The notes under the pieces were generated by a model. It was not told the origin of the DNA, did no database searches, and saw only the letters and a program-made list of their open reading frames with translations. The translations under genes were made by a program, and so were the position numbers. A stretch of DNA of 61,202 bases from an uncultured Gammaproteobacteria bacterium (GTDB lineage Bacteria > Patescibacteriota > Patescibacteriia > UBA11705), in assembly GCA_964592195.1 (NCBI GenBank), contig CAZQEI010000006.1, positions 1 through 61,202 of the forward strand, read 5' to 3'. This document shows, one piece after another, positions 1 through 61,202 of this stretch (positions are counted from its first letter, which is position 1; each line of letters begins with the position of its first letter).

Positions 1-566
1 ATGGATTGGATGGTTTGGTCTCCGGAATCAGTATTGTTGGCGCGTTAATAATTTTTGCCACCGCTCAATTTATGGGCAATCCGCAGCCTGAGATTGCCTT
101 GTTATCGATGATATTAGCAGGTGCTTTAATCGGATTTTGGTTATTTAATTTTAATCCAGCGCATATATTTCTAGGAGAAGGTGGAAGCTTGTTGTGTGGT
201 TTTCTATTGGGAGTATTGTCAATCATGAGTGGTAGTAAAGTTGCTGTCACCTTACTGGTGGTAGCTTTACCTGCTTGTGATTTTATCTGGACGATTTTAA
301 GGCGGTTATTAACGGGACAAAATCCATTTACCACCGCAGATAGAAAGCATTTACATCATCGTTTGCTGGGAATTAATTGGACTGCGAAGAAGGTGGTTGT
401 TGTTTATTATTTAATTTCCATAGTTCTTGGCGTAACGGCAATTTTATTACAAAAAGTCATGTTTGGTTTGATAATATTGGCTTTGTTAAGTTTAATTATA
501 TTTATAGGTTTGTTGTGGTATGCGAATAAACACTCGCGTGCCATTGACAACTTATTGAAGAAATAG
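1..566 (+). CDS. Polyprenyl-phosphate sugar-1-phosphate transferase (GT4, WecA/TagO/MraY-like), C-terminal part; 5' end outside window
   Basis: Frame is open to nt 1. The first residues read GLDGLVSG (DGxDGL family motif), followed by DRKHLHHRLL. The remainder is a series of hydrophobic TM segments. Confidence 0.75.
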   Translation, partial: GLDGLVSGISIVGALIIFATAQFMGNPQPEIALLSMILAGALIGFWLFNFNPAHIFLGEGGSLLCGFLLGVLSIMSGSKVAVTLLVVALPACDFIWTILRRLLTGQNPFTTADRKHLHHRLLGINWTAKKVVVVYYLISIVLGVTAILLQKVMFGLIILALLSLIIFIGLLWYANKHSRAIDNLLKK

Positions 567-615
567 TATTGTTCCTTTTCGTTCTTGAACAAACCACCGA
601 CCAAGGAGTCTGGTT

Positions 616-1143
616 ATGAAAGTGAAGCTCTACTCATTGACAGCTGAGATGTATGTGAAGCTTACTGAATATGTTGCCAATCATGAGCACGCTAAGGAGG
701 TAATATATTTTAATGAAAAACGAAAACGTCCAGAAGTTCGTTTTACTCCATTGATTAATATTTCAGCAGTTGAATTGGACGATAATCAAGGGCGTTTAAA
801 TGTCGAGGTAATATTCTTCGACAAAGTCCTGACTCTCGAATGTCAAAAAGCCTATTGTTTCAACATGAAGAAGACAATTAGAACGCTGCCGGCTGGTACC
901 ACTTCTGGGCAGTTTGAAGAAAAGCTTAGAAATGACGAAGTTGGTGAATTTGACTTTGTTACTGTTCAAGGTCATGAGGAAATGAGACATGAAACCTTGG
1001 AAATTGATCAGGTTGATGTTCCTACTTATCAAACAAAATTGAAGATTGTTCCTTTGAATCCGGAAGATCTTATGAGTTGCTTGGAATATCAATTTACTAA
1101 TCGAAGGCCATTTGTTATTGATGGTGGGGAACACTGCTCATAA
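616..1143 (+). CDS. Hypothetical protein (175 aa)
   Basis: AAGGAG RBS 7 nt upstream of the ATG; followed by a clean terminator; no recognisable motif. Confidence 0.5.
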   Translation: MKVKLYSLTAEMYVKLTEYVANHEHAKEVIYFNEKRKRPEVRFTPLINISAVELDDNQGRLNVEVIFFDKVLTLECQKAYCFNMKKTIRTLPAGTTSGQFEEKLRNDEVGEFDFVTVQGHEEMRHETLEIDQVDVPTYQTKLKIVPLNPEDLMSCLEYQFTNRRPFVIDGGEHCS

Positions 1144-1149
1144 TAGAAT

Positions 1150-1172
1150 CTCGCTAATTTAGCGAGTTTTTT
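1150..1172 (+). terminator. Rho-independent terminator
   Basis: Stem CTCGCT/AGCGAG, loop AATTT, then TTTTTT. Confidence 0.7.
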
Positions 1173-1220
1173 AATTAGTTGATCAATGCTCATTGTTCAA
1201 TGATCAATGGCTCCTGTCTC

Positions 1221-1249
1221 TTGACTTTCCCCTAAAATAAGTGTATTAT
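1221..1249 (+). promoter_or_regulatory. Sigma70-type promoter of rplU
   Basis: TTGACT, 17-nt spacer, TATTAT. Confidence 0.5.
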
Positions 1250-1279
1250 GGAACCACTAATAATTTTGACTTAAATACT

Positions 1280-1726
1280 ATGTCTTTTGCAGTAATCAAG
1301 ACCGGCGGTAAGCAATATTGCGTGAAAGTCGGCGAACTCTTAAAAGTAGAAAAATTGGAAGGCGCGGTCGGCGATAAAGTCGCTTTTGACCAAGTTTTAT
1401 TAATTGTTGATGGTGAAAATGTTGAATTAGGACAACCAGTCTTAGCTGGTCAAATCGTAGACGCGGAAATCATCCTCCAAGACAAAGAACGAACAGTGCG
1501 CGTAGAAAAGTTTAAATCCAAGGTTCGTTACCATCGTGTCTATGGTCATCGACAACCTTTTACTAAAGTGCGAATTTTATCCATTGCTGGTAAAACAGAA
1601 GTTGATAAAAAAGCGGTGAAGAAGACCACTGGTCCAAAACAAACTGCTCCTAAAATGGCGATAAAGAAACCAACAAAGAAAGTGGCCACCAAAACTACCA
1701 AGAAAACTGTTAAGAAAACCAAATAA
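1280..1726 (+). CDS. rplU: 50S ribosomal protein L21 with Lys-rich C-terminal tail
   Basis: MSFAVIKTGGKQY... is the canonical L21 N-terminus. ATG 1280 is preferred because the -10 box lies inside the longer GTG-1241 ORF. There is a ~45-aa KKxxK-type tail and no rpmA downstream. Confidence 0.9.
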   Translation: MSFAVIKTGGKQYCVKVGELLKVEKLEGAVGDKVAFDQVLLIVDGENVELGQPVLAGQIVDAEIILQDKERTVRVEKFKSKVRYHRVYGHRQPFTKVRILSIAGKTEVDKKAVKKTTGPKQTAPKMAIKKPTKKVATKTTKKTVKKTK

Positions 1727-1741
1727 ATTTTCATAAAAAAA

Positions 1742-1764
1742 TCTCGCTTCGGCGGGGTTTTTTG
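1742..1764 (+). terminator. Rho-independent terminator (UUCG loop)
   Basis: Stem TCTCGC/GCGGGG (with G-U pairs), loop TTCG, T-run. Confidence 0.65.
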
Positions 1765-1850
1765 TTTGCTATTTATCCACTGTTAACTCAGGCTCGAAAA
1801 TGATAAAATGTTCCTAATAGTTCTTTTGAAAAACCAAACAGGGGAGTGAA

Positions 1851-2165
1851 ATGTCCGATCTTGGGGCGTGGGAATTAAATCTTTATGGTTGTAAATTAGA
1901 AGCCGCCACTTGGTTGGTTGATCAAAGCACAAAAGGAATGAGTTATGAATACAAGTGGTTATCTGGGTTAGGTGAAGCTGAATATCCGTTATGTCGACAT
2001 ACTTTAAAAGATGGCCGAATCGTGGATGAAACCGTCCAAGTACAACGACAAGTGGGACGCAAAATTCATTGTTTTATTGCTTTAAAATTTCATGATGGCG
2101 ATTGGGTCCCAGTATCCTTGTGGAGGTTAAAAGAAATAGAAGAAAATTTGCGATTGAAAAAATAA
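1851..2165 (+). CDS. Hypothetical protein (104 aa)
   Basis: GGGGAG RBS; terminator at 2167-2188. Confidence 0.5.
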   Translation: MSDLGAWELNLYGCKLEAATWLVDQSTKGMSYEYKWLSGLGEAEYPLCRHTLKDGRIVDETVQVQRQVGRKIHCFIALKFHDGDWVPVSLWRLKEIEENLRLKK

Positions 2166-2166
2166 T

Positions 2167-2188
2167 ACGGCCAATGTGCCGTTTTTTT
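2167..2188 (+). terminator. Rho-independent terminator
   Basis: ACGGC/GCCGT stem followed by TTTTTTT. Confidence 0.65.
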
Positions 2189-2266
2189 GCTACCAATAAC
2201 GAATTAGCTACGCCATATCATTCGATATGGCTGTCATGTCGAATGACATGACGAAACTACGAATCC
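2189..2266. repeat. Twin-hairpin intergenic repeat (family D), copy 1
   Basis: GCTACGCCATATCATTCGATATGGCTGTCATGTCGAATGACATGACGAA is near-identical to 32931-32983. The leader GCTACCAATAACGAAT is shared with 37350. Confidence 0.8.
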
Positions 2267-2296
2267 GGTTTTGAAAATATATAATTTATTGGTACA

Positions 2297-2575
2297 ATGG
2301 AATATATGAAAGAAGAGCAGCCAAAAATTGGACAAGAAATTTATGTGGGTTCAGAATTATATCTGAATCATGGTTTAGATGACCTTCAGGGTGGATTAAC
2401 ACAGGTGATTGAGGTTGTACAAGATGAACATGGCCATTGGTGGGTGGAGGTCGAAGTTTCTCCTGGTGAAAAATACAACTGGGATTACTTACAATCGCTA
2501 CAATCAGAATGGCAGGTAAGGTGTGGTAAACAACAAGCACAACGTGATCCGGACAGTCGAGATGAATTTAATTAA
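2297..2575 (+). CDS. Hypothetical protein (92 aa)
   Basis: ORF followed by the hairpin terminator at 2579-2600; no motif recognised. Confidence 0.45.
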   Translation: MEYMKEEQPKIGQEIYVGSELYLNHGLDDLQGGLTQVIEVVQDEHGHWWVEVEVSPGEKYNWDYLQSLQSEWQVRCGKQQAQRDPDSRDEFN

Positions 2576-2578
2576 AAA

Positions 2579-2600
2579 ATAGCCGCTGCGGCTATTTTTT
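2579..2600. terminator. Bidirectional hairpin terminator
   Basis: ATAGCCG/CGGCTAT stem flanked by an A-run and a T-run, lying between convergent genes. Confidence 0.6.
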
Positions 2601-2612
2601 GTTTGTCTATAT

Positions 2613-3215
2613 TTAAGCTTCTCTCCGGCCTTTAATTGCGTTAGCCAAGGTAACTTCGTCTGCATATTCAATATCACTCCCCATTGGTAAACCTTTGGCT
2701 AGACGAGTGATTTTAACGTTGGTTGGAAGTAATAGCTTTTTTAGATATAACATAGTCGCTTCACCTTGCATGTCTGGGTTAAGAGCTAAAATTACTTCAG
2801 TAATATTATTTTGTTGAATTCTTTCTATCAACTTTCTAACATTCAAATGTTGTTCAGTCACACCATCAATAGGATTGATAGTTCCGCCTAGCACATGGTA
2901 AACGCCATGATACTCGTTAGTTTCTTCTAAAACATTTAGATCGTGAATTTCTTCCACCACGCAGATTTGCTTTTGATCACGACTGGAATTGCGACAAATA
3001 GGGCATAGGCCTTCTTGTTCAGTTAAATTGTGACATTGAGAACAAGTGTGCGTATTGTTTTGTAATTCAGTTAAACTTTGAATAAAACTGGTAATCTCTG
3101 ATTTGGGTTGTTTAATTAAATAAAAAACAAAACGCTCCGCGGTTTTGCGACCAATGCCGGGGAGCTTGGCGAAATCTTCAATTAAATTGTTTAACTGAGA
3201 AGGAAAGCGGGCCAT
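2613..3215 (-). CDS. recR: Recombination protein RecR
   Basis: HhH motif LPGIGRKTAERF, C4 zinc finger CSQC...CPIC, Toprim-like core. ATG 3215 lies 4 nt after the ybaB stop. Confidence 0.92.
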   Translation of the reverse strand: MARFPSQLNNLIEDFAKLPGIGRKTAERFVFYLIKQPKSEITSFIQSLTELQNNTHTCSQCHNLTEQEGLCPICRNSSRDQKQICVVEEIHDLNVLEETNEYHGVYHVLGGTINPIDGVTEQHLNVRKLIERIQQNNITEVILALNPDMQGEATMLYLKKLLLPTNVKITRLAKGLPMGSDIEYADEVTLANAIKGRREA

Positions 3216-3219
3216 ATTG

Positions 3220-3513
3220 TTACATTCCAAAGTTACCAAAGTTCATTCCACTGGACTGCATTTTCATAGCCGCAGCACGTTGAATCTTGCTGATGGCATC
3301 ATTGGCGGCTTCGGTTATCGCGTCTTGTAATTTATCTTGATTGGTTAATAATTCCGGATCAATTTCAGTTTTAAGTACAGTTTGATTGCCGTTAATGGTA
3401 ATTTTTACTTTGCCCCAAGCACCAGAACCGACAGCGGTTTCTTCGGCTAATAGAGTCTGAAGTTTTTTGGCTTGTTCACGAAGATCTTTGATTTGTTTTA
3501 GTTGGTTGAACAT
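3220..3513 (-). CDS. ybaB: Nucleoid-associated protein YbaB/EbfC
   Basis: 97 aa. GSGAWGKVKITINGNQ core typical of the family, and the classic ybaB-recR pairing. Confidence 0.85.
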   Translation of the reverse strand: MFNQLKQIKDLREQAKKLQTLLAEETAVGSGAWGKVKITINGNQTVLKTEIDPELLTNQDKLQDAITEAANDAISKIQRAAAMKMQSSGMNFGNFGM

Positions 3514-3517
3514 TTTG

Positions 3518-3603
3518 TTTAAGTGAGTAAGTTAGTAAGTGTGTAAGTCTATAAGTGTATCGTTACTGACGAACTGACAAACTTATAAACTGATGAACTT
3601 AAT
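3518..3603. repeat. Dispersed imperfect-palindrome repeat, family A (GTAAGT / ACTTAC words)
   Basis: The left arm is rich in TAAGT words and the right arm in their complement. CTGACAAACTTATAAAC is shared with 16671-16758, and the element is related to 10161-10235. Confidence 0.7.
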
Positions 3604-3606
3604 TAA

Positions 3607-4998
3607 TTAATATTCAGTTCCGGAGCCGGCGTAGTTACTATATTTTTTATCCAAATTCTTATACGAAGCTTGCGCGCCTTCGAAGTATAGGCGAATAATG
3701 CCAGTCGGACCATTACGATGTTTGGCGATGTGAATTTCAGCAATAGATTTATCTTCCGGTGTTAATTCTTCAATATTATAATTACGATCCATGGCTTTAC
3801 GGTAAATAAACATTACGATATCCGCATCTTGTTCGATTGATCCAGATTCTCTCAAGTGGGAAAGTTTCGGAATAGCTGGTTTACTCATTTCCACAGCGCG
3901 AGATAACTGGGATAGGGCTAAGACTGGAACATCCAGTTCACGAGCAATTTGTTTTAACGCTCGGGTAATTTCAGCCACGGCTTGCACGCGATTTTCTGCA
4001 TTGGCGCGTGATTCCATTAACTGCAAATAGTCGATGATAATTAAACCTAAACCATGTTCCATCTTCAATCTACGTGCTTTTGTTCTGATATCAATAACGC
4101 TGGCGGCTGCGGAATCATCGATGTAAATAGGGGCTTCGGACAAAACACCCATGCCATGACCCAGTTTGGGGAAATCATCATCTTCTTCACGAGAAGAAAG
4201 TTTACCAGTTCGGATTTTCCATAAATCAATGTTCGCTTCCGCGCACAGCATACGATCAACCAACTGTTCCTTTGACATTTCCAAACTGAAATAACCAACT
4301 GGAACCTTGGCCTTTACCGCAACTTGACGGGCAATGTCCAACGCCAATGAAGTTTTCCCCATGGATGGGCGAGCGGCGAGGATGATTAAATCAGATTTCT
4401 GTAAACCGGCCAGATGATCATCAAGATCGGTAAATCCAGTTGGTACACCGCGAAGCTGACCAGCATTGCGATGTAGATCATCAATACGATCAAAGGCGTC
4501 ATTCAATACATTTTTTATAGAAACGAAAGTTTTTTTATTATTTTGTTCTGATACTTGAAACAAAGCTTGTTCGGCCTGATCAATGACCGTGTCGATTTCT
4601 TCCTCTTCTTTGTAACCTAAAGTGGAAATTTTATTTGCCGCATCAATCAATCTTCTTAATGTGGCTTTTTTTACAATAATGTTGGCATAGTTAACTGCAT
4701 TACCGGAAGTTGCCACTTGATTGGTTAATTCCACTAAGTATGTTCGTCCACCAACAGATTCTAATAACTTTTTTTCTTCTAATATGTTTGTTAATGTCAG
4801 TAAATCAATTGGTTCATGAGTGGCATAAAGCTGGATCATGCAATCAAAAATAGTGGCATGGCTGGTGCGGTAGAAGTCGTCTTTGGTAATTAAATCAGCG
4901 ATTTTAAAGAAGACTTCGCTGTCAATTAAAACCGAACCCAGCAAAGATTGCTCAGCTTCGAGATTTTGAGGAGGAATTTTGGAAAAACTGTCTGACAT
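3607..4998 (-). CDS. dnaB: Replicative DNA helicase DnaB
   Basis: N-terminal PPQNLEAEQSLLGSVL, Walker A GARPSMGKTS, and a RecA-like C-terminal domain. Confidence 0.95.
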   Translation of the reverse strand: MSDSFSKIPPQNLEAEQSLLGSVLIDSEVFFKIADLITKDDFYRTSHATIFDCMIQLYATHEPIDLLTLTNILEEKKLLESVGGRTYLVELTNQVATSGNAVNYANIIVKKATLRRLIDAANKISTLGYKEEEEIDTVIDQAEQALFQVSEQNNKKTFVSIKNVLNDAFDRIDDLHRNAGQLRGVPTGFTDLDDHLAGLQKSDLIILAARPSMGKTSLALDIARQVAVKAKVPVGYFSLEMSKEQLVDRMLCAEANIDLWKIRTGKLSSREEDDDFPKLGHGMGVLSEAPIYIDDSAAASVIDIRTKARRLKMEHGLGLIIIDYLQLMESRANAENRVQAVAEITRALKQIARELDVPVLALSQLSRAVEMSKPAIPKLSHLRESGSIEQDADIVMFIYRKAMDRNYNIEELTPEDKSIAEIHIAKHRNGPTGIIRLYFEGAQASYKNLDKKYSNYAGSGTEY

Positions 4999-5101
4999 AG
5001 TGATTACATTTTAGCTTATTAGTAGGGAAGTAACAAGTTGATATTGTGTGAACAGATTAATTGTAGGCGCACAAGCTTTGGTGCGCATATATTACCCCCT
5101 A

Positions 5102-5129
5102 TTGACAAATCTATTTAATGTGATATAAT
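5102..5129 (+). promoter_or_regulatory. Consensus extended -10 promoter of the sRNA
   Basis: TTGACA (5102-5107), 16-nt spacer ending TGa, TATAAT (5124-5129). Confidence 0.75.
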
Positions 5130-5135
5130 ATATGC

Positions 5136-5354
5136 GCACGCTCGGAGTCCTACGGTGGCCAGCAGAGACGTGTACTGCGTCAAACCTGGTAACAACCAGA
5201 GGGCGGCCGAGCCCGGTACCGCGCCGGAACCAAAGCGGAACGATTCCCTACTTCCCTACACGGAGGTGCGCGCAATGACTCGGAGCCGCGACAGTCCCAA
5301 CAATTCATTCTGAACGTGAGGCCCTGCCTATCTAGGTGGGGTCGTCTTTTTTTT
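5136..5354 (+). ncRNA. Unclassified GC-rich structured small RNA (~220 nt)
   Basis: Begins ~7 nt after the -10 box. It is GC-rich, has no ORF, and its 5' GCGCAC pairs with GTGCGC ~130 nt downstream. It ends in a hairpin (~5319-5343) plus a T8 run. Confidence 0.6.
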
Positions 5355-5371
5355 ATCTAAAATTAGACAAT

Positions 5372-5475
5372 TAGTAAGTTGGTAACTAGTATAGTAGTAA
5401 CGTGGTACAAGGTATTAATCATTTTAAATTAAATTTCATTGTACCAATTTACTCTTTTACCAATTACTAATGTAC
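5372..5475. repeat. Family B repeat pair (TAGTAAGTTGGTAA...GTGGTACA) in inverted orientation
   Basis: 5372-5412 is 36/41 identical to 51873-51913. 5437-5475 is the inverted partner. Further copies lie at 21871-21912 and 11600-11660. Confidence 0.75.
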
Positions 5476-5486
5476 TCATGCAGCTA

Positions 5487-5515
5487 TTGACAAATTTATT
5501 ATTCTATGCTATAAT
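5487..5515 (+). promoter_or_regulatory. Consensus extended -10 promoter of the large RNA
   Basis: TTGACA (5487-5492), 17-nt spacer ending TGc, TATAAT (5510-5515). The -35 context ATTGACAAAT matches the sRNA promoter. Confidence 0.75.
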
Positions 5516-5521
5516 ACTAAG

Positions 5522-7035
5522 TTGTCGTTTGACAATTTACACATAGATTTTTAAGAGATATAGGCGTCTAAGACTGAAAACCAGATCTAACGACCACCAA
5601 CCGAGTGTGTGGTGGCTGAAAGGAGGTTTGACATGGATTGGACGTGATTAAAGGAACGCAGAAACAATCCCGGGACAGGGCCAAGTGTCCAGTCTGAGTC
5701 ATTTCGCGTAAGCTCCGCCCATAGTTGTGCCCGTCAGGGTATGCAAGCGGAGGGTATCGGGATTTGATTCAGTTGATACGAGACGAACCAGTAGGAGACT
5801 CGGACCTCTACCAAACTCGTGTGAGGGCGGGGAGGAAAGAGGCCCTCCGGTGATATGGCCTGCTTCGGGTCTGAGACCAACCCGGTCAACCCGACGCGAT
5901 GTTTAACAGTCCCCTTCAGAATGGAGGCCTTCGATGCTATTCATTCATCGGCTTCTCAACTCGCGCAGGCGTGAGCGCTAAAATTCGGTGACAGCGCGGT
6001 AAAATAGTCACCAAAGGGTTTTAATCAGGGCCTCTGATTAAAACGATCTAGCGGGTTATGTAGTAGCCGTGGCTCCCGCTAGAGTTCGAGTAACATGGAG
6101 CTAGCCACACCGCGTGTTTTCAGAAAAGGAGGATGGCGATAATGCGCTACATTCGCGACGGCCCGTAGTTCACTACTGGAGCACGTGGATGCACAGCTCA
6201 GGATGTCTGCCCCGCCCGCAACTGCACACGCAGTCCCGCACTACATCGCGTGGGCTGTCGTCGGCGAAGCGGCCGGGTACACGCGCTCATCATCGACTGA
6301 TGCTCCCTACTTGGTTTCGCTGTCTTGTGTGTGACAGGCCCAAGTGAGCCGACGACCATCGGCATCGGGGAGTAAATAGGAGGCGCTATGCCGCGTGATC
6401 CCCCGTAATCAACAACTGACCCTGGGGATGTTCCCGCACAGAGAATGCTTTCTTCCGTTCTGTAACTAGCCCCGGCCGCAAAAGAAGCGGTTCACATCGG
6501 CCAGCGACAAGGCACGATGACGGGTCAGCACCAAGCCATGAGGCGAAGGAGTTTTCCATGTATGACTGGTGGTAAAGAGCCTTTCATCCACTTCAGGCAG
6601 AACAATGGAAAGTGGACAAGGGCCTGACAGGATTGAAGATCTCAGTCCGAGGCGATCCGTATGTTTTGATGCGGAGTTAACAAGGGTCATGAATCGTGCC
6701 GAGGTGCGAAGTTCATGACGATCAGATCTGCCACACGCCGATAACGACATTGGCTTGGTAGACTGAGTTCCTAAACTCTGGTGGGCGTAAGGTATCCTCC
6801 GACTGGTGTCGGTTGTGAATGCTTATTGCCACGCAAACAGCCTTCTGGAGGTTCAATGATTAGAGCACCCCCGAGTCGCGAGCCTTGCAGGCTCACATCG
6901 GATCAGGCGAGTAGCTGAGTCGCATGCGCCAATCGAGATCGTCAACGACGATTCTCGCCGCTTTCAAGCGGATGTCGCGCGTCGCGTTAGGCGAAAGTCT
7001 CGAGAACATGAGACGGACTAACCTCCGTCTCTTAA
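5522..7035 (+). ncRNA. Candidate giant structured non-coding RNA (~1.5 kb), class unknown
   Basis: Runs from promoter to terminator with no credible ORF. Sampled lines give 52-67 % GC in an AT-rich genome. Perfect helices include 6018-6028/6034-6044, 6047-6055/6075-6083 and 6686-6693/6712-6719. Confidence 0.6.
7010..7031 (+). terminator. Terminal hairpin of the large RNA
   Basis: GAGACGGA/TCCGTCTC 8-bp stem, loop CTAACC, with only a weak T tract after it. Confidence 0.5.
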
Positions 7036-7063
7036 ATTTGGAAAAATTTTATTGAAAAATAAA

Positions 7064-7088
7064 AGAGGCTATTATGCCTCTGTTTTTT
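7064..7088. terminator. Bidirectional rho-independent terminator
   Basis: AGAGGC/GCCTCT stem flanked by an A-run and GTTTTTT. It serves the + strand RNA unit and the minus-strand HAD gene. Confidence 0.7.
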
Positions 7089-7089
7089 A

Positions 7090-7899
7090 TTAAAATCCGA
7101 TCAATGTCCTCTCTATATTATCATTGTAGTGGATCCAGTTAATCTTCCCAGTTTCAGTCAATTGATATACCATAAATTGGTCATTTTGGAATTCAGTAAT
7201 TATTCCATTACGTTCGGTGACAATTCTCCAGTCATGTTTATTTGCTTGTTTTAACAATTGAAAATCAGGGTTAATGCAAATTGCCAATCCACCCAAATTA
7301 TGAACTCGCAATAGCATGGGGAAATCACCCATACTGTCACCACACGCCCAAATTTTTGTGTCTTTATCAGTATTAATAGTCTTTAAATGGCTATCAACGA
7401 GACAAGTCTTTGTTTCAGGTTTGATCGTTTCGCCTCGGCCAGTGATTAAACCATCAGCATTTACAAGCATTGAAGATCCGTATGAATGTTTAACGCCATG
7501 TTTTAACGTAAACATTTTAATGGCTTCTTGAGGTGAATTACTGATAGCACAAATATGCCACTTTTCATGTCGTAATTTAAAAGCAATTAAATGATTCGTA
7601 TAACGAAGTACATGTTTGTAGCGTTGGAGAATAACTTTTTTTATTAAACTAACATATTGAGTATATTCAACACCTTGAATGTAGGTAGCTAATAAAGCAT
7701 TTAATTTTTTTGCATGTATGTAGAATAAATCATCTTGATTGCGAAAAGCAGTTTGTGCTTCATTTAGATGGGGAAGAAATATTCCTGGTAAAATATGTTG
7801 TTTGACTAGTTCTTCTTGAATGTCTAAAAATAGATTACCCTGGTGCCACGTACCATCAATGTCAGTAAATATTATCCCAGGACATTTTGTCGTTTTCAT
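7090..7899 (-). CDS. HAD-superfamily phosphatase (subfamily IB-like)
   Basis: Motif I FTDIDGTW (DxDGT) and C-terminal GDSMGD motif. Confidence 0.65.
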   Translation of the reverse strand: MKTTKCPGIIFTDIDGTWHQGNLFLDIQEELVKQHILPGIFLPHLNEAQTAFRNQDDLFYIHAKKLNALLATYIQGVEYTQYVSLIKKVILQRYKHVLRYTNHLIAFKLRHEKWHICAISNSPQEAIKMFTLKHGVKHSYGSSMLVNADGLITGRGETIKPETKTCLVDSHLKTINTDKDTKIWACGDSMGDFPMLLRVHNLGGLAICINPDFQLLKQANKHDWRIVTERNGIITEFQNDQFMVYQLTETGKINWIHYNDNIERTLIGF

Positions 7900-8006
7900 G
7901 TGGAGTGCCTTTGGTTGTTAATGGACAGCCTTTAGATTTTTATCAATAAACAATAATTGTGTCAATAAAAAAGAACGCTTATACCACGTTCTTCTTTGTA
8001 TATAAT

Positions 8007-8858
8007 TCATTGTTTGGAGCAGAGGTCAACGGTATTCTTCAAGAGATACGCAATGGTCATGGGGCCAACGCCACCCGGGACAGGAGAAACAAAGCTGGCT
8101 TTTAAAATAACATTATCAAAATCAATGTCGCCTGTTGTTTTACCATTTACCGAGTTAATCCCTACATCAATCACAATGCCATCTTCTTTGATAAAAGTAT
8201 TATCAATGAAGTTTGCTTTACCTACTGCCACAATTAAAATATCAGCTTCGTGACAGACAGTTTTGAATTCAGGCGTTTGTAAGGTGACACTGGTAACTGT
8301 GTTCGTTTTACCATAGAAAGACTGGAACGGTTCAGCAAAAAGGGGATTATTGGACAAGACTACAATATTCTTGTTTTTTAATTCAACTTGAGTTTCTTCT
8401 ATTAATCTATTTATTCCAAGGACTAATGGAGAAATGATTGTTGACTTGCCATCTTTTAAGTTTTGTAAGTTAACTTTGTGAAAACCATCAACATCTTTCT
8501 TCGGATCAATGGCGCTAATTATTTCATCTTCGTTAAATTGCTTTGGTAATGGTAATTGAACTAAAATTGCATGAGTGGCTTCATCTTGATTTAAGAATTG
8601 AATGGCTTCTAAAACTTCTGCTTGTGTAGCGTTAACTGGGAATTTATATAAATGCATTTCAATACCAACATCAAAACAAGCTTTCTTTTTCAAGTTGACA
8701 TATAAATGAGAAGCAGGGTCTTCTCCTACTAAAATAATGGCTAATCCTGGGGTTAACTTTTCATCTACAATTTTTTTTCTAACATCAATCTTGATCGCGT
8801 CAGCCAAAGCGCGACCATCAATAATGTGACCGTTTAATTTTGGACCTATGATTTCCAT
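8007..8858 (-). CDS. folD: Bifunctional methylene-THF dehydrogenase / methenyl-THF cyclohydrolase FolD
   Basis: GEDPASHLYVNLKKKAC, VQLPLP and DVDGFH motifs. The start overlaps the end of glyA. Confidence 0.93.
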   Translation of the reverse strand: MEIIGPKLNGHIIDGRALADAIKIDVRKKIVDEKLTPGLAIILVGEDPASHLYVNLKKKACFDVGIEMHLYKFPVNATQAEVLEAIQFLNQDEATHAILVQLPLPKQFNEDEIISAIDPKKDVDGFHKVNLQNLKDGKSTIISPLVLGINRLIEETQVELKNKNIVVLSNNPLFAEPFQSFYGKTNTVTSVTLQTPEFKTVCHEADILIVAVGKANFIDNTFIKEDGIVIDVGINSVNGKTTGDIDFDNVILKASFVSPVPGGVGPMTIAYLLKNTVDLCSKQ

Positions 8859-10093
8859 AATTCGTCGTACAAGGGAAATTTGGCGGCGAGAGCCTTGACC
8901 TCATTTCGAATGTTACTAATTAATTCAGTATTTTGAAAGTTGCAAATCACTTGATCAATCCAGTTTGCGATTTGTTCCATTTCCGGTTCTTTCATGCCTC
9001 TCGTTGTTAACGCTGGTGTGCCTAAACGAATACCAGATGGATCCATCGGACCGCGCGGATCATCAGGGATAGCGTTCTTGTTAACTGTAATACCAGCTAG
9101 GTCAAGCGCAGTTTGTGCCTGTTTACCGGTAATGCTTTTGTTGGATAAATTGAGTAATAATAAATGATTATCAGTTTGATTGAAGCAAATATTATAACCT
9201 TTGGATTTGAATACTTGTTCCAAAGTTTTAGCGTTTTTCAAAATTTGTGCGCAATAAGTTTGAAATTCCGGTTGTAATGCCTCCTTGAACGCTACAGCTT
9301 TGGCAGCAATATTGTTTTCATGTGGACCACCTTGTAAACCGGGGAAAACTGCCTTATCAATAGCCTTGGCATATTTTTCTTTGCACATAATCATTGCGCC
9401 TCTTGGTCCGCGCAATGTTTTATGAGTTGTTGTTGTCACCACGTCGAAGATTGGAACAGGATTTTCTAATTGTTTACCTGCAATTAACCCGGCAATGTGC
9501 GCAATGTCTGCCATGGTAATAGCGCCAACTTCGTCAGCGATTTCTTTGAACTTTTTATAATCTAATAGACGTGAATAGGCAGAAAAGCCGGCTAAAATCA
9601 TTTTTGGTTTATGTTCGAGCGCCATTTGTCGTAAATTATCAAAGTCAATTAAACCATTGGCATCAGTTTTATAACGCACGAAGTTAAAAATCTTTGACAT
9701 GTGAGTAACTGGATGGCCATGCGTTAAATGTCCGCCATGTCCCAGGTCCATGCCAAGAATGGTATCGCCGGGATTTAATAAACCAAAATAAACAGCTATA
9801 TTGGCTGGTGCACCAGATAATGGCTGTACGTTGACATGTTCGGCGTTGAATAATTGCTTGGCTCGTTCAATTGCCAATTTTTCCACTTCGTCAATATATT
9901 CATTTCCACCATAATAACGATTGCCAGGATAACCTTCAGAGTATTTATTAGTTAAAACCGAACCTAAGGCCTCAAGCACAGCCGGTGAAACAAAGTTTTC
10001 TGATGGAATCATTTCCAATCCTTCTCGTTGTCTTTGTAATTCTTGATGAATAAAGCCAGCGACTTCTGGATCTTGTTGTTTTAAATTTTGCAT
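8846..10093 (-). CDS. glyA: Serine hydroxymethyltransferase
   Basis: SENFVSPAVLEALGS, YPGNRYYGG and the PLP-lysine motif TTTTHKTLRGPRG. Confidence 0.97.
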   Translation of the reverse strand: MQNLKQQDPEVAGFIHQELQRQREGLEMIPSENFVSPAVLEALGSVLTNKYSEGYPGNRYYGGNEYIDEVEKLAIERAKQLFNAEHVNVQPLSGAPANIAVYFGLLNPGDTILGMDLGHGGHLTHGHPVTHMSKIFNFVRYKTDANGLIDFDNLRQMALEHKPKMILAGFSAYSRLLDYKKFKEIADEVGAITMADIAHIAGLIAGKQLENPVPIFDVVTTTTHKTLRGPRGAMIMCKEKYAKAIDKAVFPGLQGGPHENNIAAKAVAFKEALQPEFQTYCAQILKNAKTLEQVFKSKGYNICFNQTDNHLLLLNLSNKSITGKQAQTALDLAGITVNKNAIPDDPRGPMDPSGIRLGTPALTTRGMKEPEMEQIANWIDQVICNFQNTELISNIRNEVKALAAKFPLYDELWKS

Positions 10094-10160
10094 ATTATAA
10101 AATATTGTTATGTAATTAAAAGGAGAAAATATTTCTTATATTACACCATAATCGTCAAGC

Positions 10161-10235
10161 TTGTAAGTTAGTAAGTTCATAAGTTTGTAAGTAATAATTG
10201 ATACTTAGAAACTTACAGACTGATAAACTTATCAG
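10161..10235. repeat. Family A repeat (GTAAGT words), copy 2
   Basis: GTAAGTTAGTAAGTTCATAAGTTTGTAAGT ... ACTTACAGACTGATAAACTTATC; related to 3518-3603 and 16671-16758. Confidence 0.7.
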
Positions 10236-10262
10236 CCGAAGGCTGATCCGCCTTTGGCGGAT
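10233..10262. repeat. GC-rich double-hairpin repeat (family E, core GATCCGCCTTTGGCGGA), copy 1
   Basis: CAGCC-GAA-GGCTG followed by ATCCGCC-TTTG-GCGGAT. The core is identical to 27027-27043 and 44341-44357. Confidence 0.8.
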
Positions 10263-10399
10263 AAACTTCCTCAAGAATTGTGTTAATTATATCAGAAATA
10301 AGCGGATTGACAAGAGAAGATATATTTTGTAAGATTTGTTTTAAAGTTCATTAACAATTTACCTTTCAACCAAACTCAACCCACCTACAAGGGGGAACC

Positions 10400-11158
10400 A
10401 TGGAGACATCGTTGGTTCGATTGACTGTGCTAAAGAAGTTGCTTGAAGATTTGAAATGTTTGAAAGAAGATTTGAGTTTGCAGATTGAAAACAGTCGTCA
10501 AATGGTTGTGAATGGTGAAAAGGATTTGAATGCTGAAGCTGAGGGTGTCTATCGAACTTTGCTCGATAAAGAGAAGGATGCATTTAATTTACTTAAAGTA
10601 ATTAGTAAAGTTGAAGCCAGTGGCCTGAAAACCCGTTATGATGAATTGGGAACGATTAGAAATAATTGTTATCGGATGGAAGTGGAAGTGCTTGAAATCT
10701 ATAAAATTATTGAAGATTTGGAATCACTGGTTAATGGCGTCAAAAAGAATGGTCCTAGCCCATTTGTTCAGGCTTGGTTAAATGATTCTGCTCAGATCGC
10801 TGATATTCCGATTAACCAACGAGTTATGACTCATCTTTATTATCGCAAATGTCTGATTGAATCTTGTTTGAAAGAGATGTATGAAAAAGGTGAATGGAAA
10901 TTGGATGATTTGATTGTGATTGCTATTCATTTATACGGAGAACGAAGTGAAGAAATGTTTGTGAGTTTGATAGAACGAACTTTTGTCACAACTTGGAAAC
11001 TGACACACAGTGCAGAGTTTAACAATATGATTAAGAAGTCAGAAGAATCTGGACTGTATGAATCAATTCCTGGTTCCCCCTGGAAATTGAAACTTACTCA
11101 AAAAGGTAAAGAGCATTGTTTACCTCATATTGAACAACTGGCATTGGACGCCAAGTGA
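10400..11158 (+). CDS. Hypothetical protein, coiled-coil-rich N-terminus (252 aa)
   Basis: AAGGGGGA RBS; heptad-like charged N-terminal half. Confidence 0.5.
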   Translation: METSLVRLTVLKKLLEDLKCLKEDLSLQIENSRQMVVNGEKDLNAEAEGVYRTLLDKEKDAFNLLKVISKVEASGLKTRYDELGTIRNNCYRMEVEVLEIYKIIEDLESLVNGVKKNGPSPFVQAWLNDSAQIADIPINQRVMTHLYYRKCLIESCLKEMYEKGEWKLDDLIVIAIHLYGERSEEMFVSLIERTFVTTWKLTHSAEFNNMIKKSEESGLYESIPGSPWKLKLTQKGKEHCLPHIEQLALDAK

Positions 11159-11169
11159 GGGGGGATGAA

Positions 11170-11568
11170 ATGCCAATAAAACAACGAGGATACCAAAAAT
11201 CAGTAATTAACCCACGACTATGTGTGCTTGTTTATACCAAGGATTGGTTGGCGGATTTTTTTGAGGAATGGCGTTCTTTTGATCTGAGCGAAAGAAAGTT
11301 TTTTACTCCTTATTACATTGAACAATCAGCAAGAATGTTTAAGCTAAGAGCTTGTGGGATATGGAAAATGACTCAAGATGACAACGTAAATCATGAAATT
11401 AAATTAGTTGATTGGTTGGATGAATTTTTCGTTGATTGGGATTCAATGACACCTGATCAAAGAGAAAAAGTACGTGTTAAGTTTGCCAGAAAATCGAGTG
11501 AGCTGTTTGCAAAGCGTGCTCAGGGTTTACTTAAATTTCCTGATTTGACACCAAAGAAAAAGAAATAA
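11170..11568 (+). CDS. Hypothetical protein (132 aa)
   Basis: ATG 11170 is preceded by GAGGGGGGA. It follows the upstream stop directly, so the two are probably co-transcribed. Confidence 0.5.
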   Translation: MPIKQRGYQKSVINPRLCVLVYTKDWLADFFEEWRSFDLSERKFFTPYYIEQSARMFKLRACGIWKMTQDDNVNHEIKLVDWLDEFFVDWDSMTPDQREKVRVKFARKSSELFAKRAQGLLKFPDLTPKKKK

Positions 11569-11574
11569 AAAAAG

Positions 11575-11597
11575 AAGACTACGAAAGGTAGTCTTTT
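11575..11597 (+). terminator. Rho-independent terminator
   Basis: AGACTAC/GTAGTCT stem, loop GAAAG, T-run. Confidence 0.7.
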
Positions 11598-11620
11598 TAA
11601 ATTGGTAAAATAGTAATTAG

Positions 11621-11638
11621 CCTGCCTGCGCAGGCAGG
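11621..11638. repeat. Perfect 18-bp palindrome CCTGCCTGCGCAGGCAGG, copy 1
   Basis: Identical with its flanks (TAGCCTGCCTGCGCAGGCAGGT) to 44417-44434. Confidence 0.85.
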
Positions 11639-11673
11639 TAATTGGTAAATTAGTACATGGATAGAATGTTTTT

Positions 11674-11820
11674 AGAGATTGCCTGCCCCGCTACGCGGGG
11701 CTTCGTCGTCGAGTGATAAGTCGTTAACGCCTTCTCGCAAAAGAGTTCACTCCTCTGCGAGCCCCGAGATTATCGAGGGGCGTGGCAGTCTCTTTGAGAT
11801 TGCCTGCCCCGCTAAGCGGG
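11674..11820. repeat. GC-rich structured spacer with direct repeat AGATTGCCTGCCCCGCTA(C/A)GCGGG
   Basis: Copies at 11674-11700 and 11795-11820, with hairpins between them. The GAGATTGC and CTCGCAAA(A/T)GAG motifs are shared with 53843-53884. Confidence 0.7.
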
Positions 11821-11843
11821 ATCCTCGCAAATGAGGTTATATT

Positions 11844-13700
11844 TTATTTCGCCGTTATCACCACCTCATTACTCGTAACACCGCAGGTATTATTTATATT
11901 TTCACAAACTCGGAAGTGATAAGTCTTACCAGGTTCTAACCCGGAAACTGTAAAACCTGTAGTTGGATGATTGTTTGCGATAAATGAAGAAGCACCAACA
12001 GCCAAGGGGTCTTGATTATCTGAGGCTAATACATTGAAAGAGTTGGTAGTGATACCAGAACTTATCCATGACAACTTGATTTGTTTTGGAGAACTATTGT
12101 CAGCTTTTAAATTTAGTGTATTCTTTTCGATCGGTTTACTAGTAATCGAAATATCGTCGTAATAAATACCAAATTTACATTCATTCTTAATTTTGGCACA
12201 AATATTGATGGAGTATTGACCCGGACTTTGATGTTGGAATGTGTATGTTGCAACTGAAATAGGGAGTTCGAAATCTTGTTTTTCTTTGTTTGCCAAATTA
12301 ATTATTGATAAAACAAATTTTTCCGGATTTACACCTGAATATGTCCATTCAGATTTTATTGAATCGCCTGTGATAGTATTTTTCAATGTGAATCTTCCTG
12401 GACTGCCAACCGTTAATTCCAATTTGTTGCTACCGAATAATCCAGGGCAAGTAGTTTGATCTTTGGTGGCAGCGCAAGCAGTGAAGAAATATAAGCCATC
12501 AGATAAATTTTCCCAAGTAAAACTATTTTTATCATTTTTCAATGTTTCCTTTGTTTCAATCTTACCATTGAGATCACGATTGATAATCATTTTATCATAA
12601 GTTAACGAAGTATCTGATAGTGACCAGCTTAATGTGGCATTTTTGTCTACCATAGAAACTGACAATGTGATCGGATTACCGGTTTGATTGCTAACTACAT
12701 ATAAAATCTCTTTGTTTAACTTAGTCCCTTTTTTAACGGTTATTTCAATTTGATTTTTTCCATTTTGTAATGGCACAGTGGTGGAAAATTTACCAGAATT
12801 GTTTTTAACTTCTTGGCCGGCGATAAAGATTTCAGCGTCAATGTCAGTTTCCCCTTCAATGGGAAGTGAATTTAAGACTGTATCAAAAGTGGTCTTTTCT
12901 GGTTTAGTGATTTTCAAGTTTACGTTATTGGCAAACACACCCATTGGCCAGTTTAACGCTTGGTCTTGGTTCTTATTCCAAACTAGCCATTCATTTTCCA
13001 TTAACTTATTAACAGCAACCGGTTCAGAGGCAATCATTTTGTCTGCTGGTTGAGATAAGTCAATGACAGCTTGGTAACCTTCATCAATGGTGCGCATGTT
13101 GATAATGTTTTCGCTACCAGAGGATTCATAAATCTTAGCTTTCACACGACTTTCTGTCACCGTAACATTGATGGTACTACCAACGGTAATGTTGAAGCCG
13201 GTGCCTAGCGCAATTACTTCAGCTCGCTGATTTTTGACATGATAAATGGCCGGACTTTCCGGTGAAATGCGATGATAAACTGTGCCGCTGATTTGATTGA
13301 TAATAATATCCGCCATGCCAAAGCTTTCGAGTTTAATTTCCGAATTATTGTTCATGCGAATTAAACTTTTGTCAGGTAAAGTGATAACCATTTTTCCGGC
13401 GGCTCCGGTTTTAACCTCTGCGCCAATAGGTAACTCGCTGTTGGTGTTTAATAATTCCCAATTTTCTTTTTTAATAAAAGCGTCCCCGGTTAGATCTGTG
13501 ACTCTGGCAATGTCTGTGTTAACGGCAGTTTCAGTTAAAGACACTGGTTCTGGGGCTGGCTGTTTGTTTACCGAATACCAAATGAAACCTAATAGGCCTG
13601 ATAGTATTATTATAAAAACATAAAAGCCGCGGCGCTTCCACAACGGCAATTTATAGTATGAGCGATGTTTCTTGGGATTGAAAGTTGAATATACTTGCAT
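11844..13700 (-). CDS. Membrane-anchored extracellular protein with FecR-like domain and Ig/Fn3-like repeats
   Basis: N-terminal TM segment, a FecR-like beta segment (GDAFIKKENWELL...IRMNNNSEIKL), and a C-terminal series of ~90-aa LSWS-type beta repeats. Confidence 0.6.
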   Translation of the reverse strand: MQVYSTFNPKKHRSYYKLPLWKRRGFYVFIIILSGLLGFIWYSVNKQPAPEPVSLTETAVNTDIARVTDLTGDAFIKKENWELLNTNSELPIGAEVKTGAAGKMVITLPDKSLIRMNNNSEIKLESFGMADIIINQISGTVYHRISPESPAIYHVKNQRAEVIALGTGFNITVGSTINVTVTESRVKAKIYESSGSENIINMRTIDEGYQAVIDLSQPADKMIASEPVAVNKLMENEWLVWNKNQDQALNWPMGVFANNVNLKITKPEKTTFDTVLNSLPIEGETDIDAEIFIAGQEVKNNSGKFSTTVPLQNGKNQIEITVKKGTKLNKEILYVVSNQTGNPITLSVSMVDKNATLSWSLSDTSLTYDKMIINRDLNGKIETKETLKNDKNSFTWENLSDGLYFFTACAATKDQTTCPGLFGSNKLELTVGSPGRFTLKNTITGDSIKSEWTYSGVNPEKFVLSIINLANKEKQDFELPISVATYTFQHQSPGQYSINICAKIKNECKFGIYYDDISITSKPIEKNTLNLKADNSSPKQIKLSWISSGITTNSFNVLASDNQDPLAVGASSFIANNHPTTGFTVSGLEPGKTYHFRVCENINNTCGVTSNEVVITAK

Positions 13701-13806
13701 GCTATTACTGATATACGGATATGTTACTGATATTACGGATAATCACGGATAAAATTACAAGTTAAGATTAATTTGTAATATTCGTAAATATTTGTAATTT
13801 GTAACC
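13701..13806. repeat. Word-repeat spacer (TACGGATA / TTGTAAT words)
   Basis: TACTGATATACGGATATGTTACTGATATTACGGATAATCACGGATAAAATTACAAG...TTTGTAATATTCGTAAATATTTGTAATTTGTAAC. Confidence 0.55.
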
Positions 13807-13858
13807 AGGTTAATTATAGACCAATTTTACCAGAAATAGGGAAGTGTTTCAATCCTAT

Positions 13859-15430
13859 TTATTCACTTATGTCTTTGGACATGTATGTTCCTGCCTTTTT
13901 GTAGCCAAGTAATCGATAATAACCTCTAACTCCAATCCCTGAAATGACGGTCATTTTGTCATAACCAGCTTGACGAGCAATCTCCTCAGCTTTGGCCATC
14001 ATGCGACGACCAAGACCACGATGTTGAATTTCGCCTGAGTTAATCGCTTTAATTGGTGCCATTCTGCCGTAAGTATGAACCTCTCTAATCAAAGCCGCAT
14101 TGTTTAACTCTGGAAGTAATCCATTGTTTTTCTTGGGTAATCTTAATCGAAGAAAAGCATAAAGCACTTTTTTGTTAGAACTGCTGAAGTGTAAGAAGTA
14201 TTCAGTTCCCTCTGAAGCAGAATATTTTTTAATATATAATCGAGCTTTGTGTGCGTTTTTAGTATTTTCACGAGCTTCACGACACCGAATGCAATGGCAA
14301 ATTAAATCATTTTTTGTAAAATGATCACCGAGAATTTGTCGCAAATTGGTAATTAAGTTACCAGCTTCAATACTTTCCTGCGGAATATCGCGGATTAACC
14401 GAATAATGCGTACATAATTTGGTGTTGCTAATTTCATTTTAACTAGAAGCTCAAATAATTGCTTGTCAGAATATGGTTTATATTGACCTTTTTTCCAATG
14501 ATTATATAAAACAGAATTTTTGGTAACTACTGTTGGATAAATTTTTATCATGTCAGGTTGAAAATCAGGAGAAGAGAAAAGTTTTTTGTACATGGCCAAA
14601 TCTTTAGCCGGAGTGGCGAGCGGTAAGTTTGGCATTAAATGGTAAGCAATTTTAAATCCGAAATCTTTCATTAACTTGGTTGCTTTTATTATTTCTTCAA
14701 CTGAATGACCGCGATGGCAGTGTTTTAATATTTTATCATTAATGGCTTGGACACCAACTTCAATCTTGGTGCAACCTAATTCGCGGAAGTGTTTTAATTC
14801 TTCTTCGTTAATATAATCTGGACGCGTTTCCAAAGTTAAACCGATAATGCGATGTTTGGCAGTTTCATTTTTCTTTTGCGCTTCTAATAAGGTTTTTGCA
14901 GTTTTACCATTACAAGCATCGAAGCAACGTTTGATAAACCAGTTTTGATAACGACGATCAAAGTAATTGAATGTTCCGCCCATGACAATTAATTCAATTT
15001 TGTCAGTTGTGTGGCCGTTGTTGGTTAACGCACGGATTCGCATGTTAACCTGTTTAAATGGATCAAACTTGTTCATGACCGCGCGCATCACGGCCGGTTC
15101 GTTGGAGAGATAACTTTTTGGCATGGCTTTTTGAGTCGGGCAGAAAATACATTTGCCTGGGCAAGCATATGGTTTAGTTAAAACCGCAATCGGGGCCACA
15201 CCAGATAATGTTCTAATGGCTCTTTTCTTAAATAAGTTTTCGATTATAGGTGACGCTTGAATCAACTTTTTGTTCAACATTTCTCGGTAAATGAAAAGTA
15301 ATTCAGCATTGGTTGGCATGCGACATTTATTAACCTTGGCAAAACCGGCTTTTACTTTTCGCAGTTTGTCTATCGTCGGTTTTTTGAAAGTTAGAATTTT
15401 GAGTAATAGTTTTTGTTGAGGGGAGAGCAT
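13859..15430 (-). CDS. Elp3-like radical-SAM / GNAT acetyltransferase (tRNA U34 modification family)
   Basis: CPGKCIFCP cluster motif, a radical-SAM TIM-barrel region, and a C-terminal GNAT motif QHRGLGRRMM. Confidence 0.85.
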   Translation of the reverse strand: MLSPQQKLLLKILTFKKPTIDKLRKVKAGFAKVNKCRMPTNAELLFIYREMLNKKLIQASPIIENLFKKRAIRTLSGVAPIAVLTKPYACPGKCIFCPTQKAMPKSYLSNEPAVMRAVMNKFDPFKQVNMRIRALTNNGHTTDKIELIVMGGTFNYFDRRYQNWFIKRCFDACNGKTAKTLLEAQKKNETAKHRIIGLTLETRPDYINEEELKHFRELGCTKIEVGVQAINDKILKHCHRGHSVEEIIKATKLMKDFGFKIAYHLMPNLPLATPAKDLAMYKKLFSSPDFQPDMIKIYPTVVTKNSVLYNHWKKGQYKPYSDKQLFELLVKMKLATPNYVRIIRLIRDIPQESIEAGNLITNLRQILGDHFTKNDLICHCIRCREARENTKNAHKARLYIKKYSASEGTEYFLHFSSSNKKVLYAFLRLRLPKKNNGLLPELNNAALIREVHTYGRMAPIKAINSGEIQHRGLGRRMMAKAEEIARQAGYDKMTVISGIGVRGYYRLLGYKKAGTYMSKDISE

Positions 15431-15568
15431 TGGAATTAGATTAAAGATTATAGATTGTAGTTTTGAAGATAAATTACATTATATACGAAAATATATGTTT
15501 TGGCAATCGTGTTTAATTGGATAAAAGAGCTGACACTTCGCAGTGTCAGCCGCACAATTTAGATTAAT

Positions 15569-16663
15569 TTATTTCTCCTTGAAGCTGGAAACAATTTCGT
15601 TATAAATTGAGGAATAGTAATCAAACGATTCAACAGTATTCGTGGTTTCAAGGCCTATGAAGTAAAATTCTTTGCTATTTTTCATGATGATAGTTTGCAA
15701 GGCAAAACCGGCTCGGTTGGGATGATTTTCGAGAAATTTTATTGTTTCCTGTCTGGCAGCATGGGTACTGATAATAGTATCTTTCAAATTGGAAAGTTCT
15801 TCGTATTTATTTTGACTGGAGAAATAAAAGTTTTTCAATCCCCAAACTTCTTTTGGTTCAACCTTGGCAATGTAAATGGTTGCTCCCAGTTTTTTGGCAT
15901 CCAAATCGTCGATAGAAACTAAGTATTCAGCTGGCAAAGATTTTTTGTTAAAAGTAAAGTTCGTCGGTTTAATGGTTTCTTTTAAATTCCAGTTAGCGGG
16001 AATTTTAAAACTGAATTCTGTGTTTTTTGTATAATCAGTCATCAAAACTTTTGCTGGTATTTTTAAAAGATCAGCGTTTGTAATTCCCAGTCCAAACCCT
16101 CGCATTATCCCAAAAGCATCTTCTGGACGACCAAGGAAATAGCGTTTGTTGTCTTTAGGATTTAAATACCACGCCTCGCCTTTGCTTTCCACTTGCAAAA
16201 GAATTCGTCCACTTAAACGTTCCACTAACCATTTATCAGTTTCCGCAGGAAAGTTACCGTCTCCTAAAGGATTAAAACCATTTAGGACTTCCATTTTATC
16301 AGAGTAAGTATCTTTATCAGTATCTGGATTGTTGAAGTCTGTGCCAATGGCTTTTTCGAGTGAATCAACTAAACCATCACGATCAGTATCAGCTCCAGAT
16401 TGTGGAATTAATCCAACAGGAATCTTATTGAGGTCAACATTTTTAATGCCTAAGCCTAATTCCCGCATAATTTGAAAAGCATCATATGGTCGACCCAAAT
16501 AGTAACGAATGTTGTTCACCGGGTTAACATACCAAGCTTCTCCATTCTTTTCTGTTTGAATTAAAATTCGTCCCTTGAGATTGGCTCCCATATCCGCGGC
16601 GAATAAGAAAGCGGGAATGCCAATGATTAATACGCCAAGAAAAACAAAAGCGATTTTTTTCAT
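15569..16663 (-). CDS. Secreted protein with an internal duplication and thrombospondin-type-3-like Asp-rich repeats
   Basis: Signal peptide MKKIAFVFLGVLIIGIPAFLFA. Duplicated module GRIL(I/L)Q.E..GEAWY.NP...RY.LGRP.DAF.IMR..GLGI. DTDRDGLVD and NPDTDKDTYSD repeats. Confidence 0.6.
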   Translation of the reverse strand: MKKIAFVFLGVLIIGIPAFLFAADMGANLKGRILIQTEKNGEAWYVNPVNNIRYYLGRPYDAFQIMRELGLGIKNVDLNKIPVGLIPQSGADTDRDGLVDSLEKAIGTDFNNPDTDKDTYSDKMEVLNGFNPLGDGNFPAETDKWLVERLSGRILLQVESKGEAWYLNPKDNKRYFLGRPEDAFGIMRGFGLGITNADLLKIPAKVLMTDYTKNTEFSFKIPANWNLKETIKPTNFTFNKKSLPAEYLVSIDDLDAKKLGATIYIAKVEPKEVWGLKNFYFSSQNKYEELSNLKDTIISTHAARQETIKFLENHPNRAGFALQTIIMKNSKEFYFIGLETTNTVESFDYYSSIYNEIVSSFKEK

Positions 16664-16670
16664 ACCATTA

Positions 16671-16758
16671 GTTTGTAAGTGAGTAAGTAGGTAAGTTCGT
16701 AAGTGATAGTTGTTTATAGTTGGACTGACAAACTTATAAACTTACAAACTGATTAACT
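16671..16758. repeat. Family A repeat (GTAAGT words), copy 3
   Basis: GTTTGTAAGTGAGTAAGTAGGTAAGTTCGTAAGT ... CTGACAAACTTATAAACTTACAAACTG. Confidence 0.7.
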
Positions 16759-16840
16759 GTTTTTAATTATACCATATTTTGTAATAGCTTCCAAAAGCGG
16801 TAATAGCCAATTTTCAAAACTTTTGTTATAATGCTGATAT

Positions 16841-17590
16841 ATGGAAGATCAAGCGAAAAAATGGCTGGAACACAATCAAAACAGTTATGATGCCATTGCC
16901 GAGGAGTTTTCCTTGACGCGACATTATGTTTGGCGTGATTCTCAAGTGTTTATGGAATATATTAATGATGGGGATAAAGTTTTAGATTTGGGATGTGGGA
17001 ATGGGAGACTGGTGGATTTGTTAACGCAGAAAAAAATAGAATATCTGGGTGTTGATTTCAGTTCTGGTTTAATTGAAACTGCAGAATTTAATTATCCTTT
17101 GTTGAGTTTCCAAAAAGCTGATGCTCTCACTATGGATCTGGGAAAGACTTTTGATGCCATTGTTAGTGTTTCGGTGCTCAATCATATTCCGGCTCCATTT
17201 AACGATAGTTATTTGCATGATCAATTTATCAATTCTGCAAAAAAACATTTGAAATCTGGCGGCCATCTATTGCTCAGTAACTGGAATCTGTGGGGTAATG
17301 AAAATAAAAAGGGAGTAGCTTCTTTTCAACTGGAAAAGAATGAATTAAGCGAAGAGGATTTTTTTCAAAAATTTAAAACCAAAAAAGAATTAGTCGGACC
17401 GCAAGATGTTTTGACTGTTTGGGGCAGTTCAATGGAAGTGTTGTATTACTATGCTTTTACTGTAGAAGAATTAGTGGTTTTGCTGGAGAAAAATGGTTTT
17501 GAAATAATTAAGTCTTATTATTCAAAGAATGGCGCAGAGGTTGAAAAAGAAGTTGGTGATAATATCATTGTAATTGCAAAATTACCATAG
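16841..17590 (+). CDS. Class I SAM-dependent methyltransferase
   Basis: Motif I VLDLGCGNGR, with the post-I acidic residue (GVDFS). Confidence 0.8.
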   Translation: MEDQAKKWLEHNQNSYDAIAEEFSLTRHYVWRDSQVFMEYINDGDKVLDLGCGNGRLVDLLTQKKIEYLGVDFSSGLIETAEFNYPLLSFQKADALTMDLGKTFDAIVSVSVLNHIPAPFNDSYLHDQFINSAKKHLKSGGHLLLSNWNLWGNENKKGVASFQLEKNELSEEDFFQKFKTKKELVGPQDVLTVWGSSMEVLYYYAFTVEELVVLLEKNGFEIIKSYYSKNGAEVEKEVGDNIIVIAKLP

Positions 17591-17632
17591 TTGCTTTCTT
17601 GCTTTTTTGATTTCTTGTTTTATTACTAAAAT

Positions 17633-18997
17633 ATGAACGATATAAAAAAAGTTTTCATTTCTGGCGCGGGTGGAATTGGTGTTTCCGCGATTGCGAAATA
17701 TTATTTACAACACAATGCAGTTGTCTTAGGTTCTGATTTAGTTAAAAATGAATCAACGGAGCAACTCGAAGACATGGGCGCGAAAATTGTTTATCAACAA
17801 GTAGCGGAAAATATTGCTACTGATATTGATTTGTTTGTTTATTCTCCAGCTGTGCATGAAGATCAATCAGAACGATTGCGTGCCACTGAGTTAAATATTA
17901 TTCAAAAAAGTTACCCGCAAATGTTGGGTGAATTGAGTTTGAAACATGAAACAATTGCCATTTCTGGAACAAACGGTAAATCAACAACAACTGCGATGTT
18001 GGGTTCAATATTTGCTGATGCTGATGTTAATCCTTTGGTGATTATTGGTTCTAAGTTGCCAAAATTTAAAGGTAATTTCCGTTACGGTGATGGACCGTTT
18101 GTCGTGGAAGCTTGCGAATATCGTGGTCACATGTTGAATCTATCGCCACGCGCTATTGTTTTAACTAATATTGAGGAAGATCATTTGGACTACTTTAGAA
18201 ATATTGATCACATTATTGAAACTTTTCAAGAATACATTAATAAGTTAAATCGATTGAGTGATGTTTTAGTTATAAATGCTGATGATGTTAATTCTTCAAA
18301 GTTAAAATTACCCAAATGTAAGGTTGTAACCTATGGATTGAATGCTGGAAACTATCAAGCGCGAAATATTGAGGTCGGTTGCGGTCAGCAAAGTTTTGAT
18401 GTGTTTGAAAGTGATGTTTGTTTGGGGAAAATTGAATTTTCCATGCCTGGTGAATTTAATATCTATAATGCCTTAGCCGCGATTGCTATGGCTCGTAGTT
18501 TCAATGTTGAATTTGCGGTAATTAAAAAAGCTTTGGCAGAATTTTCTGGCCTGTGGAGAAGATTTGAAAAAATTGCTGATGATAAAATTGTGGTAATTTC
18601 AGATTACGCTCATCATCCGACTGCAGTTGAAGGTACTCTGAAAGCTGCTCGAGCGTTCTATTCAGGACGAAGAATTGTGGCCATTTTTCAACCGCACCAA
18701 CATAATCGCACGAAAAATTTGTTTAAAGATTTTGTTCAATCATTTGAAGCGGCTGATGTGATTATCTTACCGGAAATATTCGATGTGGCCGGAAGAGAAG
18801 AGGCACCAGATCAAAATGTCAGTTCTTTAGATATAGTAAATGAACTAATCAAATTACATCCAAATAAAATCATTAAATTCGCATCTGATTTGGAACAAGC
18901 TAAGGTCATTGCGACTGAATTAATTAAAGAAGATGATATTGTGGTGGTAATGGGCGCTGGAGATGTTTATCAATTAGCGACAATTGCATTAATTTAA
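17633..18997 (+). CDS. murC: UDP-N-acetylmuramate--L-alanine ligase
   Basis: N-terminal GAGGIGVSAIA, P-loop GTNGKSTT and Mur-ligase C-terminal motifs. Confidence 0.9.
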   Translation: MNDIKKVFISGAGGIGVSAIAKYYLQHNAVVLGSDLVKNESTEQLEDMGAKIVYQQVAENIATDIDLFVYSPAVHEDQSERLRATELNIIQKSYPQMLGELSLKHETIAISGTNGKSTTTAMLGSIFADADVNPLVIIGSKLPKFKGNFRYGDGPFVVEACEYRGHMLNLSPRAIVLTNIEEDHLDYFRNIDHIIETFQEYINKLNRLSDVLVINADDVNSSKLKLPKCKVVTYGLNAGNYQARNIEVGCGQQSFDVFESDVCLGKIEFSMPGEFNIYNALAAIAMARSFNVEFAVIKKALAEFSGLWRRFEKIADDKIVVISDYAHHPTAVEGTLKAARAFYSGRRIVAIFQPHQHNRTKNLFKDFVQSFEAADVIILPEIFDVAGREEAPDQNVSSLDIVNELIKLHPNKIIKFASDLEQAKVIATELIKEDDIVVVMGAGDVYQLATIALI

Positions 18998-18999
18998 AT

Positions 19000-19500
19000 A
19001 TGTCTATTGAATCAGGAGCAACAAATCTGACCAGTTCAGTCAGTAAAGATAAACAAATTGGATATGTTGATTTATCTGAATCCATGCGAGCTTTGGTGGC
19101 AGAAAAAAAGAAGTTAACTGACCCTAAAGACATAAAAGAAGCATTGAGATTGGTTACGGAAATGACTAATTTAATGCAAGACAAACCTAAAAAAAAGAAA
19201 GAGCGAATTCCTGGAGAAAAAATTAAATATATACTTGAGTTTGAAGATTATATTGATCATTCAGCTGGTGGAGTTTCCGTTCAGAAGGTAGAACAAGAAG
19301 TTCTCGCAATTGATGATACTGAGGCTATGAAAATTGGTAAAAATATTGAAAATACTGAATCAACAAATCAAACTTGGGGTTTTCGTCATTATCAATTGAA
19401 GCGGGTGTATCCAGGTCATTTAGAAAATAAGTTAGTTGAAGATGATGATGGAGTGGAAAGATTTGTTGATGTTGCAGTCAAGGACGAATATGAAGATTAA
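19000..19500 (+). CDS. Hypothetical protein (166 aa)
   Basis: ATG lies 2 nt after the murC stop; no motif recognised. Confidence 0.5.
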   Translation: MSIESGATNLTSSVSKDKQIGYVDLSESMRALVAEKKKLTDPKDIKEALRLVTEMTNLMQDKPKKKKERIPGEKIKYILEFEDYIDHSAGGVSVQKVEQEVLAIDDTEAMKIGKNIENTESTNQTWGFRHYQLKRVYPGHLENKLVEDDDGVERFVDVAVKDEYED

Positions 19501-19514
19501 ATTAAAACAAAAAT

Positions 19515-20351
19515 ATGGAGACATTTAACGAAGTAATTGAATTTAAAAAACAACGAGAAATATTAGATGGGAAGTTTGATTTTTTTCATGGTGAAATTGC
19601 TGATGGTGATTTCGGTCCGACTAAGCCAGAGTTTCATGATAGACTAAATGCTGTGCGGGAAGCTCGAGGCTTACAATTTATATTCGCACCCAGCTTAAAT
19701 TTTACTCAACGGGTTGGTTCATTAACAGATGAAAAAGAACAAGTGTTTATAGTTGGTCCAAAAGGCGGGAAAGTAAAATATGCTGAGGAAGGTATTTTAC
19801 GCACACTTAATAAAGCTGATGGTGGTGTTATATTTATGGATGATTTAGAGTCTATCGGGATTCCTATGGAAAAAGTTGCTGTAGCTGCAGCCAACGCTGA
19901 TTGCCCATTTATAATTGGTTATGAATCAGAAAAACGCGCATTCTTCATGTTACACGCTGGACTTGGTTGTCTGTATAAAGCTGGTGAAAATGAAAAGCAC
20001 ACTATTTTTCAAGATTTAGTCGAACGTTGGAATCTAAATCCAGCCAAAATGAAAATCTTTGTTACTGCTGGTATTCAAAAGTGTTGCTATGGACGTGATG
20101 ATACTATGTTCCAAGGGGTATTTAATGAATGGGGTGGTGATTTGAAGTCCGTGGCCTCAATGGGCTCTCGAACCGGACAAACATCTTTAGATTTGAGTGG
20201 TATGATTGTGCGTGATTTGGAACGTGTCGGCGTTCCGGGAAAAAATGTTGAAGTGGACACGCATTGCACTTGTTGCGATGGAAAGCATTTTAGTAATGTG
20301 AAAGGGGATAAAGGCCGAAATTTATTGTTAGTTAATTTGCATAAACAATAA
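19515..20351 (+). CDS. YfiH/PgeF-family (DUF152) protein, putative peptidoglycan editing factor
   Basis: NADCPFI, LHAGLGC, CCYG and THCTCCDGKHFSNVKGDKGRN align with the family motifs TADCxP, HAGWRG, CYEV and CTxxxxxxFxSxRR. It sits inside a mur cluster. Confidence 0.65.
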   Translation: METFNEVIEFKKQREILDGKFDFFHGEIADGDFGPTKPEFHDRLNAVREARGLQFIFAPSLNFTQRVGSLTDEKEQVFIVGPKGGKVKYAEEGILRTLNKADGGVIFMDDLESIGIPMEKVAVAAANADCPFIIGYESEKRAFFMLHAGLGCLYKAGENEKHTIFQDLVERWNLNPAKMKIFVTAGIQKCCYGRDDTMFQGVFNEWGGDLKSVASMGSRTGQTSLDLSGMIVRDLERVGVPGKNVEVDTHCTCCDGKHFSNVKGDKGRNLLLVNLHKQ

Positions 20352-20352
20352 T

Positions 20353-20520
20353 ATGAGTTTGGAGGAACATTTAGAAAAAAAAGTGTTGAATAAAGCTCGC
20401 GTGCGGCGACAGCGTAAACCGTTAACGAAAAATACCGGCGGGTTAAGTCGCTCAGTAGCGAAGTTTAGTCAGCATGCCAGTCGGGCGAAGGTGACTGTTA
20501 GAATAAAGTTGGGGAAATAG
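20353..20520 (+). CDS. Possible small basic protein (55 aa), absent from the ORF track
   Basis: ATG lies 1 nt after the upstream stop. MSLEEHLEKKVLNKARVRRQRKPLTKNTGGLSRSVAKFSQHASRAKVTVRIKLGK is Arg/Lys-rich. Confidence 0.3.
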   Translation: MSLEEHLEKKVLNKARVRRQRKPLTKNTGGLSRSVAKFSQHASRAKVTVRIKLGK

Positions 20521-20574
20521 CGACTAGGTGCTAGCGACTAGCGATTAGGAAAAAGAATATATAAATAAAAGATT

Positions 20575-21528
20575 ATGAACACACAAGAAGTGAAGTTAAA
20601 ATATAATTTAGAAGTTTTAGAAAATAAACCATTGGCTGAATTTACCACTTATAAAATTGGTGGACCGGCTAAGTATTTTGTCACTGTTAAAAATGTGGTT
20701 GAATTGAGACAAGCATTGCAAGTTGTGGTTGATAATAAATTGAAATATTTTATCCTCGGTGGGGGTAGTAATATATTGGTGTCAGATGATGGTTTTGATG
20801 GATTAGTAATTCATCTTGATGGTAGTGAGGTTGAATATAATGGAACAAAAGCTAAAGTTTTTGCCGGCATGTATTGGCCGAAGTTTGTGATTGATACTGT
20901 GAAGAATGATTGTGAAGGATTGGAATTCTTTGGTAATATTCCCGGTCAAGTCGGTGGTTGCATCCGAGGGAATGCTGGAGCCTATGGCAAGGCGTCTGGT
21001 GATTTTGTAGAAGAGGTTGAAGTGTTTGAAGTGAGTGATGATGAAGTGAGTTTGAAAGTGTTAAATAAAGAAGAATGTGAATTTGCCTATCGAGAAAGTA
21101 TTTTCAAGAAAAAAGATAATTGGGTGATCGCGTCTGTGACGTTTAAGTTAAATAAATTAACCACCAGTCAAGAAGAAAGACTAAAGTTAGTAGCGGAAGA
21201 AGGTGCTACGCGCTGTGCTAAACAACCGTTACAATTTCCCAGTGCTGGATGTGCCTTTAAAAATATTGAATATAATGAGTCCATGTCTCAATTTAAAGAT
21301 TGGATTAGTAACGGTAAACTACCAGCCGCGCGCTTTATTGAAAACGCTGGATTTAAGGGGAAAACTTTAGGTGGCGCCATGGTATCCGATGTGCATGCGA
21401 ATTTTATTCTCAATAAAGATCATGCGACAGCCAGTGATGTGATACAATTAATTAGCATGGTTAAGATGAAGGTGAGAGATGAGTATGGAGTCCAGTTGGA
21501 AGAAGAAATTCAGTATATAGGGTTCTAG
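20575..21528 (+). CDS. murB: UDP-N-acetylenolpyruvoylglucosamine reductase
   Basis: FAD-binding YKIGGPAKYF and ILGGGSNIL, with a MurB C-terminal domain. Confidence 0.9.
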   Translation: MNTQEVKLKYNLEVLENKPLAEFTTYKIGGPAKYFVTVKNVVELRQALQVVVDNKLKYFILGGGSNILVSDDGFDGLVIHLDGSEVEYNGTKAKVFAGMYWPKFVIDTVKNDCEGLEFFGNIPGQVGGCIRGNAGAYGKASGDFVEEVEVFEVSDDEVSLKVLNKEECEFAYRESIFKKKDNWVIASVTFKLNKLTTSQEERLKLVAEEGATRCAKQPLQFPSAGCAFKNIEYNESMSQFKDWISNGKLPAARFIENAGFKGKTLGGAMVSDVHANFILNKDHATASDVIQLISMVKMKVRDEYGVQLEEEIQYIGF

Positions 21529-21702
21529 ACATTACGAATTTTCGAATCTACAAATAAAAAATTGGGGATTTTGGAGATATTCAAACCAGACCAAATGAAA
21601 CCAATGCGTGTAGTTAATTGGAAGCTATTAAATAAAGAAAATGCCATCAATACATAAAGAATAATTCGTACACATTCGTAATTAATTCGTAAATTCGAAA
21701 TT
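21529..21702. repeat. Word-repeat spacer (ACGAAT / TTCGTA words)
   Basis: ACATTACGAATTTTCGAATCTAC ... AATTCGTACACATTCGTAATTAATTCGTAAATTCGAAATT. Confidence 0.55.
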
Positions 21703-21704
21703 AT

Positions 21705-21866
21705 ATGGAACAAAAAAAGTATATTTGCTCGGAGTGCGGATCGGTATCATACGGTGAACCGGGTATTTGTTGCGGTATGCCACGACAATTGGATGTTGAA
21801 AAGTGTTCTGCTTGTGGCCATTCTCACAAAAGCGGTGTCCCGTGCGAGTGTGGGTGCGAAAAATAA
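21705..21866 (+). CDS. Cys-rich mini-protein (53 aa), putative zinc-ribbon; absent from the ORF track
   Basis: MEQKKYICSECGSVSYGEPGICCGMPRQLDVEKCSACGHSHKSGVPCECGCEK contains 10 Cys in CxxC-type pairs and is locally GC-richer. The competing minus-strand ORFs look spurious. Confidence 0.45.
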   Translation: MEQKKYICSECGSVSYGEPGICCGMPRQLDVEKCSACGHSHKSGVPCECGCEK

Positions 21867-21870
21867 TCTT

Positions 21871-21912
21871 CATTGTACCAAGTTACTAATATACTAATTA
21901 CTAATTTACTAA
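21871..21912. repeat. Family B repeat, inverted copy
   Basis: The reverse complement is 33/41 identical to 51873-51913. Confidence 0.7.
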
Positions 21913-21915
21913 ACT

Positions 21916-22218
21916 ATGACAATCAAAACCAAAGCCACGAACATGGACATGACCCCAGCTATCGCGGCGAAGCTCGAAGAAAAGTTTTCCGGATTAACTA
22001 AGTATTTCGACAATATTCAAAGTATTGATGTTGAAGTGGGGAAGACTACTCGAGGCCAAAATAAAGGTGATGTTTTTTTCTGTGAAATAAATGTGGCTGT
22101 CCCAAAGACTTTGCTTCGTTATCGTGAAGTTACCGATGATCTTTATAAGGCCATTACAGATTGTAAAAATGGAATTCAACAAGAAATAAAAAAATACAAA
22201 GAAAAATTAAGTGAATAA
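21916..22218 (+). CDS. hpf: Ribosome hibernation promoting factor (short HPF/RaiA family)
   Basis: 100 aa. Family pattern: MTIKTKATNMDMTPAIAAKLEEKF...DLYKAITDCKNGIQQEIKKYKEK. Confidence 0.85.
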   Translation: MTIKTKATNMDMTPAIAAKLEEKFSGLTKYFDNIQSIDVEVGKTTRGQNKGDVFFCEINVAVPKTLLRYREVTDDLYKAITDCKNGIQQEIKKYKEKLSE

Positions 22219-22223
22219 TTAAT

Positions 22224-22847
22224 ATGTTCTATCGACAAGCTTTTCACACTATTTCAAAGTTTAAGGTCAGTTTTGTGATCAAAGTATTGATCGCCTCAGA
22301 CTTCATGGTCTGGGCGTCTTCAAACTTGTTAGCACCGATCTTTGCTATTTTTATTACCAATACTATTAAAGGTGCCAGTCTGGAAACGATCGGTTTTGCT
22401 GCTTCTATCTATTTTATAGTTAAAGCTATTTGTGAAATTCCAGCAGGCGTGTTGATTGATAAAAATCGACATAAGAAATTTGATTTGTATTTAACGGTTT
22501 TGGGAACGGTGATGACTGGTTTGATTTATTTTAGTTATAATTACATTACAACTATCCCAATGCTTTTCTTGGCGCAAGGTGCTTTGGGTTTGAGCGCGGC
22601 GATTTGTTATCCCGGCTGGTATTCCATGTTTACGAATCACATTGATAAAGAGAAGGAAGCGTTTGAATGGAGTTTATATGATGTGTCCATGGGCGTCGGG
22701 ATTTCCTTGGCCTCAGCGATTGGGGCTACTGTTGCTGATTTATGGGGATTTGGAATATTGTTCAACTCCTTGGGAGTGTTAACATTACTCGGCGCCGTGT
22801 TGTTGTTATCAATTAAGGGAAAATTAAAACCAGTCTTAGCTAAATAG
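22224..22847 (+). CDS. Half-size MFS-like membrane protein (6 TM, 207 aa)
   Basis: Six hydrophobic helices with an MFS motif-A-like loop GVLIDKNRHKK. It ends at a proper terminator. Confidence 0.55.
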   Translation: MFYRQAFHTISKFKVSFVIKVLIASDFMVWASSNLLAPIFAIFITNTIKGASLETIGFAASIYFIVKAICEIPAGVLIDKNRHKKFDLYLTVLGTVMTGLIYFSYNYITTIPMLFLAQGALGLSAAICYPGWYSMFTNHIDKEKEAFEWSLYDVSMGVGISLASAIGATVADLWGFGILFNSLGVLTLLGAVLLLSIKGKLKPVLAK

Positions 22848-22857
22848 ATAAAATAAA

Positions 22858-22880
22858 AGTCGGTGAAAACCGGCTTTTGT
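22858..22880 (+). terminator. Rho-independent terminator (GAAA loop)
   Basis: AGTCGGT/ACCGGCT stem, GAAA loop, TTTT. Confidence 0.65.
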
Positions 22881-22887
22881 GTTTAAA

Positions 22888-22913
22888 CAAAAAATCATGC
22901 GCTATGGCATGAT
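22888..22913 (-). terminator. Rho-independent terminator of the island
   Basis: Minus strand: ATCATGC-CATAGC-GCATGAT then TTTTTT. Near-identical to the terminator at 23549-23574. Confidence 0.75.
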
Positions 22914-22918
22914 TAACT

Positions 22919-23488
22919 CTAATTTGTTGATTTTCGACAATGTTCAATAGCGGCTTCGCTTTCGGGTGTTACTCCCGGTGGCGGTGTGGTCGGAGTGTCA
23001 AACTGTCTTGGAGTGTTTAGAATACTATCGAGGTTTTTAGCCGCGGCCAAATTTGCCTCGTCATCACCCCAAAGATGAGCGTTGAGTTCTTTCGAACGAG
23101 TAATAGTATCTGCACTAAATGGAGTAACACAGAAACCTGGACCTGAACCTTTAGAAATTACCGGAGACGGACAATTGTATGAACGAGGTGTCAGTTTGTC
23201 AATCGCTAAACAGATTACTACACGATCTTTGAAAATCTTTCCCATTGACCGGATCCAGCGGTAAAGAATATACAAAGAGATCAAAGCACCTACTACGATA
23301 AAAATATCTTTGAAATGTGCGTATTCGGGATCTTTATAAAATACATATCCGACCGCAAGAACAAGAAGAAAATAGGAAATATCGCAAAGTGTGACAATAA
23401 GCATACGAGTGGAATTCCATTTTTTGTCTTTTTGGAGTTCTTCGAGTTTTTCAGTGTTCAAGTTGCCTCCTGTTTGGTTGTTTGTCAA
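22919..23488 (-). CDS. 2-TM membrane protein with ~100-aa C-terminal soluble domain (start uncertain)
   Basis: TM1 MLIVTLCDISYFLLVLAVGYVFY and TM2 IFIVVGALISLYILYRWI. AGGAGG precedes an internal TTG. The C-terminal domain carries 4 Cys and a Pro-rich tail. Confidence 0.55.
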   Translation of the reverse strand: MTNNQTGGNLNTEKLEELQKDKKWNSTRMLIVTLCDISYFLLVLAVGYVFYKDPEYAHFKDIFIVVGALISLYILYRWIRSMGKIFKDRVVICLAIDKLTPRSYNCPSPVISKGSGPGFCVTPFSADTITRSKELNAHLWGDDEANLAAAKNLDSILNTPRQFDTPTTPPPGVTPESEAAIEHCRKSTN

Positions 23489-23548
23489 AGGTCTTGGCTG
23501 ATTTGAATATTATACTAAAAGGCTATTTATGTCAAAGTGTTTGATTAA

Positions 23549-23574
23549 TAAAAAATCATGCGCAATGGCATGAT
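23549..23574 (-). terminator. Rho-independent terminator
   Basis: Minus strand: ATCATGC-CATTGC-GCATGAT then TTTTTT. Confidence 0.75.
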
Positions 23575-23582
23575 TCTAGTGA

Positions 23583-23915
23583 TTAACTTGGAGGTTGAAC
23601 GTCTCTATTTTCTTTAAATACTGTTACTCCTGCACCGGTAATAAATTCCTCAACGATCGAACTTTCTTCCGCGCTCAATTTGTTTATTTCTTTTTCTTTG
23701 CGAGAAAAGATGAGACCAGTCAGAATCATAATCAGCATGTTAGCGATGATTATTAAAATTCTATTGTGCATTTCAATTGTTTTATATTCAGCTATGTAGA
23801 TAATGAAATAAAACGCAAATAACATTATAAATAGCGAAATATAGAAATAACAATTTATAATACGGGTTTTTGATTGATGAATTTGGAAAAGTCGGTTGAA
23901 CTTAGCTTGCTCCAT
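23583..23915 (-). CDS. Small 2-TM protein (110 aa)
   Basis: Charged N-terminus, TM1 CYFYISLFIMLFAFYFIIYIA, TM2 ILIIIANMLIMILTGLIF, acidic C-tail. It overlaps the upstream gene by 14 nt. Confidence 0.55.
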   Translation of the reverse strand: MEQAKFNRLFQIHQSKTRIINCYFYISLFIMLFAFYFIIYIAEYKTIEMHNRILIIIANMLIMILTGLIFSRKEKEINKLSAEESSIVEEFITGAGVTVFKENRDVQPPS

Positions 23916-24228
23916 GCTTTACCTCCAGGCTGCGAATTTGTGAAACTATTACCGTGGTAAAGAGGAAACCATTTTCCCGTAATTCGGCAACAATTCTTTC
24001 GTATTTAATTCGTGTTGTGAAATAATGTACGATGGAAGTGGTTATTGCTAATAGACAGATTATTGACTTCGATAAATATAAGTAGTTTGGTAAAACAGTA
24101 TATTGATTAATCATCTCTGAAATGATACAGAAAGTAGCCATCACGGCAATACAAATGAAAATATTAAAACGATTTTTCTTGTGAATTATCTGATTTAATC
24201 TTTCATATCTATGATGATCAGATCTCAT
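23902..24228 (-). CDS. Small 2-TM protein (108 aa)
   Basis: AGGAGG RBS 21 nt after the PurA-like stop. TM1 FNIFICIAVMATFCIISEMI, TM2 SIICLLAITTSIVHYF. Confidence 0.55.
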   Translation of the reverse strand: MRSDHHRYERLNQIIHKKNRFNIFICIAVMATFCIISEMINQYTVLPNYLYLSKSIICLLAITTSIVHYFTTRIKYERIVAELRENGFLFTTVIVSQIRSLEVKHGAS

Positions 24229-24249
24229 GGTGTGGCCTCCTGCTTTTGT

Positions 24250-25650
24250 TCATCTAATAGTAAACTTACCTTCTCTCGTCTCGTTCACTGAAATCAATTC
24301 GATCTTGGTTCTAAGCAACTTTTCCACATGACGAACAAACGCTTGCGCGTTCTTGGGCAAATCTGAGAAATCTTTGCAAGCTCGAATATTATCAATCCAA
24401 CCTGGAAGGTAATGGCAAATGGGATGACATTTTTCCAAAACTCTAGTAACTTTATCTCGGTCAATCGTTCTCGGCTGAATATCTGTGATGGTGAATGTTC
24501 CATTCCCGTTCTTTGAATAAACAAAATTGTCTACCAAATCATCTTCATCGCCTTCATATTCATAAGCATTGCAAACGGGCAATTGAAGCAGGCCAGAAAG
24601 CTGATCCAAGCAAGTCATGGCTAGACCGTCTACTCCGTCATTGGCTTCAATGCCGTAACGAAGCAGGACGAGATCCAGTGGACCAACTCGGAATGGACCT
24701 TGCCAATCATTACGCAAATTAAAATGATCATAATAGAATGAATCATACCGAATATCTTCTGTTGGCAACGGACCAGAACCATGGCGATGAGCATAGGCGC
24801 GGAATACGCCAAGCTTGCGAGGTTTTTCCGGTAGGGGATGAAGTTCAAATGCTTGATGGTAAGTAACTTTTGCTTGTGTGATGTGAGGGGTAAAGCCAAA
24901 ATGACGATCAAGCAAAGCGCCTTGTGATCCTTCGTAAAGCAAAGGTCGTCCAGCTTGAATTTGCGACATCAAGTAATTGTTTCCCAAATCAAAATGAATA
25001 CCCATGTCTTCCAAAAATGCTTTATAGAAATCAGCCAGCTTGTGAATGGTGTATTGATACCGGAAATGCTCGTAAATTTTGTGAGCCGCTTCATTGTCAG
25101 GATTAGCCGCCAATATAGCTTTGGCTTCTTCATGCTTTAGACTTCCAATAGTTCTCAGTTTCTCGAGTAGGTAATTGTGATCAATGCAATCCAGAATAGA
25201 AAGCGAAAGATTCTTTTCATGATCGCGGATCGTTTCACCGACACCTAGGCCACAGGAACCATATTTTCGATTACGAATGGCAATTCTCATTCTAGCTACC
25301 ATAACATGAAAAGGTGTAATAATTGTGACATTAGGAGAAATTACCATACGATGAATTAACTTTGGTTCAGCTATTTGATCACTCAAATATGAATTTTCAA
25401 CCAGCAGTTCCATTGGACACAAATAAAAATGACGAGAAATATAAGTGTTTACATCACGGTGGAAAGTTGCGGCGCCGAATTGCTGGAATTTGTGATGTCC
25501 CATTCTGGCTACAACGTTGTGGACGCATTGAACTGCTCCGCTGAACTTTACATCAACAGCGTTCGGATATTCTTCAGCCAAATAGTCAATAATTGTGCCT
25601 TTACCACCATCACCAAAACCAATATCGAGAATAATGGTGTCGTTGGGCAT
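24250..25650 (-). CDS. Divergent adenylosuccinate synthetase (PurA)-like enzyme
   Basis: Collinear with PurA. GFGDGGKGT matches GDEGKGK, CVHNVV matches NAGHTV, LYEGSQGALLD matches FEGAQGTLLD, RAYAHRHGSGPLPTE matches KAYSTRVGAGPFPTE, and YLPGW matches MPGW. The TTGRRRR loop and the TKLD Lys are not conserved. Confidence 0.8.
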   Translation of the reverse strand: MPNDTIILDIGFGDGGKGTIIDYLAEEYPNAVDVKFSGAVQCVHNVVARMGHHKFQQFGAATFHRDVNTYISRHFYLCPMELLVENSYLSDQIAEPKLIHRMVISPNVTIITPFHVMVARMRIAIRNRKYGSCGLGVGETIRDHEKNLSLSILDCIDHNYLLEKLRTIGSLKHEEAKAILAANPDNEAAHKIYEHFRYQYTIHKLADFYKAFLEDMGIHFDLGNNYLMSQIQAGRPLLYEGSQGALLDRHFGFTPHITQAKVTYHQAFELHPLPEKPRKLGVFRAYAHRHGSGPLPTEDIRYDSFYYDHFNLRNDWQGPFRVGPLDLVLLRYGIEANDGVDGLAMTCLDQLSGLLQLPVCNAYEYEGDEDDLVDNFVYSKNGNGTFTITDIQPRTIDRDKVTRVLEKCHPICHYLPGWIDNIRACKDFSDLPKNAQAFVRHVEKLLRTKIELISVNETREGKFTIR

Positions 25651-25701
25651 GTGGTGCTCCTTGGGTTTTTAGTTGTAAGTAACTATCAATAATAGTCTCA
25701 A

Positions 25702-25726
25702 GAAAAAAGCTTGGGATTCCCAAGCT
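25702..25726 (-). terminator. Hairpin terminator/attenuator between the vWA and PurA-like genes
   Basis: Minus strand: AGCTTGGG-AAT-CCCAAGCT then TTTTTT. Confidence 0.6.
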
Positions 25727-25743
25727 GTTCAATGAAGTATTAT

Positions 25744-26919
25744 TTACGATTTGGCTTCGAAGCGACCGCGACTGTCACGTTGTAGACGCTTTCGAACTTC
25801 GATATCCACGACATCGGTGCTCAGAACGAAGTTGGGATCAACCTTCTGACCATCGACCCAAATTTCCCGATTGAGGAACGAGATGTTGTAACGCTGAAGG
25901 ACTTCTCCAACCGTTTCACCCAGTTCATACTTGATACCTTGCTCAGTGAAGCTGGGCGCCGTCAGATTGGCATCAGCTTTCACGGAGTCGCTAGTCTTCG
26001 GCAAAGAAGGGGGTACGAAATTTTTGAAAATCTGACGAATCATTTCACGTCGAGCCGGAGTTTGTTCACGCTTGCGCATATCTTCGAGATAGCCATCCAA
26101 AGTGCGAACACCATTACCAAGTGCCAGAATGCCAAGCAACATATCGACAATCGCTTGATCTTCGGGAACAATGAAGACATTGTTATCACCGAGGACTCGT
26201 CGCCACATTTCCAGAACTTGACCATCATCAATGCTATTCATCTGAGTATAGGGACGGTGAATCAGGTAGACATTGTTGTTGAATTTCTTACGAAGATCTT
26301 CGAAAACCTTGGTAGCATTCGTAGAGCTGTGTTCACCACCAAAGACTTTGGTCAAGAAATTCCGAGTCAGACATTCATTTTCACGGAAGCCTTCATCAGA
26401 GACGAACACGCAATAAGGATTCTTGACTTCAGTCATGTCAACAAGGTAGGCGAACAAGTAGGCTACGACTTCAGGCGATTCCACACCCTGACCGCCACCA
26501 CCATGTTCATCCATGAAAATGCGCTTCAGTTGACCATCCAGACCTTTAACGACGACAGGATCACAAATTTGGATAGGCGATTGATCGCCGTTGAAAAAAT
26601 CATTTCCAATGAAATCTTGGAACATACCTACATGAATCTGATGATCGGGAAAATATCCTTGAGTTTGAGTTTCCCGTGAATAGTTCGGCATACGATCGAG
26701 CATGGCTTTGGGTGCCGTATCCATGGAACCAGTAATGTCCAATCCAAGAGCAAGGAAGTTCTTAGCTGTCACCTTGAACTTTCTACCATAAGGAAGAATA
26801 TCATTGGTTTGAACCTTTTTTTCGAAGAACTTCTCAGAAAAGTCAGTCGTTCCACGATGAGTTCTTTGTGACGATGAAGTCGTATCTCTATCGTAATGAC
26901 AACCACCCGGTCCGCCCAT
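25744..26919 (-). CDS. vWA-domain protein with C-terminal beta-grasp (ThiS/MoaD/ubiquitin-like)-looking segment
   Basis: AAGGAGGG RBS. MIDAS-type strand LALGLDITGSMD (DxTGS), later CVFVSDEG. The C-terminus IWVDGQKVDPNFVLSTDVVDIEV resembles the ThiS/MoaD pattern. Confidence 0.7.
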   Translation of the reverse strand: MGGPGGCHYDRDTTSSSQRTHRGTTDFSEKFFEKKVQTNDILPYGRKFKVTAKNFLALGLDITGSMDTAPKAMLDRMPNYSRETQTQGYFPDHQIHVGMFQDFIGNDFFNGDQSPIQICDPVVVKGLDGQLKRIFMDEHGGGGQGVESPEVVAYLFAYLVDMTEVKNPYCVFVSDEGFRENECLTRNFLTKVFGGEHSSTNATKVFEDLRKKFNNNVYLIHRPYTQMNSIDDGQVLEMWRRVLGDNNVFIVPEDQAIVDMLLGILALGNGVRTLDGYLEDMRKREQTPARREMIRQIFKNFVPPSLPKTSDSVKADANLTAPSFTEQGIKYELGETVGEVLQRYNISFLNREIWVDGQKVDPNFVLSTDVVDIEVRKRLQRDSRGRFEAKS

Positions 26920-27010
26920 GATGCCCTCCTTAATCCCGCTCAGCGGGACTGTTTGGGGTTAACGCGAATTTGTATGTAAAGAACGTTCAAAAATAGATAA
27001 TTTCATTCTT

Positions 27011-27047
27011 TTCCGCCGGAGGCGGATCCGCCTTTGGCGGAGGAATT
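27011..27047. repeat. GC-rich double-hairpin repeat (family E), copy 2, inside the vWA-gene leader
   Basis: TTCCGCCGGAGGCGGATCCGCCTTTGGCGGAGGAATT versus 44328-44364 TTCCGTCTGAGGCGGATCCGCCTTTGGCGGAAGAATT. The similarity continues into ATTTGGTGCTT. Confidence 0.8.
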
Positions 27048-27088
27048 AGGGATTTGTTATTTGGTGCTTGCCAGGAACTGGATATGTA

Positions 27089-27117
27089 TTTTTAACATAT
27101 ATTTTACCTCGTGTCAA
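27089..27117 (-). promoter_or_regulatory. Possible promoter of the vWA gene
   Basis: Minus strand: TTGACA, 17 nt ending TGt, TAAAAA. This would give a ~165-nt leader. Confidence 0.35.
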
Positions 27118-27159
27118 TCCAGGGAATTTTGATTTATAACGATTTTATCTAAAATTAAA

Positions 27160-27182
27160 TAAAAAACACGTCATTTGACGTG
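27160..27182 (-). terminator. Rho-independent terminator after the upstream 2-TM pair
   Basis: Minus strand: CACGTC-AAAT-GACGTG then TTTTTT. Confidence 0.7.
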
Positions 27183-27189
27183 GTTTATG

Positions 27190-27468
27190 TTACTTTGTCT
27201 TTCGTGCTCTGACGATTTCGTCCTTGATATCAACCATCTTCAGCAAGCTGGCAACAATGTTTTTGACGCAATAGCTGACCATGAGAATACAGATGCTACA
27301 GGTGGAGACTTTGATAAAGGTTGAGTACTTCACACTTTGAAAAACATTATATCCAATTAACACGGAAAAACAGGAAACAATTGTGACTGCCAAGAAAGCG
27401 GTGAGAAATTCAGTAAAGTGATAATTGAATTCATTCTGGAGTTGCAGTTCAGCCTGCTTGTTGCTCAT
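27190..27468 (-). CDS. Small 2-TM protein (92 aa)
   Basis: TM1 FLTAFLAVTIVSCFSVLIGY, TM2 VSTCSICILMVSYCV, basic C-tail. It overlaps the upstream gene by 20 nt. Confidence 0.55.
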   Translation of the reverse strand: MSNKQAELQLQNEFNYHFTEFLTAFLAVTIVSCFSVLIGYNVFQSVKYSTFIKVSTCSICILMVSYCVKNIVASLLKMVDIKDEIVRARKTK

Positions 27469-27781
27469 TTCCCTCTCTCCTTTGTGGGTTGCGTGACAGG
27501 AATGTGCGATTTACAATTTTTGAAGAAGCTAATTTCATTTCATTGTCCAATTCTTTAAGCGATTGAGTATCGTTGTAGATCAACCAAACACTGAGTGCTG
27601 TTATTACGATGAAACAAAAACTTATACCAAAGACTAATATTTCATTCGAATAAATTCCGACACCGGCTAATCCAATTGATAACAATAGAGTTAAAACGAA
27701 GAAAAGGTATTCTCTTTTTAGTGAAGACTGCAATCTTATATATTCCTTTTTCAAGTCTTTAAGTTGTTCCAATTGACCCAT
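27449..27781 (-). CDS. Small 2-TM protein (110 aa)
   Basis: AAGGAG RBS. Charged N-terminal helix, TM1 YLFFVLTLLLSIGLAGVGIY, TM2 ILVFGISFCFIVITALSVWLIY. Confidence 0.55.
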   Translation of the reverse strand: MGQLEQLKDLKKEYIRLQSSLKREYLFFVLTLLLSIGLAGVGIYSNEILVFGISFCFIVITALSVWLIYNDTQSLKELDNEMKLASSKIVNRTFLSRNPQRREGNEQQAG

Positions 27782-27832
27782 CGGGTGCTCCTTGTTCGGT
27801 TGATGATTTTTGTCAATGAACGATGAAGTGTT

Positions 27833-27861
27833 TTTATATCACAGTATTTAACTTTTGTAAA
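27833..27861 (-). promoter_or_regulatory. Promoter of the upstream 2-TM gene pair
   Basis: Minus strand: TTTACA, 17 nt ending TGa, TATAAA. Confidence 0.5.
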
Positions 27862-27945
27862 TAGTTTTGTAATGATTTTGGTTGTAATTATGTATGATAT
27901 ATGCTAGTATATGTTTATAATTATAATTGTAATTTTATCTATTTT

Positions 27946-30684
27946 ATGTCAATTTTTACCAAAATTTTTGGAGATCCCAACGATAAAGTCATTCAAAGTA
28001 TCCGCGTTATTGTTGATCAAGTCAATGCTTTAGAACCGACAATTCAAGCGTTATCTGATGAAGAATTGAAGGCTAAAACTGAATATTTTAAAAGTTTGTT
28101 GTCACAGGGAAAGACTTTGGACGATATATTACCGGAAGTTTTTGCTGTTGTGCGTGAAGCTTCGAAGCGAACCACAGGTTTACGCCATTTTGATGTACAG
28201 TTAATCGGTGGTGTGGTTTTACATAAAGGTGAAATCGCAGAAATGAAAACCGGTGAAGGTAAAACTTTAGTAGGTACTTTGGCTACCTATTTAAATGCTT
28301 TAACTGGAAGAGGTGTGCATGTGGTGACTGTGAATGATTATTTGTCCAGTCGTGATGCCACTTGGATGGGGCAAGTTTACAATTTTCTTGGTTTAACGGT
28401 TGGTGTCATTCAACATGAGTCTTCATTTATTTATGATGAATCATGGGCTGGTAATGATGTGGTTGATCAAACACGAGATGAAGAAGCCAGCTTCAAGGTG
28501 GAAAAATCATTTTTGAAACCAGTAACTAGAAAAGAAGCTTATGCTTGCGATATTACTTATGGAACAAATAATGAATTTGGTTTTGATTTTTTAAGAGATA
28601 ACATGGTCGGGAAACTGGAAGAAAAAGTGCAACGACCATTTTACTATGCCATAGTCGATGAAGTCGATTCAATTTTAATCGATGAAGCTCGAACACCGTT
28701 AATTATTTCCGCTCCAGCTGAAGAATCTGCAGCCATGTATGATCAGTTTGCTCATTTAGTTCCCAAACTTGAAGTCAATATTGATTATAATGTGGATGAG
28801 AAAATGAAAGCTACTACTTTAACCGAAGCGGGTTTGAATAAAATCGAAAAATTACTCGGCATGGGAAATATTTACACTGAAGGTGGTATTGAAATGGTGC
28901 ATCATTTGGAACAAGCTTTGAAAGCTCATGCTTTGTTTAAAAAAGATAAAGATTATGTGGTTAAAGATGGAGAAATAATGATTATCGATGAATTCACCGG
29001 TCGCATGATGCCAGGACGTCGTTACTCCGAAGGTTTACATCAAGCTTTGGAGGCCAAGGAAGGCGTTGAGGTTAAAAAAGAAAGTCGCACTTTGGCGACC
29101 ATTACTTTTCAAAACTATTTTCGTTTATATGAAAAGTTGTCCGGTATGACTGGTACGGCTTTAACTGAAGCAGAAGAATTTAACAAAATTTATAATCTTG
29201 ATGTTACCTTAATTCCAACCAACAAAGAATTAAAACGTAAAGATTTAACTGATCGTGTTTATTCCACTGAATTAGGTAAATTCAAAGCCGCAGCCAGAGA
29301 AATTAAAGAATTACATGCCAAAGGCCAACCGGTTTTGGTTGGTACCATATCCATTGAAAAAAGTGAATTGTTGAGTCAATTACTGGAAAAAGAAGGTGTA
29401 CCTCATCAAGTGTTAAATGCCAAACATCATGAAAAGGAAGCGCAAATTGTCGCCCAGGCTGGTCGTGTTGGGGCTGTTACCGTGGCCACGAATATGGCAT
29501 GCAGTGGTGTGGATATGATTCGCGGTGGCGCACCATTTAACGAAGAAGAATACAAGAAAGTGGTGAACGCTGGTGGGTTGTTTGTTCTTGGCACAGAAAG
29601 ACATGAATCTCGTCGTATTGATAATCAGTTGCGAGGTCGTAGCGGTCGTCAGGGTGATCCGGGTAATTCTCAATTCTATGTGTCCATGGAAGATGATTTA
29701 ATGCGCATCTTTGGTTCTGATCGTGTGAAAAGTATTATGCAAACTTTTGGCATGCCAGAAGATATGCCGATTGAAAATGGCATTATTACTCGGTCCATTG
29801 AAACTTCCCAACGCAAAGTGGAGGAATATTATTTCGATGTGCGTAAGCATTTAGTGGATTACGACGACATCATGAATAAACAACGCGAAGCTATTTACAA
29901 ACGCCGCGATGAAATTTTAGCCGCCGGTAGTGAAGATACTGCCAATCTTCGAGGCAAGATTATGGAAATGATTGAGGATGAATTGGAGCAAGTGGTTTCT
30001 TTCCATACCGCAGAAGCGAAAAATGGAGATTGGGATTTGAAAGAAATTGTGGAAGTGGCTGGAACGATTTTCCCCGTGCCAGGTAATTTGTTGGAAGAGT
30101 TGAATAAATTGTATGAAGAAAGTAAGCATGTGCATGAATCGGAAATCCGCACGATAATTTTTGATAAGCTAATGGCGTTGGCAAAACAAGCATACGAAAA
30201 TTTACATGAAAGAATAAAATCTCAAGCTCCAGATAAAGATTACTTACCAATGATTGAAAATGAAATTTTGTTACGCAGTATTGATAATCTTTGGGTAGAA
30301 CATTTGGACTCCATGAATACTTTGAGAACTGGTATTGGTCTCCAAGGTTATGCTCAACGTGATCCGTTAGTTGAATACAAACGTGAAGCACGACAAATGT
30401 ATATTGAGTTATTGAACTTGATTCAAAAACAAGTGGTATATTCAATTTACAAAGTGGGTTTGAATGTGAAACAGCCGACCGTTACTGCCCCGGAAAATTT
30501 ATCGTATTCAGATACGAAATCCTCCGAGGCTTTTAACCCGACTAAAGATCCATATCAAACTGCTAAACATTCGGAAACAAAATCTGCGAATAAAAATTAC
30601 ACTTCTGCAGATCATAAAGTTGGTCGCAATGATCCATGTCCGTGTGGGAGCGGAAAAAAGTATAAGAAGTGCCATGGTGGGTAA
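27946..30684 (+). CDS. secA: Preprotein translocase ATPase SecA
   Basis: [10 protein letters not shown] Walker [29 protein letters not shown], and a C-terminal zinc motif [17 protein letters not shown] 27946 gives the canonical MSIFTKIFG start. Confidence 0.97.
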
Positions 30685-30686
30685 AT

Positions 30687-30950
30687 ATGTATCAACGTCC
30701 ATACAACATTGAAGAAATAAAACTTAATTACCCTAAACAAGCTGATTTTTTGTTAAATGACCCAGTCCATCTCTGGCGAGCGGAAACTGGGATTGAATTG
30801 ATACATGAAGAACCAACTCGAGAAGAATTGAAAAGAATTTGGGATAATTGGAATGAGATGACTGATGCGATGAAAGATTTTAGTAATAAAAAGAGTTTGG
30901 AGTTGTTTAATATAGATAATGAGCAACATTACAAATTCTTATCAAAATAA
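30687..30950 (+). CDS. Hypothetical protein (87 aa)
   Basis: ATG lies 2 nt after the secA stop. Confidence 0.5.
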   Translation: MYQRPYNIEEIKLNYPKQADFLLNDPVHLWRAETGIELIHEEPTREELKRIWDNWNEMTDAMKDFSNKKSLELFNIDNEQHYKFLSK

Positions 30951-30956
30951 CACGTT

Positions 30957-31175
30957 ATGCAAAGTGTACAATTGGGTAAGTATCAACATTACAAAGGTAA
31001 AGAATATTTAGTTGTCGGAATTGCCAAACACAGTGAGACGCTAGAGGATTTAGTGATCTATGAATCATTGTATGATAATGAAACGTCAAAATTGTGGGTT
31101 CGTCCTTTAAGAAACTTTTTGGCAGAAGTAAATGTTGATGGTCAAATACTTCCAAGATTTAAATTTATTGAATAA
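30957..31175 (+). CDS. DUF1653-family protein
   Basis: YQHYKGKEYLVVGIAKHSETLEDLVIYESLY...LWVRPLRNF...PRFKFI matches the family pattern. Confidence 0.7.
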   Translation: MQSVQLGKYQHYKGKEYLVVGIAKHSETLEDLVIYESLYDNETSKLWVRPLRNFLAEVNVDGQILPRFKFIE

Positions 31176-31180
31176 ATAAT

Positions 31181-31501
31181 ATGGAAAACATTCCTCAACC
31201 AAATAAATTGGAAGAATCAAAAGCTTTACTTCGGGCTGCCTTGACAATGGGCAGTCTTGATCATGTGCTAATGGCACTGACTGCGATAAATGATTATTTG
31301 ATTGGTAAAGGCACTTTGGTTATTGATAAAAGTACCAAGAGCGAACTTCAAAATTTATTCTCACAAGCAGATGGATTTGTTAAAGTTGCCTTGGGTGATG
31401 GCGGTTTGTCACGTTTATTAATTGAAAAAGAAAATGGTGAAGTGGAAATAATGCTTGGTGACGTGGCGACTGATGATGTGAAAAATAAATGGAATAATTA
31501 A
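31181..31501 (+). CDS. Hypothetical protein (106 aa)
   Basis: Tightly packed ORF in a same-strand run. Confidence 0.5.
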   Translation: MENIPQPNKLEESKALLRAALTMGSLDHVLMALTAINDYLIGKGTLVIDKSTKSELQNLFSQADGFVKVALGDGGLSRLLIEKENGEVEIMLGDVATDDVKNKWNN

Positions 31502-31502
31502 T

Positions 31503-32036
31503 ATGAAGCAACATCGTCCATACAAATTGGAAGAGTATAATTCAAATTGGCCAATCCTATTCGAGGACAAAAAAGCGATAATCGCAGAATGTTTAGGTTC
31601 TTGTGTTTTGGATATTCAGCATATTGGGAGTACTTCAATCCCCGGTATGATAGCAAAACCGCAAATTGATATCATTGTCATTGTTGATACGTTGGATCAC
31701 GTTAGGGAAAAGATTTCACAAATGGAAAAAAGTGGATTTGTTTCACGAGGAAACTATACGCATACCGGAGAAGAATATTTTACGCAAGATGCTGCTGATG
31801 GTTCAAGGTTATTTAGTGTTCATGTTTACCCAAAAGGAAACAGTCATGTTGAAGAAGTCTTAGCCTTTCGTGATTATTTACGTAGTCATGAAGTCGCGAG
31901 AAATAAATACATGGAAATCAAAAAAGCTCTTTATCAAAAACACCCTGATAATTATCATGATTATGATAGTGGTAAACACGATATAATCGCAGAACTTAAA
32001 ACGCAAGCACTAGAATGGTATAAAAACAAAAAATAG
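31503..32036 (+). CDS. GrpB-family (nucleotidyltransferase-fold) protein
   Basis: IQHIGSTSIPGMIAKPQIDIIV and HVYPKGNSHVEEVLAFRDYLR. Confidence 0.8.
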   Translation: MKQHRPYKLEEYNSNWPILFEDKKAIIAECLGSCVLDIQHIGSTSIPGMIAKPQIDIIVIVDTLDHVREKISQMEKSGFVSRGNYTHTGEEYFTQDAADGSRLFSVHVYPKGNSHVEEVLAFRDYLRSHEVARNKYMEIKKALYQKHPDNYHDYDSGKHDIIAELKTQALEWYKNKK

Positions 32037-32051
32037 CCGAGATCGGCTATT
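32026..32051. terminator. Bidirectional hairpin terminator
   Basis: TAGCCG-AGAT-CGGCTA with an A-run upstream, which reads as a T-run on the minus strand. Confidence 0.6.
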
Positions 32052-32057
32052 GTAAAA

Positions 32058-32324
32058 TTAATTCATGAGAACGAGGATTTCTTTGAGATTTATCACATTT
32101 GAGCTATGGCTAGCGACGTACGTGATAGGAATAAAGGAAAATTTGAAGTGAGGGAAATTTGATTGCAATTCACTAATTGCTGCGGCATAAGCATCAACTG
32201 GACTGGCATAATATCCATCTGTGATTGGCTCTCCAAATATAGCAGGACACTCAGTTATATGTATTGCTTTACCACCCGATGCGTTTACAGTATGATATTT
32301 CCATTGTGACTTTCCGGCTTCCAT
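32058..32324 (-). CDS. Hypothetical protein (88 aa)
   Basis: ORF with a good minus-strand terminator downstream but a weak RBS. Confidence 0.45.
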   Translation of the reverse strand: MEAGKSQWKYHTVNASGGKAIHITECPAIFGEPITDGYYASPVDAYAAAISELQSNFPHFKFSFIPITYVASHSSNVINLKEILVLMN

Positions 32325-32419
32325 TGGTCTACCTGGAATAGTTGCTGTGTTTAAATATTATCATAAATAACATCTTTTGTCAATAGGATCGGCAAATTAA
32401 CTTAAAATTAGCAAAAATT

Positions 32420-32833
32420 ATGAAAATCGTCATTTGCGGAAGTATGTCGGCCGCGAAACAGATGCAGAACATGAAACAAAAACTTGAAGAAAAAGGACAT
32501 TCAGTTATTACCCCGGAACATTCAGAATTACACGCAACCGGTGCTTTTGGGCCTGAAACCAGTGGGGAAGCGACTGAAAGGAAGATCGAAGATAATTTAA
32601 TTCAAAAATACTTCTGGGAGATTCAAGATTGTGATTGTGTGATTGTGGCAAATTATGATAAAGGTGAAAAGAAGAATTACATTGGAGGTAATTCATTTCT
32701 AGAAGCTGGGTTCGCGCATGTACTAGGAAAGAAATTATACTTTTTAAATGATATTCCAGATTATGTTAGTTACTATGATGAACTGGTGGCGTTTCAGCCG
32801 GTGATATTGCATGGGGATATTGATCAAATATAA
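32420..32833 (+). CDS. Nucleoside 2-deoxyribosyltransferase-like protein
   Basis: MKIVICGSMS N-terminus and NYIGGNSFLEAGFAH resemble the Rossmann-like NDT/Rcl-type fold family. Confidence 0.45.
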   Translation: MKIVICGSMSAAKQMQNMKQKLEEKGHSVITPEHSELHATGAFGPETSGEATERKIEDNLIQKYFWEIQDCDCVIVANYDKGEKKNYIGGNSFLEAGFAHVLGKKLYFLNDIPDYVSYYDELVAFQPVILHGDIDQI

Positions 32834-32890
32834 TCGTCACCCATTCGAGGGTTTGCTATGCAAACCACCTCAGGGTGACATATAAAAAAG

Positions 32891-32913
32891 ACCGCCAGTT
32901 CAGGCGGTTTTTT
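32891..32913 (+). terminator. Rho-independent terminator
   Basis: ACCGCC-AGTTCA-GGCGGT then TTTTTT. Confidence 0.7.
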
Positions 32914-32985
32914 CTACGAATAACAAATTTGCTACGCCATATCATTCGATATGGCTGTCGTGTCGAATGACATGACGAATCTACG
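32914..32985. repeat. Twin-hairpin intergenic repeat (family D), copy 2
   Basis: GCTACGCCATATCATTCGATATGGCTGTCGTGTCGAATGACATGACGAA. The single A-to-G difference from copy 1 keeps pairing as G-U. Confidence 0.8.
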
Positions 32986-33520
32986 TATCGGGTGAATCAA
33001 GAAAATTCTCTTGTTCATCGTAGGGAATGTGATCCCAGTATTTTTTGATTTGAGAATTCTCGAACTTAATAAAATCTTTTACGACTTGAACAATTTTGGG
33101 TTTGTCATAGCCAGCGTCTTTGAGCCGTTGTTCCCAGTCATGAAGAACTGGATGAAAATCCACGATATGTTCTTGATGTTCTTCATCCGGATCGCTGTAA
33201 TCATGGGTATCTTCGGAAAATGCTCTAGTGAAGATGACGGTGTCGGTTGAATAAATTTTAATTCCTTCGATTATCACAAAGGGACGAACCATGTAGGGAC
33301 CAGAGTGGCCATCAGATGGATAAGTGTCAGCATCGTCAACTAAGTCTTTGATCAAGGCTGATTCGTAAGCAGTTTCGCGTTTAGAATAATGGGGAGCAAG
33401 GTCTGGGAATCTTTCAATCAGTTTTTCCACTTTTTTAAAATGTTCCACTCGCGCATGAAGTTGTTTGCGATCTCGTTCTTTCCATATCGTCGCTATTTGT
33501 TCAGGAGTCGAAGTATTCAT
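32981..33520 (-). CDS. Hypothetical protein (179 aa)
   Basis: GGGGAAATG RBS context; somewhat GC-richer; ERFPDL segment similar to the 53942 and 54420 products. Confidence 0.5.
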   Translation of the reverse strand: MNTSTPEQIATIWKERDRKQLHARVEHFKKVEKLIERFPDLAPHYSKRETAYESALIKDLVDDADTYPSDGHSGPYMVRPFVIIEGIKIYSTDTVIFTRAFSEDTHDYSDPDEEHQEHIVDFHPVLHDWEQRLKDAGYDKPKIVQVVKDFIKFENSQIKKYWDHIPYDEQENFLDSPDT

Positions 33521-33644
33521 TTCCCCTCGTTGTCAATGAGCATGTTTATTCTAGGTAAATATTCTTTAATTGTCAAAATACCTTGCTTTACTTTAAAGTG
33601 ATAATTAAGTAAAATAGATATATAATCGTATAACAAAAACAAGT

Positions 33645-34175
33645 ATGGCAACTGAGATTGAGTTGAGGATTTTGAATATTAATGTTGAAGAAATTAAACA
33701 AAAACTTGAATTATTAGGGGCTGAGAAGGTAGGTGAAGCGCAACAGCGCAGATATGTGTATGATTTTACCCCGAAGAAGGAAAATAGTTGGGTTCGTTTG
33801 CGTACCAACGGCAAGAAAACAACTTTAACTATCAAAGAGATAAATAATGATACTATTGATGGAACTGAAGAACTGGAAGTTGAAGTGAGTGATTTTGATG
33901 AAACCAATTCAATCCTTGCCAAGCTTGGTTATTCCCCGAGAAACTATCAGGAAAATAATCGTATTAGTTATAAATTGGATGGAGTAGACATTGAAATAGA
34001 TTCTTGGCCGTTGATCCCAACTTATTTAGAGGTCGAAGGCAGCTCTATTGAAGAAGTTGAAGCGATTGTTAAGAAGTTGGGATTTACCATGGAACAAACA
34101 ACAGCGATTAATACGATTAAAATTTATAAACAATACGGTATTGATTTGGATTCTATTAAAGAACTAAAATTTTAA
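33645..34175 (+). CDS. CYTH-domain protein (class IV adenylate cyclase / triphosphatase fold)
   Basis: N-terminal EIELRIL (ExExK-like) and alternating beta pattern; ~176 aa, typical of CyaB-like proteins. Confidence 0.65.
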   Translation: MATEIELRILNINVEEIKQKLELLGAEKVGEAQQRRYVYDFTPKKENSWVRLRTNGKKTTLTIKEINNDTIDGTEELEVEVSDFDETNSILAKLGYSPRNYQENNRISYKLDGVDIEIDSWPLIPTYLEVEGSSIEEVEAIVKKLGFTMEQTTAINTIKIYKQYGIDLDSIKELKF

Positions 34176-34194
34176 AATATTTAATAACAAATTT

Positions 34195-35022
34195 ATGGCG
34201 GAAAAATTTATTGCTGATTCCTCTGGTGTAGTTATTAATAATGTTCTCGTTCAAAAAAACGAGGGCGTGAAAACAGTTGACAATTCAAATCGTGAAGTGA
34301 AGGTTGGAGAGGTGTTTGTTTTTCCTGGTGAGGCAGGCGGGGGTTGGCAAAAACTAGTGAAACCAAGAAAGTATGGCGACTATAGTTTGGATATTGCAGG
34401 GCTCGATGATGGTAATAATGTAAAAGTTTTGAAAGTAGTAAGTCCAGAGCGCATTATCTGCGAGTATTGTAGTCATGATACATCTCAAGATGGTGGGTCC
34501 AGGATGATGGATGGTGAAAAATTCTATGTATCAAAAGAGATCTTGTTGGAATGGGAAAGAATTATGAATGATCCAATGCGTGAATCAAAATTGAAACAAA
34601 AAAAATACAAAGAAATGATTAATAAAAGCGAGAGATATTTTGAAAACAATTATAAAATGACAAGTATCTCAAGAATGTCTGAGGATAGTGAATTAGAAAA
34701 AAAAAGAACAGAAGGACTTGCTGCTTATGTTTTTCAGTGGCAATCTGAATCGCATGAGTATGAAGAACAAATAAAAATCGGTGATATTATTTCAGTTGTT
34801 AAACCAATTTGGCTTACAAAAGCAAATATGGCTTCTGAATATTATTACCTATCATTGCTTGAGAAGGATGCAACCTTAAAGGTAGTTGGATTCTCGAAGA
34901 AATATGGTATTTTGTGTCGATATAATTCAGATAATAAAATAGACAGGGGGACACCGGCTGTAGATGGTGATTTTTACTTTTTGGATGGTCAAGCATTGTT
35001 AAAATTAAAAAACAATAAATAA
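34195..35022 (+). CDS. Hypothetical protein (275 aa)
   Basis: ORF only. Confidence 0.5.
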   Translation: MAEKFIADSSGVVINNVLVQKNEGVKTVDNSNREVKVGEVFVFPGEAGGGWQKLVKPRKYGDYSLDIAGLDDGNNVKVLKVVSPERIICEYCSHDTSQDGGSRMMDGEKFYVSKEILLEWERIMNDPMRESKLKQKKYKEMINKSERYFENNYKMTSISRMSEDSELEKKRTEGLAAYVFQWQSESHEYEEQIKIGDIISVVKPIWLTKANMASEYYYLSLLEKDATLKVVGFSKKYGILCRYNSDNKIDRGTPAVDGDFYFLDGQALLKLKNNK

Positions 35023-35051
35023 TTAGTAGTTATATTATTAATTGAAATTTC

Positions 35052-36638
35052 ATGAAAAAAGACATACCTCGTCTCGAGTTAATTAAAGAAGATGAACAAC
35101 CAACCTTTCCTAACAGAATAAAATACGCCACTCGTTTGCGTGAGCTTGGCTATGAGGGAAATGCTCAGGCTTTTGAGAAAGCCATTGAAATAGCTGAAGC
35201 CATGAGAGACGCTGGGGGGCGGGCGTTATTTGTCGGTGGCAGTGTGCGTGATACTATTGCCGGTAATGTGCCGAAGGATTTTGATTTGGAAGTTTATGGT
35301 TTGAAACCTGATGAGATAAAATCAATATTATTAAAAATGGGAGAAATAACTGAGGCGGGAAAACAATTCGCGGTGATTAAATTTCACGTTTTACCCGGAT
35401 ATGATGTTGATGTCTCAGTGCCAAGGAAAGATTCTAAAGCAGGCAAAGGTCATAGTGACGTAGACGTTGAACTTGATCCGAATATGTCGATTCAAGAAGC
35501 AGCACGGCGTCGCGACTTTACTATGAATTCGCTAGCGGCTGATCCGTTTACCGGTGAGATTTATGATTATTATGGTGGCGTTGATGATATCCGTCATCGA
35601 ATTCTAAGGGCCACGGACAAAGTGTTGTTTAAAGACGATGCTTTGCGAGTTATGCGAGCGGTGCAATTTGTTGGTCGACTGGGTCTGCAAATTGAACCAG
35701 AAACATTACAACTCATTCAAGAAACTATTCCAGATTTGAAAAACATTTCCAAAGAAAGATTTCTGGAAGAATGGGGGAAGATGTTATTAAAGTCCGAAAA
35801 ACCTTCAATCGCTTTAACTGTTGGTATGACATTGGGAGTTTTTCAAGAAACTAATCCTGAATTGGTGCTGTTACAACAAACACCGCAAGAACCGGATTGG
35901 CATCCTGAGGGCAATGTCTGGATTCATACTTTAATGGTGGTAGATGAAGCGGCGAAAATTGTAAGACGCGAACAATTGAATGATGATGAAGCCTTTATAA
36001 TTTTGTTGGCTGCGCTCTGTCATGATTTTGGTAAACCATTGGTAACTGAAACTAGTTCTGAAGGACGAATTATTTCGCATAAACATGAGGCCGCTGGTGA
36101 AGAACCTACGAAAAAGTTTTTAACTGCGATTGGTGTGCCGGAGAAAAAGAAAGATGTGATTGTAAAACTGGTTATGGAACATTTAGCTCCTTCGTTCTTA
36201 TATTTAGAAGAAACTGTTAAAAATAATCCGATTAAAGATGGTGCTATTCGTCGTCTGGCTACTCGTTTACATCCAGCCACTGTGCAACAATTAGTTTTGG
36301 TTTGCGAAGCTGACCACATGGGGCGCGGTTCGTTTGAGGCTCCAGAGTTAAAAGAACAGTTAACATTGAATCCTAAAATCTTTGAACCGGGTGAATGGTT
36401 GTTGGAGCGTGCTAAGAAACTGGAAATCCAAGCTAGTAAACCAGCGAATTTAACCAATGGAAAAGATTGGGCGGTCATGGGTTTCAAACAAGGTATTTCG
36501 ATTGGCCAGTTAATTCGTTTGTCTAATGACTTGCGAGATGATAAAGGTTTAACTAAAGAAGAAGTATTTAAATTAGTGATTGATTGCAAGAAGGCGGAAG
36601 AAGCGGTTGAGATATTAGAAAAAGAATTAATGCGTTGA
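35052..36638 (+). CDS. cca: CCA-adding enzyme / poly(A) polymerase family with HD domain
   Basis: GGSVRDTIAGNVPKDFDLEV, RRDFTMNS, and the HD segment LCHDFGKP. Confidence 0.85.
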   Translation: MKKDIPRLELIKEDEQPTFPNRIKYATRLRELGYEGNAQAFEKAIEIAEAMRDAGGRALFVGGSVRDTIAGNVPKDFDLEVYGLKPDEIKSILLKMGEITEAGKQFAVIKFHVLPGYDVDVSVPRKDSKAGKGHSDVDVELDPNMSIQEAARRRDFTMNSLAADPFTGEIYDYYGGVDDIRHRILRATDKVLFKDDALRVMRAVQFVGRLGLQIEPETLQLIQETIPDLKNISKERFLEEWGKMLLKSEKPSIALTVGMTLGVFQETNPELVLLQQTPQEPDWHPEGNVWIHTLMVVDEAAKIVRREQLNDDEAFIILLAALCHDFGKPLVTETSSEGRIISHKHEAAGEEPTKKFLTAIGVPEKKKDVIVKLVMEHLAPSFLYLEETVKNNPIKDGAIRRLATRLHPATVQQLVLVCEADHMGRGSFEAPELKEQLTLNPKIFEPGEWLLERAKKLEIQASKPANLTNGKDWAVMGFKQGISIGQLIRLSNDLRDDKGLTKEEVFKLVIDCKKAEEAVEILEKELMR

Positions 36639-36665
36639 TCAATGGTCAATGATCCATGATCAATG
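36634..36665. repeat. Family C repeat (GATCAATG words)
   Basis: GTTGATCAATGGTCAATGATCCATGATCAATG. Related copies at 1179-1210 and 44444-44476. It spans the cca stop and the SDR start. Confidence 0.7.
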
Positions 36666-37349
36666 AAAAATATGAAAATAAAAAACAAAGTCGTAGTAAT
36701 TACCGGTGCCAGCAAAGGTTTAGGTTTGGAAATGGCCAAGGAGTTTTTAGCGCAAAACTATTTTGTAGTTGGTTGCTCGAGACAAGCGTCAGATTTTACT
36801 AAAACTGAAGATATTCGTTTTTTTCCGTTTGAAGCTGATGTTACTGATGAACAGGCAATGAAAATTTTACGTGAAAAAGTGGTTAAACAATTCGGACAGA
36901 TTGATATTTGGATTAATAACGCCGGAGTCTGGATTCCGCATTCACCCTTTGAAAAAATTACCAAGATGCAATTACATGCCATGATTTCAGTTAATTTTTT
37001 GGGCACATTTATCGGCTGTCGCGAAGCGTATGCGGCGATGAAAAAGAAGAAACAAGGTACGATTGTAAATATTATATCCACGAGCGCACTCGAAGGCCGT
37101 CCATTTTCTTCCGGCTATTGCGCATCCAAGTTTGCTCAAGATGGATTTACTAAATCAATTCAAGGTGAACTAAAAGATAAAAACATAAAAGTTCTAGGAG
37201 TTTATCCTGGTGCGATGCAAACCGCGTTGTTTGGAAAAAAGCATCCGGTGGGATATTCTGAATTCATGGATACCAACAAAGTCGCCAAGAAAATTGTTAA
37301 GTTTGTTATTGATCCAAAGTCTGATCGTTTAGTGATTAAGAAAATTTAA
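36663..37349 (+). CDS. Short-chain dehydrogenase/reductase (SDR)
   Basis: TGASKGLG cofactor motif, NNAG, and catalytic YCASKFA. Confidence 0.85.
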   Translation: MKNMKIKNKVVVITGASKGLGLEMAKEFLAQNYFVVGCSRQASDFTKTEDIRFFPFEADVTDEQAMKILREKVVKQFGQIDIWINNAGVWIPHSPFEKITKMQLHAMISVNFLGTFIGCREAYAAMKKKKQGTIVNIISTSALEGRPFSSGYCASKFAQDGFTKSIQGELKDKNIKVLGVYPGAMQTALFGKKHPVGYSEFMDTNKVAKKIVKFVIDPKSDRLVIKKI

Positions 37350-37461
37350 GCTACCAATAACGAATCGGCTACAAATCTACGAATTTTGAAACGCAAATTT
37401 ATGTTTATTAAAAGTTTGCGTATTCGTTGATTCGTAGCAAATATGTCATTCGTAGGTAACC
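37350..37461. repeat. Family D-related spacer (GCTACCAATAACGAAT leader, ACGAAT words)
   Basis: Shares GCTACCAATAACGAAT..GCTAC with 2189. Contains the inverted pair AACGCAAA...TTTGCGT. Confidence 0.6.
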
Positions 37462-37470
37462 ATTAATATT

Positions 37471-40425
37471 GTGAATAAACTTCAACCCAACGAAAACCAA
37501 CAACAAGCCATCACTCACGGGGAAGGGCCACTTTTGATTGTGGCTGGCGCGGGAACTGGAAAGACTCGCGTTATCACGGAAAGAATTGCTCATCTGGTGT
37601 TAAACGAGAGAGCTAAGGTTAATGAAATATTAGCTTTAACTTTTACGGAGAAAGCGGCGCAAGAAATGGAAGAACGTGTCGATGTTTTGTTACCATACGG
37701 TTATGTGGATACTTGGATTTCCACTTTCCACTCTTTTTGCGACAAAGTTTTGAAACGCCACGCCTTGGATATTGGTTTAAACCCGAATTACAAGTTAATT
37801 GATGAAACAGCGGCGTGGTTAATGATTCGTAAAAATTTAAAACGTTTTCCATTAGATTATTACCGACCGATGGGATATCCGACCAAGTATATACATGCTT
37901 TGTTAAAACATTTTTCCCGTTGTAAAGATGAAGGAATATTAGCGGCTGATTATTTGAAATATGCTGAAGAATTAAAGTTGAATACTGATAATGCCGACTT
38001 CATTAAAGAACTAGAAATTAAAGATGTTGAAGATAAAGATGAAATGGTAAAACAAGAAATTTTACGAATTAACGAAATTGCTGAGGCTTATCATGTCTAC
38101 CAACAATTATTATTGGAGAATAATTTTTTGGATTTTGCCGATTTGATTATTTATACTTTAAAATTATTAAAAGAACGACCATTAATCTTGAATTATTATC
38201 GTCAAAGATTTAAATATATTCTGGTGGATGAATATCAAGACACTAATTACATTCAAAATGAATTAATCAAACTTCTAGCCGCGCCAAAAAACAATTTGAC
38301 GGTAGTAGGGGATGATGATCAAAGTATTTACCGTTTCCGTGGTTCTTCTATTGAAAACATTATGGAATTTATGAATGATTTTCCAGATGCGAAAAAGGTG
38401 GTGTTAACGAAGAATTATCGTTCAGCGCAAGAAGTGCTGGATAAGTCTTACCAGTTTATCAAACAAAACGATCCTCACCGATTGGAAGTAACTTTGAATA
38501 TTGATAAGAAACTTCAATCTGAATCTGGTATTACAGGCGCAGTTGAACATTTGCATTTTGATACTGTTGAAAACGAAGCATTGGGTGTGATCAATAAGAT
38601 TGTTCAAGTTAAAAAGTTGAATAACGAATTAACTTGGTCTGACTTTGCAATTTTAGTTCGAGCAAACGATTCAGCTGAACGTTTTATCAATGCTTTGAAT
38701 CAAGCGCAAATTCCCAATCAATTTTTATCTTTACGTGGTTTGTATAATAAGCCGTTAATTTTGGATGTTGTCAGTTATTTTAAATTGCTGGATAACTATC
38801 ATGAGAACCGTGCTATTTTTCGAGTGTTGAATTTACCGTTTAGCAGAGTAAGCTATGCTGATCTGATTTTGATTAATAATTATTCCAGTCGTAAAGCGAT
38901 TAGCTTGTACGAAACTTTAAAACAAATTACATTAGTGCCAAATATTACTGATGCCACAGTTAAAGCAGCCAATAATTTAATCTCCATGATCGCCAAACAC
39001 ACGGCTATGGTGAAAGATAAGAAGGCCAGTGAAATAATGTATGACTTTTTGTATTCTTCCGGTTATGTTGAATTTTTAAAAGATAAAAACGATAAAGAAC
39101 ATTTTGAAGCTCTTCGACAGGCTGATCAATTCTATCAAAAAATAAAAAATCTCGAATCAGAAGGCGAGATTGATGGTCTAAAAGATTTTGTTGAATTGTT
39201 TGACTTGGAATTGGAAGCTGGGGAAACCGGAGCTTTGCGTTTAAGCTTGGACGAAGGTCCGGATATGGTGAGAATTTTAACTGTCCATAGTGCCAAAGGC
39301 CTGGAGTTTAAATATGTTTTCATTGTTAACTTGGTTGATCGTAAATTTCCAACGGATGAACGTCGCGATCCAATTCGCATTCCCGAAGCATTGTTACGAG
39401 AAAAATTACCGGTTGGCGATTTCCACATTGAAGAAGAACGCCGCTTATTCTATGTAGCTATGACTCGTGCTAAACAAGGTTTGTATTTCACTTCAGCTGA
39501 TGATTACGGTGGAGCGAGAGCGAAGAAGTTGTCGAGGTTTTTGGTGGAACTTGGATATGTGAGTCAAGAAAACAAGAAAGCAAAAAAACAAGAAAGCAAT
39601 TCAATGCCTGAGAAAATAGCAACGAAAAAAGATATTAATTTTGAAATTGAAGTGCCGAAGAAGTTTAGTTTTTCCAGTTTAAGTATGTACAGTAAGTGTC
39701 CATATCAATTTTATTTAGGGAAAATATTGGGATTGCCGACGCCAACTAAATATCCTTTAGTTTTCGGTGATGCTGTTCATCGCACTTTAAAAGATTTTGT
39801 GGAGCAATCAGCCTTGAAAGTTAAAATTCAAGCTGGTTTGTTTGATTCACCTGAAAGTGAAAAGCCTCAAATAATGAGTTTGCCTGATTTAAAAGAGTTG
39901 TTTAAAAAATATTGGGTGGAAGATTGGTTCCATACTGCGGAACAAAGACAAGAATATTTTGATTTAGCCATGGAAATAATGACAAACTTTCACGCCGACT
40001 TTTCTGCCACCCCCCCAAATGTGATGCACCTTGAGGTACCTTTTAGTATTAATTTGGGACAATATAAAATCAATGGACGAATTGACCGAATTGACGAAGT
40101 TGATGGTGGTGTGGAAATTATTGATTACAAAACTGGACAAGCTAAGGGCGATGATATGAGTCCAGAGGATAAACAACAAGTTTTGCTTTATCAAATTGTC
40201 GCTGAAGAAGTATTGCATGTTAAACCTGTGAAATTAACCTACTATTACTTGAACGATAGCAAACGGGTGACATTCTTGGGTAATGAAAAGCAGAAGGATA
40301 AATTAAAACAAGATTGGTTGGAAATAATTGATCAAATTCACAAGCGACAATTTACTGCCACTCCAAATGAATTTGCTTGCACGTTCTGTGATTTTAAGAG
40401 TATTTGTGAGTTTAGGAAATTATAG
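37471..40425 (+). CDS. UvrD/PcrA-type helicase fused to a C-terminal PD-(D/E)XK (Cas4/AddB-like, Cys-cluster) nuclease
   Basis: AGAGTGKT, DEYQDTN, VHSAKGLEF, YVAMTRAK. The C-terminus has CPYQFY, GRIDRID...IIDYKTG, QVLLYQ and CTFCDFKSIC. Confidence 0.9.
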   Translation: MNKLQPNENQQQAITHGEGPLLIVAGAGTGKTRVITERIAHLVLNERAKVNEILALTFTEKAAQEMEERVDVLLPYGYVDTWISTFHSFCDKVLKRHALDIGLNPNYKLIDETAAWLMIRKNLKRFPLDYYRPMGYPTKYIHALLKHFSRCKDEGILAADYLKYAEELKLNTDNADFIKELEIKDVEDKDEMVKQEILRINEIAEAYHVYQQLLLENNFLDFADLIIYTLKLLKERPLILNYYRQRFKYILVDEYQDTNYIQNELIKLLAAPKNNLTVVGDDDQSIYRFRGSSIENIMEFMNDFPDAKKVVLTKNYRSAQEVLDKSYQFIKQNDPHRLEVTLNIDKKLQSESGITGAVEHLHFDTVENEALGVINKIVQVKKLNNELTWSDFAILVRANDSAERFINALNQAQIPNQFLSLRGLYNKPLILDVVSYFKLLDNYHENRAIFRVLNLPFSRVSYADLILINNYSSRKAISLYETLKQITLVPNITDATVKAANNLISMIAKHTAMVKDKKASEIMYDFLYSSGYVEFLKDKNDKEHFEALRQADQFYQKIKNLESEGEIDGLKDFVELFDLELEAGETGALRLSLDEGPDMVRILTVHSAKGLEFKYVFIVNLVDRKFPTDERRDPIRIPEALLREKLPVGDFHIEEERRLFYVAMTRAKQGLYFTSADDYGGARAKKLSRFLVELGYVSQENKKAKKQESNSMPEKIATKKDINFEIEVPKKFSFSSLSMYSKCPYQFYLGKILGLPTPTKYPLVFGDAVHRTLKDFVEQSALKVKIQAGLFDSPESEKPQIMSLPDLKELFKKYWVEDWFHTAEQRQEYFDLAMEIMTNFHADFSATPPNVMHLEVPFSINLGQYKINGRIDRIDEVDGGVEIIDYKTGQAKGDDMSPEDKQQVLLYQIVAEEVLHVKPVKLTYYYLNDSKRVTFLGNEKQKDKLKQDWLEIIDQIHKRQFTATPNEFACTFCDFKSICEFRKL

Positions 40426-40446
40426 TTTCTATTCGTCAATTACTTC

Positions 40447-40530
40447 AACAAGGGGTCTTGACCCCTTGCATAATCAACTTTTCTGTAGAAGTAATTGGGT
40501 ATTTTTATCAAGGGGTCAAGACCCCTTGTT
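40447..40530. repeat. Nested palindromes (CAAGGGGTC-nn-GACCCCTTG twice)
   Basis: CAATTACTTC ... GAAGTAATTG encloses CAAGGGGTCTTGACCCCTTG. A second copy, CAAGGGGTCAAGACCCCTTG, lies ~50 nt downstream. Confidence 0.8.
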
Positions 40531-40580
40531 CACATGGACAGAGGTCCCTGTGTGATTACAATTGTAATTGCTAGTTAATT

Positions 40581-40607
40581 AAAAAAGATGGCCGGTTGGT
40601 CATCTTT
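40581..40607 (-). terminator. Hairpin terminator for the 40614 gene
   Basis: Minus strand: AAAGATG-10 nt-CATCTTT followed by a T-run. Confidence 0.5.
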
Positions 40608-40613
40608 GCGTTA

Positions 40614-40976
40614 TCAACTACGGAAATAGTCATGAAAAGCCTGAATCAATGAATCAGGAGTGGAAAGCGGCGTAGCGACGAGCGCGACTTGCTCGTAGGA
40701 GCTGACGACTCGACAGAGATCTTTTTGGGCGATCAGGCACATGTCTTGGGCAAGATATTCCAGCAGAAGATCGGGTGGAGCGTGATGTTGTACCACTTCG
40801 AGCAATTCGAGCGCTTTTTGTAATGCCTTAATCGGATTGGCAATGACTATTCCATGATAAAAAAGAGCAGTAGAAGGTCGGCGTCCGCGGGACTGTTGCC
40901 AGCGAGCGTGGGCGACCACATATTGAGGTGAACCAGCTTTGAAACGCAAGACAGAAGTCTTACTCGTGCTTCGCAT
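40614..40976 (-). CDS. Hypothetical protein (120 aa), GC-richer
   Basis: GGAGAAGGAG RBS 7 nt before ATG 40976; no motif recognised. Confidence 0.45.
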   Translation of the reverse strand: MRSTSKTSVLRFKAGSPQYVVAHARWQQSRGRRPSTALFYHGIVIANPIKALQKALELLEVVQHHAPPDLLLEYLAQDMCLIAQKDLCRVVSSYEQVALVATPLSTPDSLIQAFHDYFRS

Positions 40977-41287
40977 GATGTACTCCTTCTCCCGCGTCAA
41001 GCGTGGGAATTCGGTGTTTTTGGTTCAAACTCTTTACGCCAATATCTTACCAGATTGGGGGGAAATGTCAAAATTTGTAAGCGAGATAAGCAAGAAAGCG
41101 AGATAAGTGCTAAGTTCAATGATACATATTGGTTATAGATTGCTGTACCTTGTTTCGATATCCATACTTGTCTCGCTTAGTACTTTCTTGCTTATCTCGC
41201 TTAACTTATCAACACCCGGCATTGGTAAAGATATAATAATAGTTTAAGATTCAAATGTTAGCTCTTTAACAACCAGTGGAGTGCCAC

Positions 41288-42871
41288 ATGACCATCCTTT
41301 CTCCAGACAAATTTGAATTGCGTGAATTCCAACAGGCGATTATTAAACAGATTACTGAAAATGAAAAAAGCGTGGGATTGGTTTTGCCGACTGCGGCGGG
41401 AAAAACACTCATTGCTATTAGCGTGGCTGATCATTATTATTCCAAGGGTAAAATTCTGTTCCTCGTTCCCAATACGCAACTCGGTAATCAACACTTACAA
41501 TCTGTTTTTGCGTTTACAAATTTAACGGCCAGAGATGCAGTTTGGTTATCTGGAGCGATTAAAAAAGAGAAGCGACCAGAATATTGGATGACTAGAAAGT
41601 TTTTCATTGCCACGCCGCAAACTGCTTGGAATGATATTAATAATGGGACTTTGGATTTATCAAAGTTTAGTTTAATCATTTTTGATGAAATGCATTTAGC
41701 TGGTGATGAATATGATTATGTTAACTTAGCTAGGCGGGCAAAAGAATTTAATATCGTTCGTCTCGGGTTAACAGCATCACCTGGTGGTAACTTAGTTAAA
41801 ATTGAAAGAATCCAGCATAATCTTGGTCTGGATGAATGGTGTATCCGCGTTGATTACGATGCTGAATTGAAAAAGTTTTCTTATCCCAAAGTTGAACGTC
41901 GAGAGCTTCTTGATTTAACACCCGATCAAAAACGATACGAGATGGCAATTATGGAATATTTGAATGAACTGTTTATTAAGTTTATGAAAGTTGGAGCCTT
42001 GCGATCACCGGTGCGGTTGTTGTCGGAAAAAGAATTGGAAATCTTGGCTAATCGTTTCAACCCCAGACGTAAAAGTGGCTATGATCAATTAACAGCTTCT
42101 CATCACTTTAGTTTGGTGGCTGAGTATTACAAGTTGAGATATTTGTTGTCATTGATTTTAACGACTAATTACTATTCAGCTTGGGAATATTTGATGGTCT
42201 TGCGCAAAGAAGGTTGGCCAACGAAGCCCAAGCCAAAAGCCGATGGTACCATTCCGGAAAAGAAAAAACCGGTACAAGCCAGTCGCCGGCTTTGCCAAGT
42301 GCCCAAATTAAAGCCTGTCTGGTTAGAAATAAAGGCGATGGTAACGGCTGGTCATGACTATCATCCAAAACTAGAAGCTTTATTGCAACTGATGGTCAAA
42401 GCTTCAGAAAAAAATGCGCAAGCGATTATTTTTTGTAATGATCGTAAAGGCCAAGCTGGTATTATGGATTATGTTACAAGAAATAATTCGGTTATTGCCA
42501 GCAAAACTGCAATGATAAATTCAGAATCAACCAAACGCGGTCGTGCTAAAAATCAAGAGACACTGACTAAGTTTACTGCCAAAGAGATTGAATTCTTAAT
42601 TAGCACGTCTATTCTTGAAGCTGGTGTTCACTTGCCCGAAGTTGATTATGTAGTTAATTATTCGATTCCGTTGGAAGAAAATACTACGATTCAACGGCGT
42701 GGCCGAGTTGGCAGAACTAAGATTGGACACATTTACTATTTGGCAGTTCGTTACCCCATGGATTTAAGCTTGCTCTTTGCCAATGCGGCGAAGATTACGA
42801 GAATGCAGAAAACGTTGAGAAATGAGAAATTGACGAGTGAGAAACAGTTGGTACTAGTGGAACAAGTTTAA
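41288..42871 (+). CDS. SF2 DEAH-type helicase (Hef/MPH1/RIG-I-like, COG1111-type) without a nuclease domain
   Basis: Motif I LPTAAGKT, motif II DEMH, motif III TASP, an insertion between the RecA lobes, and motif VI QRRGRVGR. Confidence 0.8.
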   Translation: MTILSPDKFELREFQQAIIKQITENEKSVGLVLPTAAGKTLIAISVADHYYSKGKILFLVPNTQLGNQHLQSVFAFTNLTARDAVWLSGAIKKEKRPEYWMTRKFFIATPQTAWNDINNGTLDLSKFSLIIFDEMHLAGDEYDYVNLARRAKEFNIVRLGLTASPGGNLVKIERIQHNLGLDEWCIRVDYDAELKKFSYPKVERRELLDLTPDQKRYEMAIMEYLNELFIKFMKVGALRSPVRLLSEKELEILANRFNPRRKSGYDQLTASHHFSLVAEYYKLRYLLSLILTTNYYSAWEYLMVLRKEGWPTKPKPKADGTIPEKKKPVQASRRLCQVPKLKPVWLEIKAMVTAGHDYHPKLEALLQLMVKASEKNAQAIIFCNDRKGQAGIMDYVTRNNSVIASKTAMINSESTKRGRAKNQETLTKFTAKEIEFLISTSILEAGVHLPEVDYVVNYSIPLEENTTIQRRGRVGRTKIGHIYYLAVRYPMDLSLLFANAAKITRMQKTLRNEKLTSEKQLVLVEQV

Positions 42872-42914
42872 TAAGTATGACAAGTGAAACAAGTACGAAA
42901 GAAAAAAATAAATA

Positions 42915-42936
42915 CCCCTAAAATAGGGGTTTTTTG
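42915..42936 (+). terminator. Rho-independent terminator
   Basis: ACCCCT-AAAT-AGGGGT then TTTTTT. Confidence 0.75.
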
Positions 42937-43231
42937 TTGAATCCAACTCTTCGCGTCCCTTGGCGCGAGGTAAAAACTTGCTGACCCCTAAAGGGGTCGA
43001 TAACGGGTAGACTATTCTTATCTCGGGCTTTAGCCCGAAGTCAAGATTATCAAGCTTTAACCATTTGAATATTGGGATTGATTATTCGAATTGTTTACCG
43101 CCACCTTTCACCAGAGGCTGACTAGAAGAAAGGTGACGATAAACGAAGAAGCGCTTGACATTAATGAGTCTTTATTATAAATTATGCTCAGTTCATTCCA
43201 TAACAGCCCCAGCGTGGGGTAGGAGGTGCTC

Positions 43232-44197
43232 ATGGCCAGCTTTTCCGGTAAACCTAAGGCTGATGATCAAAAAGTCAAAAATTTGGTACTACATGAACAA
43301 GTTTTCGAAAGGTTTGTGATTGTCAGTGCGGAGATTAAGAGTGGTGGTAAACGCCCATATTGGTTGCTGGAAGTCGGCGATGCGACTGGCAGAATTCGTT
43401 TGTATGTTTGGGACGTTGTACCCATGGATGCCACTGAGTTCGGCAAAAAGTTCCCGGTTGGTAAGGTGGCAGTTTTCTTTGGCAAGGTTAAGGAATATGA
43501 AGGCCGCAAGAAGATTGACGTGACTTGCAGTGAACTGGAAAAGCATTATCGGCTGTGCGAAGAGGATGAAGTCGATTTCGTGGAATTCAGTACTGTCGCT
43601 TGCACTAAACGAGATGTACCAAAAATGCTTTCCGATCTTCGAACGATGATTAGCGGTCTTTCAAATACCACTTATCGAGCAATCGCCAAGTTGTTTTTTG
43701 ATGATGAGGTTTGGGTGAAAAAGTTTTCCTCTGCTGTTGCCGCGCGTACTCGTCATCACAATTGGCAAGGTGGTTTACTCGAACATGTTTGGTCCATGGC
43801 ATCATTGGCCAATAGCACTTTGCGTATTCATGACTGGTTGGATTTTGACCTTCTCCTCACAGGTATTCTTTTTCATGATTTGAGCAAAATGGACGATTAC
43901 GCTGTTGGTCTCGCGATTAGTATGAACGCCGATGATCGCCATCGTCTGACCGGCCACATGGCTCGCGCTCAGATGGAGATTGAAAAGCGTTTGTTCGCAT
44001 CTGGTCAGCCGTATGATCAAGTGGATCTGGAAAAGCTGCTGCACCTGGTTTGTTCACATCATGGCGTCATGGAAAACGGTTTCGGTTCATCAGTTTCACC
44101 TTATCTGCCTGAAGCCTGGGCTCTGCACTGCATCGACATGCTCGATGCGAAGATTGTGGAGTCTCGCAGCTACGTTCACGAAAAATATAAGCATTAA
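43232..44197 (+). CDS. OB-fold + HD-domain nuclease (YhaM-like 3'-5' exoribonuclease family)
   Basis: AGGAGG RBS. N-terminal OB-like beta region (RIRLYVWD...FFGKVKEYEGRKKI) and HD motifs HHNWQGGLLEH and LFHDLSK. Confidence 0.7.
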   Translation: MASFSGKPKADDQKVKNLVLHEQVFERFVIVSAEIKSGGKRPYWLLEVGDATGRIRLYVWDVVPMDATEFGKKFPVGKVAVFFGKVKEYEGRKKIDVTCSELEKHYRLCEEDEVDFVEFSTVACTKRDVPKMLSDLRTMISGLSNTTYRAIAKLFFDDEVWVKKFSSAVAARTRHHNWQGGLLEHVWSMASLANSTLRIHDWLDFDLLLTGILFHDLSKMDDYAVGLAISMNADDRHRLTGHMARAQMEIEKRLFASGQPYDQVDLEKLLHLVCSHHGVMENGFGSSVSPYLPEAWALHCIDMLDAKIVESRSYVHEKYKH

Positions 44198-44204
44198 TTA
44201 ATTC

Positions 44205-44227
44205 GCCTCGAAATCCGAGGCTTTTTT
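44205..44227 (+). terminator. Rho-independent terminator
   Basis: GCCTCG-AAATC-CGAGGC then TTTTTT. Confidence 0.75.
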
Positions 44228-44327
44228 ATTGACCACAAATCCACGAATTACCACGAACCCACAAATTCATTGAGGATAAAGAGATAAAGGTGATGGTTTT
44301 TATTTTTTAAAGGATAATTCCATCTTT

Positions 44328-44364
44328 TCCGTCTGAGGCGGATCCGCCTTTGGCGGAAGAATTT
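44328..44364. repeat. GC-rich double-hairpin repeat (family E), copy 3
   Basis: TTCCGTCTGAGGCGGATCCGCCTTTGGCGGAAGAATT. Confidence 0.8.
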
Positions 44365-44416
44365 GGTGCTTACCCCGAAGGGGCCCCTTTGGGGGAATTT
44401 AGAATTTTTAATTTAG

Positions 44417-44434
44417 CCTGCCTGCGCAGGCAGG
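44417..44434. repeat. Perfect 18-bp palindrome CCTGCCTGCGCAGGCAGG, copy 2
   Basis: Identical to 11621-11638. Confidence 0.85.
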
Positions 44435-44443
44435 TGCTTTAAC

Positions 44444-44476
44444 GTGATCAATGATCCTTGTTCAATGATCAATGAT
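44444..44476. repeat. Family C repeat (GATCAATG words)
   Basis: GTGATCAATGATCCTTGTTCAATGATCAATGAT. Confidence 0.7.
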
Positions 44477-44487
44477 TATGCTATAAT
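44458..44487 (+). promoter_or_regulatory. Possible promoter giving a (near-)leaderless dciA-like mRNA
   Basis: TTGTTC, 18 nt ending TGc, TATAAT (44482-44487). The ATG follows 8 nt after the -10 box. Confidence 0.4.
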
Positions 44488-44495
44488 TAGCACAT

Positions 44496-44801
44496 ATGAA
44501 ACCTAACTCCATGAAATCCATCGGAGATATTTTTAAGCAACGACATGGTCGCTCAGCTTTGTTGCGCGGCGTCGAGGCGGCTTTAGTTTGCGAAGCTTTG
44601 GAGTTGATGTTTATCATTGAATGGGGTGAAGGAGTGAAGGAAATGATGAAGATTCTTCATTTTAAAAACAAAAAAATTACTATTGCCTGTATGCATAGTG
44701 CCTTGTCAACTGAAATTAAACTGAAAGAAAAAAAGTTTTTGGATATGCTTAATAAAAAATTTGGTGAGGGTACAGTTGAACAACTAAAATTCATGCTTTA
44801 A
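44496..44801 (+). CDS. DUF721 / DciA-like protein
   Basis: ~100 aa. The pattern IGDIFKQR...ALVCEALELMF...LHFKNKKITIACMHSALSTEIKLKEKKFLDMLNKKFG...LKF is typical of DUF721. Confidence 0.6.
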   Translation: MKPNSMKSIGDIFKQRHGRSALLRGVEAALVCEALELMFIIEWGEGVKEMMKILHFKNKKITIACMHSALSTEIKLKEKKFLDMLNKKFGEGTVEQLKFML

Positions 44802-44803
44802 CT

Positions 44804-45748
44804 ATGGTTTTAAATCCTGAACAACAATTAACAGGTAATTTAGATCATAAAAGCCAAGTGACTTTGGTGGATTTAAATGCGCAGCTTCACGATTTAGTTT
44901 TACAGAAAAATAGACTTGGCAGTTCGAACTATGTAAGAAAGGCATTAAACTTAGTGGAAGGTATAAGTGCTTTGCAATTTGAAAAATCAGAACTGATTGA
45001 GGATATTTATGCCGAGGATCCGGACGGTGAATATCATTCCTTTAATTTAAATGAAAGATTGGAACATTGGAGAAGTTTTTATCGAGAGATTGGCGTTAAT
45101 TGGGCTTCCTTGCCTGATCAAATTAAAATAACCAAAGAGCAGGCTCAAGAATTAACAGATGCTATTGAATTAGTTGGCTTTAATGCCATGGCCATTATTC
45201 CTGCAAATTTAGTTGATGTCCCTAAAGGTGTGCTTGGTGAACAGATAAATGAAGCTCATTATGCGGAGCTTTACAAAATTTGTTATGGGCGAAAATTTAA
45301 ACAAAGCGATTTTGATTTTTATGATTTTTCCGATAAACGACAAGGTTTACGTATCTTATTATATTGCATAGATAAAGAAAGTACAGAAATGGAAAAATTA
45401 ATTTCAAGATTGTGGGACCCTATGTTACGTGATAAGCCAAAAAGTGTGGCCAATGTGCAGGAAACAATTTTGAACCCCCAGGGTTTGTCAGGGCTGACAC
45501 TATCTGAATATTTAATTTTAAATACTCATTTTAGAAAAAAGATGAATGATACAGCCTATTGGGACAGAGGTACCGGAACTAATATTGCTTCAGTAACATT
45601 ACCGGAAACTTACGTTAGTGGAAAAACCAACTTGATTACATGTATACATTTTGACGTTGCTAAGGATAGAGGAGTTATTCGTGCTGATTTTAACTATCGT
45701 GACTTTTTGGGAAAAAATATGCGGTTGGCTAAATACATTCAATTGTAA
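44804..45748 (+). CDS. Hypothetical protein (314 aa)
   Basis: ATG lies 2 nt after the upstream stop. Confidence 0.5.
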   Translation: MVLNPEQQLTGNLDHKSQVTLVDLNAQLHDLVLQKNRLGSSNYVRKALNLVEGISALQFEKSELIEDIYAEDPDGEYHSFNLNERLEHWRSFYREIGVNWASLPDQIKITKEQAQELTDAIELVGFNAMAIIPANLVDVPKGVLGEQINEAHYAELYKICYGRKFKQSDFDFYDFSDKRQGLRILLYCIDKESTEMEKLISRLWDPMLRDKPKSVANVQETILNPQGLSGLTLSEYLILNTHFRKKMNDTAYWDRGTGTNIASVTLPETYVSGKTNLITCIHFDVAKDRGVIRADFNYRDFLGKNMRLAKYIQL

Positions 45749-45752
45749 AAAT

Positions 45753-46127
45753 ATGTCATTAAAACAATACTTACAACTAATTGGTGCTGGGACCGGACTT
45801 TCATGGTTGGGATGGTTGATCGTGATTTCCTTTATTAACATTCAAGAAGCTTTTTGGCCAGCCATTATTTTATTTTATTTAAGTTTGTCATTGGCAATAT
45901 TTGGATCGTTAACATTGCTAAGTTTCATTTGGCGGTATAGAACACAGGAACAAGAGCTTTGGTTTAGACATTTAAATATTTCCTTTCGCCAATCTTTAAT
46001 CGTCGTGTTAATGATTGATATTGCATTAATTTTGCAAAGTTTTCGTTACTTGAGTTGGTGGATGATCTTGATTCTTCTGGCTGTAGCGGCCTGCGCTGAG
46101 TTGCTTTGGGCATCTTTTCGCCGTTAA
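45753..46127 (+). CDS. Membrane protein (4 TM, 124 aa)
   Basis: ATG 45753 lies just after the upstream stop; four hydrophobic helices. Confidence 0.5.
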   Translation: MSLKQYLQLIGAGTGLSWLGWLIVISFINIQEAFWPAIILFYLSLSLAIFGSLTLLSFIWRYRTQEQELWFRHLNISFRQSLIVVLMIDIALILQSFRYLSWWMILILLAVAACAELLWASFRR

Positions 46128-46226
46128 ATTAAATAAAAATATTCAGTTCTAAACAAAAAATACGGTTTGAAAAACCTTTATTTTTGTGCTAATGTTATTA
46201 TACTAACAAAAAATAAAAGCCAATTT

Positions 46227-47474
46227 ATGCGACAATCACAAATATTTGGACGCACCAAGAAGGAAAGTCCAAAAGATGAAACCAGCTTAAACGCTCAGTA
46301 TTTAATTCGCGGCGGGTTTGTGGACAAAAATATGTCCGGTGTTTATTCCTATTTGCCGCTCGGTTGGCGAGTCTTGGAAAAGATAAAAAATATTATTCGT
46401 GAAGAGATCAATGCCATTGGTGGCCAAGAAGTTTATTTGCCAGCTTTGGCGAGTGAAGATAATTACAAACAAACCAAACGCGATGAAGCCATGGGCGACG
46501 TCTTGTTTAGCGTTTCTGGTTTAAATAATGATTCGAAAATGTATTTGAATCCGACACATGAAGAAATTATTACTCCGTTAGTAAAGCAATTTGTTCACTC
46601 CTACCGAGATTTACCAGTGTATGTTTATCAAATTCAAGATAAATTCAGAAACGAAGCGAGAGCTAAGTCAGGGTTGTTGCGCGGACGAGAATTTAGCATG
46701 AAGGATTTGTATTCTTTTCATGCCAATGAAGAAGATTTAAATCGCTATTACGATGTGGTCACTGAAGCCTACAAAAAGATTTACCAACGTTTGGGCATTG
46801 GTGATATTACTTATTTAACTTATGCTTCCGGTGGAACATTTAGCAAATACTCACATGAGTTTCAAACCGTTTGCGAGGCTGGTGAAGATTTGATTTATAT
46901 TTGTGAAAAATGCCACGTGGCTGTTAACAAAGAAATTATTGAAGAACAAAATACCTGCCCATTATGTGGCAATAAAGAGTTAGTAGAAAAAAAGGCGATT
47001 GAAGTGGGTAACATTTTCAAGCAAAGAATTAAGTTTACCGATGCTTTTAATTTTAATTACACCAACGAAACCGGAGAGTTAAAAGCTGTGGAAATGGGAG
47101 CTTACGGTATTGGCCCTTCTCGTTTAATGGGAACAATTGTTGAAATATTTTGTGATGATAATGGTATAATTTGGCCGGAAAATATTGCGCCTTATCAAGT
47201 TCATTTATTGTCACTCGGTAAAGCGGTGGAGATTAATGAGTTGGCGGTCAAATGGTATGACACTTTGTCAAAGAATTTTGAAGTTTTGTTTGATGACCGC
47301 GAGGATGTCCAAGCTGGTGAGAAATTTGCCGATTCAGATTTGCTTGGTCTACCATGGAGAGTCGTTATCAGTCCGAAATCAATTGCGGCCGGTGGCGCAG
47401 AAGTGAAACGAAGAGGTGAGGCAACCGCGCAAATTGTTGATTTCGATAAATTAATAAATTACCTGCAATCATAA
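46227..47474 (+). CDS. proS: Prolyl-tRNA synthetase (compact form without INS editing domain)
   Basis: YQIQDKFRNEARAKSGLLRGREFSMKDLYSFH (motif 2 region), class II motif 3, and a CEKC...CPLCG zinc-ribbon-like insert at 46902-46970. Confidence 0.92.
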   Translation: MRQSQIFGRTKKESPKDETSLNAQYLIRGGFVDKNMSGVYSYLPLGWRVLEKIKNIIREEINAIGGQEVYLPALASEDNYKQTKRDEAMGDVLFSVSGLNNDSKMYLNPTHEEIITPLVKQFVHSYRDLPVYVYQIQDKFRNEARAKSGLLRGREFSMKDLYSFHANEEDLNRYYDVVTEAYKKIYQRLGIGDITYLTYASGGTFSKYSHEFQTVCEAGEDLIYICEKCHVAVNKEIIEEQNTCPLCGNKELVEKKAIEVGNIFKQRIKFTDAFNFNYTNETGELKAVEMGAYGIGPSRLMGTIVEIFCDDNGIIWPENIAPYQVHLLSLGKAVEINELAVKWYDTLSKNFEVLFDDREDVQAGEKFADSDLLGLPWRVVISPKSIAAGGAEVKRRGEATAQIVDFDKLINYLQS

Positions 47475-48529
47475 TGTGGAAAGATTGGTTAACTAAATTT
47501 TCAAAAAAAGTGGGGATTGATTTGGGTACCTCGAAAACCATTGTCAGTTTACAGGACAAAGGCATTGTGATACGCGAACCATCTATTGTGGCGATTAACA
47601 ATAAGCTGGATCAAATTCTCGCCGTGGGTGAAGACGCGCAAAAAATGATTGGTAAAAATCCTCGGCATATCACTTTAGCTTATCCGTTGATCAATGGCAT
47701 TATTTCCGACTTTGAAGTCACGGAAAAGTTTATTAAGTATTTTATTGATAAACTGTTTTTGGAAAATTTCAACTTCACTGCGCGACCAAGTGTGGTGATT
47801 GGGATTCCTTTGGATATTACCGAAGTGGAAAAGAAAGCGGTGGAAGACGCCACTATGTCTGCCGGCGCCGGTAAAGTTTGTTTGGTAGAAGAAGTTATGG
47901 CCGCGGCCATTGGCGCTCGTTTACCGATACAAGACGCTTCCGGAAGCATGATTATTAATATGGGCGGAGGTAAAACAGAAATCGCAGTTATTTCTTTGAA
48001 CGGTGTGGTAAATTGGCGATCATTACATGTGGCAGGTAAAAATTTAGATGAAGATATTGTTCGATATGCGCGTCAGCATTTTAATTTGTTAATCGGTGAG
48101 CGCGTGGCAGAAATCATTAAAATAAAAATCGGCTCTGCTTTTGAAATCGGTGAAGAGTTGCGCATTGAAATGCGTGGACGGGATTTGGTTTCTGGTTTAC
48201 CGCACGAAATCATTGTTACCGACTATCAAATTCGCGAAGCTATGGCGAAAACTGTTAGTTCAATTATCGATAATATAAAAGCGACATTGGAAACTACCCC
48301 TCCTGAATTAGTGGCGGATATTTATGAACGGGGTATTGTTTTAACCGGTGGTGCGGCGGCTTTACGTGGCTTGGACCGGGCGATCGCTAAGGCCACAGAA
48401 ATCCCCGTCCGTTTAGCTGATGATCCAGCTACTTGCACTATTCGCGGAATTAACGTGTTGTTGGAAGATGATAAGTTGTTAGCTGAATTAATTTTACCGT
48501 CAGCCAATGAAGAAAAAATGATGAGATAA
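47474..48529 (+). CDS. mreB: Rod-shape determining protein MreB
   Basis: GIDLGTSKT and the actin-fold phosphate/adenosine motifs. It is followed by mreC and mreD. Confidence 0.95.
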   Translation: MWKDWLTKFSKKVGIDLGTSKTIVSLQDKGIVIREPSIVAINNKLDQILAVGEDAQKMIGKNPRHITLAYPLINGIISDFEVTEKFIKYFIDKLFLENFNFTARPSVVIGIPLDITEVEKKAVEDATMSAGAGKVCLVEEVMAAAIGARLPIQDASGSMIINMGGGKTEIAVISLNGVVNWRSLHVAGKNLDEDIVRYARQHFNLLIGERVAEIIKIKIGSAFEIGEELRIEMRGRDLVSGLPHEIIVTDYQIREAMAKTVSSIIDNIKATLETTPPELVADIYERGIVLTGGAAALRGLDRAIAKATEIPVRLADDPATCTIRGINVLLEDDKLLAELILPSANEEKMMR

Positions 48530-48537
48530 TTCACATT

Positions 48538-49350
48538 ATGGAAAATTATCCCAAAAGTAAAAAGAAAATTACGGTGATTGCTATTGCCGTCATTTTTGTT
48601 ATAGTCGCACATTTTACCAAAATCCTATGGCCAGTAGAGTTTTTAGTTATTTCCATCTTGAGACCATTACAAGGTCCAGTGTATAATCTATCTCAAGCTA
48701 TCAATGACAGTTATAATAACTGGAAAAATCAAACTCAGTGGGAAAAAGAAGCGGAAAGATTGCAACAAGAATTGCAGAGATCCTTGGTAGACAAGAGTCA
48801 AATTAAAATTTTAACTGAAGAAAATGATTTTTTGCGCAAACAGTTGGATTTTGTTGAAGCCAATAACTATGACATGGTGACTGCGCGAGTGATTGGTCAG
48901 AGCGATGACTTGTCAGTACGAGAAATATTGATTTCGCGCGGGCGTTCTTCTGGCTTACAAATTGGACAACCGGTAATTATTAATGATGGCGTTTTGATTG
49001 GAAAAGTCTATAAACTTTTTGATTATCAGGCGATTGTTAAACTCATTAATGATCCAAATTCCCAAGTGGCAGTTTCTGTTTCTAATACCGACAGAACCAT
49101 GGGGTTGATCAGTGGTGAGTATGGTTTGGGGGTAAAAATGGAAATGATTCCTCAAACTGAAAAAATCGCGATAGGCGATCCAGTGATAACATCTGGTCTG
49201 GAAGACAAAATTCAACGAGGTTTAGTCGTTGGCACTGTCGACAAGGTTTTCAGTCAACCAGAGGCGATTTTTCAAACCGCGTCGATCAAGCTACCAGCCA
49301 ATTTTGATAAATTATTTATGGTCAGTGTTATTGTGGGAAAAATAGAATAA
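48538..49350 (+). CDS. mreC: Rod-shape determining protein MreC
   Basis: N-terminal TM segment, a coiled coil and a beta-rich C-terminal domain; operon position. Confidence 0.85.
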   Translation: MENYPKSKKKITVIAIAVIFVIVAHFTKILWPVEFLVISILRPLQGPVYNLSQAINDSYNNWKNQTQWEKEAERLQQELQRSLVDKSQIKILTEENDFLRKQLDFVEANNYDMVTARVIGQSDDLSVREILISRGRSSGLQIGQPVIINDGVLIGKVYKLFDYQAIVKLINDPNSQVAVSVSNTDRTMGLISGEYGLGVKMEMIPQTEKIAIGDPVITSGLEDKIQRGLVVGTVDKVFSQPEAIFQTASIKLPANFDKLFMVSVIVGKIE

Positions 49351-49351
49351 T

Positions 49352-49870
49352 ATGGCTTTAAGCATTTTAAAAAATATATTACTCATTTTGTTTCTCGGAT
49401 TATATACGATTGCCTTGAAACCCATGTTGCCTGGTATGGCACGAGAAATTGATTTAATTATCATATTTCTAGTCTTGGTCGGCGTTCTGTCGACTTTTCG
49501 TTTGAGTTTATTTTATGCATTGGCGATGGGGTTGCTTCTGGATTTATTTTCAAGCTATTTTTTCGGTTTAAATATGCTCGCCTTGGTGATAACTTTTTGG
49601 ATCTTGGACAAAATTTTCAATCAACTGTTTAGTAATCGTTCCTTGTATTCAATTATTTTATTTGTAGTTGGTGCGGAATATGTCTATCATTTATTCTTTT
49701 TAACGCACAAGGTGATTAATGCCATTTTTATTGACCATGATTTTAGCTGGCAAATATTTATTGTTTATGATTGGTTAGGTATGGCACTGGCAAACAGTGC
49801 TATTGTGGTAATAATATTTTTAGCCTTTTATTATACCAGTAATAGATTTAAGAATTTAATAATTCGTTAA
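49352..49870 (+). CDS. mreD: Rod-shape determining protein MreD
   Basis: Polytopic 172-aa membrane protein directly after mreC. Confidence 0.7.
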   Translation: MALSILKNILLILFLGLYTIALKPMLPGMAREIDLIIIFLVLVGVLSTFRLSLFYALAMGLLLDLFSSYFFGLNMLALVITFWILDKIFNQLFSNRSLYSIILFVVGAEYVYHLFFLTHKVINAIFIDHDFSWQIFIVYDWLGMALANSAIVVIIFLAFYYTSNRFKNLIIR

Positions 49871-49871
49871 T

Positions 49872-51875
49872 GTGAACGAAGACGAAAAATCAATTAATCC
49901 AGAAGAAGAAATATATTTCGCGACCCCGCCGAAACGAGTTTATAATCTGGAAAACAATGAAACTCGCGGTGATTGGGTGGAAGAAGTTTTTTTAGATGGA
50001 AAAAATACAAAACAAGAACGCCATAACAATTTCATGGGATTGTCATTGTCACGTAATCGATTGAATATTACCTTTTTTGTAGCGGTTTTCTTTTTGTTAA
50101 TTCTATTAGCTAAAACATTTTGGATGCAGGTGGGGCAAGTGAGTGAATATCGTGATCTGGCAGAGAAAAATCGTATTCGCATTCATTATATCCAATCACC
50201 ACGCGGTGTTGTCTATGATCGCAATGGAGTGGCGTTGGTAAAAAATATTCCTGATTTTGCCCTGTATTTAACCCCAGTTGATTTCTTGCGCACCAACAAC
50301 GCTGTTAACTTAATGGATAAATTGAAAAAATATTACCCCGATGATGCGGAATTGGCTGCTGATGTGGAAAAGATTTTATCTACAAAAAACAATCGCAAGG
50401 AATACTACTTGCCACATATAATCGTGCGTAAAATTGATTATCAAACTGCCTTAAAAATCAAATTGGATACTTCGGAAATGGCGGGGATCAGCGTTGATGT
50501 AAATAATGAACGTGAATATTTGTTTGCCTTGGGTTCTTCTACTGCGACTGAAAGTTTGTCTCATTTACTTGGCTATGTCGGTAAAGTTAACGATACCGAA
50601 TATGAACAAAATCAAAGTTTTGGATATCTTTATAATGACAATATAGGTAAAGCGGGAATTGAACGAGTGTATGAAAAAGCTTTACGTGGACAATATGGTC
50701 AAAAACAGGTAGAGGTGGATTCCTTTGGCCGTGAGAAAAAAATTGTAGCTGAAGAAAAGTTGATTTCCGGTAATAATATTTACTTAACTTTGGATGCTAA
50801 GTTGCAATCGAAAATGGAGGAAATATTACGAAACACCTTGGCAAAGAATAATTTGAAAAAAGCTATCGGCATTGCCATGGATCCGAGAAATGGCGATGTT
50901 TTAGCGATGGTTTCTTTACCAACCTACAATAATAATGAATTTGGTCCTGGGATGTTAGTGGATGATTATGCCAAATATTTAAATGATCCTGACCAGCCCT
51001 TGTTTAATCGAGCCATTAGCGGTGAGTATCCATCCGGGTCGGTGATTAAACCAGTAATCGCATCGGCGGCGTTGCAAGAAAAGATTGTCACTGCCACCAC
51101 TTCGTTTTTAAGTAATGGTGGTATTCGTATTGATCAATGGTTTTTTCCTGATTGGAAAGCTGGTGGTCATGGCATGACAGATGTTCGCAAAGCAATTGCT
51201 GATTCAGTTAACACATATTTTTATATAGTTGGCGGCGGTTATGGTGATCAAGAAGGTTTGGGAATTAAACGGATAAAAGAATATGCGTTGAAGTTTGGGT
51301 TAATGGCCAAGACAGGCATTGATTTGCCCGGTGAACGAGCAGGTTTCATTCCTGATGCAGAGTGGAAGTGGCAAGCGAAGAAGGAACAGTGGTATATTGG
51401 TGATACTTATCATGCGGCCATAGGTCAGGGTGATGTGGTCGTAACTCCGATTCAAGTGGCGAACTATATTTGTGCCATTGCCAATAACGGTTTTTTGTAT
51501 AAACCGCATTTATTAAAACAAATATACGATGTTGATTCAAAAACCACTAACTATTATTTACCAGAAGTAATTAATTCAAATTTCATTGATCAAGATAATT
51601 TAAAAATAGTCAGAGAGGGGATGAGGCAGTCAGTGACGCGCGGTAGTTCTCGCCGGTTAAATTATTTACCAATTGAAATTGCAGGTAAAACCGGTACAGC
51701 TCAATGGGGGCTGGACAAACCTAATCATGCTTGGTTTACTTCATTTGCTCCATACAACGATCCGCAAATAGTAGTTACAATTTTATTCGAAGAAGGTGTT
51801 GAAGGTAGTACAGTAGCCGTTCCCGCGGCGGAAGAATTTTATAAATTCTGGTACTACAATAATTATAAGAAGTAG
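49872..51875 (+). CDS. mrdA: Penicillin-binding protein 2 (elongasome transpeptidase)
   Basis: GTG start after the mreD stop; N-terminal TM segment; SVIK (SxxK) and KTGTAQ (KTG) motifs. Confidence 0.9.
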   Translation: MNEDEKSINPEEEIYFATPPKRVYNLENNETRGDWVEEVFLDGKNTKQERHNNFMGLSLSRNRLNITFFVAVFFLLILLAKTFWMQVGQVSEYRDLAEKNRIRIHYIQSPRGVVYDRNGVALVKNIPDFALYLTPVDFLRTNNAVNLMDKLKKYYPDDAELAADVEKILSTKNNRKEYYLPHIIVRKIDYQTALKIKLDTSEMAGISVDVNNEREYLFALGSSTATESLSHLLGYVGKVNDTEYEQNQSFGYLYNDNIGKAGIERVYEKALRGQYGQKQVEVDSFGREKKIVAEEKLISGNNIYLTLDAKLQSKMEEILRNTLAKNNLKKAIGIAMDPRNGDVLAMVSLPTYNNNEFGPGMLVDDYAKYLNDPDQPLFNRAISGEYPSGSVIKPVIASAALQEKIVTATTSFLSNGGIRIDQWFFPDWKAGGHGMTDVRKAIADSVNTYFYIVGGGYGDQEGLGIKRIKEYALKFGLMAKTGIDLPGERAGFIPDAEWKWQAKKEQWYIGDTYHAAIGQGDVVVTPIQVANYICAIANNGFLYKPHLLKQIYDVDSKTTNYYLPEVINSNFIDQDNLKIVREGMRQSVTRGSSRRLNYLPIEIAGKTGTAQWGLDKPNHAWFTSFAPYNDPQIVVTILFEEGVEGSTVAVPAAEEFYKFWYYNNYKK

Positions 51876-51913
51876 TAAGTTGGTAATTAGTATATTGGTA
51901 TCGTGGTACATGG
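51873..51913. repeat. Family B repeat copy
   Basis: TAGTAAGTTGGTAATTAGTATATTGGTATCGTGGTACATGG is 36/41 identical to 5372-5412. Confidence 0.75.
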
Positions 51914-52007
51914 AAGAATTAAATATTTACCATCAGCGGCGGTGTGCTATTTAAATAAAATTCCAACTTTAGAATTTAGGATTTAGTGCTTGGGATTTAT
52001 TATTCCG

Positions 52008-52036
52008 TTTGACAAGTTAAATAATAATATGTATAT
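52008..52036 (+). promoter_or_regulatory. Promoter of greA
   Basis: TTGACA, 17-nt spacer, TATATT. Confidence 0.5.
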
Positions 52037-52090
52037 TAAATTCATCATACAACTAAATATTCATCTAAGTCATTGAGGACTTTTTTTATT

Positions 52091-52555
52091 ATGGCACAGA
52101 AAATTTTAACGCCAGAAGGTTTAGAAAAATTAAAAGCAGAATTAAAAGAGCTTAAGGAATTCAAACTTCCGGATATTATTGAAAAAATCGAACACGCCAA
52201 AGAGTTGGGTGATTTATCCGAAAATGCTGAATATCACGATGCCAAAGATCAACAAGGTTTCATTGTCAGTCGTATTGCGGAAATTGAAGCTTTGTTAAAA
52301 AATGCCATCATGAGCGATGAAGAAGATTTACAGAAAGGTACTATCGGTATTGGCACTTCGTTTGTCGCTGAAGATGCTACTGGAAATAAAAAAGATTATA
52401 CTTTAGTTGGATACAATGAAGCTGATCCTATCAATGGCAAGATTTCCAATGAATCTCCAATTGGCCAAGCTTTCTCCGGTCATAAAGCAGGGGATACAGT
52501 CACCTTCGAAGCGCCAAAAGGAATGTTAACATTCAAAATTATTGACGTTAAATAG
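52091..52555 (+). CDS. greA: Transcription elongation factor GreA
   Basis: MAQKILTPEGLEKLKAELKEL..., AKELGDLSENAEYHDAK, and a C-terminal FKBP-like domain. Confidence 0.93.
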   Translation: MAQKILTPEGLEKLKAELKELKEFKLPDIIEKIEHAKELGDLSENAEYHDAKDQQGFIVSRIAEIEALLKNAIMSDEEDLQKGTIGIGTSFVAEDATGNKKDYTLVGYNEADPINGKISNESPIGQAFSGHKAGDTVTFEAPKGMLTFKIIDVK

Positions 52556-52563
52556 CTATAAAA

Positions 52564-52589
52564 ATCTCGGTTTACGCCGAGATTTTTTA
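52564..52589 (+). terminator. Rho-independent terminator
   Basis: ATCTCGG ... CCGAGAT then TTTTTT. Confidence 0.7.
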
Positions 52590-52681
52590 TTTGTTATTTT
52601 GACAAATGCTATAAGATGTTTTAATATTCAATTTCAGTTTAGATCATTGACAACCACAAACCAAAAAGACAGGAGGTCGTG

Positions 52682-53434
52682 ATGGGTGATGAAAATAGAT
52701 TGACGCGTGAAGAAGCTCTTTCCGGTTTAAAACATTTTAAGCGCTGGAACAATAAAAAGCCAGTAATGCTGCAGTTGATTATCGTTTGTTTGTTTATAGG
52801 CCTCGTTACAATATATTCATTGTATTTCAATGAATTTGGTCAAATCGCCATGATTGGTTGCCTATGTGTAGTATTTGTATGGGTTTTGTATATTTATCCA
52901 ATGCTGAGAATGAAGTATTCTGTTTATAAGTATGTCTTTGAAGATGAAAAACAAGAAGTGTTTTGGGCGGTAAAGCACAATAGGTCAAATAGATTCTATG
53001 TGTTTAATGAGCAATTGGATAATGTTGTTCCGACTGAGACTGTTATTAGAAGTGATTCAAAAGCATGGGTAAATGCTTGTTTACCAGTCATTATCAATGA
53101 TGTACCTCTTCAAGCAGAAATTAATATTCAGGTGCTATTGTCGCGTGAGCAAATGGAAACCAATCTTTATGGTGGACAAACTTCCGCCTCTTGGGTGGTA
53201 AATAAACAGGTTGAGCAATGGAAGGCTGGAGAAACAGTTAAGAATATAGAACGAATACCATTTACTAATGTTGAAAACTTTGTAATTTCTCAATTACCAA
53301 GACTTCGAGAATCATTGGCCTTGAGATTAGTCGGTTTTAATCCGCCTGAATTGAAGTATGTGTCTACTAGTTTTACTCAAAAAGGATTTATTGAAAAACA
53401 ATTGCAGATTGAGAAGGCAAGGGGAGATCGTTAA
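52682..53434 (+). CDS. 2-TM membrane protein with ~170-aa C-terminal domain
   Basis: AGGAGG RBS; two TM helices after a charged N-terminus; no motif recognised. Confidence 0.5.
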   Translation: MGDENRLTREEALSGLKHFKRWNNKKPVMLQLIIVCLFIGLVTIYSLYFNEFGQIAMIGCLCVVFVWVLYIYPMLRMKYSVYKYVFEDEKQEVFWAVKHNRSNRFYVFNEQLDNVVPTETVIRSDSKAWVNACLPVIINDVPLQAEINIQVLLSREQMETNLYGGQTSASWVVNKQVEQWKAGETVKNIERIPFTNVENFVISQLPRLRESLALRLVGFNPPELKYVSTSFTQKGFIEKQLQIEKARGDR

Positions 53435-53715
53435 TGTTTGTTGCTTTTTTAATTCTACTTGGTTTAATCTTTGTTCTGGGTTTGTTCTTCGGCTACATGC
53501 ACACTTGCTGGTCGCGAGTTAACTGCTGGATTTGGTTCGCCATTGGTTTTGCTATGTTTGCTATTGGGTTAGCGATGTGGAGTCAGACTAATAATTGTCC
53601 ACCATTCATATTAAGTTTCCTTTACAACCCAGTAACTGAATTGGTGCTGTGGTCATTAGGCTTTTTGGGAGGTAATGAGCTTGGTCGTAAGTTGGCGATC
53701 TTTGTTAATACATAA
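53434..53715 (+). CDS. Small polytopic membrane protein (93 aa)
   Basis: TAATG overlap with the upstream gene; 3 hydrophobic helices. Confidence 0.5.
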   Translation: MFVAFLILLGLIFVLGLFFGYMHTCWSRVNCWIWFAIGFAMFAIGLAMWSQTNNCPPFILSFLYNPVTELVLWSLGFLGGNELGRKLAIFVNT

Positions 53716-53720
53716 AAATA

Positions 53721-53744
53721 ACACCGTAAATGCGGTGTTTTTTC
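53721..53744 (+). terminator. Rho-independent terminator
   Basis: ACACCG ... CGGTGT then TTTTTT. Confidence 0.7.
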
Positions 53745-53759
53745 ATTATAAATAATAAT

Positions 53760-53884
53760 TCTATTTTGCGAGGAGGAGTATTTCATTTATTCCACGACGA
53801 CGCGGCAATCTCAGAATATATATGCCTTGAATGTTTACGTGTAGAGATTGCTTCGTCCCGATAAATCGGGACTCGCAAAAGAGG
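53760..53884. repeat. ~125-nt element with nested inverted repeats (TTTTGCGAG/CTCGCAAAA; GCAATCTC/GAGATTGC)
   Basis: 53764-53772 pairs with 53872-53880, and 53806-53813 pairs with 53844-53851. The motifs are shared with 11674-11836. Confidence 0.7.
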
Positions 53885-53903
53885 AAACATTTTTCATTTA
53901 AAC

Positions 53904-53928
53904 AAAAAATCCCGACCGATGTCGGGAT
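53904..53928 (-). terminator. Rho-independent terminator of the six-gene operon
   Basis: Minus strand: ATCCCGAC-ATCG-GTCGGGAT then TTTTTT. Confidence 0.8.
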
Positions 53929-53941
53929 TGTCTTTCAAATA

Positions 53942-54391
53942 TTATTTCGTATCAACAAATTTCTTGTGTTCTTCGATCTGACGTTCGATCTGAGTGATGA
54001 AACGTTCCGGAACCTTCCACGTGCGAAGTCTGCCTCGCCAAAGAGGATCTTCTTCAAATCGAGAGTAGGTGAGCTGAGTGTTGGAACGTCCGAGATAACC
54101 GGTCGCTACTTGATAAATATCGCCCACTCGGTTGTAGACGGTGATTCCATGACGAACCACTGAGATCGTAGCGGTAAACACCAAGTTTTCACCTTGACCT
54201 GATCGACCAAGATAGGCGTAAGCATGGGGGTCATTCAATACAGACGCTGAAACCACATACAATCCCAATGTATCACTTTCATAAATTTCCAAATCAGGAA
54301 AGTCAATTAGCAAATGTTGAATGAGATTGATTCTGATTTCAATATTTCTGATTCTTCGACTTTCCTTTTCTACGTATTCATGAATTTTCAT
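53942..54391 (-). CDS. Hypothetical protein, operon gene 6 (149 aa)
   Basis: AGGAGG RBS; GC-rich codon usage; DFPDLEIYESD segment paralogous-looking to gene 5. Confidence 0.6.
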   Translation of the reverse strand: MKIHEYVEKESRRIRNIEIRINLIQHLLIDFPDLEIYESDTLGLYVVSASVLNDPHAYAYLGRSGQGENLVFTATISVVRHGITVYNRVGDIYQVATGYLGRSNTQLTYSRFEEDPLWRGRLRTWKVPERFITQIERQIEEHKKFVDTK

Positions 54392-54419
54392 GGTGCCTCC
54401 TGTCGTTGGCGGTTAAGTC

Positions 54420-54902
54420 TCACAACAAACAAAAATCCATTCTTTCATGATTCATATGGGAGACCAAGTCTCTGAGTTGCTTAGCATATCTGATCATGCC
54501 GGACCAACCCAACTTTTCGAACTTGTTCTGCCACAGTTCGAGTTCGGAGATCTTGAATCGCGCCCCTTCACTCGGAAGAGGAGTGATTTCTTGAATGGTA
54601 AGGAAATTCTGCCAATCGAGAGAAAGATAGACCTTGATTATTCCAATATTCACATACGGAATAACTTTCATAACATACATATAGCCGTGAGCACGAGATT
54701 GAGCAAGCTTAAAAATCTTTCGTTCCAGCGTGACCTTGGGGTGACGGAGGACTTCCGGAGAAGTGAAAATGATGTTTCCATCTTCATCTCTTTGAACCTG
54801 GATGTCTGCAAATTCTTGATTGACCAGGTGAAGGTTTTTCAAATAATTCCCATGCAGTCGATGATCAGCTTCGAAAAATCGCAGATAGTCGGGGAGATTC
54901 AT
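54420..54902 (-). CDS. Hypothetical protein, operon gene 5 (160 aa)
   Basis: GAGGAGG RBS; EFADIQVQRDEDG segment. Confidence 0.6.
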   Translation of the reverse strand: MNLPDYLRFFEADHRLHGNYLKNLHLVNQEFADIQVQRDEDGNIIFTSPEVLRHPKVTLERKIFKLAQSRAHGYMYVMKVIPYVNIGIIKVYLSLDWQNFLTIQEITPLPSEGARFKISELELWQNKFEKLGWSGMIRYAKQLRDLVSHMNHERMDFCLL

Positions 54903-54911
54903 GGTACCTCC

Positions 54912-55337
54912 TCAGTCTGTATCCATTTCAGTTACGTAGAACTGAGTCCCACGAGGACATTGATTTTTGATATCATAGGCATCGTCTTCGATTGAAACAA
55001 AGTTGTCGTATACAAGCTTGTAGATCGGATGTTCGGACTCGCCATCAATGCGTTGAAGTAGGGTAACATGTGAATTTTCGAACAGTTCACACTTGTCACC
55101 CTTGATGACTTCACGAAATTGATTGCGAACCGGCGCGACGTTGATGACTTGGACCGCAGTCCTCTTCAACACCATAGCGCCATCACCGGGATTACGCATG
55201 GAGTTGAGTGTCACCAGCTCACGCTGAACGATCTTCGGCTCTTTTTCGTACTGAAGTTCCGAGTTGAAGTGAGCATAATCATGTTCCATACATCCGATCA
55301 TCAACGCGAAGCAGAGTGCGAGCACACTTATCCTCAT
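54912..55337 (-). CDS. Putative lipoprotein, operon gene 4 (141 aa)
   Basis: Signal peptide with lipobox-like MIGC (MRISVLALCFALMIGC). ATGA overlap with gene 3. Confidence 0.6.
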   Translation of the reverse strand: MRISVLALCFALMIGCMEHDYAHFNSELQYEKEPKIVQRELVTLNSMRNPGDGAMVLKRTAVQVINVAPVRNQFREVIKGDKCELFENSHVTLLQRIDGESEHPIYKLVYDNFVSIEDDAYDIKNQCPRGTQFYVTEMDTD

Positions 55338-55924
55338 CTTTGACTTCCTTTCGGCTTGAGTTTGAAAGCAGCCACTTTACGTTCGTGAAGCAACTTGCGT
55401 TCGCGCTCTCTTTCCATCCGATCGTCGAGGAAACACGTATCCAGATCCAATTCAGGAAGCAACGCATCACGATGCATCGTGAGAGGCATCATGTCGAGCT
55501 TGTATGGATCAGGTTTCAGCAATTCTAAAATTCCACGCATGGTTCGCTGATGAAGATCTTCATCATGAATTACCGGGGATTGTGGCATTAAAACTCCAAT
55601 ATCAAGATTTTTTCTGGCAAGAAGGATACTATCAGCAAACAGTCTCATTGAACCAGAAAAATCATCATCAACAATTAATAGTAATCTTCGATGATGAATG
55701 GATTCTTGTGTGTGGCTTTCAAAAACAGTATTCTCGGGAAAACGATAATCAGCCAGTTGACGCTGGAAATCAGCGCTGAATCTCCGCCTGGTTCCAAAGT
55801 CGAAAAGCGGTTCGATCTTCTTGTTCGGATCGATACCAATGCTTCTCAATGCATCATTATCGTCTCGGTAGGGGAACGCGTAGAATTGAACCTTAAGAAA
55901 ACTCAGATCAATTTTTTTACTCAT
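55334..55924 (-). CDS. Hypothetical protein, operon gene 3 (196 aa from MSKKIDL)
   Basis: ATG 55924 overlaps the gene-2 stop (ATGAGTAA). Contains FDFGTRRRF. Confidence 0.55.
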   Translation of the reverse strand: MSKKIDLSFLKVQFYAFPYRDDNDALRSIGIDPNKKIEPLFDFGTRRRFSADFQRQLADYRFPENTVFESHTQESIHHRRLLLIVDDDFSGSMRLFADSILLARKNLDIGVLMPQSPVIHDEDLHQRTMRGILELLKPDPYKLDMMPLTMHRDALLPELDLDTCFLDDRMERERERKLLHERKVAAFKLKPKGSQR

Positions 55925-56156
55925 TTCGAGTGTTGTCTCCGGGTTCGACTTCGGCTTCTCCACCCACGTCGGCTTGCGCTTCATCGTGTTGCCCTCCTGT
56001 ATTGTGCTTTGCATCAAACAATGGACCCATGACTCCACTCAGAACATTCGCGAAACGATCGTTGTCTACGGTGATTGTTCCATTTTTGGAAAGAAGGCTA
56101 ACAAATTCATTACAAAAAGGGAAATCTGAAGAAGGCTTCTTGATTTCGTCGCTCAT
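55917..56156 (-). CDS. Hypothetical acidic protein, operon gene 2 (79 aa)
   Basis: The start directly abuts the gene-1 stop (TAAATG). The N-terminus MSDEIKKP duplicates that of gene 1. Confidence 0.55.
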   Translation of the reverse strand: MSDEIKKPSSDFPFCNEFVSLLSKNGTITVDNDRFANVLSGVMGPLFDAKHNTGGQHDEAQADVGGEAEVEPGDNTRNE

Positions 56157-56567
56157 TTATTCATCTCCTTCAGGCAGTTCGGGGTTGAATTGAGGATTAT
56201 CAAAAAGGAATTTAACATCAGGATGCAGCATATGCTTTATCTCGATTTCAGAAAGCTTAATCACAGGCACACCACAGACTTGTCCGTCAGTAATTGTAAA
56301 AACTCGAGACAACTTATCAGATTCGGGAAATAAAGCACTAATCTTACCCATATCCAACTCAGGAATGAAATCGTATGACTCAGCCAACTTCAACCATTCA
56401 GGAGAAGTAGGCAGACAATGTGCCGGCCAATTGAACTCACGCCGAGTACCGAAATCAACCAACGACTTCTTCTGCAATAACCCCGCAAATGGTCCGGAAT
56501 CGAGATGAAGAAAATCAAAAGACTCGGGATCAATGAGAATGAGGGGCTTCTTGACTTCGTCGCTCAT
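56157..56567 (-). CDS. Hypothetical protein, operon gene 1 (136 aa)
   Basis: GAGGAG RBS; MSDEVKKP N-terminus; VDFGTRREF motif. Confidence 0.6.
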   Translation of the reverse strand: MSDEVKKPLILIDPESFDFLHLDSGPFAGLLQKKSLVDFGTRREFNWPAHCLPTSPEWLKLAESYDFIPELDMGKISALFPESDKLSRVFTITDGQVCGVPVIKLSEIEIKHMLHPDVKFLFDNPQFNPELPEGDE

Positions 56568-56687
56568 TTATTTCTCCTCGGCCCTTGGCCATGTGGTGTG
56601 TTGGCGCAACCCAAAAAATCACAATTGAATTTATATTGTAAATGAACGCCAAACCGCCCCCAAAGGCGGGGTAATTGGAAACATCTA
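56568..56687 (-). promoter_or_regulatory. Structured ~120-nt 5' leader of the six-gene operon
   Basis: Minus strand: hairpin ACCCCGCC-TTTG-GGGGCGGT, long-range pair TTGGCG...CGCCAA, and a 17-codon mini-ORF MFPITPPLGAVWRSFTI starting near the predicted TSS. Confidence 0.4.
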
Positions 56688-56716
56688 ATTATAGCACAAA
56701 TTTAAAATACTGTAAA
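56688..56716 (-). promoter_or_regulatory. Consensus extended -10 promoter of the six-gene operon
   Basis: Minus strand: TTTACA, 17 nt ending TGc, TATAAT. Confidence 0.7.
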
Positions 56717-56844
56717 GCATGAAATTGGCGCAGTTTTAGCCATTTTGCTAAAATTAGATAAATTTATAGACTGATTGTGTATAAATTATTGCAATTATTC
56801 CATTTTTCCATTAAAATATAAGCAAATTAATTTTTATTTAAATT

Positions 56845-58893
56845 ATGGCAAAAATGAAAGAATTGACCAAAGTCCGCCTGATTGTGGCCGGTATTGTGGT
56901 CGGTGCAGTTATTTTGGGCGTCTTGGTCTCTCCAGGCTTGGCAAACAAAAGTGTAGACTTTTTGAACAGCAAGCTCGGCCTTAGTATTTCTCATGTGTAC
57001 AATCTCCCGTTCTCTCTCGGTTTGGATCTGCAAGGTGGTACTCAGTTAACTTATGAAGCTGATACTTCTAAATTAAAGTCTGGAGATGAAGGTGCGGCTG
57101 TTGAAGGTGTGCGCGACGTGATTGAACGCCGTGTCAATGCTTTTGGCGTAGCAGAACCTTTAGTCCAAGTGAATCAATCTGGTGGCTCTTGGCGTGTATT
57201 AGTCGAATTAGCTGGTGTTAAGGATGTTAACCAAGCCATCAAAATGATTGGTGAAACTCCTTTACTAGAATTTAAAGAAACAAATACTCAACCGGCCAGA
57301 GAAATGACTGCGGCGGAAACGAAGGAAATGAATGACTTTAATAAAGCGGCGGAAATCAAAGCTGGTGATTTATTAAAACAAGCTAAAACTAACACTGACT
57401 TTGCGACTTTAGCAAAAACAAACTCAGAAGATAAAGTTACCAAAGAAAAAGGTGGTGACATGGGTTATGTGAAAGAAAGTCAATCAGTCTATAAATTAAT
57501 CTACGACGCAATTAATAAAGCTGTTCCAACTGAAGCTAAGGTTTGGGATAAAGTGATTAAAACTGATGAAGGTTACAATATAGTTAGATTTGATTCATCT
57601 CGCGATGGTGAAACTGAAGTTAAAGCAAGCCATTTGTTGATCTGTTTTAAAGATGCTTCTGGTTGTGAAAATAATACCACCAAAGAAGAAGCTTTGAAAA
57701 AAATCACTGATTTGAAAGCTACCGCTTCAGTAAAAAATTTCGCTGATTTAGTTAAGATTAATTCTACGGAACCAGGAGCTGATAGTTCTGCTGGTGATTT
57801 GGGTTTCTTCACACGTGGTATGATGGTGAAAGAATTTTCTGATAAGGCTTTTACAATGAAAGTCGGAGAAATTTCTGATCCCGTGGAAACTCAATTTGGT
57901 TATCATTTAATTTACAAAACAGGGGAGAATGCTCCGAAAGAATTTAAATTATCCCGAATTTTGTTAAAAACTAAAACTTCAAAAGATTTCTTACCTCCAA
58001 CTGAACCCTATATTTCTACCGGTTTAACTGGTAAAAACTTAAAGAAAGCTACTGTTGAATTTGATCAGACTAATACTCAACCTATGGTAGGTTTAGAGTT
58101 TGATGACACTGGTAAAAAATTATTTAGCGAAATTACATCACGAAATGTCGGAAAAAAAGTCGCTATTTATTTAGATGGTGAATTGCTAAGCGATCCAGTG
58201 GTTAACGAAGCAATAACTGATGGCAAAGCTGTAATTCAAGGTAGTTTCGATGTGGCTAAAGCGAAATTATTATCTCAACGTTTGAACGCTGGTGCGTTGC
58301 CAATTCCGATTAACTTGATCAGTCAACAAACTGTTGGTGCTTCATTAGGTCAAAAATCCCTGGAAGCCAGCTTGTTCGCAGGCTTTATCGCCTTTATGTT
58401 GGTGGTATTATTCATGATTCTATATTATCGACTTCCAGGTTTATTTGCTTCATTGGCACTCTGTGTCTATGCGTTTATCGTATTATTCTTATTCAAGTTA
58501 ATTCCAGTCACTTTAAGTTTGTCAGGTATCGCTGGTTTCATCCTGTCCGTCGGTATTGCGGTGGATGCGAACGTCTTGATTTTTGAACGTTTGAAAGAAG
58601 AATTACGTGCTGGTAAGCCATTAGGCTCAGCTATTGATGAAGGTTTCAAGCGAGCTTGGCCATCTATTCGTGATGGTAATGTTTCAACCTTAATAACTTG
58701 TTTCATCTTGGCCTGGTTTGGTTCAGGTTTGATTAAAGGTTTTGCTATTACCTTGACCATTGGTATTTTAGTCAGTTTATTCTCTGCCATGGTCGTTACT
58801 CGTTATTTTATCAAGTTAATAATTGCCAATCATAAAATTGCTGGAAAATTCTGGCTGTTTGGCGCCAAGAATCATAAAGCGGAAAATAACTAA
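56845..58893 (+). CDS. secD: Protein translocase subunit SecD with tandem parvulin (PpiC)-type PPIase insertion
   Basis: [22 protein letters not shown] and the C-terminal TM bundle are canonical SecD. Residues ~146-385 hold two parvulin-like units; the second reads ASHLLICF...[15 protein letters not shown]...GYHLIYK. Confidence 0.9.
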
Positions 58894-58899
58894 AATACT

Positions 58900-59832
58900 A
58901 TGAAAGAATTAGCTGTTATTCAAAAACGCCGCATCTACATGTCAATTTCCATTATTTTCGTAGTCCTTAGCATTGTGTCAATTTTGATGTGGGGATTTAA
59001 ATTGGGCATTGATTTTACCAGCGGTAGTTTGCTCGAAGTACGTTTTGCCGGTGTGACTCCAACAGTGGATGAAATTAATCAAAATTTAAATGATTTAAAA
59101 TTAGGAGAAACCTTTACTGTCCAGCCTACTGATGCCAATGGTTTTATTATCAAATATCAAAACATTGAAGAAAAGGTTCACCAAGACATTTTGAATAGTT
59201 TCAAAGCCAAATATGAGTCAAAGGATCAAGCAGGAAAAGTAGTTTTGGAACAGAGATTTGATTCTATTGGTCCATCGATTGGAAAAGAACTGAGAACAAA
59301 AGCCTTTTATTCCATTATTCTAGTTAATGTTTGTATTATCTTATATGTAGCCTGGTCATTTAGAAAAGTGTCTTTCCCTGTTCAATCCTGGAAATTCGGT
59401 GTGGCCGCAATTTTAGCGCTATTACACGATATTATAATTACCATGGGTGTTTTCTCTGTCTTAGGTCATTTTGCGGGTATTGAAATTAATATACCTTTCA
59501 TTGTTGCCTTGTTAACTATTCTCGGTTATTCAGTTAACGATACCATAGTGGTCTTTGACCGTATTCGTGAAAACTTGACTAAATTACCTCGTTTGGATTT
59601 TGAATCCTTAGTTAATCGTAGTATTAATGAAACATTTGCTCGTTCTATTAATACGTCAATGACAGTTTTATTAGTGTTATTAGCTGTCTGCTTATTCGGT
59701 GGTGAATCAATCAGATACTTTGCATTAGCGCTAATTATTGGTGTATTTTGTGGAACATATAGCTCAATCTTCATTGCTAGTCCGATTTTGGTGGTTTGGG
59801 AGAAGTTTGTTCGAAATCGAAATAATGAGTAG
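58900..59832 (+). CDS. secF: Protein translocase subunit SecF
   Basis: GIDFTSGS, a six-TM topology, and SVNDTIVVFDRIRE. Confidence 0.93.
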   Translation: MKELAVIQKRRIYMSISIIFVVLSIVSILMWGFKLGIDFTSGSLLEVRFAGVTPTVDEINQNLNDLKLGETFTVQPTDANGFIIKYQNIEEKVHQDILNSFKAKYESKDQAGKVVLEQRFDSIGPSIGKELRTKAFYSIILVNVCIILYVAWSFRKVSFPVQSWKFGVAAILALLHDIIITMGVFSVLGHFAGIEINIPFIVALLTILGYSVNDTIVVFDRIRENLTKLPRLDFESLVNRSINETFARSINTSMTVLLVLLAVCLFGGESIRYFALALIIGVFCGTYSSIFIASPILVVWEKFVRNRNNE

Positions 59833-59848
59833 AATATAATGAAAAAGA

Positions 59849-59872
59849 ATCCGGGAAATCCGGATCTTTTTT
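59849..59872 (+). terminator. Rho-independent terminator
   Basis: ATCCGG-GAAAT-CCGGAT then TTTTTT. Confidence 0.75.
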
Positions 59873-59937
59873 ATTTACTGAATAGAAGCCTTGACAAATC
59901 CCCATTTTTTAGTAAGATATGATAATACAGTACACTC

Positions 59938-59966
59938 TTGACAATAAATATAAAAGGTGTTATATT
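59938..59966 (+). promoter_or_regulatory. Promoter of the sigma-like gene (second of two tandem candidates)
   Basis: TTGACA, 17 nt ending TGt, TATATT. An upstream TTGACA at 59891 with TAAGAT is a second candidate. Confidence 0.5.
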
Positions 59967-60022
59967 AAACCTGTAACAAATAATTATAATAATGTTTGCT
60001 TGTCGGCAACGTTAATGTAAAT

Positions 60023-61138
60023 ATGAATAGTAATGAAAACAACAACCATTTTGAAGGTTTTTTCACTCAATTGTTGAATGAACTTTCAGAACGTGAACGT
60101 GAAGTGTTGCAAAAGCGTTACCAGTTAACGAGCGATGTGGCACAAAAGAACACGTTGAAGCAAATTGGCGATACCTATGGTATTACCCGCGAACGCGTCC
60201 GACAAATCGAACGTGAAGCGATCAACAAACTTGACAAGCTTACCGCTTTGGAAAGTTACAAAGCTCAGCTTGACGAATTGGAAGCCTCATTGCAAACCTT
60301 TATGGAACGCAAGGGTGGATTGGTAGTGGAAAAAGATTTAGTCAACGAATATGTGGCTGACAATCATAGTTTCGACACTTTACATCAAAATGCTTTCTTA
60401 TTCGTAATCGAATTTTTGATTGATAGCATTGACCGTGTCGAAGAGTCTGATGATTTCTACGCACACTGGCGTTTGACCGAATTGGCTCATGATGATTTTA
60501 ATAAGATTGTCACTGAGGTCATTAACCAATTCGAACAATCCAAGCAAGTGTCCGAAGAAGAAGCTCTTTTCAACTTAGTCAAAGAACGATTGTTAACTGA
60601 CTTAAAAGTAGATTTCTTAAAGTCATTATTTGAAAAACATACAGATTTACAACCAGAAGCAGTTATTGCCTCTTACTTGGCAACTACTAAGAAGGTTGAA
60701 AAAAATATTTTAGGTCACTGGGGATTGGCTGAATGGCCAGAAGTCAAACCTAAGAAATTGTCTGATAAGATTCATTTGATCTTCAAACGCTCTGCTAAAC
60801 CTTTACACTTCCGAGATGTGGCTCAAAACATCAATGAAGCCGGGTTTGACCGCAAGAACATTTGCGCGGCTACAGTTCACAATGAATTGATTGCCAACGG
60901 TGGATACGTCTTGATCGGTCGTGGTATCTATGCTCGTAAAGAGTGGGGTTATACTCCGGGTACTGTAGCTGACATTATTGCGGAAATCATTCGCCAAACT
61001 GGCAAACCAATGAGCAAGGAAGAAATTTACGCTGAAGTTTTGAAACAACGCCAAGTCAACCCGTCAACTATTTATTTGTCTTTGATCAACAAGGATAAAT
61101 TCCAAAAGCACGGTAATGGCTTGTTCGACGTCAAGTAA
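60023..61138 (+). CDS. Sigma-70 region-4-like HTH + C-terminal HARE-HTH domain protein
   Basis: EREVLQKRYQL...LKQIGDTYGITRERVRQIEREAINKL is sigma region 4. The C-terminus KPLHFRDVAQNI...YVLIGRGIYARKEWGY resembles the HARE-HTH of RpoE-delta/ASXL. No region 2 was seen. Confidence 0.7.
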   Translation: MNSNENNNHFEGFFTQLLNELSEREREVLQKRYQLTSDVAQKNTLKQIGDTYGITRERVRQIEREAINKLDKLTALESYKAQLDELEASLQTFMERKGGLVVEKDLVNEYVADNHSFDTLHQNAFLFVIEFLIDSIDRVEESDDFYAHWRLTELAHDDFNKIVTEVINQFEQSKQVSEEEALFNLVKERLLTDLKVDFLKSLFEKHTDLQPEAVIASYLATTKKVEKNILGHWGLAEWPEVKPKKLSDKIHLIFKRSAKPLHFRDVAQNINEAGFDRKNICAATVHNELIANGGYVLIGRGIYARKEWGYTPGTVADIIAEIIRQTGKPMSKEEIYAEVLKQRQVNPSTIYLSLINKDKFQKHGNGLFDVK

Positions 61139-61165
61139 TTACATTATCTTCAATATAACAAAAAA

Positions 61166-61188
61166 TCGGGCACCTAGCTCGGTTTTTT
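61166..61188 (+). terminator. Rho-independent terminator
   Basis: TCGGGC ... GCTCGG stem (with G-U pairs) then TTTTTT. Confidence 0.6.
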
Positions 61189-61202
61189 GTTTCAGTGGCT
61201 TT

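Follow-up and report, generated by a model that had tools for sequence, protein, structure and literature searches.

Arrest peptides of the RAPP-like family, among them SecM (RAGP), ApdA and ApdP (RAPP), ApcA (RAPG) and the RQH family (RGPP/RDGP), are encoded by small ORFs with a strong Shine-Dalgarno (SD) sequence and carry a C-terminal R-[A/G/D]-[P/G]-P motif, often at the stop codon. Only the motif is conserved, the remaining peptide and the nucleotides being free to drift, and stalling hinges on the Arg and the final Pro. The known members usually measure from tens of residues to over 100, many including a signal or transmembrane segment, and lie directly upstream of a co-oriented gene that they regulate (secA, secDF, yidC, TonB receptors and others). 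Both RGPP and RDGP are included in the published motif set (PMC10987492), and independent emergence of the family in many lineages has been proposed (PMC10987492; PMC12992588; PMC10951233).

Large bacterial RNAs such as OLE, GOLLD and ROOL measure several hundred nt or more, exceed their genomes in G+C content, are ORF-free and were long without a known function; their sequences are strongly conserved, their structures covary and they are represented in Rfam. The CsrB/RsmZ sponge RNAs, on the other hand, are highly expressed RNAs of variable length which diverge quickly and conserve only a short repeated GGA motif, present in hairpin loops, and which go with a CsrA/RsmA protein in the genome. 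Very short nascent chains can also act, as in ErmCL/ErmDL, the cat/cmlA leaders and TnaC, which arrest ribosomes at the peptidyl transferase center (PTC), the stalled ribosome then remodelling the mRNA or blocking Rho. These leaders work only with a small-molecule co-inducer, and the downstream gene under their control is one for resistance or catabolism. The bar minigenes of phage lambda are SD-led ORFs of only a few codons on a non-coding transcript, which act not by way of a protein product but on the translation apparatus, via peptidyl-tRNA drop-off and tRNA sequestration.

Two promoter-to-terminator units beside dnaB

The locus described here lies in a 61,202-nt stretch of DNA (the window) whose source organism is a Falkowbacteria-like Patescibacterium (CPR). 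It comprises two tandem units, A and B, with the following features:

3607-4998, minus strand: dnaB, divergent from the unit A promoter
5081-5094/5126-5139, no strand: perfect 14-bp inverted repeat (100 % complementary) bracketing the unit A promoter
5102-5129, plus strand: unit A promoter, TTGACA-16-TATAAT with TG, directed away from dnaB
5133-5352, plus strand: unit A transcript, ~220 nt, GC-rich
5320-5343 and T-run, plus strand: predicted intrinsic terminator of unit A
5370-5479, no strand: AT-rich spacer separating the units; its inverted repeats are imperfect, nested and built on TTGGTA/TACCAA motifs
5487-5515, plus strand: unit B promoter, TTGACA-17-TGcTATAAT, matching 12 of 12 consensus positions plus TG
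5516-7063, plus strand: unit B transcript body, 52-60 % GC, with neither coding periodicity nor a long ORF
7010-7017/7024-7031, plus strand: GC-rich, perfect 8-bp hairpin with a weak T tail, where the GC-rich block ends
7064-7088, both strands: bidirectional intrinsic terminator, common to unit B and the HAD hydrolase gene
7090-7899, minus strand: HAD hydrolase gene, convergent with unit B

An earlier note on this DNA had described unit B as an ORF-free promoter-to-terminator unit with an extended -10 promoter, an abrupt rise in G+C content, perfect local helices and a bidirectional terminator. Every sequence feature that it listed was found in place, and the reading as a discrete unit was borne out. 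Perfect TTGACA-N16-18-TATAAT sites occur twice in the whole window, against 0.06 expected, and these are the promoters of the two units. The GC-rich body of unit B is ~1.55 kb long, with a G+C content of 0.52-0.60 (300-nt windows, 5551-7050) compared with 0.29-0.46 in the flanks. At its end, the stem at 7064-7081 with its T-run scores as a terminator on both strands.

Such an abrupt change in composition might be expected from an assembly chimera or from contaminating GC-rich DNA in a CPR contig. However, the change coincides with a promoter and a terminator of host type, window positions 6721-8243 recur at 100 % identity in an independently assembled Logan contig (SRR12261225, L001), which covers the 3' junction, and the assemblies of ten relatives repeat this architecture at the syntenic position. 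Given the 3' junction in the independent contig and the architecture of the relatives, a chimera is extremely unlikely. A replication origin was ruled out, as the cumulative GC skew climbs to either side and a single strand carries the flanking genes.

Unit A (5102-5352), together with the SD-ATG mini-ORFs of both units, had been overlooked in the earlier note. It lies just upstream of unit B, is of the same design and has no Rfam match. The two units have promoter and terminator flanks in common, including CTATTGACAAAT(C/T)TATT at both promoters, and over 27 nt at the unit A promoter the identity with the gap promoter of one relative (L166) reaches 96 %. The 14-bp inverted repeat is possibly an operator or a cruciform, in a region common with the divergent dnaB promoter. 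Base pairing between the two units was rejected; the four complementary stretches of 14-20 nt are not collinear and are near chance expectation.

Coding potential of unit B

Unit B bears no ordinary coding signal. Stop codons number 15-30 per ~515 codons in every one of the six frames, which is the random expectation. Fourier analysis detected no 3-base periodicity in the unit, whereas dnaB, HAD and folD are strongly periodic. Only two ORFs of at least 60 aa are present, as previously noted, at 6114-6347 (plus strand, 77 aa) and 6466-6750 (minus strand, 94 aa). A Pfam search of the unit gave no match and none of its ORFs was found in a collection of 15 billion proteins. On the basis of (i) six-frame stops, (ii) Fourier periodicity, (iii) Pfam and (iv) protein-cluster look-up, a hidden coding sequence or pseudogene could be excluded.

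The folD-dnaB gap in related genomes

In most sampled relatives (72-82 % DnaB identity) the gap between folD and dnaB holds 1-5 promoter-to-terminator units in the same orientation, the number per gap varying from 0 (L171) to 5 (L082/L173) and unit length from 0.39 to 1.75 kb, about a four-fold spread. The nearest DnaB among 5.8 billion proteins is 82 % identical. At the nucleotide level a search of unit B against 170 related loci (nhmmer, blastn, Smith-Waterman) found only the identical Logan fragment, and comparison of all units with all loci (nhmmer, blastn) gave no cross-species match. Smith-Waterman scores between the units of different species are at the level of shuffles, and no common 8-10-mers or nucleotide motifs were found.

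This variability is in keeping with a hypervariable cassette island, that is, a hotspot in which promoter-cargo-terminator cassettes are gained, lost or replaced and unit B is orphan cargo without a shared function; the cargo could consist of genes for small proteins, of sRNAs or of GC-rich DNA from a foreign source. Apart from the range in unit number and the unrelated content between species, it would account for the cassettes that encode small proteins (a 66-aa protein in L082, with another protein-coding cassette at L082 13535), for the flanks common to units A and B, for the 36-nt direct repeats flanking the L162 unit and for the HAD gene, which is present in the window and absent from the loci of relatives. 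However, blastn of 5100-7090 gave no match to plasmids, phages or E. coli genomes and, in the window, no integrase or transposase gene adjoins the island. A frame signal would also survive in foreign coding DNA and was not seen, and random cargo does not explain why the same hexapeptide ORF is found in four lineages (see below). Orphan cargo is thus an unlikely explanation, although an island can coexist with arrest-type mini-ORFs.

Position, orientation and promoter quality are conserved at the gap while the unit bodies are not, and of the 18 extended -10 promoters that are perfect in 2.4 Mb, 13 are located there. It could accordingly be argued that the act of transcription is itself functional, with a very strong promoter directed away from dnaB setting local supercoiling or insulating dnaB from folD-glyA, and with a body whose sequence is largely irrelevant as long as it has enough structure to escape Rho; G exceeding C in most unit bodies would agree with this. 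It would leave unexplained the purifying selection on the body in the L002 family, the conservation of mini-ORF motifs, the tandem units with terminators of their own and the absence of any unit in L171, and is considered distinctly improbable.

RNA structure and known RNA families

The earlier note had proposed a giant structured RNA without an assigned class. The second part of this proposal stood up to a search of Rfam 15, whose families include rRNA, RNase P, tmRNA, 6S, SRP, group I/II introns, OLE, GOLLD, ROOL, raiA and HEARO: the whole window gave 0 matches at the gathering threshold, region 4900-7300 gave only junk (E of at least 3) in E-value mode, and the units of relatives gave no matches. 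The search can be relied upon since tRNAs were recovered in control loci. ARAGORN detected no tRNA or tmRNA.

Besides the hairpin that closes the GC-rich block, perfect pairing was confirmed in:

6018-6044 and 6047-6083, plus strand: two adjacent hairpins, 6018-6028/6034-6044 (11 bp) and 6047-6055/6075-6083 (9 bp)
6686-6719, plus strand: hairpin, 6686-6693/6712-6719 (8 bp)

A large structured RNA of the OLE/GOLLD/ROOL kind, with its function in the fold and with incidental SD sites and mini-ORFs, would be compatible with the GC-rich body in an AT-rich genome, the absent coding signal and the excess of perfect hairpins. Hairpins of at least 8 bp number four in unit B, compared with 0.56 expected, and four were reached in 0 of 200 dinucleotide shuffles. 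Folding z-scores relative to shuffles average approximately -1.2 for unit B and range from -1.5 to -1.7 for the units of relatives, as against ~0 for the dnaB and glyA mRNAs. In the L002/L165/L170 lineage the RNA is also far better conserved than synonymous sites.

Against a functional fold, the z-scores are equal on both strands, and the alignment of the L002 family, the sole alignable lineage, contains 2 compensatory pairs outside terminators and ~14 broken pairs. As to the pseudoknot suggested between GTGGCT (6069-6074) and AGCCAC (6103-6108), both sequences are present, but a 6-nt complement of this kind has neither statistical nor comparative support.

A giant structured RNA class was not supported, as the counterparts cannot be aligned, share no k-mers and differ four-fold in length, and one unit (L172) is not GC-rich. 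Being unalignable between species in both sequence and length, the RNA is not a conserved ornate RNA like OLE, GOLLD or ROOL, and no conserved blocks with an architecture covarying across species were found. A function in the fold would further leave the coupling of SD sites to ATG and the conservation of the MIR[A/G]PP peptide without explanation, which makes this reading doubtful.

SD-led mini-ORFs

SD-led mini-ORFs of 4-20 codons were identified in the two units:

5262-5313, plus strand, unit A: GGAGG, 8 nt, ATG; ORF 5275-5313, MTRSRDSPNNSF-stop, which includes R-D-S-P
5622-5647, plus strand, unit B: SD AAAGGAGG, 6 nt, ATG; ORF 5633-5647, MDWT-stop
5923-5981, plus strand, unit B: GGAGG, 6 nt, ATG; ORF 5934-5981, MLFIHRLLNSRRRER-stop
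6128-6168, plus strand, unit B: SD AAAAGGAGG, 9 nt, ATG; ORF 6142-6168, MRYIRDGP-stop
6379-6408, plus strand, unit B: TAGGAGG, 4 nt, ATG; ORF 6388-6408, MPRDPP-stop
6548-6575, plus strand, unit B: AAGGAG, ATG; ORF 6558-6575, MYDWW-stop (an overlapping ATG at 6562 opens a 21-aa ORF)
6847-6918, plus strand, unit B: TGGAGG, 4 nt, ATG; ORF 6856-6918, MIRAPPSREPCRLTSDQASS-stop, which begins MIRAPPS

GGAGG is the most enriched pentamer when six units are pooled (21 compared with 7.6 expected, z = 4.9), and it is coupled to start codons. An ATG follows at 4-9 nt in five of the seven GGAGG sites of unit B (P = 3e-4) and in 12 of 28 across seven pooled units (P = 2e-6), compared with one of eight in antisense. 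The whole window contains 14 GGAGG-N4-9-ATG sites, six of them within the 1.9 kb of units A and B, and an SD-like motif of any kind accompanies only ~22 % of its long ORFs. The significant signal consists of the strict GGAGG count and the GGAGG-ATG coupling only; SD-like sites counted broadly were, in most units, not enriched over dinucleotide shuffles (marginal).

The units resemble the CsrB/RsmZ RNAs in their rapid divergence, variable length and short conserved GGA-containing motif, but differ in that GGAGG is coupled to ATG at SD spacing. A tblastn search with E. coli and B. subtilis CsrA found no homologue either in the window or across the 2.4 Mb of related loci, a partial sample of the genomes. 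There is also a likeness to lambda bar in the SD-led ORFs of a few codons on a non-coding transcript, and L172 even carries a two-codon minigene, MK-stop. The bar ORFs, however, are of two codons, lack arrest motifs, exert their effect in pth-defective hosts and do not form an array on a 1.5-kb GC-rich RNA.

RAPP-like motifs and their recurrence

The mini-ORFs were compared with the arrest motifs of the external published set (PMC10987492); this class of motif was conceived after inspection of the peptides, and the test on L172 came later. MRYIRDGP contains RDGP, a member of the set, with the stop codon directly after Pro, while MPRDPP, ending in D-P-P-stop, falls outside it. Since Arg, Pro, Gly and Ala codons are favoured by GC-rich sequence, the background was measured in other frames and strands. 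The units contain eight sense matches to the a-priori set as opposed to one in antisense, and six of the eight, placed at the stop codon or close to it, are in start-led mini-ORFs, of which five have a scored SD. In related loci totalling 2.4 Mb, motif-bearing SD-led mini-ORFs number 18, and 12 of these are found in units of the folD-dnaB gap. The start-anchored form M-I-R-[A/G]-P-P was encountered five times on the two strands of 2.46 Mb, in all cases in gap units and after a GGAGG SD.

Motif peptides of the relatives include MIRGPP-stop, MIRAPP-stop, MIRAPPVH-stop, ...ARGPP-stop, ...ARPPPL-stop and ...PRDGPNVLM-stop. The M-I-R-A-P-P start of the 6856-6918 ORF is common to L170 and L172, and MIRGPP-stop is present in L002 and L165. 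The hexapeptide ORF recurs in four lineages with different codons (Arg AGA/CGC, Ala GCA/GCT, Gly GGT, Ile ATT/ATC, Pro CCC/CCG); between L002 and L170, GGT is replaced by GCA (RGPP to RAPP), CCG by CCC and TAA by TAG, and 44 % of dnaB third positions differ between the same two. The synonymous changes in these ORFs indicate selection at the peptide level. L172, an independent test fetched after the hypothesis was formed, has MIRAPPVH-stop, MRIRDSPS-stop and MIRIRDRP-stop behind perfect promoters in the same gap. Structure is coupled to the mini-ORFs in the L002 family, where the codons for Pro-Pro are base-paired to the start region of a mini-ORF further downstream, with one compensatory change from G-C to C-G. 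Conversely, the L082 units contain no motif from the a-priori set, the SD of the L168 mini-ORF is weak, and the SD and start of one mini-ORF are deleted in L170, showing that individual mini-ORFs turn over.

The mini-ORFs of the window and its relatives thus share with the RAPP-like family a small ORF with the motif near the C-terminus, and a peptide motif that is kept (M-I-R-[A/G]-P-P in four lineages) while nucleotides and flanks drift. They also differ from it. The motif peptides are of 6-20 residues, and where they have only 6-8 the motif begins at residue 3-5; they are too short to occupy the exit tunnel as the known nascent chains do, which frequently include a signal or transmembrane segment as a monitoring substrate. 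Several of these putative arrest peptides stand in series on one long GC-rich RNA. Finally, no motif peptide of the window or the relatives lies directly upstream of a co-oriented gene; 3' of unit B the terminator is followed by the convergent HAD, folD and glyA, and the relatives likewise have no co-oriented gene there. The drug-dependent leaders and TnaC differ on this point too, as unit B has neither a downstream gene nor a sign of a ligand.

A scan of viral contigs for an SD with MIR[A/G]PP gave seven matches, a number within a rough chance estimate for the size of the database and so uninformative; one of the seven encodes Ser (MISGPP) and three are antisense to a conserved membrane-protein gene. 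The literature yielded nothing on a MIRAPP peptide and no paper on large non-coding RNAs in CPR.

Proposed role

Given the conservation of SD-led mini-ORFs with RAPP-like motifs, the unit RNA is very probably engaged by ribosomes and not a purely non-coding ornate fold. The reading that we favor, at a probability of about one in two, is that of a long stable transcript whose selected elements would be ribosome-loading, arrest-type mini-ORFs, making it a variant of arrest-peptide riboregulation. Units A and B would be highly transcribed, stable, GC-rich RNAs encoding no conventional protein and presenting an array of strong ribosome-binding sites, each opening a mini-ORF of 4-20 codons. Several of these spell RAPP-like motifs (I-R-A-P-P, I-R-D-G-P-stop and R-D-P-P-stop), of the same family as the PTC-stalling motifs of SecM, ApdA and ApdP. 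Ribosomes may load at the SD-ATG sites, then pause or arrest, and the parked ribosomes may determine what becomes of the structured RNA around them or how it folds, for instance by opening helices, in the manner of SecM-secA or the erm leaders, or by protecting an RNA that is not translated against termination and decay. Another possibility is that ribosomes are titrated by the abundant RNA.

Judging from the peptides, fMet-Ile-Arg-Ala-Pro is a candidate minimal arrest chain, whereas known RAPP-type peptides are much longer and their arrest is modulated by N-terminal context. If true, the RAP-P arrest mechanism would work with a five-residue nascent chain, and a natural minimal substrate for studies of PTC arrest would be available. 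Stalling at the mini-ORFs would also be the first case to join bare-motif RAPP units, a serial arrangement and a long carrier RNA without a regulated gene downstream. As a lesson in method, GC-rich, ORF-free candidates for structured RNA can owe their conservation to tiny translated ORFs, which escape nucleotide alignment and covariance searches.

For the organisms themselves, it is tentatively proposed that Falkowbacteria-type CPR, whose ordinary genes seldom have Shine-Dalgarno sites, maintain at a fixed chromosomal site one or more very highly expressed long RNAs which would load and hold ribosomes on arrays of 5-8-codon RAPP-type ORFs, serving as a ribosome-parking device or a sensor of translation status with no downstream gene. 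Stalling, if it occurs, would suggest that the CPR bacteria, whose reduced genomes are still poorly understood, possess a device for controlling translation or storing ribosomes.

Genomic context of the gap units

The sequence under study has recR, ybaB and dnaB to one side; HAD hydrolase, folD and glyA genes flank it on the opposite side, and every one of these genes is on the minus strand. Judged by its DnaB, the source organism is grouped with Falkowbacteria-like Patescibacteria; the closest DnaB among 5.8 billion proteins shares only 82% identity. The gene order glyA-folD-gap-dnaB-ybaB-recR is kept among relatives (loci with L-numbers), and in most of them the gap (the folD-dnaB intergenic space) holds an ORF-free body between a terminator and a perfect extended -10 promoter that faces away from dnaB. 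Two such units, A and B, occupy the gap of the window. There are 18 perfect extended -10 promoters in 2.4 Mb of related loci, 13 of which belong to gap units.

Gap units of related loci
L162: DnaB identity 82%; body ~1.75 kb
L166: DnaB identity 76%; body 0.95 kb
L168: DnaB identity 76%; body 0.63 kb
L002/L165/L170: DnaB identity 78%; body 0.39 kb
L172: DnaB identity 74%; two units
L082/L173: DnaB identity 72%; five tandem units, one coding for a 66-aa protein
L171: DnaB identity 74%; without unit

The tandem units of L082 (7460-9991, same in L173) lie upstream of dnaB and have similar promoter-upstream segments; the 66-aa protein has a strong SD, and another GC-rich cassette, which contains two small ORFs, is found at ~12950-13535 of L082. 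The unit of L162 is bracketed by 36-nt direct repeats (94% identical; 98-133 and 2082-2117 in gap orientation) of a GC-rich palindromic element (CTGCCGGAGCCAAAGGCTCT...), and a 58-nt repeat within it spans two mini-ORFs, each ending VAAD-stop, plus a hairpin. The window's HAD-family hydrolase gene, between unit B and folD, encodes a protein forming a cluster of one and is missing from the gap in all relatives examined; therefore, the gap also gains and loses genes. L171 carries a bAvd / 23S_rRNA_IVP-family gene between dnaB and ybaB (2676-3047), bAvd being an accessory protein of diversity-generating retroelements.

Transcription signals and composition

Features of the window gap
5081-5139: perfect 14-bp inverted repeat (GTGCGCATATATTA / TAATATATGCGCAC)
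5102-5129, plus strand: perfect promoter of unit A (unit A, 5102-5352)
5370-5479: AT-rich spacer with nested inverted repeats of TTGGTA(A/C) / TACCAA motifs
5487-5515, plus strand: promoter of unit B, TTGACA-17-TGcTATAAT
7010-7031: hairpin
7064-7081: terminator, scoring on both strands
7090-7899, minus strand: HAD-family hydrolase gene

Unit B was found to be as described in the earlier note. The promoter is present, and the two perfect sigma-70 consensus promoters at the gap are the only ones in the 61-kb window (0.06 expected by chance). The GC content rises to 0.52-0.60 over ~5550-7035 compared with 0.29-0.46 in the flanks, the longest ORFs are of 77 aa (plus strand) and 94 aa (minus strand), and the GC-rich block stops, as proposed, at the 7010-7031 hairpin followed by the terminator. 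All four perfect hairpins were found in place; stems of at least 8 bp number 4 in unit B against 0.56 expected, a count reached in 0 of 200 shuffles. The 3' junction is no single-assembler artefact, because an independent Logan assembly, from SRR12261225, gives window 6721-8243 with 100% identity. Assembly error as the source of unit B is excluded for practical purposes.

Unit A, missed in the earlier note, comprises its promoter, ~220 nt at 55-60% GC, a terminator and one SD-led mini-ORF (a reading frame of a few codons); its fold z-score is only -1.07 and no Rfam match was found. The inverted repeat at 5081-5139, possibly an operator or cruciform, sits in the 104-nt space common to unit A and the divergent dnaB start, with the unit A promoter inside its 31-nt loop. 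The 5370-5479 spacer resembles a binding site for a protein, placed upstream of the promoter of unit B.

Relationship to known genes and RNAs

No Rfam family matched anywhere in the window, and a permissive search of 4900-7300 gave nothing better than E = 3, in agreement with the proposal that no class can be assigned; in tests of membership, unit B fell outside all Rfam families and outside the ornate large RNAs, and no tRNA or tmRNA was found. A gene or decayed gene is ruled out, all frames containing 15-30 stop codons per ~515 codons, the frequency expected for random sequence of the same composition. Three-base periodicity is absent from unit B, in contrast to the strongly periodic dnaB, HAD and folD. 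Pfam searches with every stop-to-stop fragment of the region gave no match, none of the units' ORFs is present in a 15-billion-protein collection, and collections of plasmid, phage and E. coli DNA contain nothing similar.

The earlier suggestion of a giant structured RNA class was not upheld, as the bodies, which are unalignable across species, gave no sign of an ornate architecture being conserved. Searches with nhmmer and blastn returned only self and near-identical strains, with no alignable homologue of unit B in searchable data; Smith-Waterman scores between bodies equal those of shuffles, and different bodies have no 8-10-mers in common. Within the L002/L165/L170 lineage, body identity is ~80-97%, against a 44% difference at dnaB third positions; this indicates purifying selection over short time scales. 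Covariation in this lineage is thin, with five compensatory pairs (three in the terminator) against ~14 broken pairs. The units do have local structure: fold-energy z-scores are moderately negative in all of them (means -1.2 to -1.7, mRNAs ~0), equally so on both strands. A role as pure structural RNA would explain part of the data but leaves the peptide-level conservation described below unexplained.

SD-led mini-ORFs and arrest motifs

An unbiased k-mer scan of six units gave GGAGG as the top pentamer (21 vs 7.6 expected). An ATG follows it at 4-9 nt in five of seven cases in unit B (P = 3e-4) and in 12/28 when seven units are pooled (P = 2e-6), compared with 1/8 on the antisense strand. Six of the 14 such GGAGG-ATG sites in the whole window fall within the units' 1.9 kb. 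Compared with the long ORFs of the window, the strong SDs of both units are conspicuous: with starts called crudely, an SD-like motif occurs no more than 20 nt from the first ATG in only ~10/45 of those ORFs, and AU-rich sequence lies upstream of most.

Mini-ORFs of the window, each followed by a stop codon
Unit A: MTRSRDSPNNSF
Unit B: MDWT, MLFIHRLLNSRRRER, MRYIRDGP, MPRDPP, MYDWW, MIRAPPSREPCRLTSDQASS

Arrest motifs were scored with the list of Fujiwara et al. (PMC10987492; RAPP, RGPP, RAGP, RAPG, HAPP, QAPP, TGPP, RDGP and others); eight occur in sense frames of the units and one in antisense, the motif class having been picked after the peptides were seen and the list itself being external. 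Of the eight, six fall at or beside the stop of mini-ORFs led by a start codon, five of these having a scored SD. Across 2.4 Mb, 12 of 18 motif-bearing SD-led mini-ORFs are in gap units. Individual mini-ORFs turn over, one being lost in L170, and L082 has no listed motif.

There are five instances of start-anchored M-I-R-[A/G]-P-P in 2.46 Mb (both strands), all of them in a gap unit, in sense and behind GGAGG (window 6856, L002, L165, L170 and L172). Its codons vary (Arg AGA or CGC; Ala GCA or GCT; Ile ATT or ATC), and from L002 to L170 MIRGPP-TAA becomes MIRAPP-TAG via GGT to GCA and CCG to CCC. Such changes are the mark that selection leaves when it acts on the peptide and not on the RNA. 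Such conservation is left unexplained by a purely transcriptional (DNA-level) role and by a hypervariable cassette island, each of which explains part of the data, the latter being compatible with arrest-type mini-ORFs as the main explanation.

L172, fetched once the idea of arrest-type mini-ORFs existed as a test on new data, has MIRAPPVH, MRIRDSPS, MIRIRDRP and MRIRDQTY, each before a stop, in the same gap and behind two perfect promoters. Its body has only 40% GC; the common denominator of the units is thus not GC-richness but the mini-ORFs.

Similar patterns and repeats were seen elsewhere. An SD-led MAIARAGPAVVYPKNGH-stop (SecM-type RAGP) lies at ~1019 (minus strand) of L056, a distant Patescibacterium (DnaB 62%), in an ORF-poor region upstream of and divergent from dnaB. 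Viral contigs carry SD-led MIRGPPYSI-stop, MIRAPPNYRPKRTTPSAAGDSTT-stop and MIRAPPS..., the last sharing its frame with a longer ORF. The number of matches is within chance expectation for that database size; the sites are L180 734-775, L179 (oriented) 6463-6545 and L177 6597-6680, those of L180 and L177 directly upstream of phage genes. The direct repeat TTATCCGT-GA-TTATCCGT at window 13733-13752 (minus strand), between a radical-SAM gene and a FecR-like gene, resembles a DnaA box and is a chance match of the I-R-D-x-P-stop pattern. A GC-rich palindrome cluster (e.g., GCCTGCCTGCGCAGGCAGG) lies at window 44320-44440, downstream of an HD-domain gene, and a similar CCTGCCTGCCGGCAGGCAGG hairpin splits a tRNA-like sequence in L056 (~330-380); together these may represent a REP-like element family in CPR genomes.

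Possible mechanism

Ribosomes translating RAPP, RGPP or SecM-type IRAGP are described as arrested at the peptidyl-transferase centre while Pro-tRNA occupies the A site; RAPP/RGPP arrest is reported to be robust and refractory to EF-P, and the motifs to be depleted from proteomes and found near the C-terminus of small ORFs controlling downstream genes (PMC10951233, PMC12992588). From sequence, we infer that the strong SDs of unit B would recruit ribosomes, which would then pause or arrest at the RAPP-like motifs. Base pairing is predicted, in the L002 family, between the Pro-Pro codons and the region where a later mini-ORF starts, and one change there is compensatory; this would be SecM-secA logic in miniature.

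Unit B would act in the manner of short leader peptides and of arrest peptides of the RAPP type. Two defining features of that arrest family are absent: there is no co-oriented regulated gene, the unit ending at a bidirectional terminator that faces convergent genes, and its mini-ORFs lack a tunnel-filling nascent chain. As candidate outputs, arrested ribosomes may remodel the structured RNA or keep Rho and RNases off a long untranslated RNA, or an abundant RNA may titrate ribosomes. Neither RNAs of this kind in CPR nor the MIRAPP peptide were the subject of any paper found. Stalling on five-residue chains, together with a gene-less ribosome-parking role, would, if true, be considerably more novel.

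What the first reader, a model, noticed from the sequence alone, without database searches (positions are those of the whole stretch)
22919..27861. Opposite-strand accessory island: five small 2-TM proteins flanking a vWA/beta-grasp protein and a divergent PurA-like enzyme
Seen in sequence. Seven minus-strand genes interrupt a plus-strand housekeeping run (hpf, MFS-half ... secA). The layout is promoter, overlapping 2-TM pair (110 + 92 aa), terminator, promoter plus ~165-nt hairpin-rich leader, vWA protein, hairpin, PurA-like enzyme, overlapping 2-TM pair (108 + 110 aa, coupled by AGGAGG 21 nt after the PurA-like stop), terminator, 2-TM protein with a C-terminal domain, terminator. The two central genes are visibly GC-richer (~43-52 % on sampled lines) than the 2-TM genes (~33 %) and than secA (~40 %). 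Established knowledge: small 2-TM proteins (holin-like, SLATT-like) are common membrane-disrupting effectors in conflict systems. vWA domains act as sensors or scaffolds in several NTP-dependent conflict systems. PurA-family enzymes, including phage PurZ, carry out NTP-dependent purine C6 chemistry. Inference: this could be a previously undescribed nucleotide-modifying or nucleotide-signalling membrane-effector system. I know of no described system with this composition.
Basis: partly seen in the sequence, partly recalled or inferred. Interest (0 to 1): 0.8.

Follow-up and report, generated by a model that had tools for sequence, protein, structure and literature searches.

The report
Conserved vWA plus PurA-paralogue gene pair
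The core of this "island" is an undescribed but widespread two-gene module: a vWA-fold protein and an adenylosuccinate-synthetase paralogue that has lost its aspartate site. It occurs in hundreds of bacteria and large phages, whereas the five small membrane genes around it are orphans found nowhere else.

Summary
The seven minus-strand genes, their ribosome-binding sites, terminators and hairpin-rich leader are all present as described.

Closely related candidate-phyla genomes have murB-hpf-secA directly adjacent, so the block is an insertion.

The 391-aa protein has a vWA fold with an intact metal site. In this genome only, it also carries a probable C-terminal ubiquitin-like beta-grasp domain.

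The 466-aa protein belongs to the PurA family:
- It keeps the GTP loop, Asp13, His41, Gln224 and Asp333.
- It has lost every aspartate-binding residue.
- It carries family-specific Gln38, Cys129, His273 and Trp-Gln-Gly-x-Phe.

The two genes are neighbours in almost every locus examined:
- 79 of 83 bacterial loci that carry the vWA gene.
- Bixzunavirus mycobacteriophages.
- 26 of 40 large environmental phage loci. The others pair the vWA protein with a pyruvate-kinase-like barrel instead.

Recurrent partners are a J-domain Ser/Thr kinase, an AAA ATPase, an NrtR-like regulator and NAD synthetase. Membrane proteins are not among them.

The type of vWA N-terminal tail (Met-Gly-Gly...) tracks the presence of the PurA paralogue.

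The five two-transmembrane ORFs have no homologue in any related locus, and the one searched against 1.84 billion proteins found only itself.

No known defence family matches, and I found no paper describing the pair. The claim of a new nucleotide-enzyme module is supported.

The parts
27449..27781 (-). 110-aa two-TM ORF; first gene of the block, with AAGGAG 6 nt before the ATG
   Evidence: ORF; SD; two hydrophobic segments; no homologue in related loci; in-frame codon score is the best of six frames but low.
27190..27468 (-). 92-aa two-TM ORF; overlaps the previous ORF by 20 nt, with its own GGAGAGAGGG Shine-Dalgarno
   Evidence: no homologue in related loci.
27167..27182 (-). Terminator-like hairpin with a T-run after the 92-aa ORF
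   Evidence: sequence read.
26920..27117 (-). Promoter-like site (TTGACA-18-AAAAAT, 27088-27117) and hairpin-rich leader of the vWA gene
   Evidence: Fold of 26917-27095: -45 kcal/mol, z = -2.8. No Rfam family at E <= 5. Conservation could not be tested because no close relative exists.
25744..26919 (-). 391-aa vWA-fold protein, type A of an uncharacterised family; partner of the PurA paralogue
   Evidence: No Pfam, NCBIfam, PADLOC or PDB sequence hit. phrog_2971, E = 9e-14. AlphaFold2 pLDDT 83.6 and Foldseek matches to integrin beta I-domain and SpaC vWA, probability 1.0. 147 homologues found with a profile. 311 relatives in species-representative genomes.
26881..26919 (-). Conserved N-terminal tail MGGPGGCHYDRDT (family consensus MGGGGSYYDRDV)
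   Evidence: M1, Y9 invariant and G5, G6, D10, R11, D12, V13 nearly invariant in 60 sequences. 90 of 120 homologues start MGGG. The tail type tracks the PurA-like partner.
26020..26772 (-). vWA domain proper with a MIDAS-like D61-x-T63-G-S65 and D175-E176, plus a helical extension
   Evidence: Invariant columns; secondary structure and fold match.
25762..25950 (-). Extra C-terminal ubiquitin-like beta-grasp domain, absent from the homologues aligned; followed by the family's C-terminal ...GRF motif
   Evidence: Alignments. Model pLDDT 77. All top Foldseek matches are ubiquitin-like (TtuB, SUMO, SAMP2), but E = 0.09-0.5. It does not end in Gly-Gly.
25708..25726 (-). GC-rich hairpin with a T-run between the vWA and PurA-like genes (possible partial terminator)
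24250..25650 (-). 466-aa PurA-family paralogue: GTP and phosphotransfer residues kept, aspartate site lost
   Evidence: PF00709, 222 bits. Best NCBIfam purA equivalog 182 bits against a cut-off of 402; PurZ 16.9 against 300. phrog_1211. Residue mapping against E. coli PurA. Family signature RHG in 118 of 120 homologues, GSCG-type in 112, and canonical TTGRxRR in none.
23902..24228 (-). 108-aa two-TM ORF; AGGAGG then ATG 21 nt after the PurA-like stop, so probably co-transcribed
   Evidence: The only hit among 1.84e9 representative proteins is itself.
23583..23915 (-). 110-aa two-TM ORF; overlaps the 108-aa ORF by 14 nt, with a GGAGG Shine-Dalgarno
   Evidence: no homologue in related loci.
23552..23577 (-). 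Terminator-like hairpin; its core is repeated almost exactly at 22893-22914
22919..23488 (-). 189-aa ORF with two TM segments and a Pro/Cys-containing C-terminal region; TTG start, own promoter-like site (23506-23535)
   Evidence: no homologue in related loci.
22893..22914 (-). Terminator-like hairpin closing the block; twin of 23554-23575

Best explanation
**What it is.** The functional core is a conserved two-gene module, inserted between hpf/MFS and secA in this candidate-phyla (Patescibacteria-like) genome.
- Gene 1 encodes a vWA-fold protein. It has an intact metal-ion site, a near-invariant N-terminal Met-Gly-Gly-...-Tyr-Asp-Arg-Asp tail and a basic C-terminal tail ending Gly-Arg-Phe. 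In this genome only, a ubiquitin-like beta-grasp domain is added.
- Gene 2 encodes a paralogue of adenylosuccinate synthetase (PurA).

**Shown.**
- The paralogue keeps the GTP P-loop, the catalytic Asp13 and His41, the purine-contacting Gln224, Thr239, and the guanine-specific Asp333.
- It has lost every residue that binds L-aspartate: the Thr300-Thr301 and Arg303-Arg305 loop, and Arg131.
- It has also lost several IMP 5'-phosphate ligands: Asn38, Thr129 and Arg143.
- In their place it carries family-specific Gln38, Cys129, His273 and Trp/Tyr-Gln-Gly-x-Phe/Trp.

**Inferred.**
- It still uses GTP to phosphorylate the 6-oxo group of an IMP-like nucleotide.
- It then passes the activated purine to an amine other than free aspartate.
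- The vWA protein is its obligate partner and contacts it through the N-terminal tail, either as regulator or scaffold or as the acceptor itself.

**Context elsewhere.** The module is wired to a J-domain Ser/Thr kinase, a pyruvate-kinase-like barrel, an AAA ATPase, NrtR-like regulators and NAD synthetase, and it is common in large phages. This points to nucleotide, NAD or ADP-ribose economy, possibly in phage-host conflict.

**The 2-TM genes.** The five genes are lineage-specific orphans riding in the same insertion. Two of them appear co-transcribed with the PurA paralogue. They are not part of the conserved machine.
For: **The pair is conserved.**
- The PurA-like gene is present in 79 of 83 loci holding the vWA relative, almost always directly downstream on the same strand.
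- The same holds in independent metagenome contigs.
- Bixzunavirus phage Cali carries gp251 kinase, gp252 vWA, gp253 and gp254 PurA-like in a row.
- 26 of 40 IMG/VR and GenBank large-phage loci have it.

**Active-site mapping.**
- Alignment of 20 paralogues with a verified E. coli PurA sequence.
- Signature counts in 120 homologues.
- Far below the purA and PurZ equivalog cut-offs.

**vWA protein.**
- Fold and MIDAS-like site.
- Tail-partner covariation:
  - Met-Gly-type tails: 103 with PurA-like nearby, against 5 without, 4 of which are cut by contig ends.
  - Met-Ser-Glu-Ser-type tails: 9 with only the PK-like barrel.

**Partners.**
- Kinase, PK-like barrel, AAA, NadE, Macro.
- The NrtR-like gene aligns over the full NrtR length in about 70 actinobacterial loci.

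**Insertion.** murB-hpf-secA are contiguous in relatives. The block is shared only with Falkowbacteria L088/L089.

**Orphan 2-TM genes**.
Against: - No biochemical datum exists. The substrate and the nucleophile are inferred from residue conservation alone.
- Aspartate could still bind in a different way.
- The altered 5'-phosphate ligands may mean that the nucleotide is not IMP.
- The syntenic Falkowbacteria homologue starts MARDESGDRVYTRDV, without the Gly run. An N-terminal glycine is therefore not universal.
- The tail-partner correlation is not corrected for phylogeny, and the Met-Ser-Glu-Ser group may be a single clade.
- The window lacks the kinase, PK-like barrel, AAA and NrtR partners, so functions inferred from them may not apply to this minimal version.
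- Two 2-TM genes follow the PurA paralogue with no terminator, so a local functional link cannot be excluded.
- Only 61 kb of the genome is visible. Whether a canonical purA exists elsewhere is unknown.
Confidence: 0.55

Rival explanations
1. The seven genes form one conflict system: the vWA protein senses, the PurA-like enzyme makes or modifies a nucleotide signal, and the small 2-TM proteins are membrane-disrupting effectors.
For: - All seven genes share a strand inside one insertion.
- The 108- and 110-aa ORFs follow the PurA paralogue without a terminator and have strong ribosome-binding sites.
- The pair evolves much faster than its flanks: 29-35 % identity against 47-65 % to the syntenic genome. 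It is also common in phages. Both fit a conflict role.
Against: - No 2-TM homologue occurs in any of about 210 related or syntenic loci, and there is none at all for the 108-aa protein.
- The five are not detectably related to each other.
- No holin, SLATT or PADLOC hit.
- Partners elsewhere are soluble enzymes and regulators.
- The first 2-TM pair is separated from the vWA gene by a terminator and a promoter.
- In Nocardia the pair sits in a stable chromosomal context near relA.
Confidence: 0.1
2. The module works in NAD and ADP-ribose economy. It is switched on when NAD is being consumed, and it salvages, repairs or rebuilds an adenine dinucleotide or its breakdown products. In phages it would offset NAD-depleting host immunity.
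For: - An NrtR-family gene (Nudix plus winged helix, the NAD-regulon repressor family) lies directly downstream of the pair in about 70 actinobacterial loci and upstream in Herbidospora.
- In Saccharibacteria the module is embedded among NAD kinase, NrtR, nadB, nadA, a NadE-NMNAT fusion and nicotinamidase.
- A NadE fusion is adjacent in four lineages (L001, L004, L007, L045) and a Macro-domain gene in L001.
- The module is present in many large phages.
- From established knowledge: phages are known to carry NAD-reconstitution pathways.
Against: - No NAD gene is present in the 61-kb window or in the syntenic Falkowbacteria locus.
- Some NrtR-family regulators control non-NAD genes.
- The retained Asp13, His41 and Gln224 argue for a 6-oxopurine substrate, which NAD and ADP-ribose lack.
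- No paper links PurA paralogues to NrtR.
Confidence: 0.25
3. It is simply this small genome's housekeeping adenylosuccinate synthetase (purA). It is divergent because candidate-phyla proteins are divergent, and it happens to sit next to an unrelated vWA gene.
For: - PF00709 covers the whole length at 222 bits, and 22 solved PurA structures match at E values down to 3e-31.
- Automated annotation names homologues "adenylosuccinate synthetase".
- Reduced genomes rely on salvage steps.
Against: - 182 bits against an equivalog cut-off of 402.
- All aspartate ligands and three IMP-phosphate ligands are replaced by family-specific residues, conserved from CPR to Nocardia and phages.
- The same paralogue occurs in Nocardia, Amycolatopsis, Myxococcales and others. 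From established knowledge these make purines de novo with a canonical purA (not checked here).
- Linkage to the vWA gene is near-universal.
- No purB or other pur gene was noted in any locus whose genes were annotated.
Confidence: 0.07

Closest known systems
Adenylosuccinate synthetase PurA (EC 6.3.4.4; Pfam PF00709)
   Same: - Same fold over the full length.
- GTP P-loop GD-x-GKG, catalytic Asp13 and His41, Gln224, Thr239 and the guanine-specifying Asp333 are all kept.
   Different: - The aspartate loop Thr300-Thr301-Gly-Arg303-Arg304-Arg305 is replaced by Trp/Tyr-Gln-Gly-(deletion)-x-Phe/Trp.
- Arg131 is lost in the CPR and Myxococcales members (Lys or Arg in the actinobacterial and phage ones); Arg143 is lost throughout.
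- Asn38 becomes Gln, Thr129 becomes Cys and Val273 becomes His.
- The score is below every NCBIfam purA cut-off.
- It is always encoded beside a vWA protein rather than with purine genes.
PurZ, the phage 2-aminoadenine (Z-base) succino-amino-deoxyadenylate synthase
   Same: A PurA-family paralogue carried by phages, with changed substrate specificity. phrog_1211 pools such phage PurA-like proteins.
   Different: - NCBIfam PurZ model: 16.9 bits against a cut-off of 300.
- PurZ still uses aspartate. Here the aspartate site is gone.
- No DpoZ, DatZ or MazZ-type gene was noted next to the pair in the loci whose annotation was read (not searched for specifically).
- The partner is a vWA protein.
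AAA+/vWA chaperone-cochaperone pairs (MoxR-vWA type: CbbQ-CbbO, NorQ-NorD, BchI-BchD) and the TerY-type vWA + Ser/Thr kinase triads
   Same: A vWA protein with an intact MIDAS-like site is encoded next to an enzyme. In many relatives an AAA ATPase or a Ser/Thr kinase is also adjacent.
   Different: - The ATPase is a classical PF00004 AAA, not MoxR.
- No PP2C phosphatase was noted.
- The window has neither ATPase nor kinase.
- The vWA family matches no Pfam vWA model.
- The client enzyme, a PurA paralogue, is new for such pairs.
Small 2-TM effectors of defence systems (holin-like, SLATT-like)
   Same: About 100 aa, two hydrophobic helices and polar tails.
   Different: - No sequence match to any such family in Pfam or PADLOC.
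- No homologues anywhere.
- Not linked to the conserved pair in any other genome.

Membership tests
Canonical adenylosuccinate synthetase (PurA) | PF00709 fold over the whole length | tested here: met
   222.5 bits, residues 7-460; 22 PDB PurA sequences matched.
Canonical adenylosuccinate synthetase (PurA) | GTP P-loop and catalytic Asp13/His41, Gln224, guanine-specific Asp333 | tested here: met
   GDGGKG, H41, Q224 and D333 are present in the window protein and in all 19 other paralogues aligned.
Canonical adenylosuccinate synthetase (PurA) | L-aspartate ligands Thr300/Thr301, Arg303, Arg305 and Arg131 | tested here: not met
   W-Q-G-(gap)-P-F and Leu131 in the window; the aspartate-loop replacement is family-wide. 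0 of 120 homologues have TTGRxRR.
Canonical adenylosuccinate synthetase (PurA) | IMP 5'-phosphate ligands Asn38, Thr129, Arg143 (Thr239 kept) | tested here: not met
   Gln38, Cys129 and Asn143; Gln38 is family-wide and Cys129 nearly so.
Canonical adenylosuccinate synthetase (PurA) | Passes the curated equivalog score (NCBIfam purA models) | tested here: not met
   Best 181.6 bits against 402; TIGR00184 155.7 against 395.6.
Canonical adenylosuccinate synthetase (PurA) | Is the genome's only purA and works with purB | not testable with these tools
   Only 61 kb of the genome is available. No pur gene was recognised in the window, whose genes were only partly annotated.
PurZ | Matches the PurZ model and is linked to Z-genome genes | tested here: not met
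   NF038379: 16.9 bits against 300. Neighbours are vWA, kinase and similar genes.
vWA domain | Rossmann-like vWA fold | tested here: met
   Model pLDDT 83.6. Foldseek matches to integrin beta I-domain and SpaC vWA: E = 1e-7, probability 1.0.
vWA domain | MIDAS motif D-x-S-x-S ... T ... D | tested here: met
   D61-I-T63-G-S65 is invariant in 60 sequences, as are D102 and D175/E176. Metal binding itself was not tested.
vWA domain | Recognised by a curated vWA sequence model | tested here: not met
   No Pfam or NCBIfam hit at E <= 1. Only phrog_2971, of unknown function.
MoxR-vWA / NTP-dependent conflict systems | Adjacent MoxR-class AAA+ ATPase and an effector; listed in defence catalogues | tested here: not met
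   No ATPase in the window. Relatives carry a PF00004 AAA. PADLOC gave no hit for the seven proteins or for vWA or PurA-like homologues, and only generic AAA and kinase domain hits for partners.
Holin/SLATT-like 2-TM effectors | Two TM helices in a small protein | tested here: met
   Hydropathy analysis of all five.
Holin/SLATT-like 2-TM effectors | Sequence membership, or conserved linkage to the sensor and enzyme genes | tested here: not met
   No significant Pfam, PADLOC, PHROG or NCBIfam hit. No homologue in related loci. The 108-aa protein is unique among 1.84e9 proteins.
Ubiquitin-like beta-grasp (ThiS/MoaD/TtuB type) | Beta-grasp fold | tested here: inconclusive
   All top Foldseek matches are ubiquitin-like (TtuB probability 0.95-0.97, TM about 0.5), but E = 0.09-0.5, and the model was made from a single sequence. 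No sequence hit.
Ubiquitin-like beta-grasp (ThiS/MoaD/TtuB type) | C-terminal Gly-Gly for activation or conjugation | tested here: not met
   The protein ends ...RDSRGRFEAKS.
NrtR-controlled NAD regulon | NrtR-family regulator or NAD genes adjacent | tested here: not met
   Absent from the window as far as its genes were annotated, though present next to homologues in about 75 other loci.

The most novel reading that the evidence does not exclude
**Proposal.** The PurA paralogue is a protein-modifying enzyme.
- It activates IMP (or a related 6-oxopurine nucleotide) with GTP.
- Instead of free aspartate, it uses the alpha-amino group of the vWA partner's exposed N-terminal glycine as the nucleophile. 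Met-Gly-Gly-Gly-Gly becomes Gly-Gly-Gly-Gly after methionine removal.
- The product is a vWA protein carrying an N6-linked AMP at its N-terminus. This would be a new kind of covalent protein "purinylation".
- The modification would switch a vWA-based assembly that is further controlled by the linked kinase and AAA ATPase.

**Observations that fit.**
- The carboxylate-binding arginines are lost.
- Aromatic residues appear in their place.
- Gene linkage is obligate.
- The N-terminal tail is near-invariant.
- The Met-Gly tail co-occurs with the PurA paralogue, whereas vWA relatives paired only with a pyruvate-kinase-like barrel carry a different tail.

**Not excluded, not tested.** One homologue (L088) lacks the glycine run.
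Probability: 0.15. Interest if true: 0.9.

Novelty: new variant of a known kind. Interest (0 to 1): 0.62.

Why it matters
- PurA-type chemistry (GTP-driven activation of a purine C6 oxygen, then displacement by an amine) is known for only two acceptor reactions, PurA and PurZ. Both use aspartate.
- This is a third, widespread branch:
  - at least 314 protein clusters;
  - 311 species-representative genomes carry the vWA partner's family;
  - about 140 mycobacteriophages and dozens of large environmental phages carry it.
- This branch has discarded the aspartate site and is locked to a vWA partner.
- Working out its product would add a new reaction to nucleotide biochemistry.
- It could also explain a conserved gene set in Bixzunavirus phages, Nocardia and minimal candidate-phyla genomes.
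- Because of the NrtR, NadE and phage links, it may bear on NAD and nucleotide warfare between phages and hosts.
- The comparative data give concrete, cheap experiments in culturable systems (Mycobacterium phage Cali gp251-254; Nocardia operons).
- For genome annotation, hundreds of "adenylosuccinate synthetase" labels are probably wrong.

Tried and rejected
**Family and literature searches**
- PADLOC, Pfam, NCBIfam and PHROG scans of all seven proteins gave nothing for the 2-TM proteins and no defence family. PADLOC on partner proteins from relatives gave only generic AAA (IetA, TRIP13) and kinase (PD-T4-6) domain hits, no system.
- Five literature searches and three targeted reads found no description of a vWA plus PurA-paralogue module. 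The reads were two comparative-genomics surveys of jumbo phages and viral NAD/ADP-ribose systems, plus a 2026 PurZ paper.
- A PDB sequence search with the vWA protein and with its C-terminal domain found nothing useful.

**RNA**
- An Rfam search of the block, including the leader, tested for a riboswitch such as an NAD or purine class. There was no hit at E <= 5 apart from a chance sRNA match at a terminator.

**Look-ups and clustering that failed**
- Looking up the window's own contig by exact protein failed for both central proteins.
- A first single-linkage clustering of ORFs from the high-GC loci merged families through spurious overlapping ORFs and was discarded. Greedy gene calling still picked antisense ORFs in actinobacterial loci. 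I therefore relied on targeted phmmer and blastp queries and on called genes from public records.

**Inconclusive or rejected tests**
- Codon-usage test of the small ORFs. The annotated frame is the best of six for all five, but scores (-0.04 to 0.12) overlap those of spurious ORFs (-0.09 +/- 0.14) and of real small membrane genes. The result is inconclusive.
- The five 2-TM proteins as a paralogous family: rejected, best pairwise E = 0.04.
- Compositional evidence for recent foreign origin: weak. Only the vWA gene is a GC outlier.

Full report

Yes. Seven ORFs lie on the minus strand between the plus-strand genes murB, hpf and a 207-aa MFS-like gene on one side and secA on the other. Their order is 110 aa, 92 aa, 391 aa, 466 aa, 108 aa, 110 aa and 189 aa.

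- Six of the seven start at an ATG preceded at 5-9 nt by AAGGAG, AGGAGG or GGAGG. The two small-gene pairs overlap by 20 and 14 nt.
- Terminator-like hairpins follow the 92-aa, 110-aa and 189-aa ORFs, and a further hairpin separates the two central genes.
- The leader of about 180 nt upstream of the 391-aa gene folds better than shuffled controls (z = -2.8). It matches no Rfam family.
- All five small proteins have a polar N-terminus, two hydrophobic helices and a polar tail.
- The GC statement is only partly right. The 391-aa gene is a clear outlier at 45.5 %, against 37.3 +/- 2.8 % for window genes. The 466-aa gene is 41.3 % with normal third-position GC.

**2. Is it an island?**

I fetched 80 loci around the closest SecA relatives, which are candidate-phyla MAGs with SecA 50-62 % identical.

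- Of the first 30 tabulated, about 13 have hpf immediately upstream of secA, most with murB before it, on one strand. Others have unrelated genes at the hpf|secA junction.
- None of the 80 has a relative of any of the seven island proteins there.
- Only one Falkowbacteria lineage (L088/L089) shares the arrangement: secA | vWA-like - PurA-like - PHP - 269 aa | MFS - hpf - murB.
- In that lineage the flanking genes are 47-65 % identical to the window's, but the PurA-like protein is 35 % and the vWA protein 29 % identical.

The block is therefore an insertion into a variable junction, and its two central genes evolve much faster than their surroundings or have been replaced.

**3. The two central proteins**

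*The 391-aa protein.*
- It has no Pfam, NCBIfam, PADLOC or PDB sequence match. Its only hit is phrog_2971, of unknown function.
- A first search of 5.8 billion proteins found six relatives. A profile search found 147, all unnamed, a few fused to a U-box, and two from eukaryotic transcriptomes.
- An AlphaFold2 model from a 60-sequence alignment (pLDDT 83.6) matches integrin beta I-domains and the SpaC vWA domain at Foldseek probability 1.0.
- The MIDAS-like D61-x-T63-G-S65 and D175-E176 are invariant.
- The family has two conserved short end motifs. One is the N-terminal tail MGGGGSYYDRDV; 90 of 120 sequences start MGGG. The other is a lysine-rich C-terminal tail ending GR[ILF](F) or W[KQE][LIV].
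- The window protein alone carries about 65 extra residues before its ...GRF end. Modelled separately (pLDDT 77), this stretch resembles only ubiquitin-like beta-grasp proteins (TtuB probability up to 0.97). E-values are weak (0.09-0.5) and it lacks a terminal Gly-Gly.

*The 466-aa protein.*
- It belongs to the PurA family (PF00709, 222 bits). It is far below all NCBIfam purA cut-offs (182 against 402) and below the PurZ cut-off (17 against 300).
- I aligned it and 19 paralogues from other loci to a verified E. coli PurA sequence.
- Kept: Gly12-Asp13-x-Gly15-Lys16-Gly17, His41, Gln224, Thr239 and Asp333.
- Changed family-wide:
  - Asn38 to Gln.
  - Thr129 to Cys (nearly invariant).
  - Val273 to His.
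  - Arg143 lost; Arg131 also lost in the CPR and Myxococcales members.
  - The aspartate loop Thr300-Thr301-Gly-Arg303-Arg304-Arg305 replaced by Trp/Tyr-Gln-Gly-(one-residue deletion)-x-Phe/Trp.
- Of the 120 best database homologues, 118 have Arg-His-Gly, 112 have the Gly-Ser-Cys-Gly-type motif, and none has the canonical Thr-Thr-Gly-Arg-x-Arg-Arg.
- From the published enzymology of E. coli PurA (established knowledge): Asp13, His41 and Gln224 serve 6-phosphoryl-IMP formation, while Arg303, Thr300/301, Arg131 and Arg304/305 bind L-aspartate.
- The sequence therefore argues for retained GTP-dependent activation of a 6-oxopurine nucleotide and a changed nucleophile. This is an inference.

**4. 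The pair is a conserved module**

- A scan of one genome per species found 311 relatives of the vWA protein.
- Of the 83 loci held, 79 also carry the PurA paralogue, nearly always immediately downstream on the same strand. The exceptions are mostly cut contigs.
- Taxa include Saccharibacteria, Falkowbacteria, other Patescibacteria, Myxococcales, a Clostridia MAG, a Planctomycete and very many Nocardia, Lentzea, Actinokineospora, Amycolatopsis, Rhodococcus and Mycobacterium.
- 140 Mycobacterium phages (Bixzunavirus) carry it. In phage Cali the order is gp251 (kinase), gp252 (vWA), gp253 (88 aa), gp254 (annotated PurA-like).
- In 40 viral loci (39 from IMG/VR, most from phages of 100-485 kb, plus one GenBank jumbo phage), 26 show (kinase)-vWA-PurA-like. 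Eleven show kinase-vWA followed by a truncated pyruvate-kinase barrel and no PurA paralogue.

**5. Partners elsewhere**

| Partner | Where found |
|---|---|
| Ser/Thr kinase with a J-domain-like N-terminus | Actinobacteria, phages, Clostridia |
| Pyruvate-kinase-like barrel of about 300 aa | CPR, Myxococcales, Clostridia, phages |
| PF00004 AAA ATPase plus a conserved 220-aa protein | CPR, Myxococcales |
| Second and third vWA paralogues | CPR loci such as L001, L004, L007 |
| NrtR-family gene aligning over both Nudix and winged-helix parts, directly downstream | about 70 actinobacterial loci |
| NAD genes: NAD kinase, NrtR, nadB, nadA, NadE-NMNAT fusion, nicotinamidase, Macro | Saccharibacteria and other CPR loci |

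None of these partners is in the window, as far as its genes were annotated. The window and L088 carry a minimal two-gene version.

**6. Covariation between tail and partner**

The vWA N-terminal tail falls into three types.
- Type A (MGGGGxYYDRD) and type B (MGxGxW) occur with a PurA paralogue nearby in 103 cases and without one in 5. Four of those five lie at contig ends.
- Type C (MSESxDY) occurs with only the PK-like barrel in 9 cases, and once in a locus that has all three vWA types and both enzymes.
- This links the tail to the enzyme partner. The count is not corrected for shared ancestry, and L088 (MARDESGDRVYTRDV) is an exception.

**7. The small membrane genes**

- None of the five has a blastp or phmmer hit in the roughly 130 module-bearing loci, or in the 80 loci from the closest relatives.
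- They are not significantly similar to each other.
- The 108-aa protein follows the PurA paralogue with no terminator. It finds only itself among 1.84 billion representative proteins.
- Strong ribosome-binding sites and best-of-six-frames codon scores suggest that they are real genes. The codon scores are low and overlap those of spurious ORFs, as is also true of other small membrane genes in the window.
- They are best seen as lineage-specific orphans within the same insertion.

**8. Interpretation**

- Most likely (0.55): a conserved vWA-adaptor plus PurA-paralogue module. The enzyme performs GTP-driven activation of an IMP-like nucleotide and transfer to a non-aspartate amine. The vWA tail mediates the partnership.
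- The broader role probably lies in nucleotide, NAD or ADP-ribose economy, quite possibly in phage-host conflict. The evidence is the phage prevalence, fast evolution and NrtR/NadE links (0.25 for a specific NAD link).
- The most novel reading not excluded (0.15) is that the N-terminal glycine of the vWA protein is itself the nucleophile, giving a protein N-terminally linked to AMP through N6.

**9. Novelty**

- No catalogue (Pfam, NCBIfam, PADLOC, PHROG function) and no paper found in five full-text searches describes the pair. I cannot exclude work in journals outside the library.
- I class it as a new variant of a known kind: a third functional branch of the PurA family with a dedicated protein partner.
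- The window is only one, minimal, instance. Its distinctive features are the fused beta-grasp domain and the orphan membrane genes.

Noticed in passing
window 22893-22914 and 23554-23575 (minus strand): Two terminator hairpins are almost identical over 22 nt (AATCATGCCAT[A/T]GCGCATGATT followed by a T-run). They are the only two copies in the window, against 0 expected by chance. This suggests a local duplication or a reused terminator cassette around the 189-aa gene.
   Followed up: partly
window 5550-7050: A stretch of about 1.5 kb has 52-60 % GC in a 38 % GC genome and contains no long ORF. It has no Rfam match (gathering threshold or E <= 1) and no tRNA or tmRNA. Folding 5600-6500 gives z = -1.0 (plus strand) and -1.6 (minus strand), which is not decisive. 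It could be an undescribed structured RNA, a gene remnant or foreign DNA.
   Followed up: partly
window 27901-27945: The mechanical secA ORF starts at 27901 with an odd N-terminus ([15 protein letters not shown]). Homologues begin MS[FL][FL]TK[IL]FGDPN, so the real start is almost certainly the ATG at 27946.
   Followed up: yes
window 26917-27095 (minus strand): The leader of the vWA gene contains a nested GC-rich hairpin (CCGCCAAAGGCGGAUCCGCCUCCGGCGG). A second hairpin ends 2 nt before the Shine-Dalgarno sequence. There is no Rfam family, and conservation is untestable because no close relative exists.
   Followed up: partly
L007 (Saccharibacteria MAG), whole locus; L095-L107, L117, L132 (phages): A third vWA subtype with an N-terminal MSESxDY...W tail pairs with a truncated pyruvate-kinase barrel and a J-domain kinase, without any PurA paralogue. 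This is a sister module that is also undescribed.
   Followed up: partly
P0201 and P0205 (L092 6578-7882); P0214 and P0216: Some members of the vWA family are fused to a U-box (PF04564). Two come from eukaryotic transcriptomes (Trimastix and another EukProt entry). Together with the beta-grasp fusion in the window, this hints at a link to ubiquitin-like signalling.
   Followed up: no
window 22224-22847 and L088 11394-12014: A half-size MFS-like gene (207 and 206 aa, 47 % identical) accompanies the insertion in both genomes. It is absent from the hpf|secA junction of the other relatives, so it may have arrived with the block.
   Followed up: partly
window 43226-44197 and 55334-56038: Two other genes are GC outliers (46 % and 44 %) comparable to the vWA gene. 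Their identity was not examined.
   Followed up: no

Follow-up and report, generated by a model that had tools for sequence, protein, structure and literature searches.

Adenylosuccinate synthetase (PurA) is a textbook enzyme, and PurZ is so far its one well-studied neofunctionalised offshoot. PurZ stems from the short archaeal type. It has serine in place of the catalytic aspartate and an intact aspartate site, and its genomic companions are DatZ, MazZ and DpoZ (PMC12884076). We analyzed a PurA-like gene in a window of 61,202 nucleotides, which is the whole stretch of DNA under study. Its family resembles PurZ and PurZ0 (succino-amino-deoxyadenylate synthase) in being a set of PurA-superfamily paralogues with altered specificity that occur in phages. 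Unlike PurZ, it is of the long form (466 aa in the window), it keeps the catalytic Asp, it has lost the aspartate site and its neighbours are vWA and kinase genes. With bacterial PurA (EC 6.3.4.4; E. coli, PDB 1CG3/1ADE) it has in common the full-length fold, GDxGKG, Asp13/Lys16/His41/Gln224, EG(A/S)QGxLLD, GxGPxPTE and the guanine-specifying Asp333. It differs from bacterial PurA in the replacement of IMP and aspartate binders, in its vWA neighbour and in its coexistence with a true purA.

The CTP synthase amidoligase domain, and other SIMIBI-class enzymes of the kind that phosphorylates a carbonyl oxygen before amination, phosphorylate a lactam oxygen at the expense of an NTP, after which a small nitrogen nucleophile attacks. 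The chemistry that we propose for the PurA-like enzyme would be the same, by analogy only, although the enzyme has no fused glutaminase domain.

Proteins with vWA domains act in the TerY-P triad (vWA, Ser/Thr kinase and PP2C) and in the MoxR, CbbQ and NorQ AAA-vWA pairs. In the module described here the gene for a MIDAS-type vWA protein likewise stands with one for a Ser/Thr kinase or an AAA ATPase, and this analogy suggests that the vWA protein may be an adaptor or a regulated component for a client enzyme. Unlike in TerY-P, the kinase has an N-terminal J domain, no PP2C was seen and the client is PurA-like. Unlike in MoxR-type pairs, the AAA protein is a classical PF00004 member and not MoxR. 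Neither Pfam nor PADLOC has a model for the vWA family.

Further, the module is associated, as NrtR regulons are, with NrtR, NadE/NMNAT, NadA and a PncA-like gene, and it is present in bacteria and phages, as NARP1-3 are. No PurA-like or vWA protein belongs to NARP1 (Adps and Namat), NARP2 (Nampt and Nmnat) or NARP3 (PnuC and NadR-like), and the NAD role that we propose for the family is drawn from gene context. NARP3 is unrelated to the module. In the literature on PurA-like genes of phages, on PurA-like genes associated with vWA, kinase or NrtR genes, and on NARP pathways, we found no description of the family or of the pairing.

The PurA-like gene and its partner in the window

The features of the locus are listed below.

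24250..25650, minus strand: predicted PurA-like GTP-dependent ligase, 466 aa (ORF, PF00709, AF2/Foldseek, residue table)
25744..26919, minus strand: vWA partner protein, 391 aa, 93 bp upstream of the PurA-like gene and on the same strand
~25747-25932, minus strand: window-specific C-terminal extension of the vWA partner (~residues 330-391)
25708..25726, minus strand: terminator-like hairpin (AGCTTGGGAATCCCAAGCT then a T-run; consensus scan, pattern match only)
23583..24228, minus strand: two small ORFs that overlap each other (108 and 110 aa; ORF list, hydropathy)
27190..27781, minus strand: two small ORFs of 110 and 92 aa, both two-TM, that lie upstream of the partner gene

The PurA-like ORF is intact, with an ATG start and AAGGAG in front of it. 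The initial annotation had given no strand. Pfam PF00709 covers the protein end to end (residues 7-460, E 1.1e-65). We compared its AF2 model (pLDDT 95.7) with solved structures by Foldseek, a check that the initial annotation had proposed, and obtained TM 0.83/0.89 at 24% identity with ligand-bound E. coli PurA (1cg3) and about 0.55-0.59 with PurZ. There are five purA equivalog models in NCBIfam, and the protein missed all of them, at less than half of each cutoff. It scored 181.6 bits against a cutoff of 402 for NF002223 (the best of the five), 155.7 against 395.55 for TIGR00184, and 120.9/445, 92.1/700 and 77.8/368 for the other three. Bacterial long-form PurA was the closest to the profile of the PurA-like family, which gave 253 bits with the E. 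coli enzyme, 54 with PurZ and 33 with PurZ0.

The initial annotation had mentioned neither the vWA partner, which is decisive context, nor the links of relatives to kinase, NrtR and NAD genes. The partner carries the MIDAS-like motifs D-I-T-G-S-M ... GGGGQGVES ... SDEG. It begins with the conserved N-terminus of its family, MGG..HYDRD; this segment (MGG-x-Y/W-D-R/D-D) hardly varies from phylum to phylum or in phage, and residues 2-4 are disordered in the AF2 model of the partner. This model (pLDDT 86.8) matched integrin beta-I and vWF-A1 domains in Foldseek (E ~1e-6). The protein scored 327 bits with the HMM of the partner family and E 9e-14 with phrog_2971. There was no Pfam match for it, the BFVD fold search returned generic viral vWA proteins only, and the IMG/VR scan with the partner alignment gave no confirmed relatives. 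Its C-terminal extension looked ThiS/MoaD-like by eye. Since neither Pfam nor PDB sequence searches supported any family, we left the extension unnamed.

The hairpin AGCTTGGGAATCCCAAGCT sits within the 93 bp that separate the PurA-like gene from its partner, and suggests that transcription may be attenuated or separate in this genome. The 108-aa and 110-aa ORFs follow the PurA-like gene after a gap of 21 bp and have a terminator-like hairpin (23577-23552) at their end. Each is predicted to form a two-helix membrane hairpin. They may be co-transcribed with the PurA-like gene; whether they belong to the module is uncertain, and no homologues of them were seen beside the module in other loci. The same uncertainty applies to the 110-aa and 92-aa two-TM ORFs, which are followed by a terminator-like hairpin at 27182-27167. 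Scanning the window for Rfam families and tRNAs gave no matches.

Residues kept and replaced

Motifs were placed with HMMER alignments to solved PurAs and with a 122-sequence MAFFT alignment, and conservation was counted over 120 homologues at ~35% identity. The motifs of the window protein are given below with their E. coli counterparts.

Residues 13-18: GDGGKG, E. coli GDEGKG
Residues 41-47: QCVHNVV, E. coli NAGHTLV
Residues 132-139: SCGLGVGE, E. coli TTGRGIGP
Residues 240-248: EGSQGALLD, E. coli EGAQGTLLD
Residues 291-298: GSGPLPTE, E. coli GAGPFPTE
Residues 311-321: NLRNDWQGPFR, E. coli GATTGRRRR
Residues 346-349: TCLD, E. coli TKLD
About residue 415: LPGW (quoted in the initial annotation as PGW)
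Residues 454-457: SVNE, E. coli STGP

All motifs that had been quoted as retained or as not retained were present and aligned opposite the named E. coli motifs. Two details needed correction. The catalytic His context CVHNVV had been placed properly, but its E. coli counterpart is NAGHTLV and not NAGHTV, a trivial slip. SVNE does stand in the window where STGP had been reported as lost, but this loss is specific to the window protein, and the family has S-x-G-P.

The catalytic residues D14, K17, H44 and Q243 of the window protein correspond to D13, K16, H41 and Q224 of E. coli PurA, which take the proton from the lactam and carry out gamma-phosphate transfer in that enzyme. In the family (E. 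coli numbering) D13, K16 and H41 were found in 120/120 sequences, and Q224 and D333 in 118/120 each. The guanine-specifying Asp (D333) and the GTP P-loop were retained in the window protein; K331 and the S-T-G-P loop were not.

The substrate side was altered throughout. IMP 5'-phosphate/ribose contacts in E. coli PurA are N38, T128/T129, R143' and R303, and T239 was the sole such contact retained in the window protein among those examined. In the family, N38 was replaced by Q (120/120), T129 by C (109/120) and V273 by H (120/120), and R303 was deleted (120/120). R131 and R143 gave way to non-basic residues, namely L in the window and L/V/M in the family for the former, and N in the window and G/D/E in the family for the latter. 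The L-aspartate loop GATTGRRRR (T300, T301, R303, R305) and R131 were not retained in the window protein. N-D-W-Q-G-P-F-R took the place of the loop, and between 110 and 118 of the 120 homologues share its W, Q and F (T300 to W, or W/Y, and T301 to Q in 118/120 each; R305 to F in 110/120). Thus four arginines and two threonines that grip the 5'-phosphate and ribose of IMP and both carboxylates of L-aspartate were lost, and conserved residues of other kinds (Cys, His, Trp/Tyr, Gln, Phe) stand instead. Both the alignment and the confident model show that the aspartate and IMP binders are truly absent and not misaligned.

Since the replacements are fixed across 120 homologues at ~35% identity, the pattern is far beyond chance. 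They are a conserved subfamily signature and not a quirk of a single fast-evolving genome. This signature reads Q38 / G-[ST]-C-G / R-H-G-x-G-P / [WY]-Q-G-x-F-R, plus D13, K16 and H41, and the window protein has it as Q41, GSCG (131-134), RHGSGP (289-294) and WQGPFR (316-321). Apart from SVNE, a deviation found only in the window was V43, at a position that is G or A in the family. The window protein was off at 10 of 82 highly conserved family columns, against a family median of 3; among the 10 are a Glu conserved at 99%, here Ile123, and the S-x-G-P guanine loop. It is among the most deviant members, and its function may have drifted.

These results allowed us to weigh the reading that the protein is a genuine adenylosuccinate synthetase, using IMP, Asp and GTP in purine salvage, and odd only through the fast evolution of Patescibacteria. 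The full PurA fold and the retained catalytic residues would fit it, as would the label 'adenylosuccinate synthetase' that relatives carry in the sources and the lack of any other PurA homologue in the 61-kb window. However, the scores fell below half of every purA equivalog cutoff; R131, R143, R303, R305, T129, T300 and T301 were all replaced, and the replacements are conserved also in slow-evolving Actinobacteria and in phages. Moreover, contig L019 carries a canonical purA (with NAGH, TTGRG and RRR motifs) 7 kb from a member of the family. The two proteins matched at only 68-76 bits, whereas E. coli PurA matched the canonical one at 378 bits and 46% identity. Housekeeping purA also lacks the strict vWA linkage described below. 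We therefore regard this reading as very unlikely. Because the GTP core is kept, the IMP and aspartate binders are lost and the family is vWA-paired and NAD-linked, the gene is not a housekeeping purine enzyme, and its family is an uncharacterised one. The initial annotation had proposed that PurA chemistry is kept, that the substrate sites are changed and that the role is not a housekeeping one; the five missed cutoffs, the conserved paralogous family and the purA on L019 agree with it. A proper alignment had been named there as the check that might overturn the proposal, and it did not do so.

Still less credible is an enzyme of the PurZ/PurZ0 type, or one making another non-canonical DNA purine (2-aminoadenine, or 7-deazapurine as by ToyG) for modification of phage DNA. 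The best PHROG match of the protein was indeed phrog_1211, '2-aminooxy adenylosuccinate synthetase' (E 1.9e-55), a label that the phage I3 homologue also bears in RefSeq, and the family occurs in >140 mycobacteriophages. Against this, the hallmark change of Asp to Ser (PMC12884076) is absent and D is kept in 120/120 sequences; because the catalytic Asp is kept, the protein is not PurZ. NCBIfam NF038379 gave 16.9 bits against a cutoff of 300, and the profile scores and TM values given above lie far nearer to bacterial PurA. PurZ and ToyG both require aspartate, the site for which is gone here, and no DatZ, MazZ/DUF550 or DpoZ-like genes were present among the annotated neighbours in the window and in phages. 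For a ToyG-like 7-deazapurine role we found no supporting neighbours either, and rejected it. The paralogy with PurZ that had been drawn initially holds as an analogy, but not in its details: in PurZ the aspartate site stays and Asp13 becomes Ser, and in the PurA-like family it is the other way round.

Distribution and neighbourhoods of the family

The vWA partner adjoined the PurA-like gene in 78 of 80 loci found through the partner, and an independent search that started from the PurA-like protein showed the same adjacency in 50 of 54 informative loci. The PurA-like gene lies directly downstream of a MIDAS-type vWA gene in about 93-98% of loci. A 103-sequence alignment was too diverse for locus scanning. 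The pair is present in Falkowbacteria, Saccharibacteria, Myxococcales, Clostridia, many Actinobacteria and cluster C mycobacteriophages (>140 of the latter carry the PurA-like family), and the partner family comprises about 2,000 clusters at 50% identity. In phages, the neighbours of the PurA-like gene are a kinase and the vWA protein. A J-domain Ser/Thr kinase was found in 46/54 loci; other recurring accessory genes encode a pyruvate-kinase-like (PK-like) barrel, an AAA ATPase and a ~230-aa ORF ('X230'). Fuller modules add either the J-domain kinase or the AAA ATPase with the PK-like barrel; such additions, like NrtR, are common in the family without being universal. We infer that the vWA and PurA-like genes together make up the core of an accessory module that has spread horizontally.

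No J-domain kinase, AAA, PK-like barrel, NrtR or NAD gene was present within the 61-kb window, which is thus a reduced, minimal two-gene version of the module. It could be a degenerating remnant that lost the kinase, AAA and PK-like genes, with an enzyme that has no selected function. The deviation at 10/82 columns, among the highest in the family, would agree with this, as would the hairpin that splits the pair and the syntenic locus of a related Falkowbacteria genome (L004), which still has AAA, vWA, PK-like and PurA-like genes. However, the 466-codon frame is uninterrupted and has a good ribosome-binding site, none of the catalytic residues is lost, 72/82 conserved columns are kept, and the confidence of the AF2 model is very high. 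L001 and several metagenome loci likewise have two-gene versions. We consider decay of this kind quite improbable.

A rather unlikely reading, though one with several points in its favour, is that the PurA-like protein ligates or modifies a protein, e.g. the N-terminus of its vWA partner, or serves as a GTP-sensing switch in a kinase-vWA signalling or conflict system, with no free metabolite involved. The flexible N-terminus of the partner is nearly invariant and its residues 2-4 are disordered in the model, and the loss of anion-binding Arg with gain of aromatics would suit a peptide. Proteostasis and signalling partners are also at hand, namely the J-domain kinase, the classical AAA ATPase and vWA domains that are fused to U-box and RanBP-Zn domains in some relatives; the kinase resembles defence-system kinases, at the generic domain level only. 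On the other hand, D13 and Q224, which handle the purine lactam in PurA, are invariant or nearly so, no fusion of the PurA-like and vWA proteins was found, and neither has a PADLOC model. With enzyme, partner and accessory proteins the PADLOC models gave no specific match, only generic kinase and AAA similarity. NrtR, NadE, NadA and PncA neighbourhoods favour small-molecule nucleotide metabolism. A defence-system reading was rejected, as no neighbours supported it.

NrtR-like genes adjoined 76 of 166 loci, and all 8 such neighbours that we checked were bona fide NUDIX+NrtR_WHD proteins. NadE(+NMNAT), NadA, PncA-like isochorismatase and DAO oxidase genes were adjacent in 8 loci, covering both module architectures. 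At one of the loci (L009) the module lies inside an NrtR-nadA-...-nadE/nadD-pncA operon, and in some loci NadE with a CN-hydrolase domain adjoins it. Metagenome loci included 7 with NrtR and 3 with NadE among 80. In one eukaryotic transcript a vWA-like domain was fused to NUDIX. The Falkowbacteria and Myxococcales relatives of the window were also without kinase, NrtR or NAD gene. Since they and the window lack such genes, outside Actinobacteria the NAD link is carried by a minority of lineages. The recurrent placement of the module under an NrtR regulator or amid NAD biosynthesis genes makes nucleotide metabolism related to NAD/ADP-ribose a more probable role than AMP synthesis.

Proposed activity

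With a probability of roughly 0.6 for the whole of this explanation, we propose that the gene is a catalytically competent derivative of bacterial-type adenylosuccinate synthetase, belonging to a distinct and widespread paralogous family, and that it would encode a GTP-dependent ligase with a non-aspartate nucleophile and an NAD/ADP-ribose-related role. The initial annotation had likewise suggested a ligase that would act on a different nucleotide and/or amine. The two-step mechanism of PurA would be kept: GTP would phosphorylate the oxygen of a lactam-like or nucleotide-like acceptor, held differently from IMP, and a nitrogen nucleophile would then displace the phosphate. This nucleophile would be small or neutral (ammonia, or an aromatic or peptide amine) and not aspartate. 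Both substrate and nucleophile are proposed solely from residues kept or lost. The enzyme may work with its vWA partner or be controlled by it, and its context would place it in NAD/ADP-ribose-related nucleotide metabolism.

A bolder extension, which we hold to be improbable, is that enzyme and partner form a GTP-driven NAD/ADP-ribose ligase and a new route to rebuild or repair NAD+. The oxygen of an NAD-related nucleotide (candidate acceptors would be ADP-ribose, or a hypoxanthine or deamido dinucleotide) would be phosphorylated, and a neutral nucleophile, perhaps nicotinamide or ammonia, would be held by the aromatic W/Y-Q-G-x-F-R loop. If true, this would add to NARP1-3 a fourth and different pathway of NAD+ reconstitution, common to Actinobacteria, Patescibacteria and large mycobacteriophages.

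Returning to the GTP-dependent ligase, the family would be the second and much broader offshoot of PurA, extending over soil Actinobacteria, Myxococcota, Patescibacteria and >140 sequenced mycobacteriophages. The coupling to vWA, the usual J-domain kinase and the NrtR/NadE context suggest undiscovered nucleotide chemistry, and its setting is possibly an NAD-centred interface of phage-host conflict. Genes of the family are now called 'adenylosuccinate synthetase' or '2-aminooxy adenylosuccinate synthetase', and minimal-genome reconstructions of Patescibacteria that count the PurA-like gene as purA would err. Cultivable hosts and phages offer a route to test these proposals, namely M. smegmatis with Bxz1-like phages, Rhodococcus and Nocardia. 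The phage members also include the 'PurA-like adenylosuccinate synthetase' of Bixzunavirus.

Identity, fold and substrate site of the PurA-like protein

The gene under study and its upstream partner lie close together, with the following features:

24250-25650, minus strand, PurA-like ORF, a single intact frame of 466 aa
25726-25708, minus strand, terminator-like hairpin in the spacer between partner and enzyme
25744-26919, minus strand, vWA partner ORF of 391 aa, 93 bp upstream of the PurA-like gene

An AAGGAG ribosome-binding site stands 8 nt 5' of the PurA-like ATG. The Pfam adenylosuccinate synthetase model covered the protein end to end (E 1.1e-65). All NCBIfam purA equivalog models were missed widely (best 181.6 bits, cutoff 402), and the NCBIfam PurZ model gave 16.9 bits (cutoff 300). 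We built an AlphaFold2 model with 120 homologues (pLDDT 95.7). It superposed on ligand-bound E. coli PurA with TM 0.83/0.89 at 24% identity, and on PurZ and PurZ0 with TM of only about 0.55; on these scores the protein is a full-length bacterial-type PurA in fold. We found no second PurA homologue in the 61-kb window.

The initial annotation had listed motifs kept and lost relative to E. coli PurA, and all of them were confirmed by HMMER alignments to solved PurAs and by a MAFFT alignment. Structural literature on E. coli PurA assigns these residues to IMP phosphate and ribose, the aspartate carboxylates and guanine recognition. The window protein keeps the P-loop (G12-D13-x-G15-K16-G17) and, beyond it, H41, E221, Q224, D229, T239 and D333. 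Its replacements are N38 to Q, T128/T129 to S/C, R131 to L, P135 to E, R143 to N, V273 to H, T300 to W, T301 to Q, R305 to F, K331 to C and T415-G416-P417 to V-N-E; R303 is deleted.

Conservation of compared residues among 120 database homologues. Briefly, these were aligned by MAFFT with E. coli PurA and one phage homologue; numbering follows E. coli mature PurA.
D13, K16, H41: kept in 120/120
Q224: kept in 118/120
D333: kept in 118/120
N38: Q in 120/120
T129: C in 109/120
V273: H in 120/120
T300: W in 118/120
T301: Q in 118/120
R303: deleted in 120/120
R305: F in 110/120

The canonical string NAGH occurred in none of the 120 homologues and TTGRG in one, while RHGxGP occurred in 118. Identity to the window protein is no higher than 35-39% even for its closest database proteins, yet these carry identical substitutions. 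Actinobacterial members have Y-Q-G-x-F-R in place of W-Q-G-x-F-R. The alignments show the substitutions to be features of the family and not noise: catalytic and GTP residues are retained, IMP and aspartate binders are lost, and the replacements are conserved. This supports the earlier proposal of PurA chemistry acting on a different nucleotide and/or amine substrate. Of 82 highly conserved columns the window protein departs from the family at 10 (family median 3), which places it with the more deviant proteins of the family.

It is unlikely that the gene encodes a genuine PurA, a PurZ-like enzyme or a decaying remnant. The family profile scored highest against bacterial PurA (253 bits), followed by archaeal PurA (140), PurZ (54) and PurZ0 (33). 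The hallmark of PurZ is the change of Asp13 to Ser (PMC12884076), whereas the PurA-like family lacks that change. A Propionibacteriaceae contig (L019) carries a canonical purA and a family member 7 kb apart. Its canonical PurA scored 378 bits against E. coli PurA (46% identity) and only 68-76 bits against its PurA-like neighbour. Therefore the PurA-like proteins are a paralogous family rather than divergent PurA orthologues.

Since D13, H41 and Q224 are invariant, the enzyme would use GTP to phosphorylate a lactam-like oxygen. The phosphate would then be displaced by a nitrogen nucleophile other than aspartate; the family has lost four arginines and acquired an aromatic W/Y-Q-x-F loop.

The vWA partner and its linkage to the enzyme

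The partner ORF matched neither Pfam nor PADLOC, and matched phrog_2971. It contains D-x-T-G-S-M, GGGG-x-x-E-S and (S/G)-D-E-G motifs, and its AF2 model (pLDDT 86.8) has integrin beta-I and von Willebrand A1 domains as structural matches, which identify it as a MIDAS-type vWA protein. At 50% identity the partner family has 2,047 representatives (E<=1e-3) or 761 (E<=1e-30). Fusions also occur in the family, to U-box domains, to a RanBP-type zinc ribbon and to a NUDIX domain, the last of these in a marine eukaryote transcriptome.

The first 10-13 residues are near-invariant in bacteria, phage and eukaryotes (window 26881-26919; alignments A2 and A3; loci L003-L072), which is unusual at an extreme N-terminus. 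Patescibacteria, Myxococcota and eukaryotes share MGG-x-x-Y-D-R-D-V, Actinobacteria have MG-x-G-x-W-D-D, and phage have MGSGAWDS; the AF2 model shows disorder at residues 2-4. A C-terminal extension (residues ~330-391, ~25747-25932, minus strand) is specific to the window and was modelled as a small alpha/beta domain (pLDDT ~80). By eye it recalls ThiS/MoaD-type beta-grasp proteins (…GETVGEVLQRYNI…EIWVDGQKV…VLSTDVVDIEV); Pfam and PDB sequence searches with it gave no match. A subgroup of the family (proteins P0209, P0226, P0202 and P0237, 465-505 aa) carries a ~150-residue insertion inside the vWA domain, with a conserved motif (…V(R/S)LIWNN.NDLDLHV.APSGEEIYYGHK.S.CGGELDVDMN…PVENIYWP…).

We examined the pairing both from the partner and from the enzyme. 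The partner-first scan, with one genome per species, gave 311 loci. Eighty of these were retrieved, and 78 had the PurA-like gene directly downstream on the same strand; one of the two exceptions was cut by a contig end. Enzyme-first, 54 of 80 metagenome loci had at least 1.5 kb upstream, and the partner was present in 50 of these. Linkage to the vWA partner is thus near-obligate. We place the gene in a PurA-derived family, so far uncharacterised, whose substrate site is remodelled and whose vWA partner is obligate; that partner would act as an adaptor or regulator.

The pair was found in Falkowbacteria, Saccharibacteria, Myxococcales, one Clostridia MAG, dozens of Nocardia, Rhodococcus, Gordonia, Mycobacterium, Amycolatopsis, Lentzea and Saccharothrix genomes, Herbidospora, and more than 140 cluster C (Bixzunavirus) mycobacteriophages (e.g. 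LRRHood gp254 and gp256). Flanking genes differ between genera, which fits a mobile cassette. Three Falkowbacteria-like genomes (the window, L001 and L004) have the module at one common site, between secA and hpf/MFS, and in L004 it is more complete (AAA, vWA, PK-like, PurA-like).

In RefSeq and PHROG the homologue from cluster C phages (Mycobacterium phage I3, NC_067270.1, 33167-34495; LRRHood locus L007, 4980-6308) goes by a PurZ-type name, '2-aminooxy adenylosuccinate synthetase'. This is probably a misannotation, since the protein retains the catalytic Asp (GDAGKG) and has no aspartate loop.

Accessory genes and NAD-metabolism context

In 46 of the 54 metagenome loci the gene 5' of the vWA gene encodes a Ser/Thr protein kinase that begins with a J domain; this kinase also occurs in Actinobacteria, a Clostridia MAG, cluster C phages and a 485-kb uncultured phage. 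Patescibacteria and Myxococcota versions have a classical AAA ATPase and a ~230-aa ORF instead. A ~310-aa pyruvate-kinase-barrel (PK-like) protein is encoded between the vWA and PurA-like genes in 12/54 loci (Patescibacteria, Myxococcota and others). None of these genes, nor NrtR, was found in the window. In the 485-kb phage (LR745208.1, 6755-9718) kinase, vWA-family and PK-like genes are consecutive, with no PurA-like gene within 8 kb. The main rival reading gives the module a protein-directed role as part of a kinase-vWA system; associations with J-domain, AAA and U-box proteins suggest it, as does the invariant partner N-terminus.

In a Saccharibacteria locus (L009) the module lies inside an NAD operon, all on one strand: NrtR, DAO-type oxidase, NadA, ~230-aa ORF, vWA, AAA, vWA, PurA-like, NadE-NMNAT fusion, PK-like and PncA-like isochorismatase. 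NadE (with or without NMNAT), NadA, DAO or PncA-like genes adjoin 8 of 166 loci, of both kinase and AAA architectures. NrtR is an ADP-ribose-responsive regulator of NAD synthesis and salvage. NrtR-like genes flank 76/166 loci; eight of the flanking proteins were checked and are bona fide (NUDIX plus NrtR winged-helix), and those directly downstream in Nocardia-type cassettes are divergent homologues. The NAD-gene link is one of genomic context, absent from the window and its closest relatives. We favour an accessory function for the module, which would probably be NAD- or ADP-ribose-related. The published phage NAD+ reconstitution pathways NARP1-3 differ in having no PurA-like or vWA protein, and we found no description of the PurA-like/vWA pairing or its NrtR/NAD context in the searchable literature.

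In a Planctomycetota MAG (JAHBXY010000163.1; L049:9890-13259) a vWA-family gene is followed by glutamine-dependent NadE with no PurA-like gene; another amidoligase may stand there in the enzyme's place.

Surroundings of the pair in the window

Five small ORFs of 92-189 aa share a common architecture (short charged N-terminus, two-helix membrane hairpin, tail):

22919-23488, minus strand, farther downstream of the PurA-like gene
23583-23915, minus strand, 3' of the PurA-like gene
23902-24228, minus strand, 21 bp 3' of the PurA-like gene, overlapping the preceding ORF
27190-27468, minus strand, 5' of the partner gene
27449-27781, minus strand, 5' of the partner gene

They flank the pair on both sides as overlapping couples, and a terminator-like hairpin follows the couple 3' of the PurA-like gene. 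BLAST detected no similarity among the five, and matches to Csx23 and CARF-TM models were weak and sub-threshold. They had no homologues in the other loci, and their membership of the module is therefore not regarded as established. Terminator-like hairpins at 23552-23577 and 22893-22914 (minus strand), 3' of successive small ORFs, are near-identical (…AATCATGCCAT[T/A]GCGCATGATT…), pointing to a terminator element that is repeated here or to a duplication of the local sequence.

Elsewhere the window carries ordinary chromosomal genes (DnaB, SHMT, MurC, MurB, SecA, SecDF, PBP2, CCA-adding enzyme, AddA-like helicase-nuclease), and tRNA and Rfam scans of the window gave no match. The mechanical call of the SecA ORF (27901-30684, plus strand) begins with an unusual leader of 15 residues. 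Translation probably starts at the next Met instead, and the divergent promoter region that separates secA from the small-ORF operon would then be longer.
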